DNA of 64,000 nucleotides from Mytilus edulis (lineage: Eukaryota). How positions within the stretch are numbered: the first letter of the stretch is position 1; each line of letters begins with the position of its first letter. This document shows positions 1-64,000 of the stretch, in pieces. The translations under genes and the position numbers were made by a program. Location: assembly GCF_963676685.1 (NCBI RefSeq), contig NC_092346.1:29822001-29886000 (forward strand), in the 5' to 3' direction. The notes under the pieces were generated by a model. The model ran no database searches. It saw nothing but the letters and a program-made list of their open reading frames with translations, and was not told the origin of the DNA.

Positions 1-1146
1 ACAAATAATTAGTTGTCTCTGTCCATTATTGTGATTGAAGTTATCAATGAACACTTTAACCTAGAATGACCAAGCGAGGATTTTGACAATTCACAACTTT
101 TTCAATGAATTCCTTCTTTTTTGTTTTGTTTTATTATTGATCAAACCAAGGAGGTTATATGATCTCCTAAATCAAAAAGAAATCCAAGAATTACGTATCT
201 ATTTTTTGTGTGTTGTAATCAGCGATCCAGGAATTTACGTATACAACGAAACGTCTTTTTTTCTCTATCCACGAAAATTGATACCCACGAAAATAAATGA
301 ATCCACAGTAGTTAATTTTGGGGCCCTTTATAGCTTGCTGTTCAGTGTCAGCCAAAGCTCTGTGTTGAAGACTGTACCTTGACCTATAAGGGTTTACTTT
401 TATAAATTGTTACTTGGATGGAAAGTTGTCTCATTGGCACTAATACCACATCTTCCTATACCTATATATGATATAATTCAACAGCTACTACTATTAAAAC
501 TGTAGGTATGAACTATCTAATCAACATGATTATATTCAAGGATCAGATATTTACCTAATATCTTCTTCCTCCATTGATTTCAATAAACATGGATAACAAG
601 TTCAATTTCATAGAGATTGTAATGCAATCAATTGCTTTAATTACAGATAAATACAAATTTCTAAAGAATTTATGTATAGACTGTATCTACAAATACTTGT
701 GTCAAAATTACAACACAAAAAATTGGGACTGGAGCCAGAAGTTGTCTGGGTAACAAGGGAGATAACCATATTAATAATCCAAGTGGCTGATCTTGTATGC
801 ATGAACACTTCAAGTTTTCTTAGTATTGTATGTTTTAAATAAAACGAACTGAACCATCAGTGGCTACATATCATTATCTTTCATATTAGCAAACAATAAA
901 CAGCTTTAAAATGCTGAATTACTTTAGAAATTTCTTCTCACTAAAGACAATAAAATTCATGACCAAAGGTAATTACCGGTAAAGAAAACTTTTGTGAAAC
1001 AGTATAAAATATACACTGCATTTTGGCACTATATAAAAATGATACAGTTCTTCAGATGGTTAGTTTGAAACATGAGAAAGATAGTGTTAAAAGTTGATAA
1101 CTTAAGTCTTAATATTTTCTTATTATTTCAAGGAAAGATAACTTAC

Positions 1147-4100
1147 TGGTCTAATTTTGTCTACTAATGCATGTCCCTTGCTTTTTGTAACATTAAACTG
1201 TAGCTTGTTGAATTCATTGGCTACTCTTTCAATCAACTGCCCAGTCAGTGTTCTGCAAAGAAGTTGAATCATTTATAAAACTTAAAATCAAGATTACAAA
1301 AACCAAAAAAATTATTACAAGCCAAATTCTTCTAAAGTTTCCTTTTTGAATAGATACAGATTGATTGACCTCTGTTTGCTAAGGGGTAATTAGGTTATGC
1401 TATACAATTGAGTAAGTAAGTAAGTTAACAGAGATGAAAATAGGAAATTAGGACTGCAACTGGAAGACAAGAGGTCATTAACAGAACTTTCAAAAAGTAA
1501 TTGCAAGCATGGCAGTCTTTCAACATGGGATACACAATTTTTGCAATGACTCCTTCCTTTCAGGAGTTTCTTTACTTTGAATGTGCAGCTTTTTGATTGT
1601 AAAATGATTTTTTTAATACTGACCCAGTAGTGGACTCATTGTCTGAGATACCCAGTAGCTTCTCAATTTTCTCCACTGAGCTTATGATATTCATCAGCCT
1701 CTGTAAGCATGCCTGAAGCAGAAAAATATGTAGGCACATGTCATTCAAACCTATGTGATAAAATTATTTTTAGACAACATTTTGCATACTTTCATTTTAC
1801 ACTGAAAAAGTCTAATACTTGTACAAAGTTTATGAAATTAAATAATCAATTCTTACAAACCTTTCAGAATGAAAAGATGGAATTATTTATTTTACTTTGT
1901 TTTCATGACTTATTTCTAAGATCTAATAGTAAGGAAAATTAAAACCAACAATTAGTGAGAAACTGCTTCTTAATAAAAGGTATCAGTATTTAACCTTAGA
2001 CAACTTCACAAGATGTTTTTCTTCATTTTTTTAAAACCCTAATATGTGAAAAACATTTGCTATGGCACAAAGATAAAGATATACCAGTAGTTTAAAACAT
2101 ATACAATGGATGACAACTTTTTACACAATGGCCCCAAATTTTGTGTAACTTTTAAATTTATATACCTTTTTCTCCCTGATTTGCTCCCTTTGTTTAAGTT
2201 TTTCTTCAACAGCATGTACAGCTTCTTCCATTGCAACTTTCACAGTCTATATGAAAAGATATACAATAATTATATACCAATGTTAATTACAAACTAAAAA
2301 AATGCATATATATATAAATTCTGTTCCTGTTATTGAAAAGGGTTCAACACTTCAATAATTGTGTCAGCAGTGCTTCAAATTTTATTTCATACTTCAATGT
2401 TTAACATGTTTAAGTAAGTTATATAGTTAACATGGTTTAGAAGACAACTTCTTGTCATACATCCATAATAAACAAGTGAAACTGTGAGCTACAGTATAGC
2501 TGACTTATACATGTCATATAAACCCTGAAACCAAATTTCAGAAATCCTTGTACTGTAGTTCCTGAGAAATATGTGACAAAACATTTCAACTTGGATGTCA
2601 GGTGTAAAATGATGTAAGTGTTCGGTAAAAAGGAAATTGTTGAATGATAAGATACGAGAGTCACTGATGAGACTGTTTAGTAGACAAAACACAAGTCTGG
2701 TTTCAAAATTTTGTTTGCCTGCCCAGGTATCTAGGAGTTTTCTCTGAATTTAACATTACTTTGCAGCTATTATTCAAATAAATATTCAAATGTTTCACTT
2801 CTTCTCATCTTATCAGTCATAATCAACACTGAAAGAAGAAGAACATAGTACTTACCATAACTTGGTCTTTCATTTCTCCCAATGGCACTGTTAGATTAGT
2901 GATAGCTTTATCCATTCCAACCTGAAAAGATGCTCTAGATTGTACATGTATGTGATGTAAAAAAAAAAGACTCAATGTTTGCTTTAAAGAGAATGCCATG
3001 TTTACATGCATAATATACATAAAAAGTATACCATTTTTTCAACTAATAAATTCAAATGTAAGAATTCCAATAGAAAATTGTATCAAAGCTTTTATCACTG
3101 TGCACATGTTTGGTTTAAAATTTCCTTCCTATGATTTTTCATTTTTCATCAGGTTTAGTTGTTTAAGATATATTTTGTAAGACATGATATGATATTCCAA
3201 ATCTGTGTAAAGGATCAAAATGATACATTTTGAATAAATGCTATTGAATGACACATTTTTACTAATAATTTGTTTACCTTGAAAAATTTTGATGGAATGC
3301 CTATAATTGTTTGACAGTAATGTACATGTACAAAAATGTACATTCAAAGTTTAACTGCAAACCGACTTATTTTTCACTGGTACATTTTTTGCATTAATCT
3401 CTTTCTAAGTGATTTGATTTACTTTATGATTATTGTAACTTTGTTGATGTAGTCACAAAAGGGATGATATAATCTCCATTCCTTATACATTTGAACCTCT
3501 GGCTTACCAAAGAACCAACCATTCAATCAATTCATATTTGAAATGCCTAGTAAATCAACTATATATCTAGCAACAACCTTACCAAATTTGTAGATAAATT
3601 GACAAAATCAGCATAGTCTTTATTAATAAGTTCTATCATGGCACTGCGGAGTATTTTCAAGTAGGTGTTCAGGTCATCTCTCAATGTCTCTAGTGGTACT
3701 CTTCTCCTGCATTCCATCACAAAATTATCTACATCAAATCCATCCTGTAAATAAAAAGTGGCTCAAATCAGATTACTCCTGATAAAATTTGCAACCCTTC
3801 TCTCAAAGCTTGAAAAAGATTAAAAATGAAAGAACAATGTGTCTGAGGATACAAATGCCCCTGCTCATGCTTGAAATAAATGTTTTAAAAAATGTGACAT
3901 ATAGACTGAAAGATGGAAGGTCAAGGGTACACGTAATGCCCTGTCTCCTATGGTAGTATTGGCAGAGGCATACAAATTATTTTCTCTACATATCTGTACC
4001 TGTCAGACAACATTCAATAGCATATGAATTTTTGCATATAAATTATTTGTATATTGCATTACCGAAATGTATAATGATGAGTAGAACAAACTGGAATCCA

Positions 4101-6177
4101 TAACCCATAACACAAATAACCGATGATAGTCCGTCGGAAGGGGACGATAAATGGCTGACCTGTGTGAAGAGAGAGCCATATCTCTTGCACGTTAAAGACA
4201 CCCTTGTAGATTTCGAAAAAAGAGGGGGCTAATGCCGCTACAAGGCAGCACTCGCACCCGCAAAGTGGAAAGGGATTAATATAAGTTGCAAAACTTGTTT
4301 CCCAATCCACTATAAATAAATATGTTTAAACTAAATAACCTTCCGACATCATCACAGCTACACATACATGTACATTTATATCTTGTCATATGTTTTAAAT
4401 TTCGATGCAATAACTTGTGACAACAATTAGTGTTTTAAATAATGGCACACTAATCTGCATACAAGTGTAAATTATTTATGTTCCAATAAATAATGAAAAT
4501 CAGACTGACTGGCACAACCCGCAATATGGCTCAAATTTATTATATTATACAGAGAAAATGGACCCATTGAGATATAGTCCGAGATTACTCTGACGTCCAA
4601 CAGCTGTTTTGCCAGACAAGCTGGGGCCGTGGGACATCAGAGCTCGTCCCATATCAAAAAGTGGATATTTGCCCGTCCAAAATAGATGCGCTGCTTCATC
4701 GCTTCGTCCCTTCGGGTGCCAACGGCCGGCCTTGGAATTATATAAATCAGGTATCAATTTGTTCATTTTTCATTTATCTCTTCATTTATGTAAGTTTCAC
4801 CTACCTGCCACCCTTTATTATCACATATTTAGACAGTTTTCACAGTGACCCACCGATTCTGGCATTTTGACTTTCATTTTGAAAGATTGTCATGTGATCA
4901 CGAGAAAAATGTAAGGCACAATGGACTATGGGAAATGATGTATGCATATGACCCTAGGTCAATTAGCCTGGGGTCCTGGCTAATCTTGTCAGTATAGCAA
5001 GGCGTGTATCAATAAACTGCCTGTTAATGATTGGTTAATACTAATTTTGTCGCGCAATGTTTGTTTAACATCTGTATCCAATCAGTTCTTGTTTAACATC
5101 AATTAGTAAAAATTAGACTGTAATTATTTTTCTTTATGAATTGATGTATAGTGTTATCATATCTAATTATTAGTATGATGATAATTAGTAAGCAGAAAAG
5201 GGTTAATTCTTATCAGCAATCGCCTGGTGAGAAAGTTAAAAGTTTAAGATTTCATATAACCAAGGTGTGAATTGGATTTCAATTTTGCTGGTTTACATCA
5301 AACATCAAATTTATGCAAATATTTATTCAGCCTCCCTTTAGATTCAGAGTCAACTGGCACTGAATCGATCACATGGTATTTGTTCCCCACCTGGCCCTTG
5401 CGATGCGCAGCTAGATTGGGCCGGTGTTCCAGGCTATAGGTCAATATGAATATATAATCTAACACCTCGCTCATTTACAATACAAGCAACGTCAATATCC
5501 GAGAGCTTCCGAATGTTAACGTGGTTGGTACTAAATGCTTAATACTGATCTCCTGTAAAGGAGGTGAAAAAAGTATAAATATTTGCATATTTGAGTCTCG
5601 AGGTCTCGTAACATGACGTCCATTTGAAAATAAAAGTAAAAATGTCTGAACCGATGGGTCACTGTGAAAACTGTCTAAGCATGAGAAAATAAAGGGTGGC
5701 AGGTAGGTGAAACATACATAAATGAAGAGATAAATGAAAAATGAACAAATTGATACCTGATTTATATAATTCCAAGGCCGTCCGTTGGCACCAGAAGCGA
5801 CGAAGCAGCGCATCTATTTTGGACGGGCAAATATCCACTTTTTGATATGGGACGAGCTCTGACGTCCCACGGCCCCAGCTTGTCTGGCAAAACAGCCGTT
5901 GGACGTCAGAGTAATCTCGGACTAATTGAGACATTGTTACTTTTGTACAATAGGGTGCATTTTAAACCTCAGTTTTGTCTTATGCTTTTTGAACCTTTCC
6001 TGAAAACTGAGTAAGTTCTGCCACCAATATTAGAGATTTAAAATGACATACAGGTTGAGAGCTGAGAGTTTATTTATGAACAGCAAGCAATATTACCTTC
6101 ATAAAGACATCTTTGTCAAAGCACAGAGACGCAGGACCACTAGGAAGTGGTACTGCTTTATTTGGGTCTCCTGTCAT
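1147..6177 (-). CDS. COG2: Conserved oligomeric Golgi complex subunit 2, exons 1-6 (3' part lies outside the window)
   Basis: Exons 6177-6097, 3744-3583, 2921-2856, 2246-2166, 1712-1624, 1252-1147; all GT-AG and phase-consistent. Translation MTGDPNKAVPLPSGPASLCFDKDVFMK/DGFDVDNFVMECRRRVPLETLRDDLNTYLKILRSAMIELINKDYADFVNLSTNL/VGMDKAITNLTVPLGEMKDQVM/.../LTGQLIERVANEFNKLQF matches the recognisable COG2 N-terminus (LCFDKD, ELINKDYADFVNLSTNLVGMDKA). Confidence 0.95.
4122..4332 (+). mobile_element. 5'-truncated SINE (Meta-domain-like core) in COG2 intron 1
   Basis: GTCCGTCGGAAGGGGACGATAAA...GCACGTTAAAGA core and AT-rich tail, flanked by the direct repeat AAATAACC (4114-4121 and 4333-4340). Confidence 0.6.
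4575..5924. mobile_element. Non-autonomous DNA transposon with ~330-bp TIRs and 9-bp TSD (AcademH-like)
   Basis: Termini TAGTCCGAGATTACTCTGACG...CGTCAGAGTAATCTCGGACTA; arms ~4575-4905 and ~5600-5924; TSD ATTGAGATA (4566-4574) / ATTGAGACA (5925-5933). No transposase ORF. Confidence 0.8.
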
Positions 6178-6424
6178 GGTCCCAACTTGTTTTGCACTGC
6201 TGGCAGGACGGGGAATAACTCTTGGCATAACCGGATGTAAATTCGTTGCTCAAACTAAAAACCCAAAACTCATTCAATGGAGTGTAGACAAACACCTTTT
6301 TTTTTACTTAAAAAAATATATATACTCAGAGAAACAGATGATTTAATATTTGAAAACTTCTTTCATCCGCTAATGTTTCGTATTTAAACAATGTGACACA
6401 TGATCATAACTTTATTCTTTGAGT

Positions 6425-6569
6425 AAAATGAAAGTCTACTCGGAATTCTTCAGGATTTTTCTTCTTTAAATCAAAACGAAAGTAGGGAATTCCCAAAAAA
6501 TATAACCACTTGTCTCGTGAGTCACAGAAAATAAAAACAAGAGTCCAACTTGAGCTCAAGGACACAAGT
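6425..6569 (+). promoter_or_regulatory. Putative immune-inducible promoter and non-coding exon 1 of the TIR-like/death-domain gene, divergent from COG2
   Basis: IRF-like AAAATGAAAGT (6425-6435) and AAAACGAAAGT (6473-6483); perfect palindromic kB site GGGAATTCCC (6485-6494); TATAA (6501-6505); AP-1 TGAGTCA (6518-6524); splice donor AA/GTAAGA at 6568. Confidence 0.6.
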
Positions 6570-7186
6570 AAGATATATAGAGTTATTTTCATTTTTGAAG
6601 ATTATTCAAATATGTGGTTTGCATTTGATGACACTGTCATAGACATCTTAATTTGCCTTTAAAAACAGAGACATAGCGACTTCTTCCCCCTAATCCCATG
6701 TGACACGAATTGCTTTTTTTCGGGATGGGCATGGATCATAATAATCCATTTCGGATATTATAGTTTAAATGGGGTATATATTTTTAATGCAAAATATATC
6801 ATTTTGTAATCAAGCAAAGCTATTTTCACTGCATTTGTTTAGAATAACTACAATATAGAAATTTTGGTAGGCAACTTTGCCAGAAAATGAATTAGTTGCA
6901 AAATTGTTTCATTCGAAAATCCAGGGAATCAAACTCATCAACATTCTGGTACATATAATAGAAATAAGTTGCTGATTAAAAGTTTTTGCATTTATTAAAT
7001 AAATTATATACTTAGCAAACTTCAATGTGCAGTAGTGCACACATAAAACATGCACCTGATCTCTTCCAAATTATTTCACACTAGAGTTGTTTATTTACCT
7101 TACTATGAATGTTTGTTTTAATACTTGCAGCCAAAGATTTTTGAAAAGGCTGGTTAAAAGGGTATGAAAACACTGCAAGAGTAAAG

Positions 7187-10100
7187 ATGGAGATAATTTG
7201 TTCATGTCATGAAGCTACCAGTAGAAGAGTAAAGCATATACAAGAGATTTGTACAGGAAAGGATATATCTGTAACTGTTAGGCAGTGTAGAGGTATGTAT
7301 TGTTAAGTTTTTTAAGTGGCAAAACTGTAATTTCAAATGTGTAGGTTTTTATTCCCCTTTTGCATGCTTTCTTTCTGTTCATATTTTCTAAATCTCTAAC
7401 AATGGAGTGTAAGAAAAAAATCTTATTTTTGGCATCTCTTTAAAAATCATTTGACAGAAATTGTGAAATAGTTTTGCAGATCATGATTTTGCCATATGTT
7501 CTATTGCTATTTTGTTTGCTATCTTGTCAATTACAGATTAACTCTATAAAAATTGCCTGGTCAAATTTAAACCAAACTTATTACAAAAAGTCCTTGCAAT
7601 ATACATGTTGAGCTGAAAATTTTGTATTTATAAAAGTAGTCACCTTTTTTTATAAGTAATGAATTATTTGGTCTCACAAAACATATACTTTTTTGTATTT
7701 TTTATTTATAGGAGTGATTATTTGTATTTTTACCAATAGCAAAATCAAACTTTATTTTTCAGGAATTGAAGATGCTAAAAAGTTGGAAGTAGATGTAAAT
7801 AAATGTTGTGTGCTCATACTAGATGATGAATTGGTTGACTTATTAGAAAGTTGTGGAAAACTTGTTGCCAAAATACTAAGTATGAATGGTGGATTTTAGA
7901 CTTGTAACAAGGGTGAATTATGGGAAAGGGCACTTATCATTTTATCCTTCAGTTTATTGGATGTTTATTGGTTATTCTCTTTTTCTTTTAATCAGATCTT
8001 CAGAAACGACCACTAACTATCATATTTTATTTACAGTGTTTAATTTAAACTCCCTTAATTTGCAATTAATTCTGAAAAAATCTTGAAAATGAAATTTAAA
8101 AGTGTTTACATCATTTCAAAACAGAGTTTATAAAGAAATGATTAGAAAAAGCACATATAAACCCTTCAAAGAGCTTTTTTTTATGAATATGGCCAATCAT
8201 CAATAGAACTGAGTAGCCTAACAACACAATGGAAAACCAATGAAAAGTCATCTAGATTCCAGTCTTCCAAGATAACAAAATTTATGAATCCAACCACATT
8301 TAGGCCCTGGGTACAACTTATATGTTATTTGTTTTAAAAAATATAAAGTAAAAATATATTTTCTGTCAATGCATGTACATGTACTATGATTTTTCCAGTC
8401 CTGAAAAGTAATTTTTATTAGCCTGCTTTCATTTGCTATATCGGAAATTTGAAATTGTTGCCAATTCTTAACTTTGATTCATTTTGATGATTGCTATCAA
8501 TATTAATTTGAAATTTCGCCGTATTGTGGTCTATTTTGACCTACAATCTATACTTTTCAGGGATGACATCCAAGCCTAACAAGTTGATATATTTCAAAGT
8601 TGTTACTGATGAAAAGATGGAAATGTTTGCAACTGACGAATGTGAATGGAGACGATGTGTTAACTCTGAGGAGGAACTGATCAAAATTTATACAACGAAA
8701 ATATGTAAATCTCCGACAGAGTCTGATGGTAGGTACAGAAAATATTTTAATGAAAAAAAAACGTTCAGTTCTTTTAAACATTAAATGATTTAATTTTAAT
8801 GTATGAAGAAATTTATGACCTGTATACCAGCAGTGAGAGATGAGAAAAATTTAAATGGAAACAGTAAGGAAGAATTTTAGATTTGAGTTCTGGTGTGGTG
8901 ATTTAGATATTGCTTTAAAATTGTTGTGTTGTTTATTTGTTGAAACTTATTCACAAGTTTTTGTTTTGAATTGAGGGAGTCAAAAAACGGCATAATTTAT
9001 CACAATTTTTTTTAAAGAAAAATGTACATTTAACAGTAAGGCCAAGGGATTTGCGTCATACCAATACATCTAGTTGATTATTACATCACCATGTTCCAAC
9101 TTTTTCTGTCATTTAAACATAGATTTATTTAAGAACAGAGTTGGGGTAAATGTTTTTGATTTTTTCATATGTTATATTCTTTCACAATTTCAGAAACAAC
9201 AAATACATGTCAAACAATGCAGTCACTGAGCTTGCAGAGTGCAGAGCCTTTGTCCAATTCGTCTTTTACAAATGAACCAGCTGTGAACCAGTCATTGAAA
9301 ATTACTCATGCAAGTATGTATCTGCAAAGTTTGTCAATATTGTGGATTCATCATTATTTGTTGGATATCAATCTCGAGGATCACAATAGATGAACCACAA
9401 ATTAGAAATGTTTCAACGAAGTATAAATTTAATTTATGCTTGTATGCAGACTATGGCAAAACAACTAAATCAAATATTCACAAAAATGGTACTTAGAAAT
9501 AGATAAATCCACAATGTAGTAACATTAAACAAGTGAATATCATGTTTTTGTAAAATTGGTTAATATTGTGTGTTATAAGTCTGATTATCTCCCTTGACTT
9601 TCTGGGAACTTTGTATTAATTTGTTTCAAAGAATAGAAATTTTTGGTGTCCATGTTGATTTGCATTTATTTTTGTAGGACCAGAAGCTGTAGAAAGTAGA
9701 CATTCATTCTCCAGTGGTGATGACAATCATGATGAGAAACAATGCCAGAATGACTTAAAAGGGCAAGCTGTGGAGGGAGATATTCAAAAGTCAAAGAGTG
9801 AACAAAATCTTGGTATGTTCATACATTTGATTAGCTGATATTGTGTGTAAATCTAGTACAATGCAGATTTGTATTCATGTCCCATTAACATTTATTTATG
9901 ATTTGCCACTGGACTCTATTAAAAGAGCCATCCTTTATCATCCTGATCACAGATGTCTAGTCAGTCAAACTTCATTACAGCTTCTTCAGTTCTGATGATT
10001 TTTGCATTAAATAGCAGTATCTGTTAGAAGATCAATAAGTTTTCCTAAAAATACATGTACATGTGTTGTCTACAATCTCATCTTCAAATTTTAAAACCAG

Positions 10101-13100
10101 AAAAAGCAAAGTCCATGTTTTGATATTGGAAACATCAAAAAATCATTCAGATCTCAAATTAAAATAGACAATACACAACACAATGTCCATTAGAAGAATC
10201 TGTACAATTTTGAGGGAATTTTGGTAAGCTATTTTAGTAGTTGTGGATTAATTAACTTACTGATACATTAAATGGGTTTTACTCATTGTTGAAGGTCTTA
10301 ATACCGTCTTATGGTGACCTGTAGTTGTTAATTTCTGTGTCATTTGGTGTCTTAGATTAAGCCGTTACATTTTGGATTACAATGATGTGCCATCAAACGG
10401 TAGATAAAATTGACGCAAATTCCTACTACATCATTTTTGATTGATTGCAGCACTTGAACTCTCTTCAATGTAGAGGTGAAAAAATAATTGTGTCTGTTGT
10501 TTTCAAATAGAAAAATATACGTTGAAATTTCAACATTTCAGCTAAAAGGATACCCAGGAATTTTTATTAGCAGATAAAGAACTTTGAAATTGTCACTAAA
10601 CATCATCCTATTTTTAGCTCACCTGGCCCGAAGGGCCAAGTGAGCTTTTCCCATCACTTGGTGTCCAGTCATGGGCGATGGAGTCTGGACGCCATGGCTA
10701 AAAATAGAACATAGGGGTAAAATGCAGTTTTTGGCTTATAACTCAAAAACCAAAGCATTTAGAGCAAATCTGACATGGGGTAAAATTGTTTATTAGGTCA
10801 AGATCTATCTGCCTTCAAATTTTCAGATGAATCCGACAACCTGTTATTGGGTTGCTGCCCCTGAACTGGTAATTTTAGGGAATTTTTGCTGTTTTTGGCT
10901 ATTATCTTGAATATTATTATAGATAGAGATAAACTGTAAACAGCAATAATGTTCAGCAAAGTAAGATTTACAAATAAGTCAACATGACCAAAATGGTCAG
11001 TTGACCCCTTTAGGAGTTATTGACCTTTATAGTCAATTTTTAATCATTTTTCGTAAATCTTAGTAATCTTTTACAAAAATCTTCTCCTTTGAAACTACTG
11101 GGCCAAATTAATCCAAACTGGGCCACAATCATCTTTGGGATATCTTGTTTGAAAAATGTGTGGCCTGACCCGGCCAACCAACCAAGATGGCCACCATGGC
11201 TAAAAATAGAACATAGGGGTAAAATGCAGTTTATGGCTTATAACTCAAAAACAAAGCTTTTAGAGCAAATCTGACATGCGGTAAAAGTGTTTATTAGGTC
11301 AAGATCTATCTGTCCTGATGTTTTCACATGGATCGGACAACCAGTTGTTAGGTTACTGTCCTGAATTGGTAATTTTAAGGAAATTTTGCCGTTTTTATAC
11401 GACCGCAAAAATTTTAATTTTTTGGTCGTATATTGCTATCACGTTGGCGTCGTCGTCGTCGTCGTCGTTGTTGTCCGAATACTTTTAGTTTTCGCACTCT
11501 AACTTTAGTAAAAGTGAATAGAAATCAATGAAATTTTAACACAAGGTTTATGACCACAAAAGGAAGGTCGGGATTGATTTTTGGAGTTGAGGTCACAACA
11601 GTTTATGAATTAGGGGCCAAAAAGGGGCCCAAATAAGCATTATTTTTGGTTTTCGCACAATAACTTTAGTATAAGTAAATAGAAATCCATGAAATTTATA
11701 CACAAGGTTTATGACCATAAAAGGAAGGTTTTATGACCACAAAAGGAAGGTTGGGTTTGATTTTGGGAGTTTTGGTCCCAACAGTTTAGGAATAAGGGGT
11801 CCAAAGGGTCCAAAATTGAACTTTGTGTGATTCATCAAAAATTGAATAATTGGGGTTCTTTGATATGTCGAATCTAACTATGTATGTAGATTCTTAATTT
11901 TTGGTCCCGTTTTCAAATTGGTCTACATTAAGGTCCAAAGGGTCCAAAATTAAACTTAGTTTGATTTTAACAAAAATTGAATCCTTGGAGTTCTTTGATA
12001 TGCTGAATTTAAAAATGTAATTAGATTTTTAATTATTGGCCTAGTTTTCAAGTTGGTCCAAATGGGGGTCCAAAATTATACTTTGTTTGATTTCATCAAA
12101 AATTGAATAAATGGGTTCTTTGATATGCCAAATCTAACTGTGTATGTAGATTCTTAATCTTTAGTCCAGTTTTCAAATTGGTCTACATTAAGGTCCAAAG
12201 GGTCCAAAATTAAACTAAGTTTGATTTTAACAAAAATTAAATTCTTTGGCTTATTTGATATGCTTTATCTAAATATGTACTTTGATTTTTGATTATGGGC
12301 CCAGTTTTCAAGTTGGTCCAAATCAGGATTCCATATCAAGTATTGTGCAATAGCAAGATATTTTCAATTGCACAGTATTGTGCAATAGCAATTAATTTTC
12401 AATTGGAGTTATCTTTCTTTGTATAGAATAGTAGTTGATAATATATGTTGGAAATTTGCCAGACATGACTATGATGTCATTTTGTATTTTTATTTGCCAA
12501 TAACTTTATGTAAATAACTTCATTGGAAATTTGCCAATATAAAATGTTGCTGATGAAGCTTTTTTTCCTTATCTTATCTAAAATGTTTTTAGATAATGTA
12601 TGTTGGACATTTGCCAGACATGACTATGATGTCATTTTCTATTTTTATTTGCCAATAACTTTATGTAAATAACTTCATTGGAAATTTGCCAATATAAAAT
12701 GTTGCTGATGAAGTTTTTTTTATTGTTTTATACAATAAACAATGTATATTCACTTTTACTACCAACCAATCTTTACCATTCAGTGATAACAAGCACTTTA
12801 TTTTACATTTTAATATTTTATGATGTATTTAAAAGAGTTGTTATTGTTGCAAACTCCATTAGAAATTTGAATTGATATCAGTTTTGAAAAAAGGGAAACG
12901 GGGATGTGAAAAAAAAGGGGGAGGGGGTTTAAATTTTTCTCATTTCAGATTTCATAAATAAAAAGAAAATTTCTTCAAACATTTTTTTGAGAAGATTAAT
13001 ATTCAACAGCATAGTGAATTGCTCAAAGGCAATAAAAAAACTTTTAAGTTCATTAGACCACATTCATTCTGTGTCAGAAACCTATGCTGTGTCAACTATT

Positions 13101-16100
13101 TCATTTTAAATTTAAAAAGTTTGAAGAAGAAATCTTTAATTGATTTGTAAAATCTTGACATTTGTTTTGTGTAAAACAAAACCATGTAATGTCAAAAATT
13201 TGATCACAATCCAAATTCAGAGCTGTATCACGCTTGAATGTTTTGTCCATACTTGCCCCAACTGTTCAGGGTTCGACCTCTGCGGTCGTATAAAGCTGTG
13301 CCCTGTGGAGCACCTGGTTTGTTATTATCTTGAATATTATTATAGATAGAGATAAACTGTATACAGCAATAACATTCAGCAAAATAAGATCTACAAATAA
13401 GTTTGCATGACCAAAATAGTCAATTGACCCCTTAAGGAGTTATTGCCCTTTATAGTTAATTTTTATACGACCGCAAAAATTTTAATTTTTTGGTCGTATA
13501 TTGCTATCACGTTGGCTTCGTCGTCTGCGTCGTCGTCATCGTCGTCGTCGTCCGAATACTTTTAGTTTTCGCACTCTAACTTTAGTAAAAGTGAATAGAA
13601 ATCAATGAAATTTAAACACAAGGTTTATGACCACAAAAGGAAGGTTGGGATTGATTTTGGGAGTTTTGGTCCCAACATTTTAGGAATTAAGGGCCAAAAA
13701 TGGTCCAAATAAGCATTTTCTTTGTTTTCGCACTATAACTTTAGTTTAAGTGAATAGAAATCTATGAAATTTTGACACAAGGTTTATGACCACAAAAGGA
13801 AGGTTGGGATTGATTTTGGGAGTTTTGGTTCCAACAGTTTAGGAATTAAGGGCCAAAAAAGGGCCCAAATAAGCATTATTCTTGGTTTTCGCACTATAAC
13901 TTTAGTATAAGTATATAGAAATCAATGAAATTTTAACACAAGGTTTATGACCATAAAAGGAAGGTTGGGTTTAATTTTGGGAGTTTTGGTCCTAACAGTT
14001 TAGGAATAAGGGGCCCAAAGGGTCCAAAATTGAACTTTGTGTGATTTCATCAAAAATTGAATAATTGGGGTTCTTTGATATGCCGAATCTAACTATGTAT
14101 GTAGATTCTTAATTTTTGGTCCCGTTTTCAAATTGGTCTACATTAAGGTCCAAAGGGTCCAAAATTAAACTTAGTTTGATTTTAACAAAAATTGAATCCT
14201 CGGGGTTCTTTGATATGCTGAATTTAAAAATGTACTTAGATTTTTAATTATTGGCCTAGTTTTCAAGTTGGTCCAAATGGGGGTCCAAAATTAAACTTTG
14301 TTTGATTTCATCAAAAATTGAATCAATGGGTTCTTTGATATGCCAAATCTAACTGTGTATGTAGATTCTTAATTTTTGGTCCAGTTTTCAAATTGGTCTA
14401 CATTAAGGTCCAAAGGGTCCAAAATTAAACTAAGTTTGATTTTAACAAAAATTAAATTCTTGGGCTTATTTGATATGCTTTATCTAAATATGTACTTTGA
14501 TTTTTGATTATGGGCCCAGTTTTCAAGTTGGTCCAAATCAGGATTCCATATCAAGTATTGTGCAATAGCAAGATATTTTCAATTGCACAGTATTGCACAA
14601 TAGCAAGAAATATCTAATTGCACAATATTGTGCAATAGCAATTAATTTTCAATTGGAGTTATCTTTCTTTGTATAGAATAGTTGATAATATATGTTGGAA
14701 ATTTGCCAGACATGACTATGATGTCATTTTGTATTTTTATTTGCCAATAACTTTATGTAAATAACTTCATTGGAAATTTGCCAATATAAAATGTTGCTGA
14801 TGAAGCTTTTTTTCCTTATCTTATCTAAAATGTTTTTATACGACCGCAAAATTTGAAAAAAATTTCGTCGTATATTGCTATCACGTTGGCGTCGGCGTTG
14901 TCGTCGTCGTCCTGCGTCCGAATACTTTTAGTTTTCGCACTCTAACTTTAGTAAAAGTGAATAGAAATCTATGAAATTTAAACACAAGGTTTATGACCAC
15001 AAAAGGAAGGTTGGGATTGATTTTGGGAGTTTTGGTCCCAACATTTTAGGAATTAGGGGCCAAAAAGGGCCCAAATAAGCATTTTCTTGGTTTTCGCACT
15101 ATAACTTTAGTTGAAGTGAATAGAAATCTATGAAATTTTGACACAAGGTTTATGACCACTAAAGAAAGGTTGGGATTGATTTTGGGAGTTTTGGTTCCAA
15201 CAGTTTAGGAATTAGGGGCCAAAAAAGGGCCCAAATAAGCATTATAACCTTGGTTTTTGCACAATAACTTTAGTTTAAGTAAATAGAAATCAATGAAATT
15301 TAAACACAATGTTTATGACCACAAAAGGAAGGTTGGTATTGATTTTGGGAGTTTTGGTCCCAACAGTTTAGGAATAAAGGGCCCAAAGGGTCCAAAATTA
15401 AACTTTGTTTGATTTCATCAAAAATTGAATAATTGGGGTTCTTTGATATGCCGAATCTAACTGTGTATGTAGATTCTTAATTTTTGGTCCCGTTTTCAAA
15501 TTGGTCTACATTAAGGTCCAAAGGGTCCAAAATTAAACTTGGTTTGATTTTAACAAAAATTGAATCCTTGGGGTTCTTTGATATGCTGAATCTAAAAATG
15601 TACTTAGATTTTTAATTATTGGCCCAGTTTTCAAGTTGGTCCAAATCGGGGTCCAAAATTAAACTTTGTTTGATTTCATCAAAAATTGAATAATTGGGGT
15701 TCTTTGATATGCCAAATCTAACTGTGTATGTAGATTCTTAATTTTTGGTCCCGTTTTAAAATTGGTCTACATTAAAGTCCAAAGGGTCCAAAATTAAACT
15801 AATTTTGATTTTAACAAAAATTGAATTCTTGGGACTCTTTGATATGCTGAATCTAAACATGTACTTAGATTTTTGATTATAGGCCCAGTTTTCAAGTTGG
15901 TCCAAATCAGGATCCAAAATTATTATATTAAGTATTGTGCAATAGCAAGAAATTTTCAATTGCACGGTATTCAGCAATAGCAAGAAATCTTCAATTGCAC
16001 AGTATTGTGCAATAGCAAGAAATCTTCAATTGCACAGTATTGTGCAATAGCAAATATTTTCAATTGCACAGTATTGCACAATAGCAAGAAATATCTAATT

Positions 16101-19100
16101 GCAAAATATTGTGCAATAGCAAGAAATTCCAATTGGATTTCAATTGGAGTTATCTTTCTTTGTCCAGAATAGTAGTTGAATCAACTTAAATCATTGTTTT
16201 ATACAATATACAATGTATATTCACTTTTACTACCAACTGATAGATTAAAACAATCTTTACCATTTAGTAATAACAAGCACTTTTTTTACATTTTAATATT
16301 TTATGATGTATTTAAATGAGTAGTTATTGTTGCAAACTTCATTAGAAATTTGAATTGAGATCAGTTTTGAAATAAGGGAAAGGGGGATGTGAAAAAAAAA
16401 TTTGGGGGTCAATTTTTTTCATTTCAGATTTCATAAATAAAAAGAAAATTTCTTCAAACATTTTTTTGAGAGGATTAATATTCAACAGCATAGTGAATTG
16501 TTCAAAGGCAAACATATTTTTTTTAAGTTCATTAGACCACATTCATTCTGTGTCAGAAACCTATGCTTTGTCAACTATTTAATCACAATCCAAATTTAGA
16601 GCTGAATCCAGCTTGAATGTTGTGTCCATACTTGCCCCAACCGTTCAGGGTTCAACCTCTGCGGTCGTATAAAGCTGCGCCCTGCGGAGCATCTGGTTAG
16701 ATAATGTATGTTGGACATTTGCCAGACATGACTATGATGTCATTTTCTATTTTTATTTGCCAATAACTTTATGTAAATAACTTCATTGGAAATTTGCCAA
16801 TATAAAATGTTGCTGATGAAGTTTTTTTTATTGTTTTATACAATAAACAATGTATATTCACTTTTACTACCAACCAATCTTTACCATTCAGTGATAACAA
16901 GCACTTTATTTTACATTTTAATATTTTATGATGTATTTGAAAGAGTAGTTATTGTTGCAAACTCCATTAGAAATTTGAATTGATATCAGTTTTGGAAAAA
17001 GGGAAACGGGGATGTGATAAAAAAAGGGGGGGGTTAAATTTTTCTCATTTCAGATTTCATAAATAAAAAGAAAATTTCTTCAAACATTTTTTTTAGAGGG
17101 TTAATATTCCACAGCATAGTGAATTGCTCAAAGGCAAAAAAAACTTTTAAGTTCATTAGACCACATTCATTCTGTGTCAGAAACCTATGCTGTGTCAACT
17201 ATTTGATTTTAGATTTAAAAAGTTTGAAGAAGAAATCTTTAATTGATTTGTAAAATCTTGACATTTGTTTTGTGTAAAAAAAAAAACATGTAATGTCAAA
17301 AATTTGATCACAATCCAAATTCAGAGCTGTATCATGCTTGAATGTTTTGTCCATACTTGCCCCAACTGTTCAGGGTTCGACCTCTGCGGTCGTATAAAGC
17401 TGCGCCCTGCGGAGCACCTGGTTAACATTTTTCATAAATTTTTGTAAATTTGTAGAAAATATTTTTCACTGTAATTACTGGGCCAAGTTCATTATAGACA
17501 GAGATAATTGTAGCAACAAGAATGTTCAGTAAAGTTAGATCTACAAACACATCACTATCACCAAAACACAGTTATGTCATAAATTTATCCGTGTCCATTA
17601 TTTAATATGCACAAGACCAAGGTGAGCGACACAGGCTCTTTAGAGCCTCTAGTTTTTTAGGAGAATCGTTTTTGCACAATCGGTTTGTGGCAATTGTTTA
17701 TTTACATTTTCTACATTTACACGTCATCATCTTAAAGGTGCTTTTTGACTGGATGCAGTCAGGTACAATTGCAACTAATGAATATCATTACCTCATGGGT
17801 CCTAAATTCTATCAGCCATGGGTGGTCCCCGTGGAGAGAAAGGGACTAGATTGTAACCATTGGCTAGCAAAGATGTAAATGCATATATGTAAATTAAGTT
17901 TTCATATTTTTTTTCAGGTTTCTCAGTTAGTTTACCAGAAAACAAAAAGAATAATAATGAACACAAAGAAGACAGGAAAAGTTTACCAAATGATTTACAG
18001 AGTTTTTCTACAAACAACTTATATCCAAGGTTGAGTGGAATGTCATCATATGTTGAAGCTGGAATGTCATATGGCAATGCACAGTCACATAGCAATTTGC
18101 CAACACATTGTCATTTAGAGTCACACAGTCAATTACAGTCCCCAACCCTTAATAGACCATTACAACCTTGGTCTTCTATGAATGGATGTAGCTTTAACTC
18201 ATCTGGTCCTCAAGCTTTGACTTGTCAGAGTGGCCAGGGGTACAGTTGTCGTTGCGGTTCATGCCAAACGCTGCATCAACACTCTGCAAGTTTTCCTCAG
18301 TTCCATACCTTACAGCCAAAATCTATAGCAGGCAGTTCCACTGGCAGACCTGATACAACCAATAACATGAACTTTAGACCAGAGATAATTGCCATCAACA
18401 GAGGTTTTAGACCAACATATAGTCCTAATATACAGACAGATGGATCAGGTTTGCAAATTAGCATTTTAAAACAACTGCATTCTGGGTAATCCTTTCAATT
18501 TGAGTAAAAATAATTAAAATTGTGATTGTTGATAAACAGTATATAGGTACAGTGAAATTAAAGCCAATGACATGGCATTTTTTGAATCAGTGTAATATAC
18601 TTCAAGTGAGATTTGCAACTCGATTAAAAGGCTTGATTATTTTCTTGAAATATCATATGGGTCTTTCATTATTTTTGCACACTACTTTTCACCTTCTGAT
18701 ATATTTCTTATGCTGTAAGATTTTCCTATGTATTTTCGAAATTGTTTAGATAATCTTAAAATTAAGAATGAAAGATAATAGGTATCTTACAAAAAATAGT
18801 AATAAATCAAACGTAATTTGTTCAAATTAACTGTGTTTTTGTCAATGTTTTTTTTTTTAAAGAATTGTAAAGGAAGGACAGAGAAAGTACATGTAATCAA
18901 ATATCTTAGTTAACTAGCTCTGTAAATTCATAAAGAATAGCGCCTTCCTCTTATTAAGAAAAAAATATGTTTTTGTTTCTTATTTCAGATAACAGGACCT
19001 TTTCATGTGACCAATGTGGACATTCTGTTATCCCAAAACATGAAATGGTAATTATTCATAGTCGTTTATAACACTTTATTGCAATTGTTCTCTTCAACCA

Positions 19101-21509
19101 TGTAAGTCTTACTGAGATATTGCATTAGATATGCTACAAAAAAATAAGATTAAAAAAATATAAGATGTAGGACATATTGTTATTAGACCATCTTTACTGT
19201 GGCTTTTGTATATAGGCTTTGTTTCTCCATCATGAACATTTTGTACTTTCAATCAAGGCCCAAGAAATTGGTATGCAACAATTTGTTTTAAATTGAGACA
19301 CCCATTTTATCCTGACACATCATATACATTTTTTTTTAAAATGAGACACCCATTTTATCCTAATACATCATATTGTTTTCTGGTTTTTTTTCTACTTGTA
19401 TGTTTTATTTTGCAGAAAATAATGATTTATTTAAGATTTTAATTGAAGAGATCTTGTTTTTTTTCTTCATTTTTTAATAATTTTCTATACATTTATAACA
19501 ACAGTCTTTATCCATTAATTTTTCCAAAACTATGCTATTGTATATGTACTTTTTAAATGTTTCAAATTTTGCATTTTCAGAGTGATGTTGGACCTTCATG
19601 TGAGACTAATTATCATTCTGCTGGTATGTTTTGTCAATTTTTTTTTTTGGATGAAAATTGGATGTTCTATTTAAACATAAATAGTACCAAGGGAAGGCAC
19701 TTTCAAATGGGAAAATTTCATCTACAATTTCACTTTAGTTCACACAAACCCATAGTTGAGGTATTAAATTGTCTCCCCAGGGTCCAGTGTATGTTTTAAT
19801 GGGGGGAAAAAAATCCATAAAAATTGATCACTTGGATTGCTGGAAAGTATGCCAAAGTAAACGGCTCACTTTAAGATCAACACCTGACTCCCTGAAAAAT
19901 GAAGACATACAAACAACAACAAACTGCAACAAAAACAACACAACCATTTAAATAGACAATAATAGTGCATTGACTTGACATATCAACAATATAAGGATGA
20001 GGCTTAGAAACGGGGAAATGCGAGGCTCTGCCGAACTATTTTCTCGTTTCGGGCTGAATCCTTATATTGTATATATGTCGACTCAATGTATTATTATTGT
20101 CTTTATACTGCAATCTAAAAAAAAAAACATTTTCAATTGTTGTTTAATGTGTTAATGTTATTTATTTGGTTTAAATATTGGGGGAAATACCCCTATAAAA
20201 AGACCTCATATCATGCAGGCTGAGAAATATATAACACAATGAAATGTAAATAACCTGTTGAAACCCACAATCGATGGTGAACGAATTCGTTTGAGTATGG
20301 ACTAAAATATCAACAATAAGCATACAGCTTAATGATTTATAGGTTGCAAACAAAAAATATTAACAAGTGAAATATGTTTTTTCCAAAAATTGTAAAAGAA
20401 ACAAGTTTGAGTCTTTCCGCGCATCATTGTATGCATTGGAAACAAGAACAGGTTGAAGAGGTTGTATGAATAATTAAATAAAAATGTATAATTTTGGAAA
20501 CTTCTATTTAAGTATTCATGAGGAAAAGTTATATCGGGTCAGTGACTGTATATGACATAGAAATATACAGCCAATGCATTTTGACTGCTCAAATAGAAGG
20601 AGTGCAGTACAAAAGCTATTAAGAGTCTTGACATATTATGACTTCAATTTTTGAACCCTGGAATTCAAAAATTATATTGAATTTATCTTTTACATCTTGT
20701 ATGCCAATTGTTATTCACCTTGTAGACTCTTATAGAAATTGCATGTTTATGAAATAAAAGTAATACATGTTATACGAATGCTTTTCAGATTAATTGAATA
20801 TGACACATGTTTTTGACCTCTATTTCATTAATAAAATTCTGCACTGCATTAAATCAAGGATTTATATACAAAGATTAACTACTATAGTTGTTCCAGTTTC
20901 AGTATCTATAATGAGCGATTGGTCAACTGTATTTTATTTGATTTATGGGCTGATGTTTTGTCTTTTCATTGCTTTTTGGTTTTTACCTGACTTTATGGAT
21001 TTGAGTGTCCCTTTAGTTTCTTTCGCTTCTCTTTCTTATCGTATCTATAGAATCTTAGCAAGATGTACACATTTCTCATTACGTGAATAAGCATATATGC
21101 TGATGTTATAAAATGTGAATTTCACCGTAAAAGTTATAAGTATCTAATGTTTATTTATTTAGGTGGTGCCTCAGGTATGACTGAAAAAGAATACATGAAT
21201 CCCGACAAAATCAGTGTATTGGAATTAAAGGAAGCAGTTATGGTAATGATAAGAGACACCCTGGATTGTTCTGATTATTACAACTGGAAGAAACTTGCTG
21301 ACCTCCATAAATGGTCCTTTGGTAGAATATACCAACTTGAACAAAAATGGAAGAGTCGTAAAATTGAGAGTCCTTTCATGCATCTGATTGAAGAATTCCA
21401 GCATTACACATTACTAGATCTGAAGGAAGACTTGAAACAAATCCCAAGAAAAGATCTGCTGCACAAAATTGAGGAACTTCAAAGTAAAGGATTGTTGTTC
21501 CATAATTAG
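7187..21509 (+). CDS. 541-aa protein: N-terminal TIR-like domain, Ser/Gln/Asn-rich linker, C-terminal death domain (putative innate-immune adaptor)
   Basis: Exons 7187-7292, 7763-7879, 8561-8728, 9194-9313, 9678-9812, 17918-18448, 18989-19047, 19581-19623, 21163-21509. All GT-AG, phases join into one 1626-nt ORF, with an in-frame upstream stop at 7142. The last exon (NWKKLADLHKW...SPFMHLIEEFQHYTLLDLKEDLKQIPRKDLL) has a death-domain pattern. The TIR call is a by-eye fold inference. Confidence 0.85.
9338..9516. mobile_element. Degenerate Tc1/mariner-type MITE (TGTGGATTCAT...ATCCACA); related copies at ~255-310 and 24430-24780
   Basis: Imperfect inverted termini shared among three copies in the window. 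Confidence 0.5.
11394..13318 (+). mobile_element. HINE family 2, copy 1, with (GTC)n microsatellite and internal satellite-like arrays
   Basis: Begins TTTATACGACCGCA, ends TGCGGTCGTATAAAG...GAGCACCTGGTT. Host sequence resumes exactly as in the uninterrupted host repeat at ~10885-10940. Confidence 0.8.
13462..17422 (+). mobile_element. HINE family 2, copy 2 (contains copy 3)
   Basis: Same termini as copy 1; the empty host site is visible at ~11028-11057. Confidence 0.8.
14835..16697 (+). mobile_element. HINE family 2, copy 3, nested inside copy 2
   Basis: Same termini; the empty site TTATCTAAAATGTTTTTAGATAATG is preserved in copy 1 at ~12575-12600. Confidence 0.8.
19950..20610. mobile_element. 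Non-autonomous element with a ~155-bp terminal imperfect palindrome (Crypton-like, tentative)
   Basis: 19950-20105 folds back on itself (AGACAATAATA...CAATATAAGGAT / ATCCTTATATTG...TATTATTGTCT). The right boundary is approximate. Confidence 0.4.
21163..21509 (+). CDS. Terminal exon encoding the death domain
   Basis: Acceptor TTTAG at 21162. The pattern W-x-x-L-A...I..L...SP...L...T(L)..L...L..I.R.DLL is typical of MyD88/IRAK/IMD-type death domains. Confidence 0.85.
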
Positions 21510-23014
21510 ATCTGACACTTGTGCAAAAAATAAGGGAGATAATTTCAAATGTTCAACTTTCAAAAAGGTTTCAGATTTTGAATTTAAAGTTTCAGAACCT
21601 TGATATAGTATTGTAATGATGAAGAAAGCACTTGTTATATTTAAAATCCCAGTACGCATTTTCAGGGCTATATATCCCAGAAAATAGTTGTTATTTTACC
21701 TTACAAGGTTAATCATAACCCTTTGGAAAAAATTGGCCTTGTTTTACATCAAATTATTTATTCAGAGTACAGCCAAAAGTTTAAAAATACAGTTAACTTT
21801 AATACATACCTAGGTCCTGCTAGGCCTTATTTTTTTCCAGATTCACAAGGTTGTCTGTACTCAGAATAAATGTTGTGGTATAAACACAGCAATAACTGCT
21901 AAAGGGTTTAGAACCTTAATGTGCTTTTTCAGCATCTATATTTTGTAAATAGAAATTACATTATACATATACCTTCATTTGTATATTTTGTTTTCCTGCT
22001 TTGTGTAAAAATATCTATATGCATGATGATTTCGGGTTTGACCCTTTCGAGATACAGGAATTCTTTTTTTGAATTTCAGATTCTTGGGATTTCATGTTTT
22101 TAAGCCCGGTATTTTGGGATCAGGACCCCTCCTACTCCCCCTCATTCATGCCAAGAAAGAAAGGTCATTTTTTTTCTTTGACAGAAGTGTTTGTAGTAAA
22201 ATTATGATTGGCGAATAATGGTGATTGTAAGAAATTACACATAACTTTTGTTTGTATTTATTGATAGGGCACATTTATAATATATAGGGCTATTTCATTG
22301 CAAAAAATGCTCCTGGCCTTCTGATAAGGTCATGTGGTAGCAAACAGTCTTTTTCAAAACATCTTTATCATACTAGTCCCAGGATTTTTATTTTATACAT
22401 TACAATCATGACATAATATATTTTTATATGTGCATCAATTTTTTTAAGATATTTGATGTTAATTTTATTGAATTGAATAATTTTATCATCAAAGGTATAA
22501 AGTTAAAAAAAATTAAAATTTATTATTAAAGAGAATTTTATTGATATTGAAATCTATATTCATATAATATATCAAGTTACATGTAACATTTATACTAAAT
22601 ATCTTATATGAATATAGATTTCAATATCAATTGTAAATGAATCAAATGTAATTGAAATCAATTTTAATGCAAATTTCATTGAAATTGAATTCAATTTTTT
22701 TATGATATTTAGAGTTATTTTTTTGGAGGGAAATTGAAATAATTTTTTGTTTATCAAGGACAATTAGGGCAAATTTTGAAGTTTACACATGTGTTTTTAA
22801 TATTTCCTATAAAGGCGTGCAATAAAAGAAAACTGGTACTTGGAAGTTTACTATTGTTTATTGAAATTTGATATTCCAAAGGGGAAAAAGTAAAAATGCA
22901 TGTTTTATTCTTAAGGGAACCAGTCTCTACCTCTTTAATCCAATATTCCTTTTCACTGGCACTAGCATTATTTACTTGGCAAGCCATGAATATTAGATGT
23001 TTGAAATCTTATTT

Positions 23015-23242
23015 TCTTTTATGTGTAAATATCATATATGTCTTTTTATTGTGTAAATATTATACATAAATATCTTTTTATTGTGTAAATATTATATATA
23101 TATATCTTTTTATTGTGTAAATATTATACATATAAATCTTTTTATTGTGTAAATATCATATACATTGTTATTGTTTATATATCATATATATCTCTAGTGC
23201 ATAATATTATATATATTTTTAATGTGTAAATATCATACATAA
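23015..23242. repeat. AT-rich minisatellite, ~30-33-bp unit TCTTTTTATTGTGTAAATATTATAYATA
   Basis: Several tandem degenerate copies are directly visible. Confidence 0.8.
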
Positions 23243-23674
23243 AGGGAGCTATGGTCTGTGATGTGATGATGTATGCAAAGAAGATTTTAACATTTACCAA
23301 GTTTGTTATATAACATATGTATTGTATACAGTATTACTATTATTTTCAGTGTCAGATCCTGGGGTTGTCCCCCTTTTTTTTGACAATCAATGCTTTTGAA
23401 TGGGGAAATATGATTGTAACCCTCGTTATCCTGGGTTGGAACCCTCCTTTTAGAAATTGGCTGGATCCACCCCTGATTTTCATTATAAATATGATCATTC
23501 ATTGATTGTCAAAGACAAGCTCATCATATAGGTACCTTGATTTTCAAAAATTTTAAATTTATTTGTTTAATAATCCTAGCTTATCTTGTGATAATTTTTT
23601 TCAATGTAAGACATCTTAGTTTGTTTCAAAGTAGGAAAGTTGTTAGTGCTTCAAAAGCATTCTTGCTTTAAGCA

Positions 23675-24248
23675 AAAGGAGTAGGTCCGGTAAAGGCCGA
23701 TTTTGGCCTCAAATTTCAGGTTCATCCAACGAAAGTTTTTGGATACTTTTTAAACACTTAAGCGTCTATTTCAATTGATTCGATCAGTTTTTGTGAAAGA
23801 TTTAAACTGATTTAGTCATTAAAAATACTCTGATTGAAGCTTAAATATGAAAAATCTATCAAATATGCAAAAAAAACGTCACTTTTCAGATGGTTTTGTC
23901 AAAAATGAAAGTGGCCGCATCCGTGTTCATCCTCAACCTTTAAATATGTTTTGTATTATCATCAAATACAACTTACATTTCCATATTATGAATGAACACG
24001 AATGCGGCCACTTTCATTTCAGACGGAAACCGTCTAAAAATTAACCAAAATGCTTAAATTTTGAAGATTTCAGTAATTTAGCATGATTTAATGAGGCTAG
24101 TACGCGATATGTGTGCATTGTATTGTCAAAAACAGCTCATATTTATGTAGCAGAAGCATTTTACTTTCCAAAATATAGCTTAATTCACAATTTTGTAAAA
24201 CTGCTATATTTTGGGGCCAAAAAGGGGTCTTACTGAACCTACTCCTTT
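23675..24248. mobile_element. MITE with AAAGGAGTAGG...CCTACTCCTTT termini (Kolobok-like)
   Basis: Imperfect inverted termini of ~35 bp; the TTAA-type TSD is degenerate. Confidence 0.6.
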
Positions 24249-24599
24249 ATAAGTAGTATTTTTTTTATGCTGTGCAGATACTTTTTATATTTTTTATTTG
24301 TTGTCTGTGCTTGTTTTTCATTAATTATAATTATTTTTTTTTATTATTTTTATAGCACTGTCTATAAATGGCATGTTATACACATATATGTTAAATTTCA
24401 TCATATAACCAAACATCCAAAATCATTATTGTGGATTCATTTATTATCATGAGTATCAAATAATGTGGATTGAGGAAGCATTATATTTTTTGAAAGTTTA
24501 TTTCATGGTTTTGCCAACGTCTGCATACAAGCCAATAGGAAATTTGTACTTATTGAAATCTAAATTTTGTGGTTCACATTTACCCACAAAATCCACAAT

Positions 24600-24720
24600 T
24601 TTTTTTTTTTTTTTTTATTTTTTTTTTATTTTTTTTTTTTTTTTAATATTAAACGTATTTTATTAACAATCACCTGTTACCTCAACCCTTAGTTGCCCAG
24701 GGGAGCAACTAAGGGGGCCC
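24600..24720 (-). mobile_element. Retroposed 3'-end fragment with stem-loop, AATAAA and poly(A) tail
   Basis: Perfect 11-bp stem CCCTTAGTTGC/GCAACTAAGGG (24686-24715); minus-strand AATAAA followed by a ~45-nt A-rich tail; it interrupts a MITE. Confidence 0.55.
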
Positions 24721-25658
24721 CAATTTTTACATAAAATCCATAAAAATTGATACCCCAGGAATAACAATGAATCAACAGTTCATTCAGAAGTCCATTTTTT
24801 TGATATATTTTCTCATGATACAATATTTTATTTTTGTAGCAAAACACGGACCCCAAATATAGGTACAATCTAAAATCTGCTTTAACTGGGGATTTTGGAA
24901 ATTTTTAATACTTTAAGCATAACTTTTACAACTCTCTTAGTTATTGACTTCTGATATAATATGTATTTAAGAGTTCACAAAGTGAAACCAGTTAATACAT
25001 GTAAATCGTCATGACTTAATTTGCTGTCTTCAAACTGTCAAATATGAAACTGTATGAATTGACTTATTACATACACTGTAAACCAATTCATTTGTTTAAA
25101 CTATATCTCATTTGTGTTTCAGGCCCATGGTAGATGACTTTATTAAGCTGTATTATTTTTCTATTTACTATTTGTTGTTGTATATTCCTATAGGAAATCC
25201 AAGTTTGACATATTTTGAACAATTTAATTTTTCATGAGAGAGTCATGTAAATAAAGTCTCTTATAAAAATAAGATGCTTCATAGAAATTTTACATAATAA
25301 TTAAATGGAAAAGAGGATGTTACAGCTAATAGTTTGTGCACATTCAAGTTATATTCCTATTTCAAAAAGTCCTATAGAAATCTCTAATTTGATCTGAAAT
25401 TGAAGTTTAATTTGTATTATTATCTTTCCTGACAATTTGTTTCCGCAATAAAAAGCAAGGGTAAGAAAATTGCATACAAAATTAATACAGTGAAATCTGT
25501 GTATAAATGTCAATGGTAAAACCATAGAAATCTCACCTAATGCTAGAGGTGAACCTAGAAATATATGTATTAATTTCTGTGTCATGTGGTCTCTGGTGAA
25601 GAGTTGTCGCATTGGCAGTCATACCACATCTTCTTTTTTATACATAAGTATAACTTAT

Positions 25659-25917
25659 GGTGGTACCTAAAATTAGTTTGGCTTGTTTAATTTTCATAAA
25701 ATTTTGACAAACATTTACTTTGACCCTTTGACAAAAATATAAAAATTTCAAAATCTTTGAACCATACACTTTCTCGGAAAATTTGCATTGGATATATAGC
25801 AGTTTGACAATCATGAATTTTGATTATTGAGGAGCTAAAATTTCCTTAACAATACAACATGATTAAAACGTGTACCTGATTTGACAGAGTTATCTCCCTG
25901 TAGTGATAGGTACCACC
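25659..25917. mobile_element. Kolobok-like MITE
   Basis: TIR GGTGGTACCTA / TAGGTACCACC, flanked by TTAT and TTAG (degenerate TTAA). Confidence 0.6.
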
Positions 25918-26341
25918 TTAGTGGGACACTAAGAATTTAACCTGAGAAGACAGGTTTTAACTTATTAGAGGTTACCATTATATATAAAAAGAAGATGTGG
26001 TATGATTGCCAATGGGACCACTTTCCACAAGAGACCAAATGACATAGAAATGTACACCTATTTGTCAATGTATGGCCTTCAACAATGAGCAAAGCCCATA
26101 CTGCATACACATTTTCTCTGCTTTCAAACTGATTTTGGTAAGGATTATGCTGAAAGTAATGAATAAGGAGACTTTACAATCAAAAACATAATGAAAACGA
26201 TATACTATATGAAAAAAGTAAAATAACAACAAAAAAACCTTGTCTATGTGTTGGAACAATAGACTTCTATCATAGAGATGATTTTATTTCTTATTTTACT
26301 CTAGAACAACTTTTTTAGAGTTTGATGTTTTTAAGTATGAA

Positions 26342-26473
26342 CAGTGGCGGATCCAGAACTTTTCCTAAGGGGGGCTCCGCTTCATTCATGCTTCAATGAT
26401 TCCCTATATAATCAACCAAATTTTTCCCACGAAAGGGGGGGGGGGGGGCTCTGCCCCCCTGGATCCGCCTATG
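26342..26473. mobile_element. Short GC-rich MITE (CAGTGGCGGATCCAG...CTGGATCCGCCTATG); relatives at ~23350-23476 and ~34738-34874
   Basis: Inverted termini and G/C runs shared by three copies. Confidence 0.55.
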
Positions 26474-28479
26474 ATGAACAAAGGGCATTATATTTGTGTA
26501 CAGAAATGAATAGATTCAACACTGTTTATGTACAACATTTTGTTTTATTTATATGATTAATCAATTTCATGTTAGAAAAAAATGATTAAATAAATTGATT
26601 AGGTTTAATTTAGGATTGGAGTGATTTTCAACAGATGATTTCTTTTCCATTTATAAATGGCAACCTCATGTTTTATAATTAGATTTACTTCAAACCTCTC
26701 ACAACAAGTTTACTTGTGAAATACAATCTTTTGGTGCTTAAAAACATTGAATTCTTTTTAAAGAAAGTTCTAGAACTCAAATGTATAAACAACTTTATTG
26801 TATAAAGTTTTTGCATAACTATATATATAAATATATATTATACATGTATATGTATGAAATCCATAGTATTGATTATTTTTACTTTTATATTCAGATTTGT
26901 TTGATGTTATTGATAATTATCATCTTTGAGGTGATTGATTATATGAACATAGTATAAAGTTGTCACATGTTTAGACGTGTATAATAAAATTTTAAAATTT
27001 GATATGGGGACATGGAAATCACATTATCATCTTTAACGATAGACAAATTACTGATCTGAAATGTATACCATCTATTTGCCACTACCCTGATATACATCAT
27101 GTACTGTTTTACAACCCTAATTCACCGTTTCGAAATCTAATGCATTCTGGGTAATATTTTCAAAAGTATAAACCAAAACGTTGTAATTGGACAAATACCT
27201 TCTAAACAATGGAAATTCAACCAATGACATAACGTTATTTTCATTCTGGTGTACGAACAATGATATTACCCACAGTTCTTTAGATTCTGAAAAGGCTAAT
27301 TAAAGCAGATGAGCAACAGCATTACATTAACCATCAACAAAGCTATATGTTTATGTAGCCTAACTTGTCAAGTAGTCTTAGGGCACTGTAGAAGGTACAG
27401 GCATGTTTGCCACGATGTCAAAGAAGCAAGGATTTTAATCCAGCAGAGGGGAGAAAAAGTTTGATAACACTAACAGTGGGCAATATTCTCCCGACTCAAA
27501 ATGTCTCCTATTGGAATTGAAAATTTTTATTTTAATTGTTTAAAATAAAATAAATATTCTGGGAATATTTTATACTGAAAAAAGAGTTTCATTTTATGTT
27601 CCTAACAGAATAAAGGTATACAATATATGTGAACAGACTTAAAGCATTGTTTTTCACAAAGTTTTCTTAAAAAAACTTTCATGTGAAAAGTCACAGCAAT
27701 CTCTGAATATTCAGATCGGTACGTTAAGTATCTCCACTATTTTTCGTGTGATATTGCTGTAAAATAATTGTTATAATAATTAAGGACATGTAGTACAATG
27801 CTTTAATTGTTTGAACTCAATTTATGAGCAATTTTAAGCTATTCCAGCAGTCCAGAATTGGGAGTATTATATGCAGTTGAAAAACAATGGTCTATCTCCA
27901 ATAGAAATACCAGAATAAATTTCTGAAACAACATGGTTTGTAGATAAGTGTTCTTTCTCAAGAAAAGGGGATTCTTTATTTTTCTAAGTTGTCTGTCTAT
28001 TAAAAAACAAAGGAACAATGAGTCACTTAAATTTCATGTACGTAAAGATTCCAATATGTCTCTGTAAAAAATTTAAGAAATTGCTCTTTTTTTTTAACTT
28101 TACTTGAAATTTTGAGTACTTTTACATCATTATAAGATACACATGAGGGAAGGTATCTATACAATATGTCACGTTCAAATAAAATCCTCTAGTCTTTTTT
28201 AAATTATGATAAAATTTAACCTAACCAATCAGAGGGGTGTATAAAGCCACATCTTGTCTGTGTTTTGTTGGATTTTCCTCTGCTTTGTATTGATCTGATG
28301 ATTTAAGCCCTTTTCTACTGATTTTAGTAACACCTGTGATATGTATTACTGTGTCGTTGAGATGGGGGCGTAAACTATTTGTATAAAGCTTTATTTATAG
28401 AAGTTAGAAGACCTGAATGCTTCCTATCTTGTATGCAGATGCATTAGGTTGTGAAGTTTCTGTAACTCATATGTGCAAT

Positions 28480-29460
28480 AATCTTTACCTCATTTTCATG
28501 GTTCAGCAAACAGTACTTGAACAAAAAATTGTTTATTGTAAAGTAAATGTTTCACTTATGAGTAATAAGACAACTATATTTGGTATATGGGTTCCTTGCA
28601 ATGGCTACATGTATGTCAGCCAAAGTTCACCTGACCTCGACCTGATTTAATGGATTAGCGATCAAGGTTAAAAGAAAGTGATTAGGTCAGTTTCTTATAT
28701 ATTATAAGCAGTAGATCAACTATAATTGGTGTATGGGATGATTGTAATGGGAACATGTCAGTCTTGCAGGTTTCTCCTGACCTTGACCTCATTTTATCTA
28801 AACCAAACTATATATGGTGTATGATATAATTGTAAGATGTACAAGACTAAAATCCTTCTTGCAGGTATCATATGACCTAGGCAATGTTAAGTTGTTGTGT
28901 ATTTGTCTGTTGTTGTTTTTGAAAGTACTATAAACAATATCTCAACTATATTTGGTGTATGGAAAGATTGCTAGATGTATATGTCTGTCTAGCTGGTATC
29001 ATCTGACCTTGACATCTTTTTCCTGGTGCATAGCATGGTCAATGTTAAGTTTTGAGTATTGGTCTATTTTCAGGTATTTATAGCAATAGGTCAGCTATAT
29101 TTGGCCATGTATAGGGAATGATTGTAAGGTGTACAAATTTGATCTTGCAGGTATCATCTGACCTTAAACTCATATTTATGGTTCATCTGTCAATGTTAAG
29201 TTTTATGTGTTTTAGTCTGTTTTTCAATTAGCATACGTCAACTATATTTGGTGTATAAAAAATTGTAAGTAAAATATGCCTGTCTGACACATTTTATCTG
29301 ACCTTGATCTCATTGTTGTAGATTTTTAAAAATGTCAAGTTTATGTAATGCTTTTAGTAAAACCTTCATCCTTGAGACTTTCAACATAAAATCAATGGTC
29401 AGTAAAGCAGGCGAGACATTTCAGTGTGTGCTCTCTTGCATTTCAGTGTGAGCTCTCTTG
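28480..29460 (+). repeat. Degenerate tandem array (GACCTTGACCTCATTTT motif) in an old HINE-like element; a related array lies in reverse at ~39120-39735
   Basis: Recurring CAACTATATTTGGTGTATG and TCTGACCTTGAC motifs at roughly regular spacing. Confidence 0.6.
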
Positions 29461-29789
29461 TTATAGGTTGTTGTTCTCGGTGTTGTAATGGTACACCACT
29501 GTCCAAGGTTAGGGAAGGGTTGGTGCTATAAATAAAGGTAACAGTAGTATACTGCTGTTCAGTAGTCATAACTTATTAATCAAAAACAAATCTAGGTAAC
29601 AAAGCCAAGGGAAATACATCGACTATAACAGGAAAACAATGGAACAACAGAAACACTGATCTACAACAAAATCAAACACCAACATACATAGATAGGAAAT
29701 GAACTATCAGATTACAACTGACATATTCCTAAAAATGTGTTCTTACAAGTCGCCCAGTTCTAAAAATACTGACAGCATCAAGGGCAATA

Positions 29790-30605
29790 TGCTTAACTAA
29801 TGATTATTAAACGTTTATATATTCCACTAGATAAGCACAAGACCGAAGGACCAGTATGTATTTAGAGTGTTTAGGCATTATATTAGATTTCAATGATTGA
29901 AAACAAAATGTCAGCCATGTAGTTGAGAGGAAAAATAAAGAACTGAAGAAGGCCAATGGCCGAAACGTCTTGATAAATTGGTTTATTTATACAATTATAA
30001 AAAGTATGTTCCCTATTGGAATTTTGAAAACAAGGACATTATATTAGATTCAAATAAAATGGAAGCAAGACTTCTCGAGAAAAAAAATTGAAGGATATAT
30101 TATGCGAGATTATTTAAAAAAAAATCATCCTGACGAAAGACACAGTTCTTAGGAGATTTTAATTTTGCATGTTTTTTTTTCTATCAAACTGGATTAGTAT
30201 TCCCATGTTTCGTGATAGCTATTTTACATCAAGTTTTGATACAGATGCTGCTTCCACAATAGGCTATGGAGTTTATTTTCAAGAGAAATGGTTCTCTTCT
30301 GTTTGGCCTTCTTATTTACCTATTTTAATTGAAGACTCTTCAATGGCTTTCCTGGAGTTATACCCTATTGTAGTGGTAGATTTTTTATGGGTTATTTGAA
30401 ATAAAGATCAGTAAAAGGCCAATGTTCAGAGTATAGGGAAGTATTTCAATATAGTTTTAAATATTTAATGGGGTTGTGTTGATTCCAAGCAGACGAACAC
30501 GTTTTGGTGCAAGTCCTTCTGCTGGTAAGGCTATTAAAATGAACAAACATTTGATTAAACTATGATAGATGGAATTCTGATATAGTTATCGTCGCTACAT
30601 GAGAA
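29790..30605 (+). mobile_element. Decayed DIRS/Ngaro tyrosine-recombinase retrotransposon relic
   Basis: RT remnant IPLDKHKTEGP...ECLGIILDSNKMEARL; RNase H remnant TDAASTIGYGVYFQEKWFSSVWP...MAFLELYPIVV (ORF 30169-30399); YR C-terminal remnant RWNSD..YRRYMR near 30570-30604. Confidence 0.75.
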
Positions 30606-30842
30606 CAAAAAAATCCCGTCATAAAGAGTGCTCAGCAACATATTTGTAACAGTAAGTTTAATTAAGGCTCGAAATTAAGGCACTGGCTACGATTACGTTG
30701 AAAACGTAACAATATAAAAAAGGTTATTCTTACATTGGATACTAATTGCCGGAAAGCTAGGTTGATTTAGTTTGCAGTATACGGTATATTATACAGTATG
30801 GAGTTTAGTTTTTCATTTTGGCCATGGGGATTTTTTTAATAT

Positions 30843-31001
30843 AAAAAAAAGAAGATGTGGTATGAATGCCAATGAGACAAATCTCCACAAGAGACCAAAA
30901 TGACATAGAAATTTAAAACATCTATATATAGGTCACCGTACGCGGCCTTCAACGATGAGCCGACAGCCCATACCGCATAGTCAGCTATGAAAGGCCCCGA
31001 A
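30843..31001 (+). repeat. Copy of an abundant interspersed repeat (AAGAAGATGTGGTATGATTGCCAATGAGACAA...), Mg1-like
   Basis: Related copies or fragments at ~320-460(-), 10277-10350(-), 25560-25640(-), 25985-26105, 47398-47600, 51090-51320, 55783-55920(-). Confidence 0.7.
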
Positions 31002-31601
31002 ATATGAATGTTTTTGTACAATCGAATTGATTTTTTGAAAGAAAAATATAGCCTTCAAAGGGGGTTTGTATGATTATCAAGATGTTTGTAGCATGTTTTA
31101 TATGACGGGGGCTTTTTTTTACTATTTGACAGTCGATCTGTTGTTCGTGACATGCGTACTGCTAGAAGTCCAGACATTATGTAGTTTTTTTTTTCCAAAA
31201 AAAAATTGACAATCGAACTTTTCAATTCAGTTTTATGTAATGAATATGTGTAAATGTTAGTCGTTTCAGAAAAGGTATTTCCCAAACTAAATCCAAAATT
31301 TAGTTACCTTAAATATCTTAATATGTTAATTATATAGTGACGATTCATTATTCAATTTTAATGTACCATTCATTAATAGATAATTTCCATTGATATTTTT
31401 TTTCAGGTTGAAGAATAACTTTAGAAATTAAAAGGGAAAACAGGTATTTTAACAAAAAGCCACGTCGTTGAAGTTGAAGAGTGCATAATTTTCAAAATAG
31501 CGACTCAAGAAAATAAATGAAGTGCAAAAGATTTAAAAACTACTACACTAGATACTGAAACACACCTAAGGCTTCGCAAACAACTAATACAACTAAAACG
31601 T

Positions 31602-31722
31602 CATCTTCGCTAGCCAAGGGTTACGATCCACTCCCGTTCTCTTGACTAGCCAAGGGTTACGATCCACTCCCGTTCTCTTCAAGAGAACGGGAGTGGATCG
31701 TAACCCTTGGCTAGCGAAGATG
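31602..31722. mobile_element. 121-bp palindromic mini-transposon with perfect 43-bp TIRs and perfect 9-bp TSD
   Basis: Left arm CATCTTCGCTAGCCAAGGGTTACGATCCACTCCCGTTCTCTTG (31602-31644), an internal tandem copy (31646-31679), and the exact reverse-complement arm (31680-31722). TSD CTAAAACGT on both sides. Confidence 0.9.
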
Positions 31723-32485
31723 CTAAAACGTATATATGTAGTAAAATCATTGCTATATATCTTTTTTATAGTCTCTAGTTTTTATAGTAGCTCTTGTAGT
31801 ATTTGTAAATGTTTTATAAGATGCGAGACTCAAATAAAATATTGTCTTTTCTTGTCTAGCTAGTTATATCTAAGTTAAATTAATTTGTATCTCGAAATTA
31901 TGCCGAATGGGTATATCATGCACTTCATTTACTTTGAGTGCATTTCTTTCTAACCAAAATTTTGTAAACGTTGTGTGGCGTTTGTTGTAGTTTTCTTAAA
32001 CACTATAAAAGTAGAAACAAATACGTCGTTTAATAAGTTTTACTGACTTTGTTCGAACTTTCAATAATGCATGCACATGTTGTTGGTAAACAGATTTTTT
32101 ACAAACGTAGAAAAAATATATCATTTAATCAAGTTCAAGTTAGAAACAAATGTAGCGTTTGTACTAACAAACGACGAACGACAAACTGTATACGCATCTT
32201 TAGCGATTGCATAGTTTGTCAAAGTTAATTGATGTAAACTTTGCAAACGTATGTTAGAAATAAATGATCAAAACATGTGCGCGCTTAGCCGTTTGGATCG
32301 TTTGTGTTAGAAAGAAATGCACCCTTTATGTCGCTCTTTTCATTTTATCATCCCTGCCCCTTGATAAACATTCCATCATTTAGATGAGTATAGTACGTGT
32401 TGTCCATTTGAAATACTGGCAGTCAGCATCTAGGTTGTAACTAAATGAAATCACGATTTTTGTTTCAAATTTTATTTCTTTGATA

Positions 32486-32890
32486 GTCTGACATCGGACT
32501 CGGACCTCTCCTGAACTGAATTTTAATGTGCGTATAATTATGCAATTACTTTTCTACATTGGCTAGAGGTATTAGGGGGAGGGAGATCTCATAAACATGT
32601 TTAACCGCGACGCAATTTTGCGCCTGTCCCAAGTCAGAAGCCTCTGGCCTTTGTTGTCTTGTATGATTTTTAATTTTAGTTTCTTGTGTATAATTCGGAG
32701 TTTAGTATGACGTCCATTATCACTGTACTAGTATGTATACATATTTTTTTAAGGGCCAGCTGAAGGACACCTACGGGTGCGGGAGTTTCTCGCTACATTG
32801 AAGGCCCATTGTTGGCCTTCGGCTGTTGTCTGCTCTATGGTCGGGTTGTTGTTGCTTTGACACATTCCCCATTTTCTTTCTCAATTTTAT
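32486..32890 (-). repeat. Abundant interspersed repeat (minus-strand copy of 40332-40840)
   Basis: Reverse-complement similarity to ATAAAATTGAGAATGGAAATGGGGAATGTGTCAAAG...GAGTCTGATGTCAGA. Confidence 0.8.
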
Positions 32891-32942
32891 GTTTTAGAAA
32901 TGTTTAGATAAAAAATATTGATTAAAATTTTTTTTTTTGCAG

Positions 32943-33298
32943 ACGACAGTACAAAACCGTAACAGAATAATGAATTTCTAGAAAATAATTTACCTATGGA
33001 TTGACTTTACCACCCCCACCACCATTATCGTCAAGGAGGGAAAATCATTATAGCAAAGACGGTTCACAAATAATTGACAGTCATCAGTCCTCCAGAAATC
33101 TCTCCTAGGGATCTTCCACCTCCCATTCCTCCTCGCAAGTTTCAAAACATAAATGCAACATTACCACGGTTTAAAGGCATGGATATAGAAGTTTGCCGTT
33201 ATGACCAAGACCCCTCACTTATACGCTCTGCCACGCCATTGAAAGAATTCCGACCAGGAATAATCGCTCAAGAAGGAAAGCAAAATGTCTTTAGTTGA
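32943..33298 (+). pseudogene. Possible frameshifted proline-rich terminal exon fragment
   Basis: Strong acceptor T10GCAG at 32942. LPPPPPLSSR lies in one frame and SPRDLPPPIPPRKF...NVFS* in another; ATTAAA follows at ~33392. No intact gene model found. Confidence 0.3.
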
Positions 33299-35874
33299 TA
33301 ATGTTTGTATTGGTATCTTTTTGTTGTTTTGTCACATTGTATATACTTGTTTATGTATTGCTATAGCATGTTATTCGTTATGCTTTCGCAAATTAAATAT
33401 TTATTCATTCATTCATTTTTATCTTCCATAATTTGAATCAAAGTACTGATGTACTGAAAATCGGATGACTGCAGCTTTTGTTTGATTCATCATGAAACGA
33501 AAAACACATTTTTTTTCGGTATATGTGCATCATTCAAAAGGGCAATGGACATTTTAAGAAACTTCTGCGGCAACATTACACCGCGGTATGCCCTATTAGT
33601 GTCACTTTCGATGTAAGAATGAACACAGAATCCGTAACAACTTTTGTTTTGATTGATTCTGTTTTTTGCTTGATCATTCAACAAATGTTTTGGTATTGCT
33701 TTCACCAATATAACTCGAATAATTCAAGCCCTTTCCGTGTCCGATTTTCTCCCACACGAGGGCTTGAACTCCTTGTGATCATTGGCCGCGTCGCCTGCTC
33801 TCTGTAAGAGAGAGCCAATCAGCGGCGATCAGGATACGAGTCTGCGCAACTCTCTTGAAATTGTCTTACCAAACACGTGTGTTCAATTAACACCAATCCG
33901 ATAATAATTAATTAACATCAATTAACATCAGTTTACATCATTTATCATCAATTAACATCCGGAACTCCTCCTTCTTTAGCTGCCAATTTAAATCAAAATT
34001 CCCATATTGCAAAGCGATGTGAATTTTCCGGTTGACGGTCTTGATCGAGGAAGACGTTCAGGCGTTAATGTAGCCTTCGTAGATCAGCGGAATATAACGA
34101 CTGAATTATTCGGGTTATCACCAATATTGAGTATTCTTAAAATCAATTAGTCTATAGAGAAAGTTTTTCCAATATCATATTTTGATTACCTTCAAGGGAG
34201 ACGGATTTATATAAATTCTTCTTGCTCCCGAATCCCAGTATTTCTATTGTATAATTGTATTTTGTGCACTTTTTAAAAAAAAATGAATGATTTCAAACTT
34301 AGTAGCATTTTGTGATACAATTGTTGTGAAACAAATTTTATGTAACCAATTTATTTAAAATTAAGTAAGCCGGGTGCCGCGGTACTCCGTGTATCACCTA
34401 CTTTTGTGATTAGTGGCAGGCTCAACAACTTGAGGCATTAAAGCATGTGTCGCTCACATTCGTCTATGTGCATATTCAACAAAGGACACTCTCCAACATT
34501 GAAGACAAGAATAGAATTCAAAAGAAAAATCTCTGTTTTGTTGATCTTGTATTGCTGATCATTTAGAATGTTTGGTTTCTCTCTATCTTCTTTAAATTTT
34601 GCTCAAAACATAAAACAGGGTTAAAAAAATCCTTATTTAGGGGCTGGGCAATCATTCCAATAAGAGTGACAGCCTAATACCTCTGTCAGCGAAATATGAC
34701 TTGTCAGTAGATTGAACGATTTCCTTTAGTTTGACTCAGGGGGGGATCCAGCCATTTTAAAAAGGGGTGTTCCCAACTCAAAGTAAAGGGGGGTTCCAAC
34801 TATATGCTCCCATTCAAATGCATTGATCGTCAAAAAATGGGGGTTCAAACCCCCTCCCACCCGATCCGCCAATGTTGACTTAATTGTAGATCTTGTCTTG
34901 CTGATCACTTTTGCCTATTTAAGTTACTGTCTTTCTATTATAATTTAAAGAAATAAGGCAAAAACGTAAAATATTGTAAAAATCATCATAAAAGGGCAAT
35001 AACTCCTCTCAAAAGGAATAGGCTGACGATATCGACAATGTGAACTTATTTGTAGAACTGGTCTTGTTAATTATTTTTGCAATTTAATGTTTCTCTGTAT
35101 CTATAGTATAGTTTTCTAAGATATTTAGGCAAAAATTTAAAAAAATGTAAAATATGAAAATATGGAGGGTAAAAAAATCAAGAACCGCCCTATTCAAAAT
35201 GTGGTTATTTATGGTCAAGGTATCTTATTTTTTGTTGTTGAAGATATCGTTTTGAATCATAAAATTAAAGCAGACAAGTACAATGATTATTTAAAACCAT
35301 CATTATTATCTATTCTAATGTTATATTTGAATTTTGTATTGGGTTATATTTTAATATTATAAAAAGACCAACCATAGATTTCTTCAAAGTTCCAGTCAAG
35401 GTGATTTGAAAATGTCTTACTTTTTTTCCAATTTATGCCTTTCTGCAATTTTTGATTGCAAATGATTACAATTCAGTTCCCATCCTCTCCATGAGGGTAC
35501 TGGATCTTAACCCTTTATTTTTCAATCTAATCAGGGTACTGGATCTTAACCCTTTATTTTTCAATCTAATCAGGGTACTGGATCTTAACCCTTGGCTAGC
35601 AAAGATTTCATTTCTGTACTAGTCGGGTGCTGGAATATCGGGGCGACCCGGATGTTTCGATGCATTTTATTTGCCAAAAAGTATATATTTGACTGAAACA
35701 AAAGTTGTGAAAGTAATAATGAACAAATAAAACGGTCCCTAAAATATACATTTTATTATTAATAAGCGGCAGAGGGGTGATCTCGGCGAGACAGAAACCC
35801 AATGAAAATAAATGAAAATACTTTTAATTTAGACGGCAGCAACATCTAATAAAATTAACGGTATCAATTTTCTT

Positions 35875-35918
35875 GCACCAGATGCGCATTTCGACAATAC
35901 ATGTCTCTTCAGTGATGC
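35875..35918 (-). ncRNA. Minimal type I hammerhead ribozyme within a ~185-bp Penelope/retrozyme-like repeat fragment (35848-36032)
   Basis: Minus strand reads GCAUCA-CUGAAGA-GACA-uguau-UGUC-GAAA-UGCGCA-UC^UGGUGC: complete core, helices I and II, palindromic helix III, AUC cleavage triplet. Confidence 0.85.
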
Positions 35919-36808
35919 TCGTGGCCAAAATATTTGAAATCCAAAGCTTATATAAAAGATGAAGAGCTATAATCCAAAAGGTCCAAAAAGTATAGCCAAA
36001 TCCGTGAAAGGAATCTGAGCTTTGCATGAGGGAACATAGATATTTACTGCACCATATGTAACGGTAATAAATTATGTATTTATAGGGTCACGGATTTGTA
36101 TAGTTACTATACAAATCCTTGATAGGGAGCATAACAAAGTTTTAGAATTCACATTTTATGTAAACAAGTTCGTAATATGCAACATAGACAAAGTTTAGAA
36201 GTGGCTGTTGAAAGGGTAGATACACCTAGCCAAAAATTCCTTTACATGAGCGTACTTGTATATATTTTACAGAGAAATGTGTTGAGGATGAAAAACATTT
36301 TTTGTTAGGGTGCGATTTTTATGCAGATTTAAGATATGATTTCTTTAATGCAAAAATCTTGTGATATTTGTGAGACTTTTAACGATAGGACAAACTTTTT
36401 TTCTTTATGTCAAACGATTAAGTTACATGTATATCTTTTAGAGGAAAAAATACTATAACATAATTAAAGTTTATTAAACATGATTTAAAAAAAAAAAAAA
36501 AGCCTTCATTTTGTTTCGATCCCCGAAATGTTACAATAATTTTAAGTCTCGAATGAATTAAATTAAACAGAAAGAACGTTGTGTGGTTATCCAACAGCGG
36601 CAGATGAAAGCTTTCAAAATTATGCCGATAATCACTTGATCAAATTAGATTCCGAGCACTAATTAATTCATCGGCTTGTGATTACGCAATTCTTTCCACG
36701 TCCAGTGAGTTTCAAGTCACCCCGTGTATTGTACACAGATCGGACTAATTACCACTACTTGTGTAAAGTGCAATTAACAGATTAAAACAATGCGACATTA
36801 TTCGAGGA

Positions 36809-36855
36809 CCAATCAAATGGCCGCATCTGAAAACTTCAGTGAGCTATTATAAAAA
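36809..36855 (+). promoter_or_regulatory. CCAAT box and TATA box of the orphan gene
   Basis: GACCAATCA (CCAAT 36809-36813) and TATAAAAA (36848-36855), 50 nt upstream of ATG 36898. Confidence 0.6.
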
Positions 36856-36897
36856 CGGGTGCTCTACCATTTTTGACATATCTCAAGCAATTTCAGT

Positions 36898-37849
36898 ATG
36901 CTCAGCATGGAAATAAAAGTTAAAAGCGAGTTAATAACACCTCTTACAGTTGATACGGATTATGAATACGATTTGGATATGACAATGTTTCCGGGAATAA
37001 ATGATCCTATAGCCAGGCTACAACCAACATTACTGATACACACAAGGGGTGGTTGTGTCTGTAAACAAGATTCATATGCTGATTTACAAGAATTGATAGG
37101 TTCGTATGAAATTGTTATTCAAAATTTGAATAATACATATGTTCTATTTTATTACAATTTTTTTTTATTTTGAAATGAATGAAAATTAATAAGAGTTCCT
37201 ATAAATTACGTACGTTATACCAAATAAATCATACTGTTATAGCGAAATATTGTGAAATACAAATTCACGTTTAAAACATTTGACGCAATATAAAAAAAAA
37301 TACTAAAAATTACAGTGCACTTAATGGTCTGAGTTAAAAATGAATTAATAATTATTTTCATTTTTCATATGTTTTAATAGTTAACATTTACATATTTAAA
37401 TATATATACCTTCTAACCAGTATAATAAATATTAATTTCTGTTTTCAGAATCATGTACCGACTTAGAGTGCAGCGAAACAGACAGTTTTATAGATGAATT
37501 TCTTAATGATAGCGATGAAGAAAACTCAGTTTACTCCACGACACCATCAAACACAGATGATGATTTTTCCAACTGTTCTACCAGTCTGAGTATCGATGAT
37601 GAATACCTATATGACGGAATAGCACCCATTACAGACCTATTTACACCCGATATTACCACATCGTTACGAAATGCTGAAAAAAAGACACCGGAGCGGACAA
37701 CCTTGTATCACGCCATTCAGAAGAGAGGTATAAAGCGTAAACTGTTCTCGGATGAAGAAAATAATCCTCCATCTAAACGGAAGCAAGCATTCACATGTGA
37801 TGATAGTGATCTGTTTTCAGTGCTAGATGGATTATTTAATCACAATTAA
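36898..37849 (+). CDS. 200-aa acidic, probably disordered nuclear protein of unknown family (2 exons)
   Basis: Exons 36898-37099 and 37449-37849 (phase 1, AG/GTTCGT...TTTCAG/). Exon 2 is open for 133 codons; AATAAA at ~38159. Motifs: GGCVC, IKRKLFSD, PPSKRK, C-terminal DLFSVLDGLF. Confidence 0.75.
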
Positions 37850-40331
37850 TAACATTGACGGTAAAACTATATTCATGTTAAGCTAGCTGCTTTACGATAA
37901 TTTTCTTAGTTTGCTCAAATGTATACTATAGAACAGTGCTAGATGGATTATAATTCAAATCCGCGACAATGACGGTACAAACTTATATTCATGTTAAACT
38001 AGCTATTTTAAGATTTTTTACTGTGCTCAAATGTATATTGTAGAATAGTGCGATGTGTCGAATGGTGCTGAAATTTTATTACTAGTGCAAAATGTTTGTT
38101 AAATGTTTTTGTTAATGTTTACCATTATATGTTATGAAATAGAAATCAATAGTGCAAAAATAAATAGTTAACAATCATACATATTTGTTTTATTTAAAAT
38201 CAACTACCAGAGGACGGTAGAGTTTAAGGTTTAAATGTTTCAGAATTAAGGATATTCTAAGAGATATGATTTTCTATCAATACATGTTGTATATATTAAA
38301 CGCATCAAAAAGAGAGATATGGGTGCAAAGTACACGGTCTTAATTTAACAAGAAAACATGTACATGGGTACATGTAGTATATGATATAAATTCAACAAAC
38401 TGTCACAAGCCTCTCTATTGCCTTTTGAAAATATGCGCAGCCCTCTACTTCGCGTAACTGAAATGCAGTTGGAGAAATGAATCTAAAAGAAAACAATCTG
38501 CCCCATATTACTGTATTTCTTCTATATTGAGATATTTTGATAAAGATACATTTACACGTAAATGTGAGATATTTGTGAAAACTGTTGATTGAAAATATTC
38601 ATAAGAGGTTAATTGCGGGTCTAAGCAGTAGGTGGAGAAATCGCATCCGGTCTAAACGAAAACAACAACAAAATCTGCCCCACATTATTTCTTCTATATT
38701 GAGATGTTTTAATTTGATCAAGATACACGTAAATGTGAGATATTTGGGAAAATGTTGATTACATTTTGGTCATTTACATGCCAGTTATATACATGTATAA
38801 TTATTATAATTCCATGCAAACATATTTGTATCACAATTCCCATGGTTATTGGTTTATTAACTGTGATAGAAACAATAATTTATACGATGTCATTGCATTA
38901 TTTAATGCGACAATATAACACTACAGGTACAAGCATTCTGTTCAGTCACCTTAAGTTTATAGCGTGCCATTCGATGGACCAATGGTCCGTGTTGAAGGTC
39001 GTACTAGTACTTTGACCTATAATTATTAAGATTTTACCAAGGTTTTGTATAGTAAGACAATACAAATCCTTGTTTTAACACGTTGTGACTTGGATCAAGG
39101 AACCATTTAAAATGGGACCAAGGTTAGATGATCACTGTCAGACAGGCATGCACACAGTTTAATAACATGTTTTAAATAGTTGACCTTTTTTCATATGGAG
39201 CATAAGAAACAAACTTAAACCAGGAAAAACTAAAGATTTATTAAAAATGCATTGAGCAATGAACCGGCAAGTAAAACATACCAGACATGTACATTTAAAG
39301 TATATTCATACACCAACTATAGTTGACCTATTGCACACATTATTAAAACAACAGACCAAAACACAAAAAACGGCTGAATCATGAAAATGAGGTCAGATCA
39401 GATCAGAGGACATCTGCCAGATGGCCATATACATACATTTACCTTAAAACCATTCCATACACCAAGTATAAAAGACCTTATACATACCGTATTAGAAAAC
39501 TAGACCAAAACACTAAAACATAACTGTTCCCACTGAACCATGAAATAAGGTCAAGGTCAGATAAAACTTGCCAGTTGGACATGTAAACCTGACAATTATT
39601 TTATACTGTACACCAAATACAGGAGACATATTGCTTATAGCACCGACATATAGTATTTGAGTATTGATTTAAACTTGTTCACTGATCCATGAAATGAGGT
39701 CAAGGTCAAGTGAATACTGACTGACGGACACGAGGACTGTGACGTTACGCACGTTATTGCGTCAATACTGTGTAATCAATCAGTCCACACTAATAACAGC
39801 TTTTCTATAAAATCATAACCGCTAAGTTATATAAAACTTATATCCATAGACTAGATAGGTAAATACTATTCCGAAAAAAGTACAAATTGTTTCATCATAT
39901 TTTACTATAGTCTAAAATAAGGACAACATATTGACAAAACGTCAAAAATATGTTTGTCAGACGTAACAGACTTAATACGCATAATAACTTTAGCAGGGGT
40001 GTTTGTGTTCTTCAAAACAGTATTATATCCAGGAAAATTCAACTGAATGATATGCTTATGTATAAAGTATTACAATATTACTGAATATGCGTTCCTGTAA
40101 CGACCAACGCTATTTTTTTGGCAAAAACAAATAGTGTTCATTTATGGTCAGATTTTGTAAAATGTTAAGTTATCAAAATTTATAGGTTTTAACATATAAG
40201 ATTATATGATATTTCGTTTGTGTAAATTATGCTGACAAAAGTACATATATATAGACCATACCAAGATCGAATTTTTGCAGCACTCACAGTACATATAAAA
40301 ATGCAACGGCTTCTGGCAAATGTCTTGCAAG

Positions 40332-40840
40332 ATAAAATTGAGAATGGAAATGGGGAATGTGTCAAAGAGACAACAACCCGCCCAAATAAAAAACAACAGC
40401 AGAGGGTCACCAACAGGTCTTCAATGTAGCGAGAAATTCCCGCACCCGGAGGCGTCCTTCAGCTGGCCCCTAAACAAATATATACTAGTCCAGTGATAAT
40501 GAACGCCATACTAATTTCCAAATTGTACACAAGAAACTAAAATTAAAATAATACAAGACTAACAAAGGCCAGAGGCTCCTGACTTGGGACAGGCGCAAAA
40601 ATGCGGCGGGGTTAAACATGTTTGTGAGATCTCAACCCCCCCCCCCCCCCCTATACCTCTAACCAATGTAGTAAAGTAAACGCATAACAATACGCACATT
40701 AAAATTCAGTTCAAGAGAAATCCGAGTCTGATGTCAGAAGATGTAACCAAAGAAAATAAACAAAATCACAATAATACATAAATAACAACAGACTACTAGC
40801 AGTTAACTGACATGCCAGCTCCAGACTTCAACTAAACTTC
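40332..40840 (+). repeat. Abundant interspersed repeat, young-looking copy
   Basis: Matches 32486-32890 (reverse) and fragments at ~41931-42010 and ~42780-42930. Confidence 0.8.
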
Positions 40841-41043
40841 AAGATGTCCATTATCGGATTTCGATGCTTTTTACAAATATATTGTCATTTGCAACGTTAT
40901 TAATTGAAAATTTAGATTAGTTGCATGCTAAATTGGGCTTTTCCGTAATTGTACTTTAACTTTACAAAACAGCTACATAGTTTTTGATAATTTGCGTAGT
41001 CAAAACGACTTCCTTTTCAAAGAAATAAAATGTCTTACAAGTT

Positions 41044-44000
41044 CACTGTGTATCATCGCCACCGGAAATTGGGTACTAACGAAGCGGAGAGAAATAGAAA
41101 AAAAAGTAAACAAGTTAAGAATTCATTCAATTTAGAGCATTTCCACTCATTGGATGAGGGTGCCGCTTAAGAAATGATTTTCTGATATATAATTCTTTAA
41201 ATTATTAGGCAGATAAGTACAAAATTGATACAAGATTTTGTGTAATACTCCAAAACTTGCCACTTAGTACCGGAAAATTTCGAGGTCGATCGTCCTCTGT
41301 CGCCCCATTCTCAAGATATTGAACTGTTTTTCATTATTTTTCCAGACACGTTTTTAGATTATTATAGTGTGGCATCATATTTACTGAAATTTGTTGTCAA
41401 AAAGATGTATTTTAAAGAATATAGACCATGAAAAATAAAATCTAGTGTACGGCAACTTGCTCGTGTTGACAAATTTACTGTATGGCAACTTGTTTTTAGC
41501 TGTATGGCAACTTGCTAATTTTAGAATAGTTATTTACCGTCCTTTCAAAGAAAATAAAGTATTAAGTTCAAATATCTAAGGGGTGGGGGAGGGGGGGGGG
41601 GGTCCTTTTTAATTTAAACTGTTTTTGTCTTTTTCAAGGTTTTAATTTGTTTGAAACTGTTATTTGACTGATAAATTTAAAAACCCTTAACTGTTCGACC
41701 CACTGTCTGTAATCTGTTTTGTTAAAATTTGCAATGTTGTTAACTGTTTATTTGAAATTGAGATTCCAGTTATCTGTTACTTAATACTTAAGTGTTCACT
41801 GTTTTTGACATTATTTTCTCTGTTAACTGATCTTAACTGTAATTTACAAGAATCACATGCAAATTTGCTGTCCATTCCTTTTTTACGTTGCTTCCTCAAA
41901 GTAAAAAATCTTTGAGTATAGTAAATCCTTGATAAAATTGAGAATGGAAATGAGGAAAATGTCGACGAAACAGAAGCCCGACCAAATAGAAGAAACTACT
42001 CAACGCAACGAGAAGATTATTCACTAGGATGGGGTGTCAATTCACAGATAGGAAAAAACTTAGAATTGACACTCATAATTTTTAAACACCCTCTTTCACT
42101 TCCTTCCTAATAAATAAGGCTTACTATTTGAGTTATGCATGTGTATATTTATGGAAAGAGAATCGTCCATAGATTTAATTTCCAATAGTAATAATTGTGA
42201 AATATAATCTTTTTTTGTGTAACCATGGCAACAATCAGCATTTATTTGATACCAAATATTGCAAGATAGGGGGTTGAACATGTCACAAAGATCTCAAAAA
42301 TTTGGTCCAAAGGAAAATGTCAATCAATAAGAGTGAAACCTTTCCTGAAACCATAGACATATATCTATCAAAAGGTAAAACAAAATATATGCATTTCTGC
42401 ATTTTTTTCCATAAAATTGAATTGAAAAGATCGAGCGTCAAATCTTTGTTGAAAAACAATACAAATTTTTTAAATTTATGGCGGTACGGATAGGAACGTA
42501 TGGACGTTCAAACTGTAAAATGGCTTCTAAAACATGTTAAAAACAATCTAAACGTTCATATAAACCCACTAGGAAGGCTATATTATTATTCAACTATCTA
42601 AAAATCAATTCAATTGTACAAAAACTTTCATATTTAGAAAATTCACCATGGCTATAATGCGAAACTAAACTTGTAACTGTGTATTGATATACCCGAAGCT
42701 GTCTCCTAAGTGAGCAATCATTTAACTACAAAAAGGGGGTAGAAGTTCAATGTTTGTTTCTTGAAACATATAAATGAACCAAAATTTAAAAAATGAAATA
42801 AATACAAGACTATATAAAAATGTAACAAAGGTTACAGACTCAAGTTGGGTCATGCAGGTGCAACAAATGCGGCAGTGTTAAACATGTTTAGAGATATATC
42901 GTACCCCTCTTTATACGTCTAACCAATGTAGTTATATCTGCCTTCTATTTGTTATGTATCAAAAATGTTAAAAGGAAAGGCCACTTCTTATCCAGCTAAA
43001 ACCCTGGTCAGTCCTATGAAGAAAATAATTCAGAAGTATGTGGAATGTTTGATAAGTAATATTGACCCTGAGTACCTGGACGGAATCGTGAAATATAAAG
43101 TACCTTTACATTTTGCAATTCGTAAAATAACTGAACAGTGTGGCCTGGTAGAAGAGGCCGGAAAATGAGGACTTAGTTCTCAAATTGATGTCAAATTTGC
43201 TAGTCTAAGACTTCAGAAATGTAAAGATGGACCAAGGCTTTTTTTTATATCAGTTCAGAGTTCTTAGTTGCATGGGACTTGGAGATGAAAGAGCGCTTCA
43301 ACTTGTGACACCTTACATGTTACTTTCTGATTTATACACTGGTTTTGATGATTTAAAATAAAAATGAGTAAACCTTCGTAATTCCTTTTAATAAAATCAT
43401 GTAAGCAATGAGTCGTATGAATACCCTGACTGAGATGTAACCATAATTTAAAAGAGCTACCGCCATAAAAAAAAATTATGTTCACGCCCTATAGTATTCA
43501 CTCATTCTAACTGTTTGTTACACTTTCCTACGTCATGATGATAACCCAAGTTTACTACGACTGATTGACATAAAACATTTACTCAACAATATACATAACC
43601 AGAAGAAGCCTCCCTTTTGCTGTTTGGAGCATTTTCGATTATTCATGACATAGTCCTTTTTCTTGGAGTCGATCACTCCGTCTGCTTTTCCATCCGTTCA
43701 ATTGTCTGTCCATGTGTCAATAAAAAAAATATGGTACTTGCCACAGGCACTTGTTTCAGAAAAAAAAATTCCTATATACCTTAATACAGGAATTTTTTTT
43801 TCTGAGACAAGTGCCTGTGGTACTTGCATGTGATGGATAGTTATCTTATTTGCAATCATACCACATCTCCACTGTTTTTATCTAAAAAAAAAAAAAAGCT
43901 AGCACCAACAAAAGAGGAATGGACGGTTTATTTTATTGAACTTATACAATTCAACCTAACAACAAATAAGACAACAGTCGTTAGTAGCATAACGATATAT

Positions 44001-44697
44001 AAATGTATTTAGGATAATATGGTTGAAAAAAACCATTTTGTACAAAATCGAAAAGTGGTACGCAACGAGGCCTTCTGAACTGAATTAACGGCATATATTT
44101 AATAATATTTGATAAGTAAGACATTTTGTATATTTGTAAGCCTGTAAAGCTTTGATATCAACAAAATATCGTCACTTGATATTATTTAAACAGTGATTAA
44201 TTTCCTCTTAAAATTATAATATATTGCAAGACGCCGTACAGACAAAAGTTGTTATTTTGCAATTCGCCGTACAACGTTCTGCAATTCGCCGTACAACAAA
44301 CAAACAATGTTTTTGTCCATATTCTTTAAAAAACATGTTTTTGACAATAAATTTCAGTAAATATGATGCCACACTATAATAATCTAAAAACGTGTCTGGA
44401 AAAATAATGAAAAACAGTTCAATATCTTGAGAATGGGGCGACAGAGGACGATCGACCTCGAAATTTTCCGGTACTAAGTGGCAAGTTTTGGAGTATTACA
44501 CACAATCTTGTATTAATTTTGTACTTATCTGCCTAATAATTTAAAGAATTATATATCAGAAAATCATTTCTTAAGCGGCACCCTCATCCAATAAGTGGAA
44601 ATGCTCTAAATTGAATGAATTCTTAACTTGTTTACTTTTTTTTCTATTTCTCTCCGCTTCGTTAGTACCCAATTTCCGGTGGCGATGATACACAGTG
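41044..44697. mobile_element. Non-autonomous Transib/RAG-like DNA transposon (3654 bp)
   Basis: ~380-bp TIRs (41044-~41426 and ~44316-44697) with only a few mismatches; both ends read 5'-CACTGTG; perfect 5-bp TSD AAGTT (41039-41043, 44698-44702); three subterminal TGTAYGGC..(T)TGC motifs inside each TIR. Confidence 0.85.
43742..43819. mobile_element. 78-bp palindromic MITE with 8-bp TSD (P- or hAT-type) nested in the Transib-like element
   Basis: CACAGGCACTTGT.TCAGAAAAAAAAATTCCT arm and its reverse complement; TSD GTACTTGC (43734-43741, 43820-43827). Confidence 0.8.
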
Positions 44698-46986
44698 AAG
44701 TTTGTCCACTGGACGATTTTGATACGTTTTTAACGTTGTCGATTCGGGTACGCTATTTATGGTGGAACATCTGTATATATTTCCTCAGGTAGAATTTTCT
44801 TGATAGTTAGATATTATCAACAAGATCACAAAGTATAAAAAAAAATCCGATGACTTGGGTTGTTTGTTTCGATGAGGTTCTTAAGTTGTGAAAAAGTTTT
44901 GTATCACGGGAGGATAAAAAAATAATCTTTTTCAAATTTGAGAAGCGTAAAACTGAGATTTGTTTGTTTATTTCTCTGCAATAAGATTGTATAGAACTTG
45001 AAAGCGAAAATAAAATTGGGCCTAAAGCGTGGCTATATATATACCTCTCCACATCATACAAAGCTTTTAAACATGCGAGATGAATTATCCCAAATAATCA
45101 TTAATCGCCGTAAAAGGTACGCACTTACCAAATATATTTATCCTCTTATTCATAAGAAGAAAGAAAATCGGAATATAAAAAATCTTAACTTTTTTCAAGC
45201 AGTCACTGAACCATGCATGGAAAAAGGGAAAAAAACAATGGACATCATGATAACAGACGAAAACTTCATAAAATAAGGCATCTATATACAAAGTATGGAG
45301 GATACAGATCTTCTGAAATATAAGTTTTGAAGAGGTTAGCTGACACCGCCGCCACCTGAATACTATCTCTATGTCGAGCTTTCTGCGACAAAAGTTGCAG
45401 GCTTGACATAATCGTTATCAAAGGGCTACAACACTCATGCCGAGAAGTCGAATTTCGAACATGCAGACTTATTTGAAGAACATGTCTAGCTGATCACGTT
45501 TATACAAAGACGTAAATATACGTCCTTGCGTTTACAATTTAAAGTTTCTTTCTATCTATTAAAGTTATCAAGATAATAGGCAAACATGAAGCAAATGGTA
45601 AAATGTGTTATTAAGGAAACTTGCCCCTATTAGAAGACGTCTGATAGTTTGACATATAAGGACAATTGATAAAGTTCACTTTCTAAACATTAGCCCGTGT
45701 CAAATATTGTCTATTTATACCAGTTTTCAAAATACATTGTGCGTAATAGGCAAAAATTGCATTTTATGATCTATTTTTAGCCAAATCAGCCATCTTAGTT
45801 AAGGGGTCATCGAACTGGATACCCCAATGGTGAATGTGGCCAAGTTACATTGAGGACAGTAGTTCGATTAGAACATTTTTGTAAAAGTCGACGACGACGG
45901 ACGACGGACGCCAAGCGATATGAAAAACTTTTGGTTAGCTATAAAACGTTAAATTTAGAAAATGCTAGCAGAATAAATTGATACAACCGTTTTACCTTGA
46001 AACCATGGCAGATTTTTGTATACATAGATGAAGCTTACTAATTATACTATTCGTAATAGAAATACACTCTGATACGTATAGTCGTCTGGCATTTTTTATT
46101 ACATAACCTGGAACTATTATACTTACTATAATAGTCCCAGACATAACTAAGACAACATGGTTATAACTGGGACACAATATTTTAGTTTAAGATCAGATCA
46201 TGTTTATTATAGACTCAAAAGATCGATAAAAAATGTACATGACACAAACTATTTTGTTTAAGCAGAAAACAATGGTAAAATATTTACGTGGTTTGAATAT
46301 AAAGGTTATTTAAAAGCTGAATCACAATTGTCAAAGGGAGATTGTCCTATTTAATTCGATCCACTTCAACGAATTCATGTTATGTGTAATTCATAAGAAA
46401 AGGAAAGTAGAATACTTAACATTATAAAGGTAAATATGCTAATGCATGCCAAAGTTGAAACGAAAGCTTATTTGGAAGGAAATAAAATAGCCCGGTAACA
46501 AAAAATTTAGTATACATCACATTTAAACAAATTAATGAGAAAAGGAGTTATACGTTAGCATTTTGCCAATATGGCTGTCATATTTATGATTACTGGTATC
46601 CAGGTAACAATAGATAGGTCTTCACCGGGGAAGTATGCATTTACCATATTTGTAGTTATTGGTAGGGGCCCATGCTAGTACTGCTTAGTAGGCCCTTATT
46701 ATCATTTTGTTTTTTTACCTTTTTGTTTATTTTTTGTTGTTTGTTTTACCAGAGACATATATACTCATTAACAAATTTTCACTTGTATTTTTTTTTTAAA
46801 ATGATGATTTAATCAATAAAATGAAGGTTCATCCAAGGATTTGTATACTAGTAGTACATCTTGGTTCATCCTAACAAAATTAATGAATGAACAAATATGA
46901 TTGTATATACCTCAAAAGTCACACTCATCCAGATAAACCTGTGCAGATGGGAATATTCTAAACGGTCTACTAGTAGAATTTTTATT

Positions 46987-47055
46987 TTATTTTGTGAAAG
47001 CATTTAATTTCAACGTATGCATCATACGTTGAAATTAAATGCTTTCATAAAATAA
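46987..47055. repeat. 33-bp-arm near-perfect hairpin upstream of the TRIM coding exon
   Basis: TTATTTTGTGAAAGCATTTAATTTCAACGTATG-CAT-CATACGTTGAAATTAAATGCTTTCATAAAATAA; the single mismatch is a G-U pair on the plus strand. Confidence 0.85.
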
Positions 47056-47721
47056 CAAAAATATTCAGAGGAAAATTCAAAACAGATGTCAATCCTGAAA
47101 CAAATTGAAATAGCAAAATAAAAAGCTTTATAAACACACCAATTAAATGGATAACAGTTGTCATATTTCTGACTTGGTACAGACAGATATGTCTCTGGTA
47201 CAGGCATTTTCTTATGTAGAAAATGATGGATTAAACATTGTTTTATAGCTAGCTAAACCTCTCACTTGTATGTCAAGACAATTTTTAGCAACACATTTAT
47301 GCATTATTATCTATCTGCTGCTCGCTATTAACATTTTTCTGTTGCAAACGTTTGTTAGTATTCAGAGTAATTTTCTTGTTTGAAACAGAAGTTTATATAA
47401 AAAGAAGTTGGGTGGTATGATTGACAATTCTCTACAAGAGACCAAAATGACACAGACATTAAGAACTATAGGTCATCGTATGGCCTTCAACAATGAGCAG
47501 AGTCCATACCCCATAGTCAACTACAAAAGGCACTGAAATGACAATGTTGAACAATTCAAAGAGAAAACCAACATTGTTGACCAAAGGCCTAATTTATGTC
47601 TATTTGTTATGGTGAAACTTCAGATCTAGAACATAAATATGCTGTGTAGGAGTCGTATGTCCCACAATGACAGAAATCTTAAATTTGATATCCTTTATGT
47701 TTTGTAGTGACAAGTTACATA

Positions 47722-49536
47722 ATGGCAAGTAATGTACCCCAATGTGAGCCATGTGCTGAAGATGGGTCATACCTTGAAGCAACGCGATGGTGCTGTGATT
47801 GTCAACAATGGTTTTGTGACAATTGTGGAAAATATCACAAACGTCTTGCTGTTACAAAAGCACATACTTTGCTATCAAAGTTAGAATATGAAAAACTTCC
47901 AAATATGACATCAGCAATCAGCAGAAAATGCCATAAACATTCCGATAAAGATCTTGAATTCTATTGTAATAGTCATGTAACTGCTATCTGCTTTTCTTGC
48001 ATGAAAGAAGATCATTCATTGTGCAAAAGCGTTAACAAACTTAAAGATGTTGCAACAGGAATCAAATCATCTGCTGCAGTCACGGACGTCATGGCAACAC
48101 TAGAAGATGTTGTTGATGTCTTTGAAAAGCTACACAAAGATAGAAAGACAAATAAGGACAACCTAAAAACAGCAAAAGATATTATTGATGCAAAAGTCGA
48201 GAACCTTCTTGATGAAAACCAAAAATATCTACAACAGCTAGCAGCTGACTTAAAATCAGAAGAACACAAAAAATATACCAAAGAAGCATCAGCTTTAGAT
48301 TTAGAGATAGACACTTATAAAACAAAAAGGTCTGTTTTAGAAAAGAAATTATCTGATGTAAAAACAATGGTGGAGTATGCATCAAATGAACAGATGGTAT
48401 TGTCTCTAGAAGACATTAATAGAGATGTTTCGAAACATGAAGAATACCTACAAAGTCTAGACGGACATGTTTTCACAAAAACACTTGCTGTTGATTTTAA
48501 TTTGAATGCCCTGTGTTTGAAGGATACAGTGCGTTCCTTTGGACAGGTATCAGTTCAATCTGCAAAATGTCCAGTGAGGCTTACTGGTAAAAATAAAGCA
48601 ATGGTGCCAACAAATATATTGCAAACAACAAAGTTAACAAATAAATCTTCGCTAGCGAAGGGTAACAATCCAGTCCGCAGCTCCTTCTCTCATGTACATG
48701 CACAAAAAAAATCTGAAACAAGATCATTTGATGACACTTTTGTTCAAGTACGTCAATTTGCCATTCCGCTACCGAAAGCACAGAAACAGAATGTTATAAG
48801 AGATATCAAATGCCTTCCTAATGGATACCTTGCAATGACTGATAGTGAAAATAATCGAGTTCTTATAATTAATCAAAATGGATCGACATTGTCAGAAGAA
48901 TCTCTTCAAGGAAGCCCAAGATGTCTTACTTTCACAAAAGATGGGAGAATTGCAGTAACGATGTTTGATATGCAGAAAGTGCTCATATGGAACCCATATC
49001 AACCATCAAAAAAAGAAAGCATTGATGTCCATGACGAGTGTACTGGGATTGCATGTGTCAATAATATTTTGATCATTAACTGTCAAATGAGGGGTCTTCT
49101 GTTGTATAATGTAATAGACTCAAAAAGCAGAAGACTTACAGAGTACACTGGAAAAATGGACATACATGAGTTTGGTGAAGATAATGTTTGTATTTACAAG
49201 TCAAAAACTAACGACTTTATAACTTTGAACATAAATTCAGGAGTTGAAAATACATGTAGACGATTTAAAGTTTACTCTAAAATACCATCATGTCTAGCAA
49301 AAGATGATTCAGACAACTTCTTCATTATCGATTCTTCAAATGCTGTAAGAAAAATTGATAACAAATCATGTAAAAGTGAAATTGTTCTTGATGTGTCAAG
49401 TGGAATTAACAAACCACAGGCAGTAGCAACTTTTGTTGAAAAATCTAGAGGCATGGTGTTTAAAAGTGTCACCAAGTTTTACCTCTTTGTTGTTAACAAT
49501 GATGGTAGTTCTATTTTAATGTTTCAAAAAAAGTAA
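47722..49536 (+). CDS. RING-less TRIM-like protein: B-box1, B-box2, coiled coil, NHL-like beta-propeller (604 aa, single coding exon)
   Basis: CEPC..ATRWCCDCQQWFCDNCGKYHKRLAVTKAH (B-box1); CHKHSDKDLEFYCNSHVTAICFSCMKEDHSLC (B-box2); helical segment; LAMTDSENNRVLIIN/PRCLTF/PQAVA NHL-like blades. Acceptor TTGTAG at 47707, ATG 47722, AATAAA overlapping the stop. Confidence 0.92.
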   Translation: MASNVPQCEPCAEDGSYLEATRWCCDCQQWFCDNCGKYHKRLAVTKAHTLLSKLEYEKLPNMTSAISRKCHKHSDKDLEFYCNSHVTAICFSCMKEDHSLCKSVNKLKDVATGIKSSAAVTDVMATLEDVVDVFEKLHKDRKTNKDNLKTAKDIIDAKVENLLDENQKYLQQLAADLKSEEHKKYTKEASALDLEIDTYKTKRSVLEKKLSDVKTMVEYASNEQMVLSLEDINRDVSKHEEYLQSLDGHVFTKTLAVDFNLNALCLKDTVRSFGQVSVQSAKCPVRLTGKNKAMVPTNILQTTKLTNKSSLAKGNNPVRSSFSHVHAQKKSETRSFDDTFVQVRQFAIPLPKAQKQNVIRDIKCLPNGYLAMTDSENNRVLIINQNGSTLSEESLQGSPRCLTFTKDGRIAVTMFDMQKVLIWNPYQPSKKESIDVHDECTGIACVNNILIINCQMRGLLLYNVIDSKSRRLTEYTGKMDIHEFGEDNVCIYKSKTNDFITLNINSGVENTCRRFKVYSKIPSCLAKDDSDNFFIIDSSNAVRKIDNKSCKSEIVLDVSSGINKPQAVATFVEKSRGMVFKSVTKFYLFVVNNDGSSILMFQKK

Positions 49537-50144
49537 TAAATTTTGTGTTACATTTTGAATTAATGTTTGCTATCCTAGTCATAGCAAAAAAAAAAAAAGC
49601 AATAAAATTATGTTCTAAATGCACCATGGTTGGTAGTTCTATTTTATTGTTTCAAAAAAAGTAATTACTTTTGTCAGTGATATTTTGAATATTTGTTTGC
49701 CATCAGTCATAGCAAAAAAACTCATAACTTTATGTTCTAAATGCAACATGTTCGAGAAAACAACATCTTTGCACGCTAAGCTTGGTGTTTGTTTAAACCC
49801 TCCTACAGATTCAGGCAAAACTTTTTCTGAGACTATAAGGCATGGTGACCATTTCATTTATTCAAATAAATCTTTGTTCTTTAAATGTCTATTCATAAAT
49901 AAAATTGTTCTTTACACAGCTGCTAAAACAGGAAACAATTTAATGTTTTTGTGGTTATCCTGAAAATATATTAACAAGCACATCCAAGTACTCTAAAACA
50001 ACCATGATGTGAAATAATTATCACCCAATGTCAGATGATAAATTCTCACACCTGTGCTTGTGGACATCACTGAATTCCTACTTAGCAGATGACTTGTCGG
50101 AATTCCAACATTTAACAATATACTGGTGTAAATATATAAGTAGG

Positions 50145-53100
50145 TCAAGTTTTGTCACTCATCAGTTTGTGGCAGTGGTCCTGGAGGACACCACAGAATA
50201 CGTCATAATGATGATTGATACCAGGCTGTACATGAAGTTTATATTTAGATCCTAAAGCACCCTCTGGATGTGGGCTTCCATAGAAAACCCTTGATATTCT
50301 GGAATGTACTAAAGCCATTGCACACCTAAAATAAAAATGATTTTGTCAACTATTTTTTAGGCCACACCAATTTAATTTCTTGTTCTACGGATTTTTGGAC
50401 TCCAAAATTTGGGGTGAGCGAGCGATTTGAACATTTTAATAAAAAAATATTTAATTTGCAAATTTTTGAGGCGAAGCTTGAAAAGTAAAGGCGAGCAATT
50501 ATAATTTTTTTTTGTAAACATAAAATAGTAGGTTTTGACAATATTAAAGCTTGATTTCTCACTTGTACTTTGACATTTCTTTAATTTCTGAAGTATTTTT
50601 TCCCTGTTCACCAAGAAATAATTAAATCTGGTCTATGTATGTGTGACTGACAATGAGACAATTCTCCATCCAAGTCATAATCAGTTTGGGGACAACCCCT
50701 TAATGTTATAAATATCCCTTTTACATGTTTTATGAGGGATCAATATAAGTTATAATATATTTGTTTGTACAAAAGGGCTCATATTTTCTCAAAGAACTAT
50801 ATTTCTATCTGGTATTAAATGGTCAAAACATGTCCAAGAATTTTGTAATATTCCTGGACTTGAACCATGTTAACACATTTACTTTAACAGTTTAATATTA
50901 TTCAAAATAAGTGGACCCCTCTTTTAGAAAAAGTTGTTTAAAATATGATGTAACTCTCCTCTTTTTGAGTACAAAATTCTATGTTTTCCAAGGTTTTGTA
51001 TAGAAGAACTATACAAATCCTTGGTATTTCTTTTTTCTTTTCTACATCAGTAAAATGACCCCTTGTCTGGGGAGGGTTGTTCTCAACCTGATAATAACAA
51101 ACACAGGTCAAAGTACGGCCTTTTACACAGGGCTTTGATACAGATCAAACAGCAGGCTATAAAGGACCCCAAAATTATTAGCGTACACAATTCGAACAGG
51201 AAAACCAACGATCTAATTTATATATCATGTATATCCAAACGGGAAAATACCAATGAACAACATCAACAAACGATAACTGCTGAACGACAGGCCCCTCAAT
51301 CAATCAGGACAGGTGCATAAACATGCAGCGGCTATGGATATTTTTGTTTCGCCAGCATACAATATAATTGCAGTTGAGGGCAAATCCTTCAGAAGTTCTT
51401 TGTACTTTATTCTAACAACGAACATTTTTTGATTGGGAATATAAGTAAGGGGGAAAGTAACCAATTTTTTGTTCTTTACAGGTATTCCCGCTGATATAAA
51501 TTTATATCGGAGCACTCCCGCTTTAGATAAATAGGTTTCATGCTGAAACAAATATTCTCACAGATATTTACAAAGTGTGGTGGGGTGCTTTTATGTTTAA
51601 AATCGTTATATACAGATTAGACTGTGATTTTAAAAACAAATGTTGATATCTTTTTATAATATTTATAAAAAAACGGTGCGGGAAATGGACATGATTACAT
51701 TTCCGGATGCGGGAAGCGGGAATATAAAAAAAATAAAAAAATTCTGTTTTGAAAAAAATAGGTGCGGGCGGGTCCGTCGAACAAGGAATCTAATTGGTGT
51801 GGCCTTATTGTATTTTGATTTGGACTGTTATTGTTCAATACTGACTTTGCTGTGTTTAATACTACATTTCTTAATTAGTCATCTGAAGGAATGCCCAGAA
51901 CAATGCATTTAGATTTGAACTATAATTGTACAATACTTGGTTTGCTCTGTTCTTAATTTGACATCCTAAGAAACGCTCAGAGCCAAACAATTGAGTAGCT
52001 GAGTTATACCATTTAGGAATAATAAGGATCAACTTAAAAGCAGTTTCAGACTTATTTTTTTTTGTGTTAATCATAAAATTGAGTGATTAGTTGTCAAAAT
52101 GTTTTTATTTTGGTTTCATAGATTTAAGGTTTAATTCTGCTTTCATGGAAGCATACGTTTGTGGCGTTGACCAATTCTGATTAAAATTGTATATTAAATT
52201 TGTATTTCATTTAATAGCATGGTTGTAAACTGAATTTCCCGATTACCCAAGGGCTGAGACCAATGAACATTCCACAGTAAGAAACCACCAAAATTACTAA
52301 GGAACATTAGATACCAGCAGTATTGACCCAATGGATGTAAAGCAATACCAAATTGGGCCTTTCAATGATTTTATTTATTAACTTTTATCAAGTCTTAATA
52401 AATAAACACAAATTTTGCCTTTATAAATTCAGTTTTAATTGGTGTTCTTTGTCATATAAACATGCATAAAAAATATCCATAGATTAAACATTTTTAAACA
52501 ACTGGTACCTATATCATGTTCAGGCAACAAATCTATACTGTAACACTTACATAATGCATGGTTCAGCAGTTACATACAAATCATAACCAGTACACAAATA
52601 GGGGCCTGTTTTGTCTCCCTTCTCTATACGACAGGAATGTTTTTGCAAATTGTTGGAACTTTTATCTGCAAAGAAAACCAAATATCAGACTAAAAATCAA
52701 ACAAAATTAGCTGTCAGAAGCCTAACTAGCTATTAGAAGCCTTCATGAAAGGGATGTGTAGACTTGATCATCAACTCCAATGGATGGTCAACTAACAAGC
52801 AGTGTGTCTTGTTTTCCAGGAAAATTAGAATACTATCCCATATTCCCATTATGTTTTTAATTTGCAATTCATAGTTATGAGCATGCTTGAATATAACAAC
52901 GAAAGGATTTATTATATTCATGTATCATGGATTTATTGCTCAATCATAACAACAAAAATTATTTTTAATTTGATCAACCAGTTGAACAATTATCTCCCCT
53001 TTATTTTAACACTTGGTTTTTGCATGGACAATTCCTAAGGAACTGCACATTTGTGTCATTAAAATAATTTCAATTTTACTGTATTATTTCCTAAATCCTT

Positions 53101-56100
53101 ATTACCATAACACATTGTTGCAATCATTCATATATAATCAGTGAAATGATTATCTCCCCTTTATTTAACATAAAGGATCAATTCCTTGGGATCTACACGT
53201 TTGTGTCATTAAAATAATTTCAATTTTACTATATTTCAAAAATCATTTTTATAAGTAAGTATGTCTATCCCTATTTATACATAATCAGTGCAATCTTTTC
53301 CAGCACAGGAATTCAGGGGGAAAAAAAACCAAAATGATTATCTCCCCTTTATTTCAACCCTGGATAGTATGGACGATTACTTAGGAATTGCACATTTTTG
53401 TCATTAAAATCATTTCAATTTTAATATATTATCAAATAAATCATTATCACCATAATTAAGTGTTGCAATCTTTATTCATACATAATCAGTGCAATCTTTT
53501 CCACCACAGGAATTCTGGGAAAAAATGTTAAGTAATTTGGTAAAACTCTTGAGAAATTCTGTTACTTTTAAAACATACCTGATAATTGCCACATTCCACC
53601 ACCTTGTACTGTGGCCACCTGATCTATTGCAACCATAACAGCATGCTGAAGAGGGTGTTTTCCTTGTCGTAGGTCACATGACTTTGCTATTATTGTGTCA
53701 GACTTGGGATCTACTATCACAGCTCCTATATGTAACTTAAAAAAATAGTATACATGGCTTAAATCCTCATAAATTTGAAATGGAAAGCAGTTAGGAATAG
53801 TCCATTAAAATGTATGCGGGAGGGTAGGAAGGGACTTTAAAATATCCCTACAACCAAGAACTATTTTTTAGATAATTTTACATTTAATGGTAATAAGTGC
53901 ATACAGAAAAAAGATCCATGAACCACATTCAATAATTAAACTTCCCTTCCTACCCTCTCTCATATGTTTAAATGGAATATCCCTAATAATAATATGAAAA
54001 ATGTTTAATTAACTAAAAGAAAAAAGAACATGGTTAATCAAAAACTCAAACTGATGTACTAATTATTCAAAGGACAAAAATGTCATTGTGATAAATTATT
54101 GACGATGCTTTAAAGGTAAATCTGGAGTGACGTTAAAATTTTTGATTTATTTTTGTTTCCTCTCTAGAATCTGCATTGATATTGGTATAACAGTAAACCT
54201 TGTAAACTGAAGACTTGGCAACAGAAATAGCTTCTTCCATATTCTTGTGTATAAGATTCACTTCTTCAGTACTGAAAAAACTTCTGTTCAAAAGTCTGGT
54301 TATCCTGTAAAAAAAAAATTAATCTATTTAAAATGAATATTCTATTATGGTTCTTAATGATTGACAGATTCTTCATGGAAATATCATTTTAATTACAAAT
54401 TAAAATTTTTGATTAAGCTCAAAATCAAGGAAAATATGAATTTCACAATATCATCATGATCATGGAAAGGTTAGTATTAATTCTTGTACATGTGTTTTGT
54501 CCTTTTTCATCTGTTTTTTTTCTCTTTCAATCATGGATTGTTATTTTGATTTATGATTTTTGAACTTTTCTAGCAAAGAGTGTTTGTGTAAATGAAAAGC
54601 TTGGTTTTTTTATTTGTGGGGAAAATTGTTGGTTTATGGATTAAATGTTAAAAGACTTCAATCATTTAATTGGTATCAAAATTCAGTTTTGACAAAAATT
54701 TAAAAACTGACAAATCCAAGGCCTTTTAAGGAAGTTTCTTAGGTGACGTCAACTGTAAAAACAATTCCATTATAATATTCTTATTTATTAACCAACTAAG
54801 TACATTATTGCCAACAATGACTGTTTATTATAAACCCTAAATGGGCTTAATACAGACAAACTGGGCATCAATACAGGGCCATTACAGAATAACAGGGCCA
54901 TTACAGAAAAACAAGGCCATTACAGAAAAACAGGGCCATCAGTTACAGAAAAAACAGGGCCATTACAGAAAAACAGTGTTAATATCAAATATAATAAATG
55001 TAATATGGCCGTCGATTTCCAAAACGGATCGCCTCATTTAAAAAGTCACCATAATTTTATTCAATAGAAATATTATACCTTTTATCTTCATGGAAACTAC
55101 ATGGCCAATATTGTACTGCATTGTTATACTGTTGTCTGGTCAAGGGAGGTAATTTAGGTACTTTTACCAAATATGGTTTACTAACATGACAATAGACTGG
55201 ATTCTTTTCACACAAATCAGACCAGGTATTATTCAAGAAATCTTCTTCATAATTCTCAGCAACAATTATCTGCAATTCATTGGCTGAAATATATTTAAAC
55301 AACATAATCAACAGTTTTTCGCAAATTCCATAACCAATCTGTTCAAAATTGTTTTGAATATTTAGCATTTGTCTTTTCAGTTTCAAAGTAAATTCAACAA
55401 ATTTCACATACAGGACTGAATATTTCATAAGATTATATGAGCAAGATGTTTTTTCTAAATTTTATTTTTAGGCAATTAAGAAATAAATTATATGAAACCA
55501 ATATGGGGCCTTGGAGGCCGAATGGTCGCAGTAGTTACTACTGTAATCACTAGCCAGTCACCATTGAGGTTGTGGGTTCCAATCCCGATCGTGAGAGTGC
55601 ACTTGACTCAAATCTCAATTAACTAGGATTGTCAGTTTTCTTATCAAAGGTCAGAGGCTTTCTCCAGGCACTCTGGCTTCAACCAGCAATAAAACTGGTC
55701 ACCACAAAATAGCCTAAAGGTTTAAAAGTGGTGTTAAACACCAAAATATCAATCAATCAATATGAAACAAATAAACAATATTTCAGGGCCTTTAATGCTG
55801 ACTATGCAGTATGTACAGGCCTTTGCTTATTGCTGAGGACTGTACAGTGACCTATAGCTGTTAATTTCTGAGTTATTTGGTCTTTTGTGGAGAGATGTCT
55901 CATTGACAATCATCTTCTTTTTTAAATATATATAATTTAATTTTGGATGTAACGCGTCTTCTGATTGGCTGACGTTATTTTGTTATGAGCCCATAGACAT
56001 AATTTAGTCATGTGACCCTGACGTCATCAACCGTTTTTTCATGGTTTTCTACGGTTTAAAATGGAATTTAGAATTAAATTATAAGAAATGACTGTAATAT

Positions 56101-58504
56101 TTTTTCTGTCTATTCGAAATAACATAAAAAATGTGGTGCACACTGTAAATAACCCGCTACGCGCGTTATTCAGTGTGCACCAAATTTTTTATGTTATTTC
56201 TTCATAGAAAGAAAAAATATTACAGTCATTCCTTAAATATACTATTTCTTTTAGTTCTGGGAATTTTCTGTCTCGTTAATATCCAATTTCTGTGTTTTTC
56301 CATCAATGAATAAATAAATATATTTATTACATTGGTTGCAACGAATTACATTGATTTCCCAGTCAAATAAAAACTGATAATTTCACATGTGAAATAAACG
56401 TGGTTATTTCACTCTCTGACGTCATACAACAATAGGCGTTGTCAAGACGTCGATAATGTCAGATCAAAACATGCGTAGGAAAAACAAATAGTTCCTTACA
56501 TTTTCTACATTAATTTCATAAAAAAAAGAGCCATTTGCCAATGTAATAAGAAGAATAACTAATCAAAGAATTCAAATATCGAAAAATATTCAACTCGTGA
56601 CCGAACAACACTGATAATTAACTCATGCACTACGCGCATTCGTGAATTAATGTGTTGTTCGGTAACTCGTTGAATATTTTTCTCTATTTGAATTCTTCGG
56701 TTAGTTATTCTATATATAACAATATTATCAATAAAACAATAGGGTACCTTGATTTGATCTGACTCTTTTCAGGTGAGATAACTTGTCCAAAGGTAAATGT
56801 TTACAAATGTTTCTGAAAATAAAATAAATACATATTTTTTTTAAAGAATACATAATTGTACCACCACTAAAAAAATCTACAAATAGAAAAACAGAAAGAT
56901 AAAACTAACCAAGAATGTGTCCATAGTAGGTAAATGGATACGTCCCCATTTGTACTTCCATTTTCTTTGTTCAGTGAAGCGAGAAACTTGGATCAAAACT
57001 CAAATTTTGCATTAAAATTAAAAAGATCATATAGAGAAAATGTGTACTAATTTTCAAGTTGATTGGATTTAAACTTCATCATAAAACTTCCTTGACCAAA
57101 AACTTTAACCAAAAACTTAAACCTTTAGAGATACAGACAGAAGAACGAGCAATCAACGGACAAACAGACAAACAAATAGAAGCACAGACCAAAAAACATA
57201 ACGCCCCCCAAAATGGGTTATTACAAATGGCTAAATGATAGTAATTTTCTAAAATATAGGAAACTATATGTGCTATTTCATCACTGAAAGAAAACACATT
57301 ATAAACACTAACATACAACATATAGATATCCTGACATTGTTTAAGCAAAAAATGTGGTGGAGTTTTATTTTCATCAAAATAAAATCTAAATCCCATAATT
57401 AAAAGCATTTATTTTCAAAACTTCCCAGAATTTTGTTACTTTTTGATACATTGACATCAGCTGATTGACATGGTCTGTCCTACCTTCCACACCAAAAAAA
57501 GTAAAGTGTTTTTGAGATGCAAGTACATGATGGGTGCCACATGTGGAGCAGTATCTGCTTACCCTTCGCATAAGCATAGATCACCCCCAGACTTATTTTG
57601 GGTAAATGTTGCTTAGTCTTTAGTTTTCTATGTTGTGTTTAGTGTACTTTAGTTTGTCTGTTGGTTCTTTTCTTTTTTAGCTATGGCGTTATCAGTTTAT
57701 TTTCAACTTCTGAGTTTTAATGTCTCTCTGGTATCTATCTCCTATCTTTTTGTATATTTAAAATTATTAAGTAACATTTCTTATAAGGAGGTGGTCTGTT
57801 AACTATTTCTCCCATGAAGATATATTTCTAGTAACACTTTCTGAGCTGTTAAATGAAACAGTGATATGAAAAATATTTCAATTTAATTGGCTTATCCATC
57901 ATCATGAAATGATATTGTGACATTTTCATTGGCTATTTGTTAGGTCATTAATAAATTTCAAAGGTCAAATGATGTACATTTTCTCCATGGCAACAGATAT
58001 ATGTGATGTCTTCCATCATTCAATAAAACTGACACTTTTCACCTGAAATCATATCTTTAATCCTAATGTTCTACTTAATTTTTGGTTAAGTGCAACTTAC
58101 TTCACTATTTCTGAGGTCTTCTTTTTGTCTTTTATTGTACACACAAATATGTCAACTGCAAAATTAATAAAGTTTCTTGGTGTCATATACAACTGTTTTT
58201 ACATATATATATTTGTGTTGCACTTTTAAATCAGATGTTGTTTTTCTTTAAATAAAAAGTTATTTTTCCTAGAATATATATATACAAAAGAAAATCAAAT
58301 CAAAATTATAAATTCTTTCCAAGGATGTTATCCATGAAAGAACAAAATGAGAATTTATTCATACTGACCTAACTCAAGTGAACGATAATAAACATCATCT
58401 AAAACTGCTTCAGGTTGTTTCATTAAAGTTGGTTCTCCAGTGAACTGTTTCTTTGAGCAGCTGGAACTTATATCATAATCATAGCAATTGCTCACTTCTT
58501 CCAT
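50145..58504 (-). CDS. ADAT3: tRNA adenosine-34 deaminase non-catalytic subunit ADAT3/Tad3 (339 aa, 8 coding exons)
   Basis: Exons 58504-58369, 58155-58101, 56812-56748, 55283-55079, 54304-54199, 53735-53579, 52665-52551, 50325-50145 (1020 nt, phase-consistent). Motifs: HLKRVR, PLTRQQY...YWPCSFHEDK, HPLQHAVMVAID (V in place of the catalytic E), [35 protein letters not shown]. Confidence 0.95.
50360..51804. mobile_element. Non-autonomous PIF/Harbinger element in the last ADAT3 intron
   Basis: TIR GGCCACACCAATT.AATT.CTTGTTC at both ends; TTA TSD (50357-50359, 51805-51807). Confidence 0.8.
52985..53520. repeat. Three degenerate tandem units of ~160-190 bp in an ADAT3 intron
   Basis: Repeated ATTATCTCCCCTTTATTT and GTCATTAAAATAATTTCAATTTTA. 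Confidence 0.7.
55505..55760 (+). mobile_element. tRNA-derived SINE (V-domain-like) with (TCAA)n tail
   Basis: A-box-like TGGAGGCCGAATGG, B-box-like GGTTCCAATCCC, TTTCTCCAGGCACTCTGGCTTC core, TCAATCAATCAA tail, short direct repeat CAATATG. Confidence 0.7.
55932..56237. mobile_element. Non-autonomous element ending in a ~150-bp imperfect palindrome centred on CTACGCGC
   Basis: 56083-56235 folds back (AAGAAATGACTGTAATATTTTTTCT / AGAAAAAATATTACAGTCATTCCTT). Confidence 0.6.
56322..56713. mobile_element. Second element with a ~160-bp terminal palindrome centred on CTACGCGC
   Basis: 56551-56712 folds back (AGAATAACTAATC..AGAATTCAAATA / TATTTGAATTCT..GTTAGTTATTCT). Confidence 0.6.
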
Positions 58505-60439
58505 GTTCTTGATCCAAAGTTCATCCCGTTAAGCCTTGACCTTTCATCTTAATCTACATCAGGATAGCGCACCTACTTTTGGTACTGAGTGCAGATCTAA
58601 TAAAGAAAAGGTATAAGTATTACAGATTCTATTGAATAATAAAACATATTTCAATTTTGGTTAAATAATTCCCTTTGTCAAAAATATTAAGTTCTGTGCT
58701 TCTCCTTAAAACTTGAAAAGGTAATTACCTATTTGCATGACCTTGACTTTGAAGCCTATGACCTCAAAATCAGTATTACAGATTATATTTAATGATGAGA
58801 GATATTTGAAATTTGGTTAAATAATTCCCCTTGATTAATATGTTGAGTTCTGCACTTCTAAACAATTTTAAAAGATAATTACTTATTTTTATGACCTTGA
58901 CTTTGAAGCTTATGACCTCAATTTTGTTTTGTTTTGTCAATTAGAGAACCAGACAATTTAAGACTACTGGTAACTCACACCTTACTTGTTTCTTTATTGT
59001 TATTAACAAAAGAATATACATGATAACAATTAGTGATTACATAATCAATGGATTAACATGATTACCAACTTAAGGATTATCACAGTTTTACCTGTTACTA
59101 GCTTTTATACATGTAATATCACTTAAAAAAACTAAATTCTGCACTTCCTACTTTAGATATGTTTCATTTATATTTCTTTGGTGTATAGAACAATATTTTT
59201 TTAGGGCAAGACCTTCAAATTCAGAAATGCTGGTTCATGGACTGGGGCACTGGGGTCCTGGAGACCCTTATAGTCATCTACAATATCATGAGTATGTATA
59301 TATCTATAAATATATAAAAGTTGGTCTTCACCTATCAGACAGTTCTTCAAGAATTTATTATATATAATTCTAGCAATTCATTAATTTTAGATATTCATTG
59401 TGATGTGGAGAAAATTTTTAAAAGGTTCTTTTTATATTTATAGATTTTTTTTTGTATATACATACATTATGTAATTATGTCAGGAATGTTATTTTTAAAT
59501 AATCAATGTGTCCTGAAACTATTACACTAATATATTAGTCTTACTAGGTGGAAAACTAAATATTCTTCTGAACTAGTTTTGAAACCAAGCATTTATTTCT
59601 CATCAGATTTTTGAAATGCATTTTGTGTGTTGGTCACTGATGATATCTGCGGACAGGTCCCAGGCCAAACCATAAATACTGGATATGGGGTTATTTCTCT
59701 TGACTCATAATTTTTTAGGGCCTAGTATATATATTCTATAATCTTTTAACCCTCTATTAAGACCCTTTGCCTTCATGGCCATTTAAAGTGCTCTTTTACT
59801 ATCACTGGTTTTTTCACAAAAGATGAGATGCAATAATTGGAAAATAATCCGGTTATGGAGAACACACACAATTGATTATGATAATATTACATTGTACATG
59901 TACTTTTTTTGAATTTTTCAAAATTTAACAAATGTACATCTATACTGAATTAAATTCATGAATATTATGGATTTTTACCCCAACCCATGCATTAGGGTTG
60001 TAAATCCTAAAATGTACTTTCTCTGTTAGATGATAAAAATAATCTACTGATTTTGACGAAATAAATGGTAAAGATAATTATTTGAGACCACTGACCAGCT
60101 GATGAATCAGGATAAAGATATTTTAACTAATCCAGGTAAAATTTTAAACCAATTTGACATTAAAGGTAGCCGAAAATTACTGTTTGACGACTGACAGTTA
60201 AGAGCATTCCTTCCCTCTTACATGAACCTTTACTCTGCTGGCTAATGGTAAAAATTTAAAGTAAATTATATACAAAATATTTCGTGGGGCGCAGCTAGAT
60301 TTGACAACAGAAGCCCAACCCTTAACTTTTTTTAATTTCAAGTTGCATATGACTTTAACCAAAAATATATTTCCATTTATTATTAAAAAATAGAAGGTAA
60401 TTTAATCTTAAAAGTCATAATCATTATATTATATACTTA

Positions 60440-60983
60440 TTCTGTATTCTGTATTCTGTAGGTGTCGCTGTTGACACTGGATTGTCTCCCTTGTAATTAT
60501 TTAAATCTCTCGTGTATTTATATTTCACTCTGGTAAACAACTCACTTGTACTTTAAAATACATACTATTAGGTGGCAACTGTGCTTAACATATTTTTCCA
60601 AAAATTAAAAAATATATCTACATTTATTAATTAACATGAAAATTTAACGGAAAAGAAAGAAAAAAAAAAAAAATAAAGAAAAAAAAAATCAAAAAAAATC
60701 TAACATTACATTAATCAAACCGGCGCGACTCGCAAATAAAGTCACCCAACAATCGCATTAGTGTTTCATTAGAGACGGAGACATTGTCGTTTTTTTCTAT
60801 TGACAATAAAAGTTCCAAATCAATATGTAACGATCCTGTGTTGAAGTATATCTCATGTATAAGTTTCTGTCTTGCCTCTTCATAATTTTCACAAAATAGT
60901 AAATAATGTTCCACAGTTTCTAATTGACCGCATTCACACTTTGGGTCTATATTTTGATTGATTTTGTTTTGATAATTTTTTAA
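60440..60983 (-). mobile_element. 5'-truncated LINE (ORF2 C-terminal CCHC knuckle, 3' UTR, (ACAGAAT)3 tail)
   Basis: PKCECGQLETVEHYLLFC...FICESRRF*; 10-bp TSD TATATACTTA (60430-60439, 60984-60993). Confidence 0.85.
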
Positions 60984-62217
60984 TATATACTTAGCATTAG
61001 CCAATATATGGCATAGGGTTTCTTTTTTAAAGAATGGAATATATCTGTCAACTCATGAAATGAAAAAGAATGTCCTTTGAAAGGTTTAACTAACTCTCTA
61101 ACAGTGAGTATTCCTATACGATTTATAGCTTAGCCTTATGTAAGTTATGGAGACCTGATCAATATGAACTGCTTTAGTCTGTATATTGTAATTCTTAAAC
61201 GGAAATGATTTCGGTTAGGGTTTGTCTTTTAGAAATTTGGGAGGAAAAAATATTAAACAACGTTCTATTGGCTGAAATTTTAGATTTAACCAATCAAATA
61301 TTCTGTATTATGCCAATGTAATTGAGATGTGAGACGGGAGAGCTCGATGAGCTGAAGAATAATTTCGCAAATCACACTGTGATTAAACCACTGTAATTAT
61401 CAAATTATTTATTTATTTGTACTGCCCTTAATTGCGTAAAGTATAGACTCGGAATGAAGCACTTCAATTGTTGATCAAGCCCTGTCAATGGCCTTGGACA
61501 GATCTCTTCTAAAGTTCTATTTCTGATCTCGAAATATTGAACAAACACAGACACTCTTCACTTAATGACTTATGTCACTAGTCATGCTAGTGAAGATGTT
61601 AACGAATACATACCTATATACCTTTACCAAGGATTTTTATGGTCTACAAATTATTGCCTTCACCTACTGACCTACATGTAGCCCACAAAATCATAATGTC
61701 TAGTCACAGGCACTAGACGTTCTGTCAATAGCAAGTCAAGCTAATTTGCAATTCAATTTTTTTTTTGCTTAGTTGCAGGAAGGTGTCAAAGCGAAAAAAT
61801 AAAGTAGCAAGACAACATCAATGTGGGATAAAAACAGTCACAATAATAAAAAAAAAAAAAAACACGGCATGATATCGCTATTTGTCCGCCATTACTGGAT
61901 ATCACACAGGTTCCCGTATAATTTTGACGTCATAAAACAAAATATCTGAAGCCACAATGGAAAAGTGATTGTTGTTGACCTCAAAAGTTCAAGAGGCCGG
62001 GTCTGCCGGGATTAGCGATAAGGTGTATTATCTGGACTACTGTGACAAATGTAGGAAAATGTTTAGCAAAAATAAAAAATGAGCCTCTGTGGTTTTCCCT
62101 GAGGCTATTTTCATATTTTCAACGGCCCTGCTACATTTCCCATTGTGTGAAAAAAAATATTAGCTGTGCATATTAATTATTGAAGTTCATAATAACTTGA
62201 CATAATGCTGGCGAAAG

Positions 62218-63239
62218 TGTAAAGCAAAATAATGTCCTATGAAATATTGTCCAACAAGACAATATATCATGACTATGTACTATGAAATTCTGTCCTCATC
62301 TATAAAATTATGTCTTGAGACGGACAAATTTTCATAGTGGAATTTGGTCTTGTTTGATTACAATAATTCACAGATGAATAGTATGAAATTTTGTCCTGCT
62401 AAAGGGAAGTAATCATTTGTTTATATTAAGACAATATTTCATAGACTGATTGTTATGAAATTTTGTCTTATGAAGGGGAGGTTATCATCATATATCATGA
62501 TGGTTAAAAATATCATTAAAGTGTTTTCTTCAATTGACAATAACAAAAAAGAAAATAATAATAAATAGATACAGGTATAAACATGATAAATAGAAAACTA
62601 GTTTTGTAATCATGGATGGCAAGGAGTATAAAATACTTTTTGAGTTTCTCAGTCTAAAAGTTTCACTGGAAGGAATTTCAGAAAATCAGAAGAGAGTAAT
62701 TAGAAGAAAGTCTAATTACTTTTGTATACAGAACAATGAAATTTATTTCAAAAGTGTTGATAAGAAATCAAATGAAGTTATGAAAAGACTTGTGATTCAT
62801 AAAGACAAATTATAAAGAGTGATGTATCTATATAAATATATATATTAATAACCAAATTACAAAATATTTTGTTATTATTATTCAAAAATCTGCATGCTGC
62901 ATGTTTGTGTAATATAACTTGTATTAATTTGAACAAGAATTTTTATTATGGACAGTATTCTATAGGGAAAATTAATATTATGCTGTTGACAAAATTTAAT
63001 ATAAAATATTGTTAGCAGACACGTTTTCATAATGATATATTGTCATCAGAGACATGTATGTGTATATATGTCTCTGTTGTCATTGACAGTATTTTATAGT
63101 GAAATATTGTCTTTAAGGCGGTGACAAAATTTCATGGACAAGCACAATATTTCATAATGAAATAGTGTCCTTGACAATATTTCATTATGAAATGGTGTCT
63201 TAAGACAATATTTCATGGAGGATAATATTTTATGTTACA
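62218..63239 (+). mobile_element. Non-autonomous Ginger-type DNA transposon with an integrase N-terminal remnant (62612-62815)
   Basis: TGT...ACA termini with imperfect TIRs; 4-bp TSD AAAG (62214-62217, 63240-63243); many ATGAAATATTGTC subterminal motifs. The peptide YKILFEFLS...QKRVIRRKSNYFCIQNNEIYF resembles the GIN/Ginger integrase N-terminus. Confidence 0.75.
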
Positions 63240-63876
63240 AAAGCATGTGATGTGTTCTGAAACGTGACTAACTGGTAATTGTTAATACAATGAAATCGGC
63301 TGTTATTGTTTGAATGATAAAATTAGACAGAAGTCAAATCCATTCTGATGCACATCTCCTACATAACTTTCGAAAATCATTCCATTTGAATAATTTCAGT
63401 ATGAAACTGCGCCAACTCAACACTGGAGATACATTGACATATGACATTGAGATTTAGGTTGATATTAAATATAAAAAAAAATCCCCTGATATTTCAAATA
63501 TTTCAAAGCAAATATTGTGCTCCATCAGAAACAGTTGAAAAAACAATTAAAATCACAAATTTTGTCATGCTAATCAAAGATATCAATATTTTTTTCAGAT
63601 TAGCCCATACGTTATGCTATTTTTGTGTTTTTATCAGACACTGTTTATTGATTATGTAAAAGAAAAGTATTACATCACTGATGCAAAGTTGAAATGAGTT
63701 ATGGAAATTTATGCAATGGACTTTTGCATTGTAATTTTAGTGAAATTTCAGTTACTTGTTATTTGGAAGTGTAATTTGATAGTTTGTAGACCTACAGGAA
63801 TTGGTTCTGAGTGCTGAATCTTATTATGTGATAGATTAAATTCATTTTTTCTGTTAACAGGTCTACAGCCAGCAAA

Positions 63877-64000
63877 ATGGATTTTCAAGCATACCCCAGA
63901 AATATGGGGAATAAAAGTTCCCATGCATTGAAGTTGCAACAACATTTATATGATCAGATGTCATCTCAAACTGAATTCTGTGATGTCACCCTGATGGTTG
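63877..64000 (+). CDS. BTB/POZ-domain protein, 5' partial (ZBTB- or Kelch-like)
   Basis: Acceptor TTAACAG at 63860; MDFQAYPRNMGNKSSHALKLQQHLYDQMSSQTEFCDVTLMV... carries the canonical BTB start H..(L)L..L..Q....FCDVTL.V. Confidence 0.85.
   Translation, partial: MDFQAYPRNMGNKSSHALKLQQHLYDQMSSQTEFCDVTLMV

What the first reader, a model, noticed from the sequence alone, without database searches (positions are those of the whole stretch)
7187..21509. Hidden 'inverted MyD88' adaptor: TIR-like domain at the N-terminus, death domain at the C-terminus
Seen: nine small, phase-consistent exons, mostly missed by the ORF track, splice into a 541-aa ORF ending in a clear death domain. Inference: the first ~125 aa (MEIICSCH-helix-ISVTVRQ-helix-CCVLILD-DELVDLLE-LIYFKV-RRCVN-SEEELIKIY) alternate five short hydrophobic strands with helices, as in a divergent TIR/SEFIR (BCAP/BANK1-type) fold. 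Established: MyD88 is DD-then-TIR, while IMD and RIPK1 carry a C-terminal DD without a TIR. A TIR-linker-DD protein could bridge TIR receptors to DD kinases or caspase adaptors, or act as a decoy. Together with its promoter this is the best candidate here for an undescribed innate-immune signalling module.
Basis: partly seen in the sequence, partly recalled or inferred. Interest (0 to 1): 0.82.

Follow-up and report, generated by a model that had tools for sequence, protein, structure and literature searches.

The report
Mussel adaptor: TIR-like domain plus Death domain
This is a real, expressed blue-mussel gene. Its protein has a small N-terminal domain that models best as a cryptic TIR-type fold, a long floppy linker and a C-terminal Death domain; databases list it only as "uncharacterized", and its role in immunity is plausible but untested.

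Summary
The nine-exon, 541-codon model is correct. Every exon translation is an exact piece, in order, of an NCBI protein annotated as "uncharacterized protein [Mytilus edulis]" (541 aa). RNA contigs from four studies show the first four coding junctions and an extra non-coding 5' exon. So the gene is not hidden, but its domains are unannotated.

Mussels, scallops and oysters share this architecture. Gastropod relatives have the Death domain without the N-terminal domain.

The scan also noted, on other DNA of this genome, a TIR-coiled coil-Death-CARD gene, so TIR before Death may not be unique here.

Verdict: observation confirmed, interpretation partly supported, a new variant of a known kind, function untested.

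The parts
6485..6524 (+). Promoter-proximal motifs: GGGAATTCCC (NF-kB-type, 6485-6494), ATATAA (TATA-like, 6500-6505) and TGAGTCA (AP-1/TRE, 6518-6524). They lie 15-55 bp upstream of the first RNA-covered base.
   Evidence: Read from the sequence. RNA contig coverage starts at about 6539. These are motif matches only, with no functional evidence.
6539..6567 (+). Non-coding 5' exon (exon 0). The 5' end is approximate; the donor is aag|gtaaga after 6567.
   Evidence: Joint 6567->7131 (GT..AG) in runs X2 and X4, and 6560->7131 in X8.
7131..7292 (+). Exon 1: 5' UTR 7131-7186, ATG at 7187, residues 1-35 plus the first base of codon 36. It encodes strand 1 and helix 1 of the N-terminal domain.
   Evidence: joint 7292->7763 in X2 and X8.
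7763..7879 (+). Exon 2, residues 36-75: the strand with the nearly invariant L55-D56, followed by helix 3.
   Evidence: joint 7879->8561 in X2, X6 and X8; conservation.
8561..8728 (+). Exon 3, residues 75-131: the last strands and helices of the N-terminal domain (which ends at about residue 123) and the conserved P-T-E-S-D-E motif (residues 126-131, starting at 8713).
   Evidence: joint 8728->9194 in all four runs.
9194..9313 (+). Exon 4, residues 131-171, disordered linker.
   Evidence: joint 9313->9678 in all four runs.
9678..9812 (+). Exon 5, residues 171-216, linker with the conserved E-x-x-x-S-F-S-S-x-D motif.
   Evidence: Contig X2 record 4 (1098 nt) carries E2-E5 and runs on for 533 nt past this exon.
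9813..17917 (+). Intron 5 (8.1 kb), filled with composite tandem-repeat elements.
17918..18448 (+). Exon 6, residues 216-393, disordered Q/S-rich linker. It holds the conserved SGPxAL motif (18202-18219), a CxxC (18253-18264) and the FRPEI...PNIQ...SDN motif. The donor is cag|gtttgc at 18448, not the ORF end at 18485.
   Evidence: Between 54 and 77% of its 31-mers are held by 14 small, RNA-like contig sets.
18989..19047 (+). Exon 7, residues 393-412, with a second CxxC (19006-19017).
19581..19623 (+). Exon 8, residues 413-427.
21163..21509 (+). Exon 9, residues 427-541 plus the stop: the GGASG motif and the Death domain (six helices, residues 450-534, at 21231-21485). The first AATAAA downstream is at 21865.

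Best explanation
A single-copy, expressed Mytilus edulis gene encodes a cytosolic adaptor-type protein of 541 residues. Residues 1-123 form a (beta-alpha)5 domain, most likely a sequence-cryptic TIR-type domain without a conserved catalytic glutamate, so a docking module rather than an NADase. Residues 124-437 form a disordered linker that carries a few conserved short motifs. One is a TRAF6-consensus-like P-[ST]-E-x-[DE]-[DE] motif directly after the domain; another is an SGPxAL...CxxC element. Residues 440-535 form a Death domain of MyD88/IRAK/Pelle-like shape. The likely mechanism is scaffolding, and this part is inferred, not shown. The Death domain would join helical Death-domain oligomers, the N-terminal domain would dock on TIR assemblies or self-associate, and the linker would recruit downstream factors. 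The protein would therefore either couple or compete with Toll-type signalling. The architecture arose in pteriomorph bivalves, by adding the N-terminal module, encoded by exons bounded by phase-1 introns, to an older molluscan adaptor made of a disordered region and a C-terminal Death domain.
For: Gene model and expression. P0030 is identical exon by exon. P0001/P0026 (533 aa) lie on contigs of 1672/1840 nt, P0033 on 2034 nt and P0032 on 2745 nt. These contigs are far shorter than the 14-kb, eight-intron locus, so they must be spliced transcripts, and each carries both domains in one ORF.

The gene is single copy in the 1.37-Gb genome.

Distribution: mussels, scallops (Ylistrum, Argopecten) and an oyster (Saccostrea) have both domains. 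Five gastropod genera have only the Death domain.

Motifs. Promoter motifs.
Against: No sequence-based method detects TIR. Pfam at E up to 10, PADLOC and NCBIfam gave nothing. hhalign of the N-domain profile against 28 TLR TIR domains of the same genome gave probability 0.9%. The profile against PDB sequences gave nothing.

The structural margin is small. Rows within 1 Z are ties, LacI/PBP half-domains reach 10.5 and receiver domains 9.3, and all Foldseek E-values are above 1e-3.

The alignment has only 10 sequences. The N-domain pLDDT is moderate in the mussel and low (50-75) in the scallop.

The Atlas search with the scallop N-domain gives CENP-M/GTPase-like and receiver-like neighbours, not TIR.

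The BB-loop (box 2) motif is absent.

No binding partner, localisation or immune induction was tested. The TRAF6-like motif is six residues long and could be coincidental.

The E5/E6 junction was not observed directly in this species.
Confidence: 0.5

Rival explanations
1. The gene and the C-terminal Death domain are the same, but the N-terminal domain is a generic flavodoxin-like module, not a TIR homologue. It could be receiver-like, a pseudo-GTPase of the CENP-M type, or a lineage-specific oligomerisation or ligand-binding domain. The protein would then be an IMD/EDARADD-style Death-domain adaptor with a bivalve-specific regulatory head, and it need not touch TIR signalling at all.
Against: TIR domains are the top natural matches in two AlphaFold models of orthologues only 25% identical, and in an independent ESM model. 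They cover about 90% of the TIR domain at 2.4-2.9 A. The receiver phospho-acceptor Asp pattern, flavin or cobalamin sites and the P-loop were not tested against the alignment, so neither the lack nor the presence of these motifs is shown. BCAP shows that genuine TIR domains can be invisible to sequence searches: it has 12% identity to the TLR2 TIR domain (PMC5241739).
Confidence: 0.35
2. The N-terminal domain is an enzymatically active TIR (an NAD+ hydrolase or cyclase), as in SARM1 and the bacterial TIR domains it resembles most. The protein would then be a Death-domain-controlled effector rather than a passive adaptor.
For: The closest structures are bacterial NAD+-consuming TIR domains: PdTIR, TcpB/BtpA, BtTir and AbTir.
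Against: No glutamate is invariant inside residues 1-123. The candidate after strand 3 (E58/E64 in the mussel) is replaced in scallop, oyster and P0029. The only nearly invariant acidic residues inside the domain are D56 and E113. The equivalence of these positions to the catalytic Glu was judged from the alignment, not from a superposition.
Confidence: 0.07
3. The locus is two transcription units, with exons 0-5 and exons 6-9 separate, which annotation pipelines have merged.
Against: Four transcript-derived proteins of other mytilids carry both parts in one ORF, on contigs of 1.7-2.7 kb. Scallop and oyster proteins have the same two ends. Contig X2 record 4 continues 533 nt past exon 5, and exon 6 is 531 nt. 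Its match runs 2 nt over the exon end, and those two bases (gt) are also the first two of exon 6. The same run holds 70% of exon 6's words.
Confidence: 0.03

Closest known systems
MyD88 (Death domain - intermediate domain - TIR)
   Different: The domain order is reversed. The linker is about 310 disordered residues instead of a short intermediate domain. The N-terminal domain has no detectable sequence similarity to canonical TIR domains. It is not a MyD88 family member.
BCAP/PIK3AP1 and BANK1 (N-terminal 'cryptic' TIR; PDB 5FOR)
   Different: No DBB/TIG domain, ankyrin repeats or coiled coil are present, since Pfam finds none and the model is disordered there. BCAP has no Death domain.
C-terminal Death-domain adaptors with a disordered N-terminal part (Drosophila IMD, vertebrate EDARADD)
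   Same: The Death domain is C-terminal and is preceded by a long disordered region with short motifs. The gastropod relatives have exactly this layout.
   Different: The bivalve proteins add a folded N-terminal domain. No RHIM-type core motif or caspase/IAP motif was recognised by eye. The family profile scores the RIPK1 Death domain only at E 0.16. Orthology to IMD or EDARADD was not tested.
Mussel TIR - coiled coil - Death - CARD gene noted elsewhere in this genome by the scan (s1-834638, s1-836988)
   Same: According to those notes it is another uncharacterized bivalve protein with TIR before Death.
   Different: That gene is said to have a recognisable TIR domain, a coiled coil, a CARD and a lipid anchor, and none of these is found here. 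I did not check those notes.

Membership tests
Death domain (death-fold superfamily, Pfam PF00531) | Six-helix antiparallel bundle of about 85-95 residues | tested here: met
Death domain (death-fold superfamily, Pfam PF00531) | Sequence-profile match at the curated threshold | tested here: inconclusive
   The window's protein scores 15.6 bits (E 0.018) against a cut-off of 22.6. The relative P0012, which matches this exon at E 3e-7, scores 23.7 bits, above the cut-off. The family profile hits the p75NTR Death domain at E 4.7e-4 and almost only death-fold chains.
TIR domain superfamily | Three-layer alpha/beta/alpha fold with five parallel strands alternating with helices, about 125-160 residues | tested here: met
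   The predicted (beta-alpha)5 domain spans residues 1-123. TIR domains are the top structural matches, with 113-122 residues aligned at 2.5-2.9 A. These are predicted models only, and the fold class is shared with receiver and flavodoxin domains.
TIR domain superfamily | Profile similarity to TIR, TIR_2, TIR_3, SEFIR or ThsB-type models | tested here: not met
   Pfam (E up to 10), PADLOC and NCBIfam gave no hit for nine family members. hhalign against 28 TLR TIR domains of the same genome gave probability 0.9%. HHpred against the full Pfam/PDB profile libraries was not available.
TIR domain superfamily | Box 1 / box 2 (BB-loop RDxxPG) / box 3 motifs | tested here: not met
   There is only a box-1-like hydrophobic strand ending in a conserved Ser followed by acidic residues (I-I-C-S-x-x-E; S6 is nearly invariant). 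No BB-loop proline motif and no FW box were seen. BCAP also lacks close sequence similarity to other TIR domains (PMC5241739).
TIR domain superfamily | TIR-TIR association (or NAD+ cleavage for enzymatic TIR domains) | not testable with these tools
   This needs binding or enzyme assays. No conserved catalytic Glu is seen in the alignment.
MyD88 family | N-terminal Death domain followed by a C-terminal canonical TIR domain | tested here: not met
   The order is reversed and the TIR-like domain is non-canonical.
BCAP/BANK1 family | Cryptic N-terminal TIR followed by a DBB/TIG domain, ankyrin repeats and a coiled coil | tested here: not met
   Only the first feature is matched, and only at fold level. 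Residues 124-437 are disordered and have no Pfam domain.
TRADD (TRADD-N domain + C-terminal Death domain) | N-terminal TRADD-N alpha/beta plait | tested here: not met
   There is no Pfam TRADD_N hit and no TRADD-N structure among the 50 best rows of either wide search.

The most novel reading that the evidence does not exclude
Pteriomorph bivalves built a reverse-polarity counterpart of MyD88. A sequence-cryptic, non-enzymatic TIR domain was exon-shuffled onto an older molluscan Death-domain adaptor, together with a TRAF6-type motif and a small Cys-rich element. The protein plugs into Toll-receptor TIR assemblies with its head and into Myddosome-type Death-domain helices with its tail. It would then be either a second, MyD88-independent route to NF-kB or an inducible brake on it. 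The strongly polymorphic head exons would reflect selection at the receptor-facing surface.
Probability: 0.25. Interest if true: 0.75.

Novelty: new variant of a known kind. Interest (0 to 1): 0.55.

Why it matters
Bivalves have more than a hundred Toll-like receptors; at least 150 TIR-matching loci were found in this genome. Few of their downstream adaptors are characterised. This protein is conserved and single-copy, and it pairs a Death domain with a TIR-type fold that domain scans cannot see. Repertoire studies that rely on Pfam or SMART would therefore miss it. If the head really is a TIR domain, it is a candidate missing link or regulator between TLRs and Death-domain kinases in molluscs. 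It would also be a second example, after BCAP, of a cryptic TIR. If the head is not a TIR domain, the protein is still an uncharacterised, lineage-specific Death-domain adaptor worth a functional test. It is not a new kind of system: both modules and the adaptor logic are known.

Tried and rejected
1. The joined (spliced) sequence was never built, searched or folded. I matched each exon by reference to the database protein P0030 and used that id instead.

The transcript contigs themselves and COG2 synteny in other species could therefore not be read.

3. The word search with the N-domain of P0001 and with the family alignment found no new relatives. The length window and word index limit this search, so it is no evidence of absence.

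4. The full-length family profile against PDB sequences gave 0 hits. Only the Death-domain-only profile worked.

5. hhalign against the mussel's own TLR TIR domains gave nothing. PADLOC and NCBIfam gave nothing relevant.

6. The weak hits to DFF-C, TFIIF_beta, HemN_C and DUF7461, and the isolated weak PADLOC and NCBIfam hits, are treated as noise. All are far below their cut-offs where one is given, inconsistent between orthologues, or fall in low-complexity linker.

7. A RHIM core (I/V-Q-I/V/L/C-G) and a pLxIS motif were looked for by eye in the linker. 'PNIQTDG' and 'RHSFSS' do not fit either.

8. TRADD-N was rejected (see the membership test).

9. Complex prediction was not used. No mussel partner sequence was at hand by id, and a blank result would not have been informative.

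10. Read laying was limited to one call of at most 6 kb, so only exons 0-5 were laid.

11. Literature searches found no description of this family or of a 'TIR-Death' adaptor. The key bivalve TIR-repertoire paper of 2017 (the source cited for ecTIR-DC in PMC6321704) was not among the search results, so I could not read it.

Full report
**Observation**

Reading the + strand between 7187 and 21509 gives nine exons with AG acceptors, GT donors and polypyrimidine tracts:
- E1 7187-7292
- E2 7763-7879
- E3 8561-8728
- E4 9194-9313
- E5 9678-9812
- E6 17918-18448
- E7 18989-19047
- E8 19581-19623
- E9 21163-21509

Their lengths sum to 1626 nt, which is 541 codons plus a stop. Introns 1-6 and intron 8 are phase 1 and intron 7 is phase 0. 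Exon 6 must end at the donor cag|gtttgc (18448), not at the end of its open frame.

The big protein search with exon 9 alone and a word search returned P0030. This is a 541-aa protein that NCBI and UniRef call 'uncharacterized protein [Mytilus edulis]'. Each exon's in-frame translation is an exact substring of P0030, in order. The single residues between the blocks (G, R, E, R, G, D, none, G) equal the split codons read by hand. The gene is not hidden, but no database assigns it a domain: the precomputed Pfam column is empty.

**Expression**

Fourteen small contig sets (60-290 million letters, against 1.2-2.5 billion for the runs that look like DNA) hold 54-77% of exon 6's words. I laid four of them, from four studies and with the species label of the best DNA holder, on 6400-9950. 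Contigs lie only on exons, which shows that they are RNA.

They give GT..AG joints at 7292->7763, 7879->8561, 8728->9194 and 9313->9678. They also reveal a non-coding exon ending at 6567 that is spliced to 7131. Exon 1 therefore begins at 7131, and transcription starts near 6539.

Independent support for one transcript comes from other mytilids. P0001/P0026 (533 aa) sit on contigs of 1672 and 1840 nt, P0033 (520 aa) on 2034 nt and P0032 (519 aa) on 2745 nt. These contigs are far too short to hold introns, so they are spliced transcripts. They align collinearly to most or all of the nine exons. Both end domains are single-copy in the 1.37-Gb genome.

**C-terminal domain**

Pfam Death on this protein is sub-threshold (15.6 bits, E 0.018, cut-off 22.6). 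The same holds in most scanned relatives (11.9-20 bits, or no hit at all). The gastropod relative P0012 passes at 23.7 bits.

A profile of 14 short family members hits the p75NTR Death domain (E 4.7e-4), the FADD DED, the MyD88 Death domain (4.3e-3) and the ankyrin-G Death domain (6e-3). Among its 34 weak matches almost all are death-fold chains.

**N-terminal domain**

Residues 1-123 model as strand-helix repeated five times, with pLDDT 54-85 from an alignment of only 10 sequences.

Evidence for TIR in the mussel model:
- Foldseek's best hit is 5FOR, the BCAP 'cryptic TIR' (E 1.7e-3; its identity confirmed in PMC5241739). Bacterial TIR domains and receiver domains are interleaved below it, and nothing reaches E 1e-3.
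- The best non-TIR folds are LacI/periplasmic-binding half-domains at 10.5, and receiver domains score 9.4 or less.
- In the second look, all 14 best N-domain rows are TIR domains (12.3-9.9), receiver domains score 9.3 or less and SEFIR scores 8.8.
- The ESM Atlas's own model of this protein is nearest a bacterial TIR_2 cluster (TM 0.74; a receiver cluster reaches 0.68). Its language-model features point to TIR clusters at 0.85-0.89, which counts as a lead only.

Evidence from the scallop orthologue (25% identical):
- Its AlphaFold model is poorer (pLDDT 50-75), but TIR domains are again the best natural matches: PdTIR 10.7 over 127/136 residues and an RPS4/RRS1 TIR chain (4C6T_A) 10.5 over 135/141.
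- Its Atlas neighbours are CENP-M/GTPase-like by features, and receiver-like or B12-binding by structure, not TIR.

Sequence-based tests were all negative:
- Pfam at E up to 10, PADLOC and NCBIfam.
- hhalign of the N-domain profile against 28 TLR TIR domains taken from this genome, with probability 0.9%.
- The family profile against PDB sequences.

The alignment shows a box-1-like strand (I-I-C-S-x-x-E, with S6 nearly invariant) and a nearly invariant L55-D56 after strand 3. It shows no BB-loop motif and no invariant glutamate that could serve as an NADase catalytic residue.

My reading is that a flavodoxin-type alpha/beta domain is near certain. TIR is the single best assignment, at about one in two, and it is not proven.

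**Linker and distribution**

Residues 124-437 are predicted disordered, but they hold motifs conserved across bivalves:
- P-[ST]-E-x-[DE]-[DE] directly after the head. This fits the published TRAF6 consensus PxExx(aromatic/acidic), which I cite from my own knowledge and did not test.
- E-x-x-x-S-F-S-S-x-D.
- SGPxA[LM] followed by CxxC, often with a second CxxC.
- FRPEIL...PNIQ...SDN.
- GGASG just before the Death domain.

Head plus tail occurs in Mytilus edulis, M. californianus and three other mytilid transcript sets. It also occurs in the scallops Ylistrum balloti and Argopecten irradians, the oyster Saccostrea cucullata and one unnamed transcript.

The relatives in Haliotis, Gigantopelta, Biomphalaria, Aplysia and Nucella share the Death domain and a disordered N-terminal part. 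They have no head, no PxExx motif and no SGPxAL-CxxC element. The simplest history is that the head was added in bivalves. The phase-1 introns that bound its exons fit exon shuffling, which is an inference.

The Death domain is the most conserved part: 93% identity to M. californianus and 87% to P0001. Head exon 1 is 65% and 38% identical to the same two proteins.

**Surroundings**

Just upstream of the RNA start lie GGGAATTCCC (6485-6494), ATATAA (6500-6505) and TGAGTCA (6518-6524). These agree at motif level with the scan's separate promoter note. A COG2 exon lies on the opposite strand at 3562-3720, so the two genes are head to head.

**Mechanism and novelty**

Three things are shown: a transcribed gene, a Death domain, and a folded N-terminal alpha/beta domain that looks most like TIR. 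The rest is inferred. I infer a scaffold whose tail enters Death-domain oligomers and whose head docks on TIR assemblies or self-associates, and which couples or dampens Toll-type signalling.

The protein is not a member of the MyD88, BCAP or TRADD families, because defining features of each are not met. It resembles MyD88 in content and BCAP in having a cryptic N-terminal TIR-type domain.

The literature searches found no description of it. The scan's notes report another mussel gene with TIR before Death, a TIR-coiled coil-Death-CARD gene (not checked by me), so the domain order alone may not be unique.

I rate it a new variant of a known kind, with interest 0.55. It is a worthwhile, testable candidate adaptor that domain scans miss, but its function and the TIR assignment remain open.

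Noticed in passing
window 7187-8728 (exons 1-3) versus 9194-9812 (exons 4-5): The RNA contigs of four studies carry 24 variable sites in the head-domain exons and only 1 in exons 4-5. Twelve of the 25 are non-synonymous, and in exon 1 five of six are (I3L, S12C, R13S, H17Q, C22F). One run (X8) holds both a reference-identical and a divergent allele. This could be selection on the head surface or introgression between Mytilus species.
   Followed up: partly
window 11798-16135 (intron 5): Composite repeated elements with internal tandem arrays fill most of the 8.1-kb intron. The array periods are 135/260 bp, 159 bp and 35 bp, and the whole unit recurs three times.
   Followed up: partly
window 9336-9488 (intron 4): A short repeat attracts many unrelated RNA contigs (summed depth 134-588) with loose ends on both sides. 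It is probably a transcribed dispersed element, not part of this gene.
   Followed up: no
window 6485-6524: A perfect palindromic NF-kB-type site (GGGAATTCCC), a TATA-like ATATAA and an AP-1 site (TGAGTCA) lie within 55 bp upstream of the first RNA-covered base, about 6539. This is motif-level only. It overlaps the scan's separate promoter note s1-836246.
   Followed up: partly
window 3562-3720, - strand: An exon encodes the COG2 N-terminal domain (Pfam COG2_N, E 4.4e-18). COG2 is therefore the divergent, head-to-head neighbour.
   Followed up: partly
window 18202-18264 and 19006-19017: A conserved SGPxAL motif is followed by CxxC, and a second CxxC(G)H lies in exon 7. The element is present in all bivalve members and absent from the gastropod relatives. 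It may be a small zinc-binding element that AlphaFold leaves unmodelled.
   Followed up: partly
G000, genome-wide (loci L003-L032): At least 150 loci match Pfam TIR above the cut-off, mostly in long open frames of 700-900 aa typical of intronless Toll-like receptor genes, and many lie in tandem clusters.
   Followed up: no

Follow-up and report, generated by a model that had tools for sequence, protein, structure and literature searches.

Terminal inverted repeats (TIRs) starting with CAC, in combination with a 5-bp target-site duplication (TSD), are a widely used signature of Transib/RAG ancestors. Both features are found in an element of Mytilus edulis at positions 41044-44697 of the window, i.e. 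the 64,000-nucleotide stretch of contig NC_092346.1 that was analysed (GC content 32%), and the locus raises the question of which enzyme moved the element. An earlier, sequence-only reading had proposed an active Transib or RAG1-like transposase encoded elsewhere in the genome. The present analysis points to another enzyme. With a probability of about 85%, the element is a non-coding copy, has both ends in common with a 14-kb transposon and was likely moved in trans by the enzyme of that transposon, a predicted P-fold transposase with an inserted exonuclease.

Boundaries, terminal repeats and target site

The element starts with CACTGTG at 41044, ends with CACAGTG at 44697 and is bounded on both sides by AAGTT (41039-41043 and 44698-44702). 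The left TIR (41044-41426, plus strand) begins with CACTGTGTATCATCGCCACC, and the right TIR (44315-44697, minus strand) is its inverted counterpart. Both are 383 bp long and were aligned ungapped with seven mismatches (98.2% identity), of which three, at positions 105, 184 and 195, fall within the outer 349 bp. This agrees well with the sequence-only reading, which had given about 380 bp with about three mismatches in the outer 345 bp or so and had noted TCGCCA soon after the heptamer; TCGCCA occupies TIR positions 13-18, with GCCA 7 bp past the heptamer. Inside the edge of the left TIR, at 41446-41514 on the plus strand, are three subterminal repeats of the type TGTAYGGC(A/G)A, which are candidate protein-binding sites. 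Three inverted repeats of the same type are located inside the edge of the right TIR, at 44230-44293 on the minus strand.

The insertion hit an older, dispersed host repeat, the left part of which (40840-41043) is 90-93% and the right part (44703-45088) 82-90% identical to its paralogues. A single AAGTT was present in all seven fetched paralogues without the insertion (40 scored), which proves both the duplication of AAGTT and the element boundaries, as first described from the letters of the window. Sharp ends were also seen at 30 of 30 TIR loci fetched. A boundary placed 2 bp further out (TT-CAC...GTG-AA) was considered and rejected, since CAC forms the terminus of other copies and the TSD is defined by the empty sites.

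Mobilisation of the window element by a Transib or RAG-like transposase located elsewhere, with the P-like element merely sharing its ends, would fit the CAC start, the 5-bp TSD and the match of CACTGTG to the RSS heptamer at six of seven positions (five of seven for the Transib consensus); RAG-like (RAGL) elements are moreover known in some bivalves (PMC7204232). The sequence behind the heptamer is less favourable to this explanation. Only 3 of 9 bases match the RSS nonamer 23 bp in, so that no nonamer is present, and positions 8-10 of the TIR read TAT and not AAA as in protostome RAGL TIRs (PMC7204232). TR5 of ProtoRAG, GCCATCTTG, is found 27/31 bp from the heptamer (PMC8289069); the TCGCCA region of the window has only 5 of the 9 bases in common with it and is wrongly spaced. 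The targets also differ, as Transib and RAG prefer GC-rich sites (PMC1131882), whereas the targets of the family are AT-rich, the TSDs having 23% GC and a symmetric A-T-N-A-T tendency. Finally, a survey across the molluscs reported just a single Transib (PMC10294476).

A family of non-coding copies

Across the 1.37-Gb genome, 289 exact matches to the first 20 bp of the family were counted (144 forward and 145 reverse; 0 for the reversed control), and this number of ends corresponds to about 145 copies. A total of 51 regions was examined, 33 of them from the 40 best TIR matches, which introduces a bias to young copies, and 18 selected for being long or unpaired from the first 100 ends on the list. 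A duplicate copy on a scaffold was left out. Both ends were present in 39 of the regions but not in the other 12. Together with the window element and two autonomous copies, this gave 42 paired copies, among which the TSD length, suggested earlier as a check, was a perfect 5 bp in 37. The remaining five comprised two with one mismatch, one with 7 bp, one with none and one with a 2-bp deletion of the TIR tip, the 5-bp repeat being kept.

Copy length ranged from 0.4 to 8.5 kb and was centred on a form of about 4.2 kb, the interior of which is common to the copies. The long copies were also examined for coding capacity; the extra length was made up mostly of fragments of inserted retroelements and other repeats, and a transposase was found only in the copy at C2:104.0 Mb. 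KolobokP-like ORFs near a truncated TIR in one region (L034) were assigned to a different element. The TIRs of these passenger copies differ on average by 5.5% among themselves and by about 10% from the present autonomous TIRs, so they may owe their spread to a relative of the enzyme described below. The family looks recently mobile in mussels.

The interior of the window element (41580-43845) is a non-coding filler which is unrelated to the autonomous element and has been co-amplified with the ends, the copies being about 88-97% identical across kilobase stretches. For one interior segment, 150 matches were scored among 210 candidates. A Pfam scan for a captured host gene in 9 of the 43 ORFs of at least 40 aa gave nothing above cut-off, and one filler ORF had only family copies among its 150 scored matches. 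The interior had earlier been described as full of old repeat debris. That description does not suit the interior overall and applies only to three short patches that match unrelated repeats. One of these is a nested 78-bp hairpin mini-element, CACAGG...CCTGTG (43742-43819), flanked by the 8-bp duplication GTACTTGC (43734-43741 and 43820-43827). It was found in 12 of the 42 other copies, in ten exactly and in two with a variant end; other copies have about 650 bp extra where the window subfamily has the mini-element. The ends of the mini-element resemble those of a P family of this genome with an 8-bp TSD. The window element is an ordinary passenger copy.

The autonomous partner

The partner is a 14-kb element with two near-full copies, at C2:104.0 Mb and C5:94.7 Mb. 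The C2 copy (G000:C2:104006089-104022297; 16.2 kb) has the 5-bp TSD ATAGT and long ORFs, and is disrupted in this assembly, namely by an insertion of 2,117 bp of high-copy sequence and by a stop. The C5 copy (13.9 kb) is 98.6-99.2% identical to the C2 copy, has no TSD and is interrupted by a 4-bp frameshift. Partner and window element have their first 52 bp in common, followed by 91% identity over the left 536 bp (41044-41579, plus strand) and 83-85% over the right 860 bp or so (43846-44697, plus strand), with unrelated filler in between in the window. The TGTAYGGC(A/G)A-type motifs, three inside each TIR, are present in window and autonomous forms alike, those on the left at the same positions, and the left homology ends shortly past them. 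The left and right TIRs of the autonomous element differ by 0.3%. At 29 positions, neither TIR of the window element matches either TIR of the autonomous element, compared to a single inherited left/right difference. The two TIRs thus change in concert, a pattern that conversion or repair between the ends is expected to produce.

In contigs of the sequencing runs X1 and X4 (guessed to be DNA) and X15 (RNA), the insertion of the C2 copy was skipped and the stop was absent. The listed pieces from X1 and X4 had no gap at the site of the C5 frameshift, and a contig of run X12 (RNA by guess) joined position 7885 to 8757, corresponding to removal of the predicted intron. An uninterrupted, spliced version of the gene therefore probably exists in other animals; among the run contigs, none spanned the intact gene in one piece. 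The nearest database protein was 99% identical and labelled Mytilus edulis.

The sequence-only reading had suggested a search of the longest copy for RAG1L, RAG2L and Transib ORFs. Such a search instead revealed a P-like transposase (ORF1) and, on the opposite strand and convergent to it, an ORF for a six-finger C2H2 protein (ORF2). The partner gave no RAG1 Pfam match and no match to RAG1 sequences in the PDB, and a RAG2L gene (kelch + PHD) is absent, the convergent ORF being the C2H2 array. A genome search with PF12940 (RAG1 family) yielded no candidates, but its control was silent too, and the search has no bearing on absence. Since the ends belong to a coding element without a RAG1L or RAG2L ORF, and since twelve other loci of the same enzyme type have different TIRs and a perfect 5-bp TSD, a Transib or RAG-like transposase is a very improbable source of the movement. 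The window element was thus rightly recognised as non-autonomous, recently mobile, cut-and-paste and dependent on a transposase encoded elsewhere, but the family of that transposase is not RAG/Transib.

Proteins encoded by the partner

ORF1 encodes about 1,550 aa in two exons. The order of its parts is an N-terminal CxxC...HxxxxH finger, the first catalytic aspartate (D1, CVDGKK), a coiled region, a YqaJ exonuclease, the second aspartate (D2, SYDGQ), a variable linker, DxxH (DVHH), a helical domain and the glutamate (E, EIENFFG). A model covering 1,200 residues, predicted with AlphaFold (mean pLDDT 81.7, pTM 0.70), was compared with known structures, and the first rank in Foldseek was P transposase. 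The predicted model aligned to Drosophila P transposase with Z 29.7 and an rmsd of 2.7 Å over 317 residues, including the helical insertion domain. No other transposase reached half of this Z, the values being 13.5 (4.7 Å) for HzTransib, 11.5 for RAG1, 10.3 for BbRAG1L and 9.7 for Hermes. In the ESM Atlas, the C-terminal part of ORF1 was grouped with TNP-like_GBD clusters, which represent GTP-binding insertion domains of the P type (0.97/0.95, with a recognition score below the reliability mark). The exonuclease was recognised by Pfam as YqaJ (E 4e-10) and by an alignment to LHK-Exo, and its model matched lambda-type exonucleases with Z 15 and 2.5 Å over 169 residues.

At the sequence level the kinship to P is faint and near noise, and the assignment to P therefore rests on the predicted model and the motifs. 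With the clade profile, P transposase (6P5A) was missed among PDB sequences at E<=10, whereas a profile of canonical P from the same genome found it at 3e-26. Alignment of the clade to P by hhalign gave weak probabilities of 3% and 20%; D1 and D2 were in register and the alignments extended into the HTH region of P. In 38 clade members, Pfam TNP-like_RNaseH_N was matched weakly and below cut-off in 17 (best E 2e-5), and YqaJ in 28. A THAP domain was matched neither in these members nor in the N-terminal 345 aa of ORF1. A fold search with the N-terminal 337 aa was uninformative (best Z 4.5; model pTM 0.28). Eight GTP contacts of P transposase described in PMC7776569 (K385, K400, V401, S409, F443, D444, N447 and D528) were mapped by hand on the basis of the motifs, and by this mapping S409 alone was kept (30 of 31). 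F443 was replaced by Y, N447 by D, D528 by L and K400 by S, and the others vary. Judged from these residues, GTP use has likely been lost or altered.

The exonuclease-bearing clade

The D2 region had 49 matches in this genome, and 21 of these loci were fetched with flanks. TIRs starting with CA(C/A) were found together with a perfect 5-bp TSD at 13 loci and with a 6-bp TSD at one; four had TIRs but no TSD and three lacked a terminal pair. A convergent multi-C2H2 ORF was present at all 21. The TIRs were about 50-480 bp and the elements 5.6-16 kb long. As a control, canonical P elements at 18 other loci of the genome were fetched. All five copies of one family had 607-bp TIRs starting with CACAGG and an 8-bp TSD, one other locus had a 7-bp TSD, and for 12 of the 18 no pair of termini was seen within a distance of 10 kb. 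Since canonical P families have both, neither CAC ends nor long TIRs are unusual among P-type elements of this genome, and the 5-bp TSD is what marks the exonuclease clade off from canonical P.

A profile from D2 to E collected 1,972 representatives at 50% identity, and relatives are numerous. Among the best 150 of the 1,972, YqaJ was located between D1 and D2 in all 51 proteins that span both. An insert of about 450 residues comes after the first catalytic strand. In the same best 150, the DDE residues were conserved to a very high degree (first D 49/49, second D 110/112, DxxH 147/147 and E 127/129), as were those of the exonuclease (D 83/85, E 82/85 and K 82/85). Among 30 relatives looked up, those with a species name were from Mytilus, Pinctada, Batillaria, Owenia and Branchiostoma, i.e. 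bivalves, a gastropod, an annelid and amphioxus. On metagenome contigs, 14 related loci were found, too short to show TIRs, and a downstream C2H2 ORF was seen in four of them.

The rank of this lineage can be viewed in two ways. It may form a separate superfamily within the P/hAT/MULE/Kolobok (C/DxxH) group, having the P fold and yet standing outside the P superfamily. The failure to detect THAP, the TSD of 5 bp as opposed to 7-8 bp, the single GTP contact kept in the hand mapping, the near-noise sequence similarity and the large insert past the first catalytic strand all speak for this. On the other side are the structural match, with its high Z and the helical insertion domain, the register of D1 and D2 in the weak profile alignments, and three features which canonical P elements of this genome have as well: ends with CA, TIRs of great length and accessory genes in convergent orientation. 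A separate superfamily is on balance the less probable of the two, although it deserves serious consideration. In its widest form the proposal is equally tentative: a superfamily-level, undescribed animal lineage, ranging from molluscs and annelids to amphioxus, could have placed a working exonuclease of the phage type inside a P-fold RNase H core, dropped THAP and GTP and left end recognition to a separate zinc-finger protein, its RSS-like ends, 5-bp TSD and two-gene layout being convergent with the RAG transposon. If true, such a lineage spans the 1,972 protein clusters. More cautiously, the partner apparently belongs to a widespread and undescribed P-like group that mimics RAG hallmarks.

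Proposed mechanism

By analogy with P biology (PMC7776569), the DDE core would cut at the CAC ends and join them to the target with a 5-nt stagger, favouring AT-rich A-T-N-A-T sites. The convergent C2H2 protein, the N-terminal zinc finger or both might replace THAP and bind the subterminal motifs, of which each end has three. Lambda-type enzymes degrade DNA 5'->3' from 5'-phosphate ends, and the exonuclease could similarly trim 5' strands in this direction. Two roles are conceivable. Trimming might provide the transposon ends with 3' extensions, which in P are made by a 17-nt staggered cut; alternatively, the donor break might be resected, and gap repair would then copy the element back. Repair by copying would raise the copy number, and when aborted it could give rise to filler-containing derivatives and to TIRs that change together at both ends.

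It is also conceivable that the exonuclease is a conserved passenger which acts outside strand transfer, for instance by clearing excised DNA or damping host DNA sensing, while the DDE core alone transposes. YqaJ-type accessories whose function is unknown do recur in ISL2EU (PHIS) and KolobokE (PMC4482050, PMC9587614), and P transposase requires no second nuclease (PMC7776569). Here, the nuclease is built into the catalytic domain and its catalytic motifs are intact in nearly all relatives, which suggests an action at DNA ends and makes a passenger role somewhat unlikely. An exonuclease within the catalytic domain of a transposase offers a direct test of the role of YqaJ nucleases in several transposon groups, and also of the reasons behind the dependence of P on GTP and a 17-nt overhang.

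Comparison with known systems

In the literature searched, no P-like element was found to be described that has YqaJ or a TSD of 5 bp; Repbase, Dfam, supplements and subscription journals were outside the reach of this search and may list the lineage. The available part of a bivalve transposable-element survey has no YqaJ-bearing P-like group among its curated families (PMC10294476).

ISL2EU and KolobokE have the YqaJ/lambda-exonuclease accessory family in common with the present clade (PMC4482050, PMC9587614). In ISL2EU, however, the nuclease is a separate ORF, and the elements have AT TSDs and GG ends (PMC4482050). The AT or TTAA TSDs and GG or RR ends of the two groups (PMC4482050, PMC9587614) differ from the CAC ends and the 5-bp TSD of variable sequence found here, and the nuclease of the clade is located inside a P-fold core.

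The P superfamily (Drosophila P, PDB 6P5A/6PE2; Galileo; THAP9) is similar in the predicted fold of the RNase H core and helical insertion domain, in the D-D-DxxH-E signature and in the CA...TG ends, and Galileo also in its long TIRs (PMC4168063). The partner deviates from this superfamily in its 5-bp TSD, in the absence of a detected THAP domain, in its separate convergent C2H2 gene, in the YqaJ domain between D1 and D2, in the replacement, by the hand mapping, of most GTP contacts, which in P serve an enzyme that requires GTP (PMC7776569), and in the size of about 1,550 aa. Compared to canonical P, the elements are 5.6-16 kb long and have almost no sequence similarity.

Transib, ProtoRAG and RAGL elements resemble the partner in the CAC heptamer-like ends, the 5-bp TSD, the two convergent genes and a distant kinship of fold (Z 10-13.5). 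The partner differs from them in the P-fold transposase, in a second gene that encodes C2H2 fingers instead of kelch and PHD domains, and in long, symmetric TIRs. In this lineage, ends of the RSS type and a TSD of 5 bp came about without RAG. Because a P-fold enzyme can give this signature, assignments in invertebrate genomes that are based on TIRs only, searches for RAG relics included, can err.

Relatives and derivatives of the main family

A sister of the main family, to which the window element belongs, was found in the M. edulis genome at G000:C14 39.90 Mb (loci L131/L132). The element is 5.6 kb long with the TIR CACCGTGTATCATCAG and a TSD of 5 bp, and its truncated transposase is 64% identical in the D2 region, around the second catalytic aspartate. 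Two miniature derivatives of the main family, L073 (693 bp) and L074 (411 bp), are both flanked by perfect 5-bp TSDs; to be mobilised, they needed no more than one TIR and a few end bases of its counterpart. The transposase gene of the near-full autonomous C2 copy is broken up by a 2,117-bp insertion (L067:2475-4591) of very high copy number. The insertion has inverted ends, carries a 3-bp duplication (TTA) and looks like a non-autonomous PIF/Harbinger-type element.

Other elements

The window also holds a further TIR element (4575-5924), roughly 1.35 kb long, whose arms measure some 310 bp, and a cluster of long direct repeats with unit sizes of 35, 160 and 260 bp (10746-17459).

A canonical-type P transposase family was represented by the 8.15 kb element at G000:C5:65212024-65220181 (L186), with further copies at L185, L187, L201 and L202. 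Its near-perfect 607-bp TIRs, 8-bp TSDs and at least 10 equal-scoring genomic copies indicate that the family is probably active. Convergent to the P transposase gene lies a 1,091-aa ORF containing GQAGTGKT, a motif by which we take it to resemble a Pif1 helicase. L192 and L195 carry related pairs of a helicase(-like) gene and a P transposase. Nested inside the window element is a 78-bp mini-element (43742-43819) that is flanked by a duplication of 8 bp; its ends, CACAGG, are similar to those of the L186 family.

L034:467-5634 is a KolobokP-like element (compare PMC9587614), in which a DDE ORF is flanked by two copies of a His-Me-finger-like ORF.
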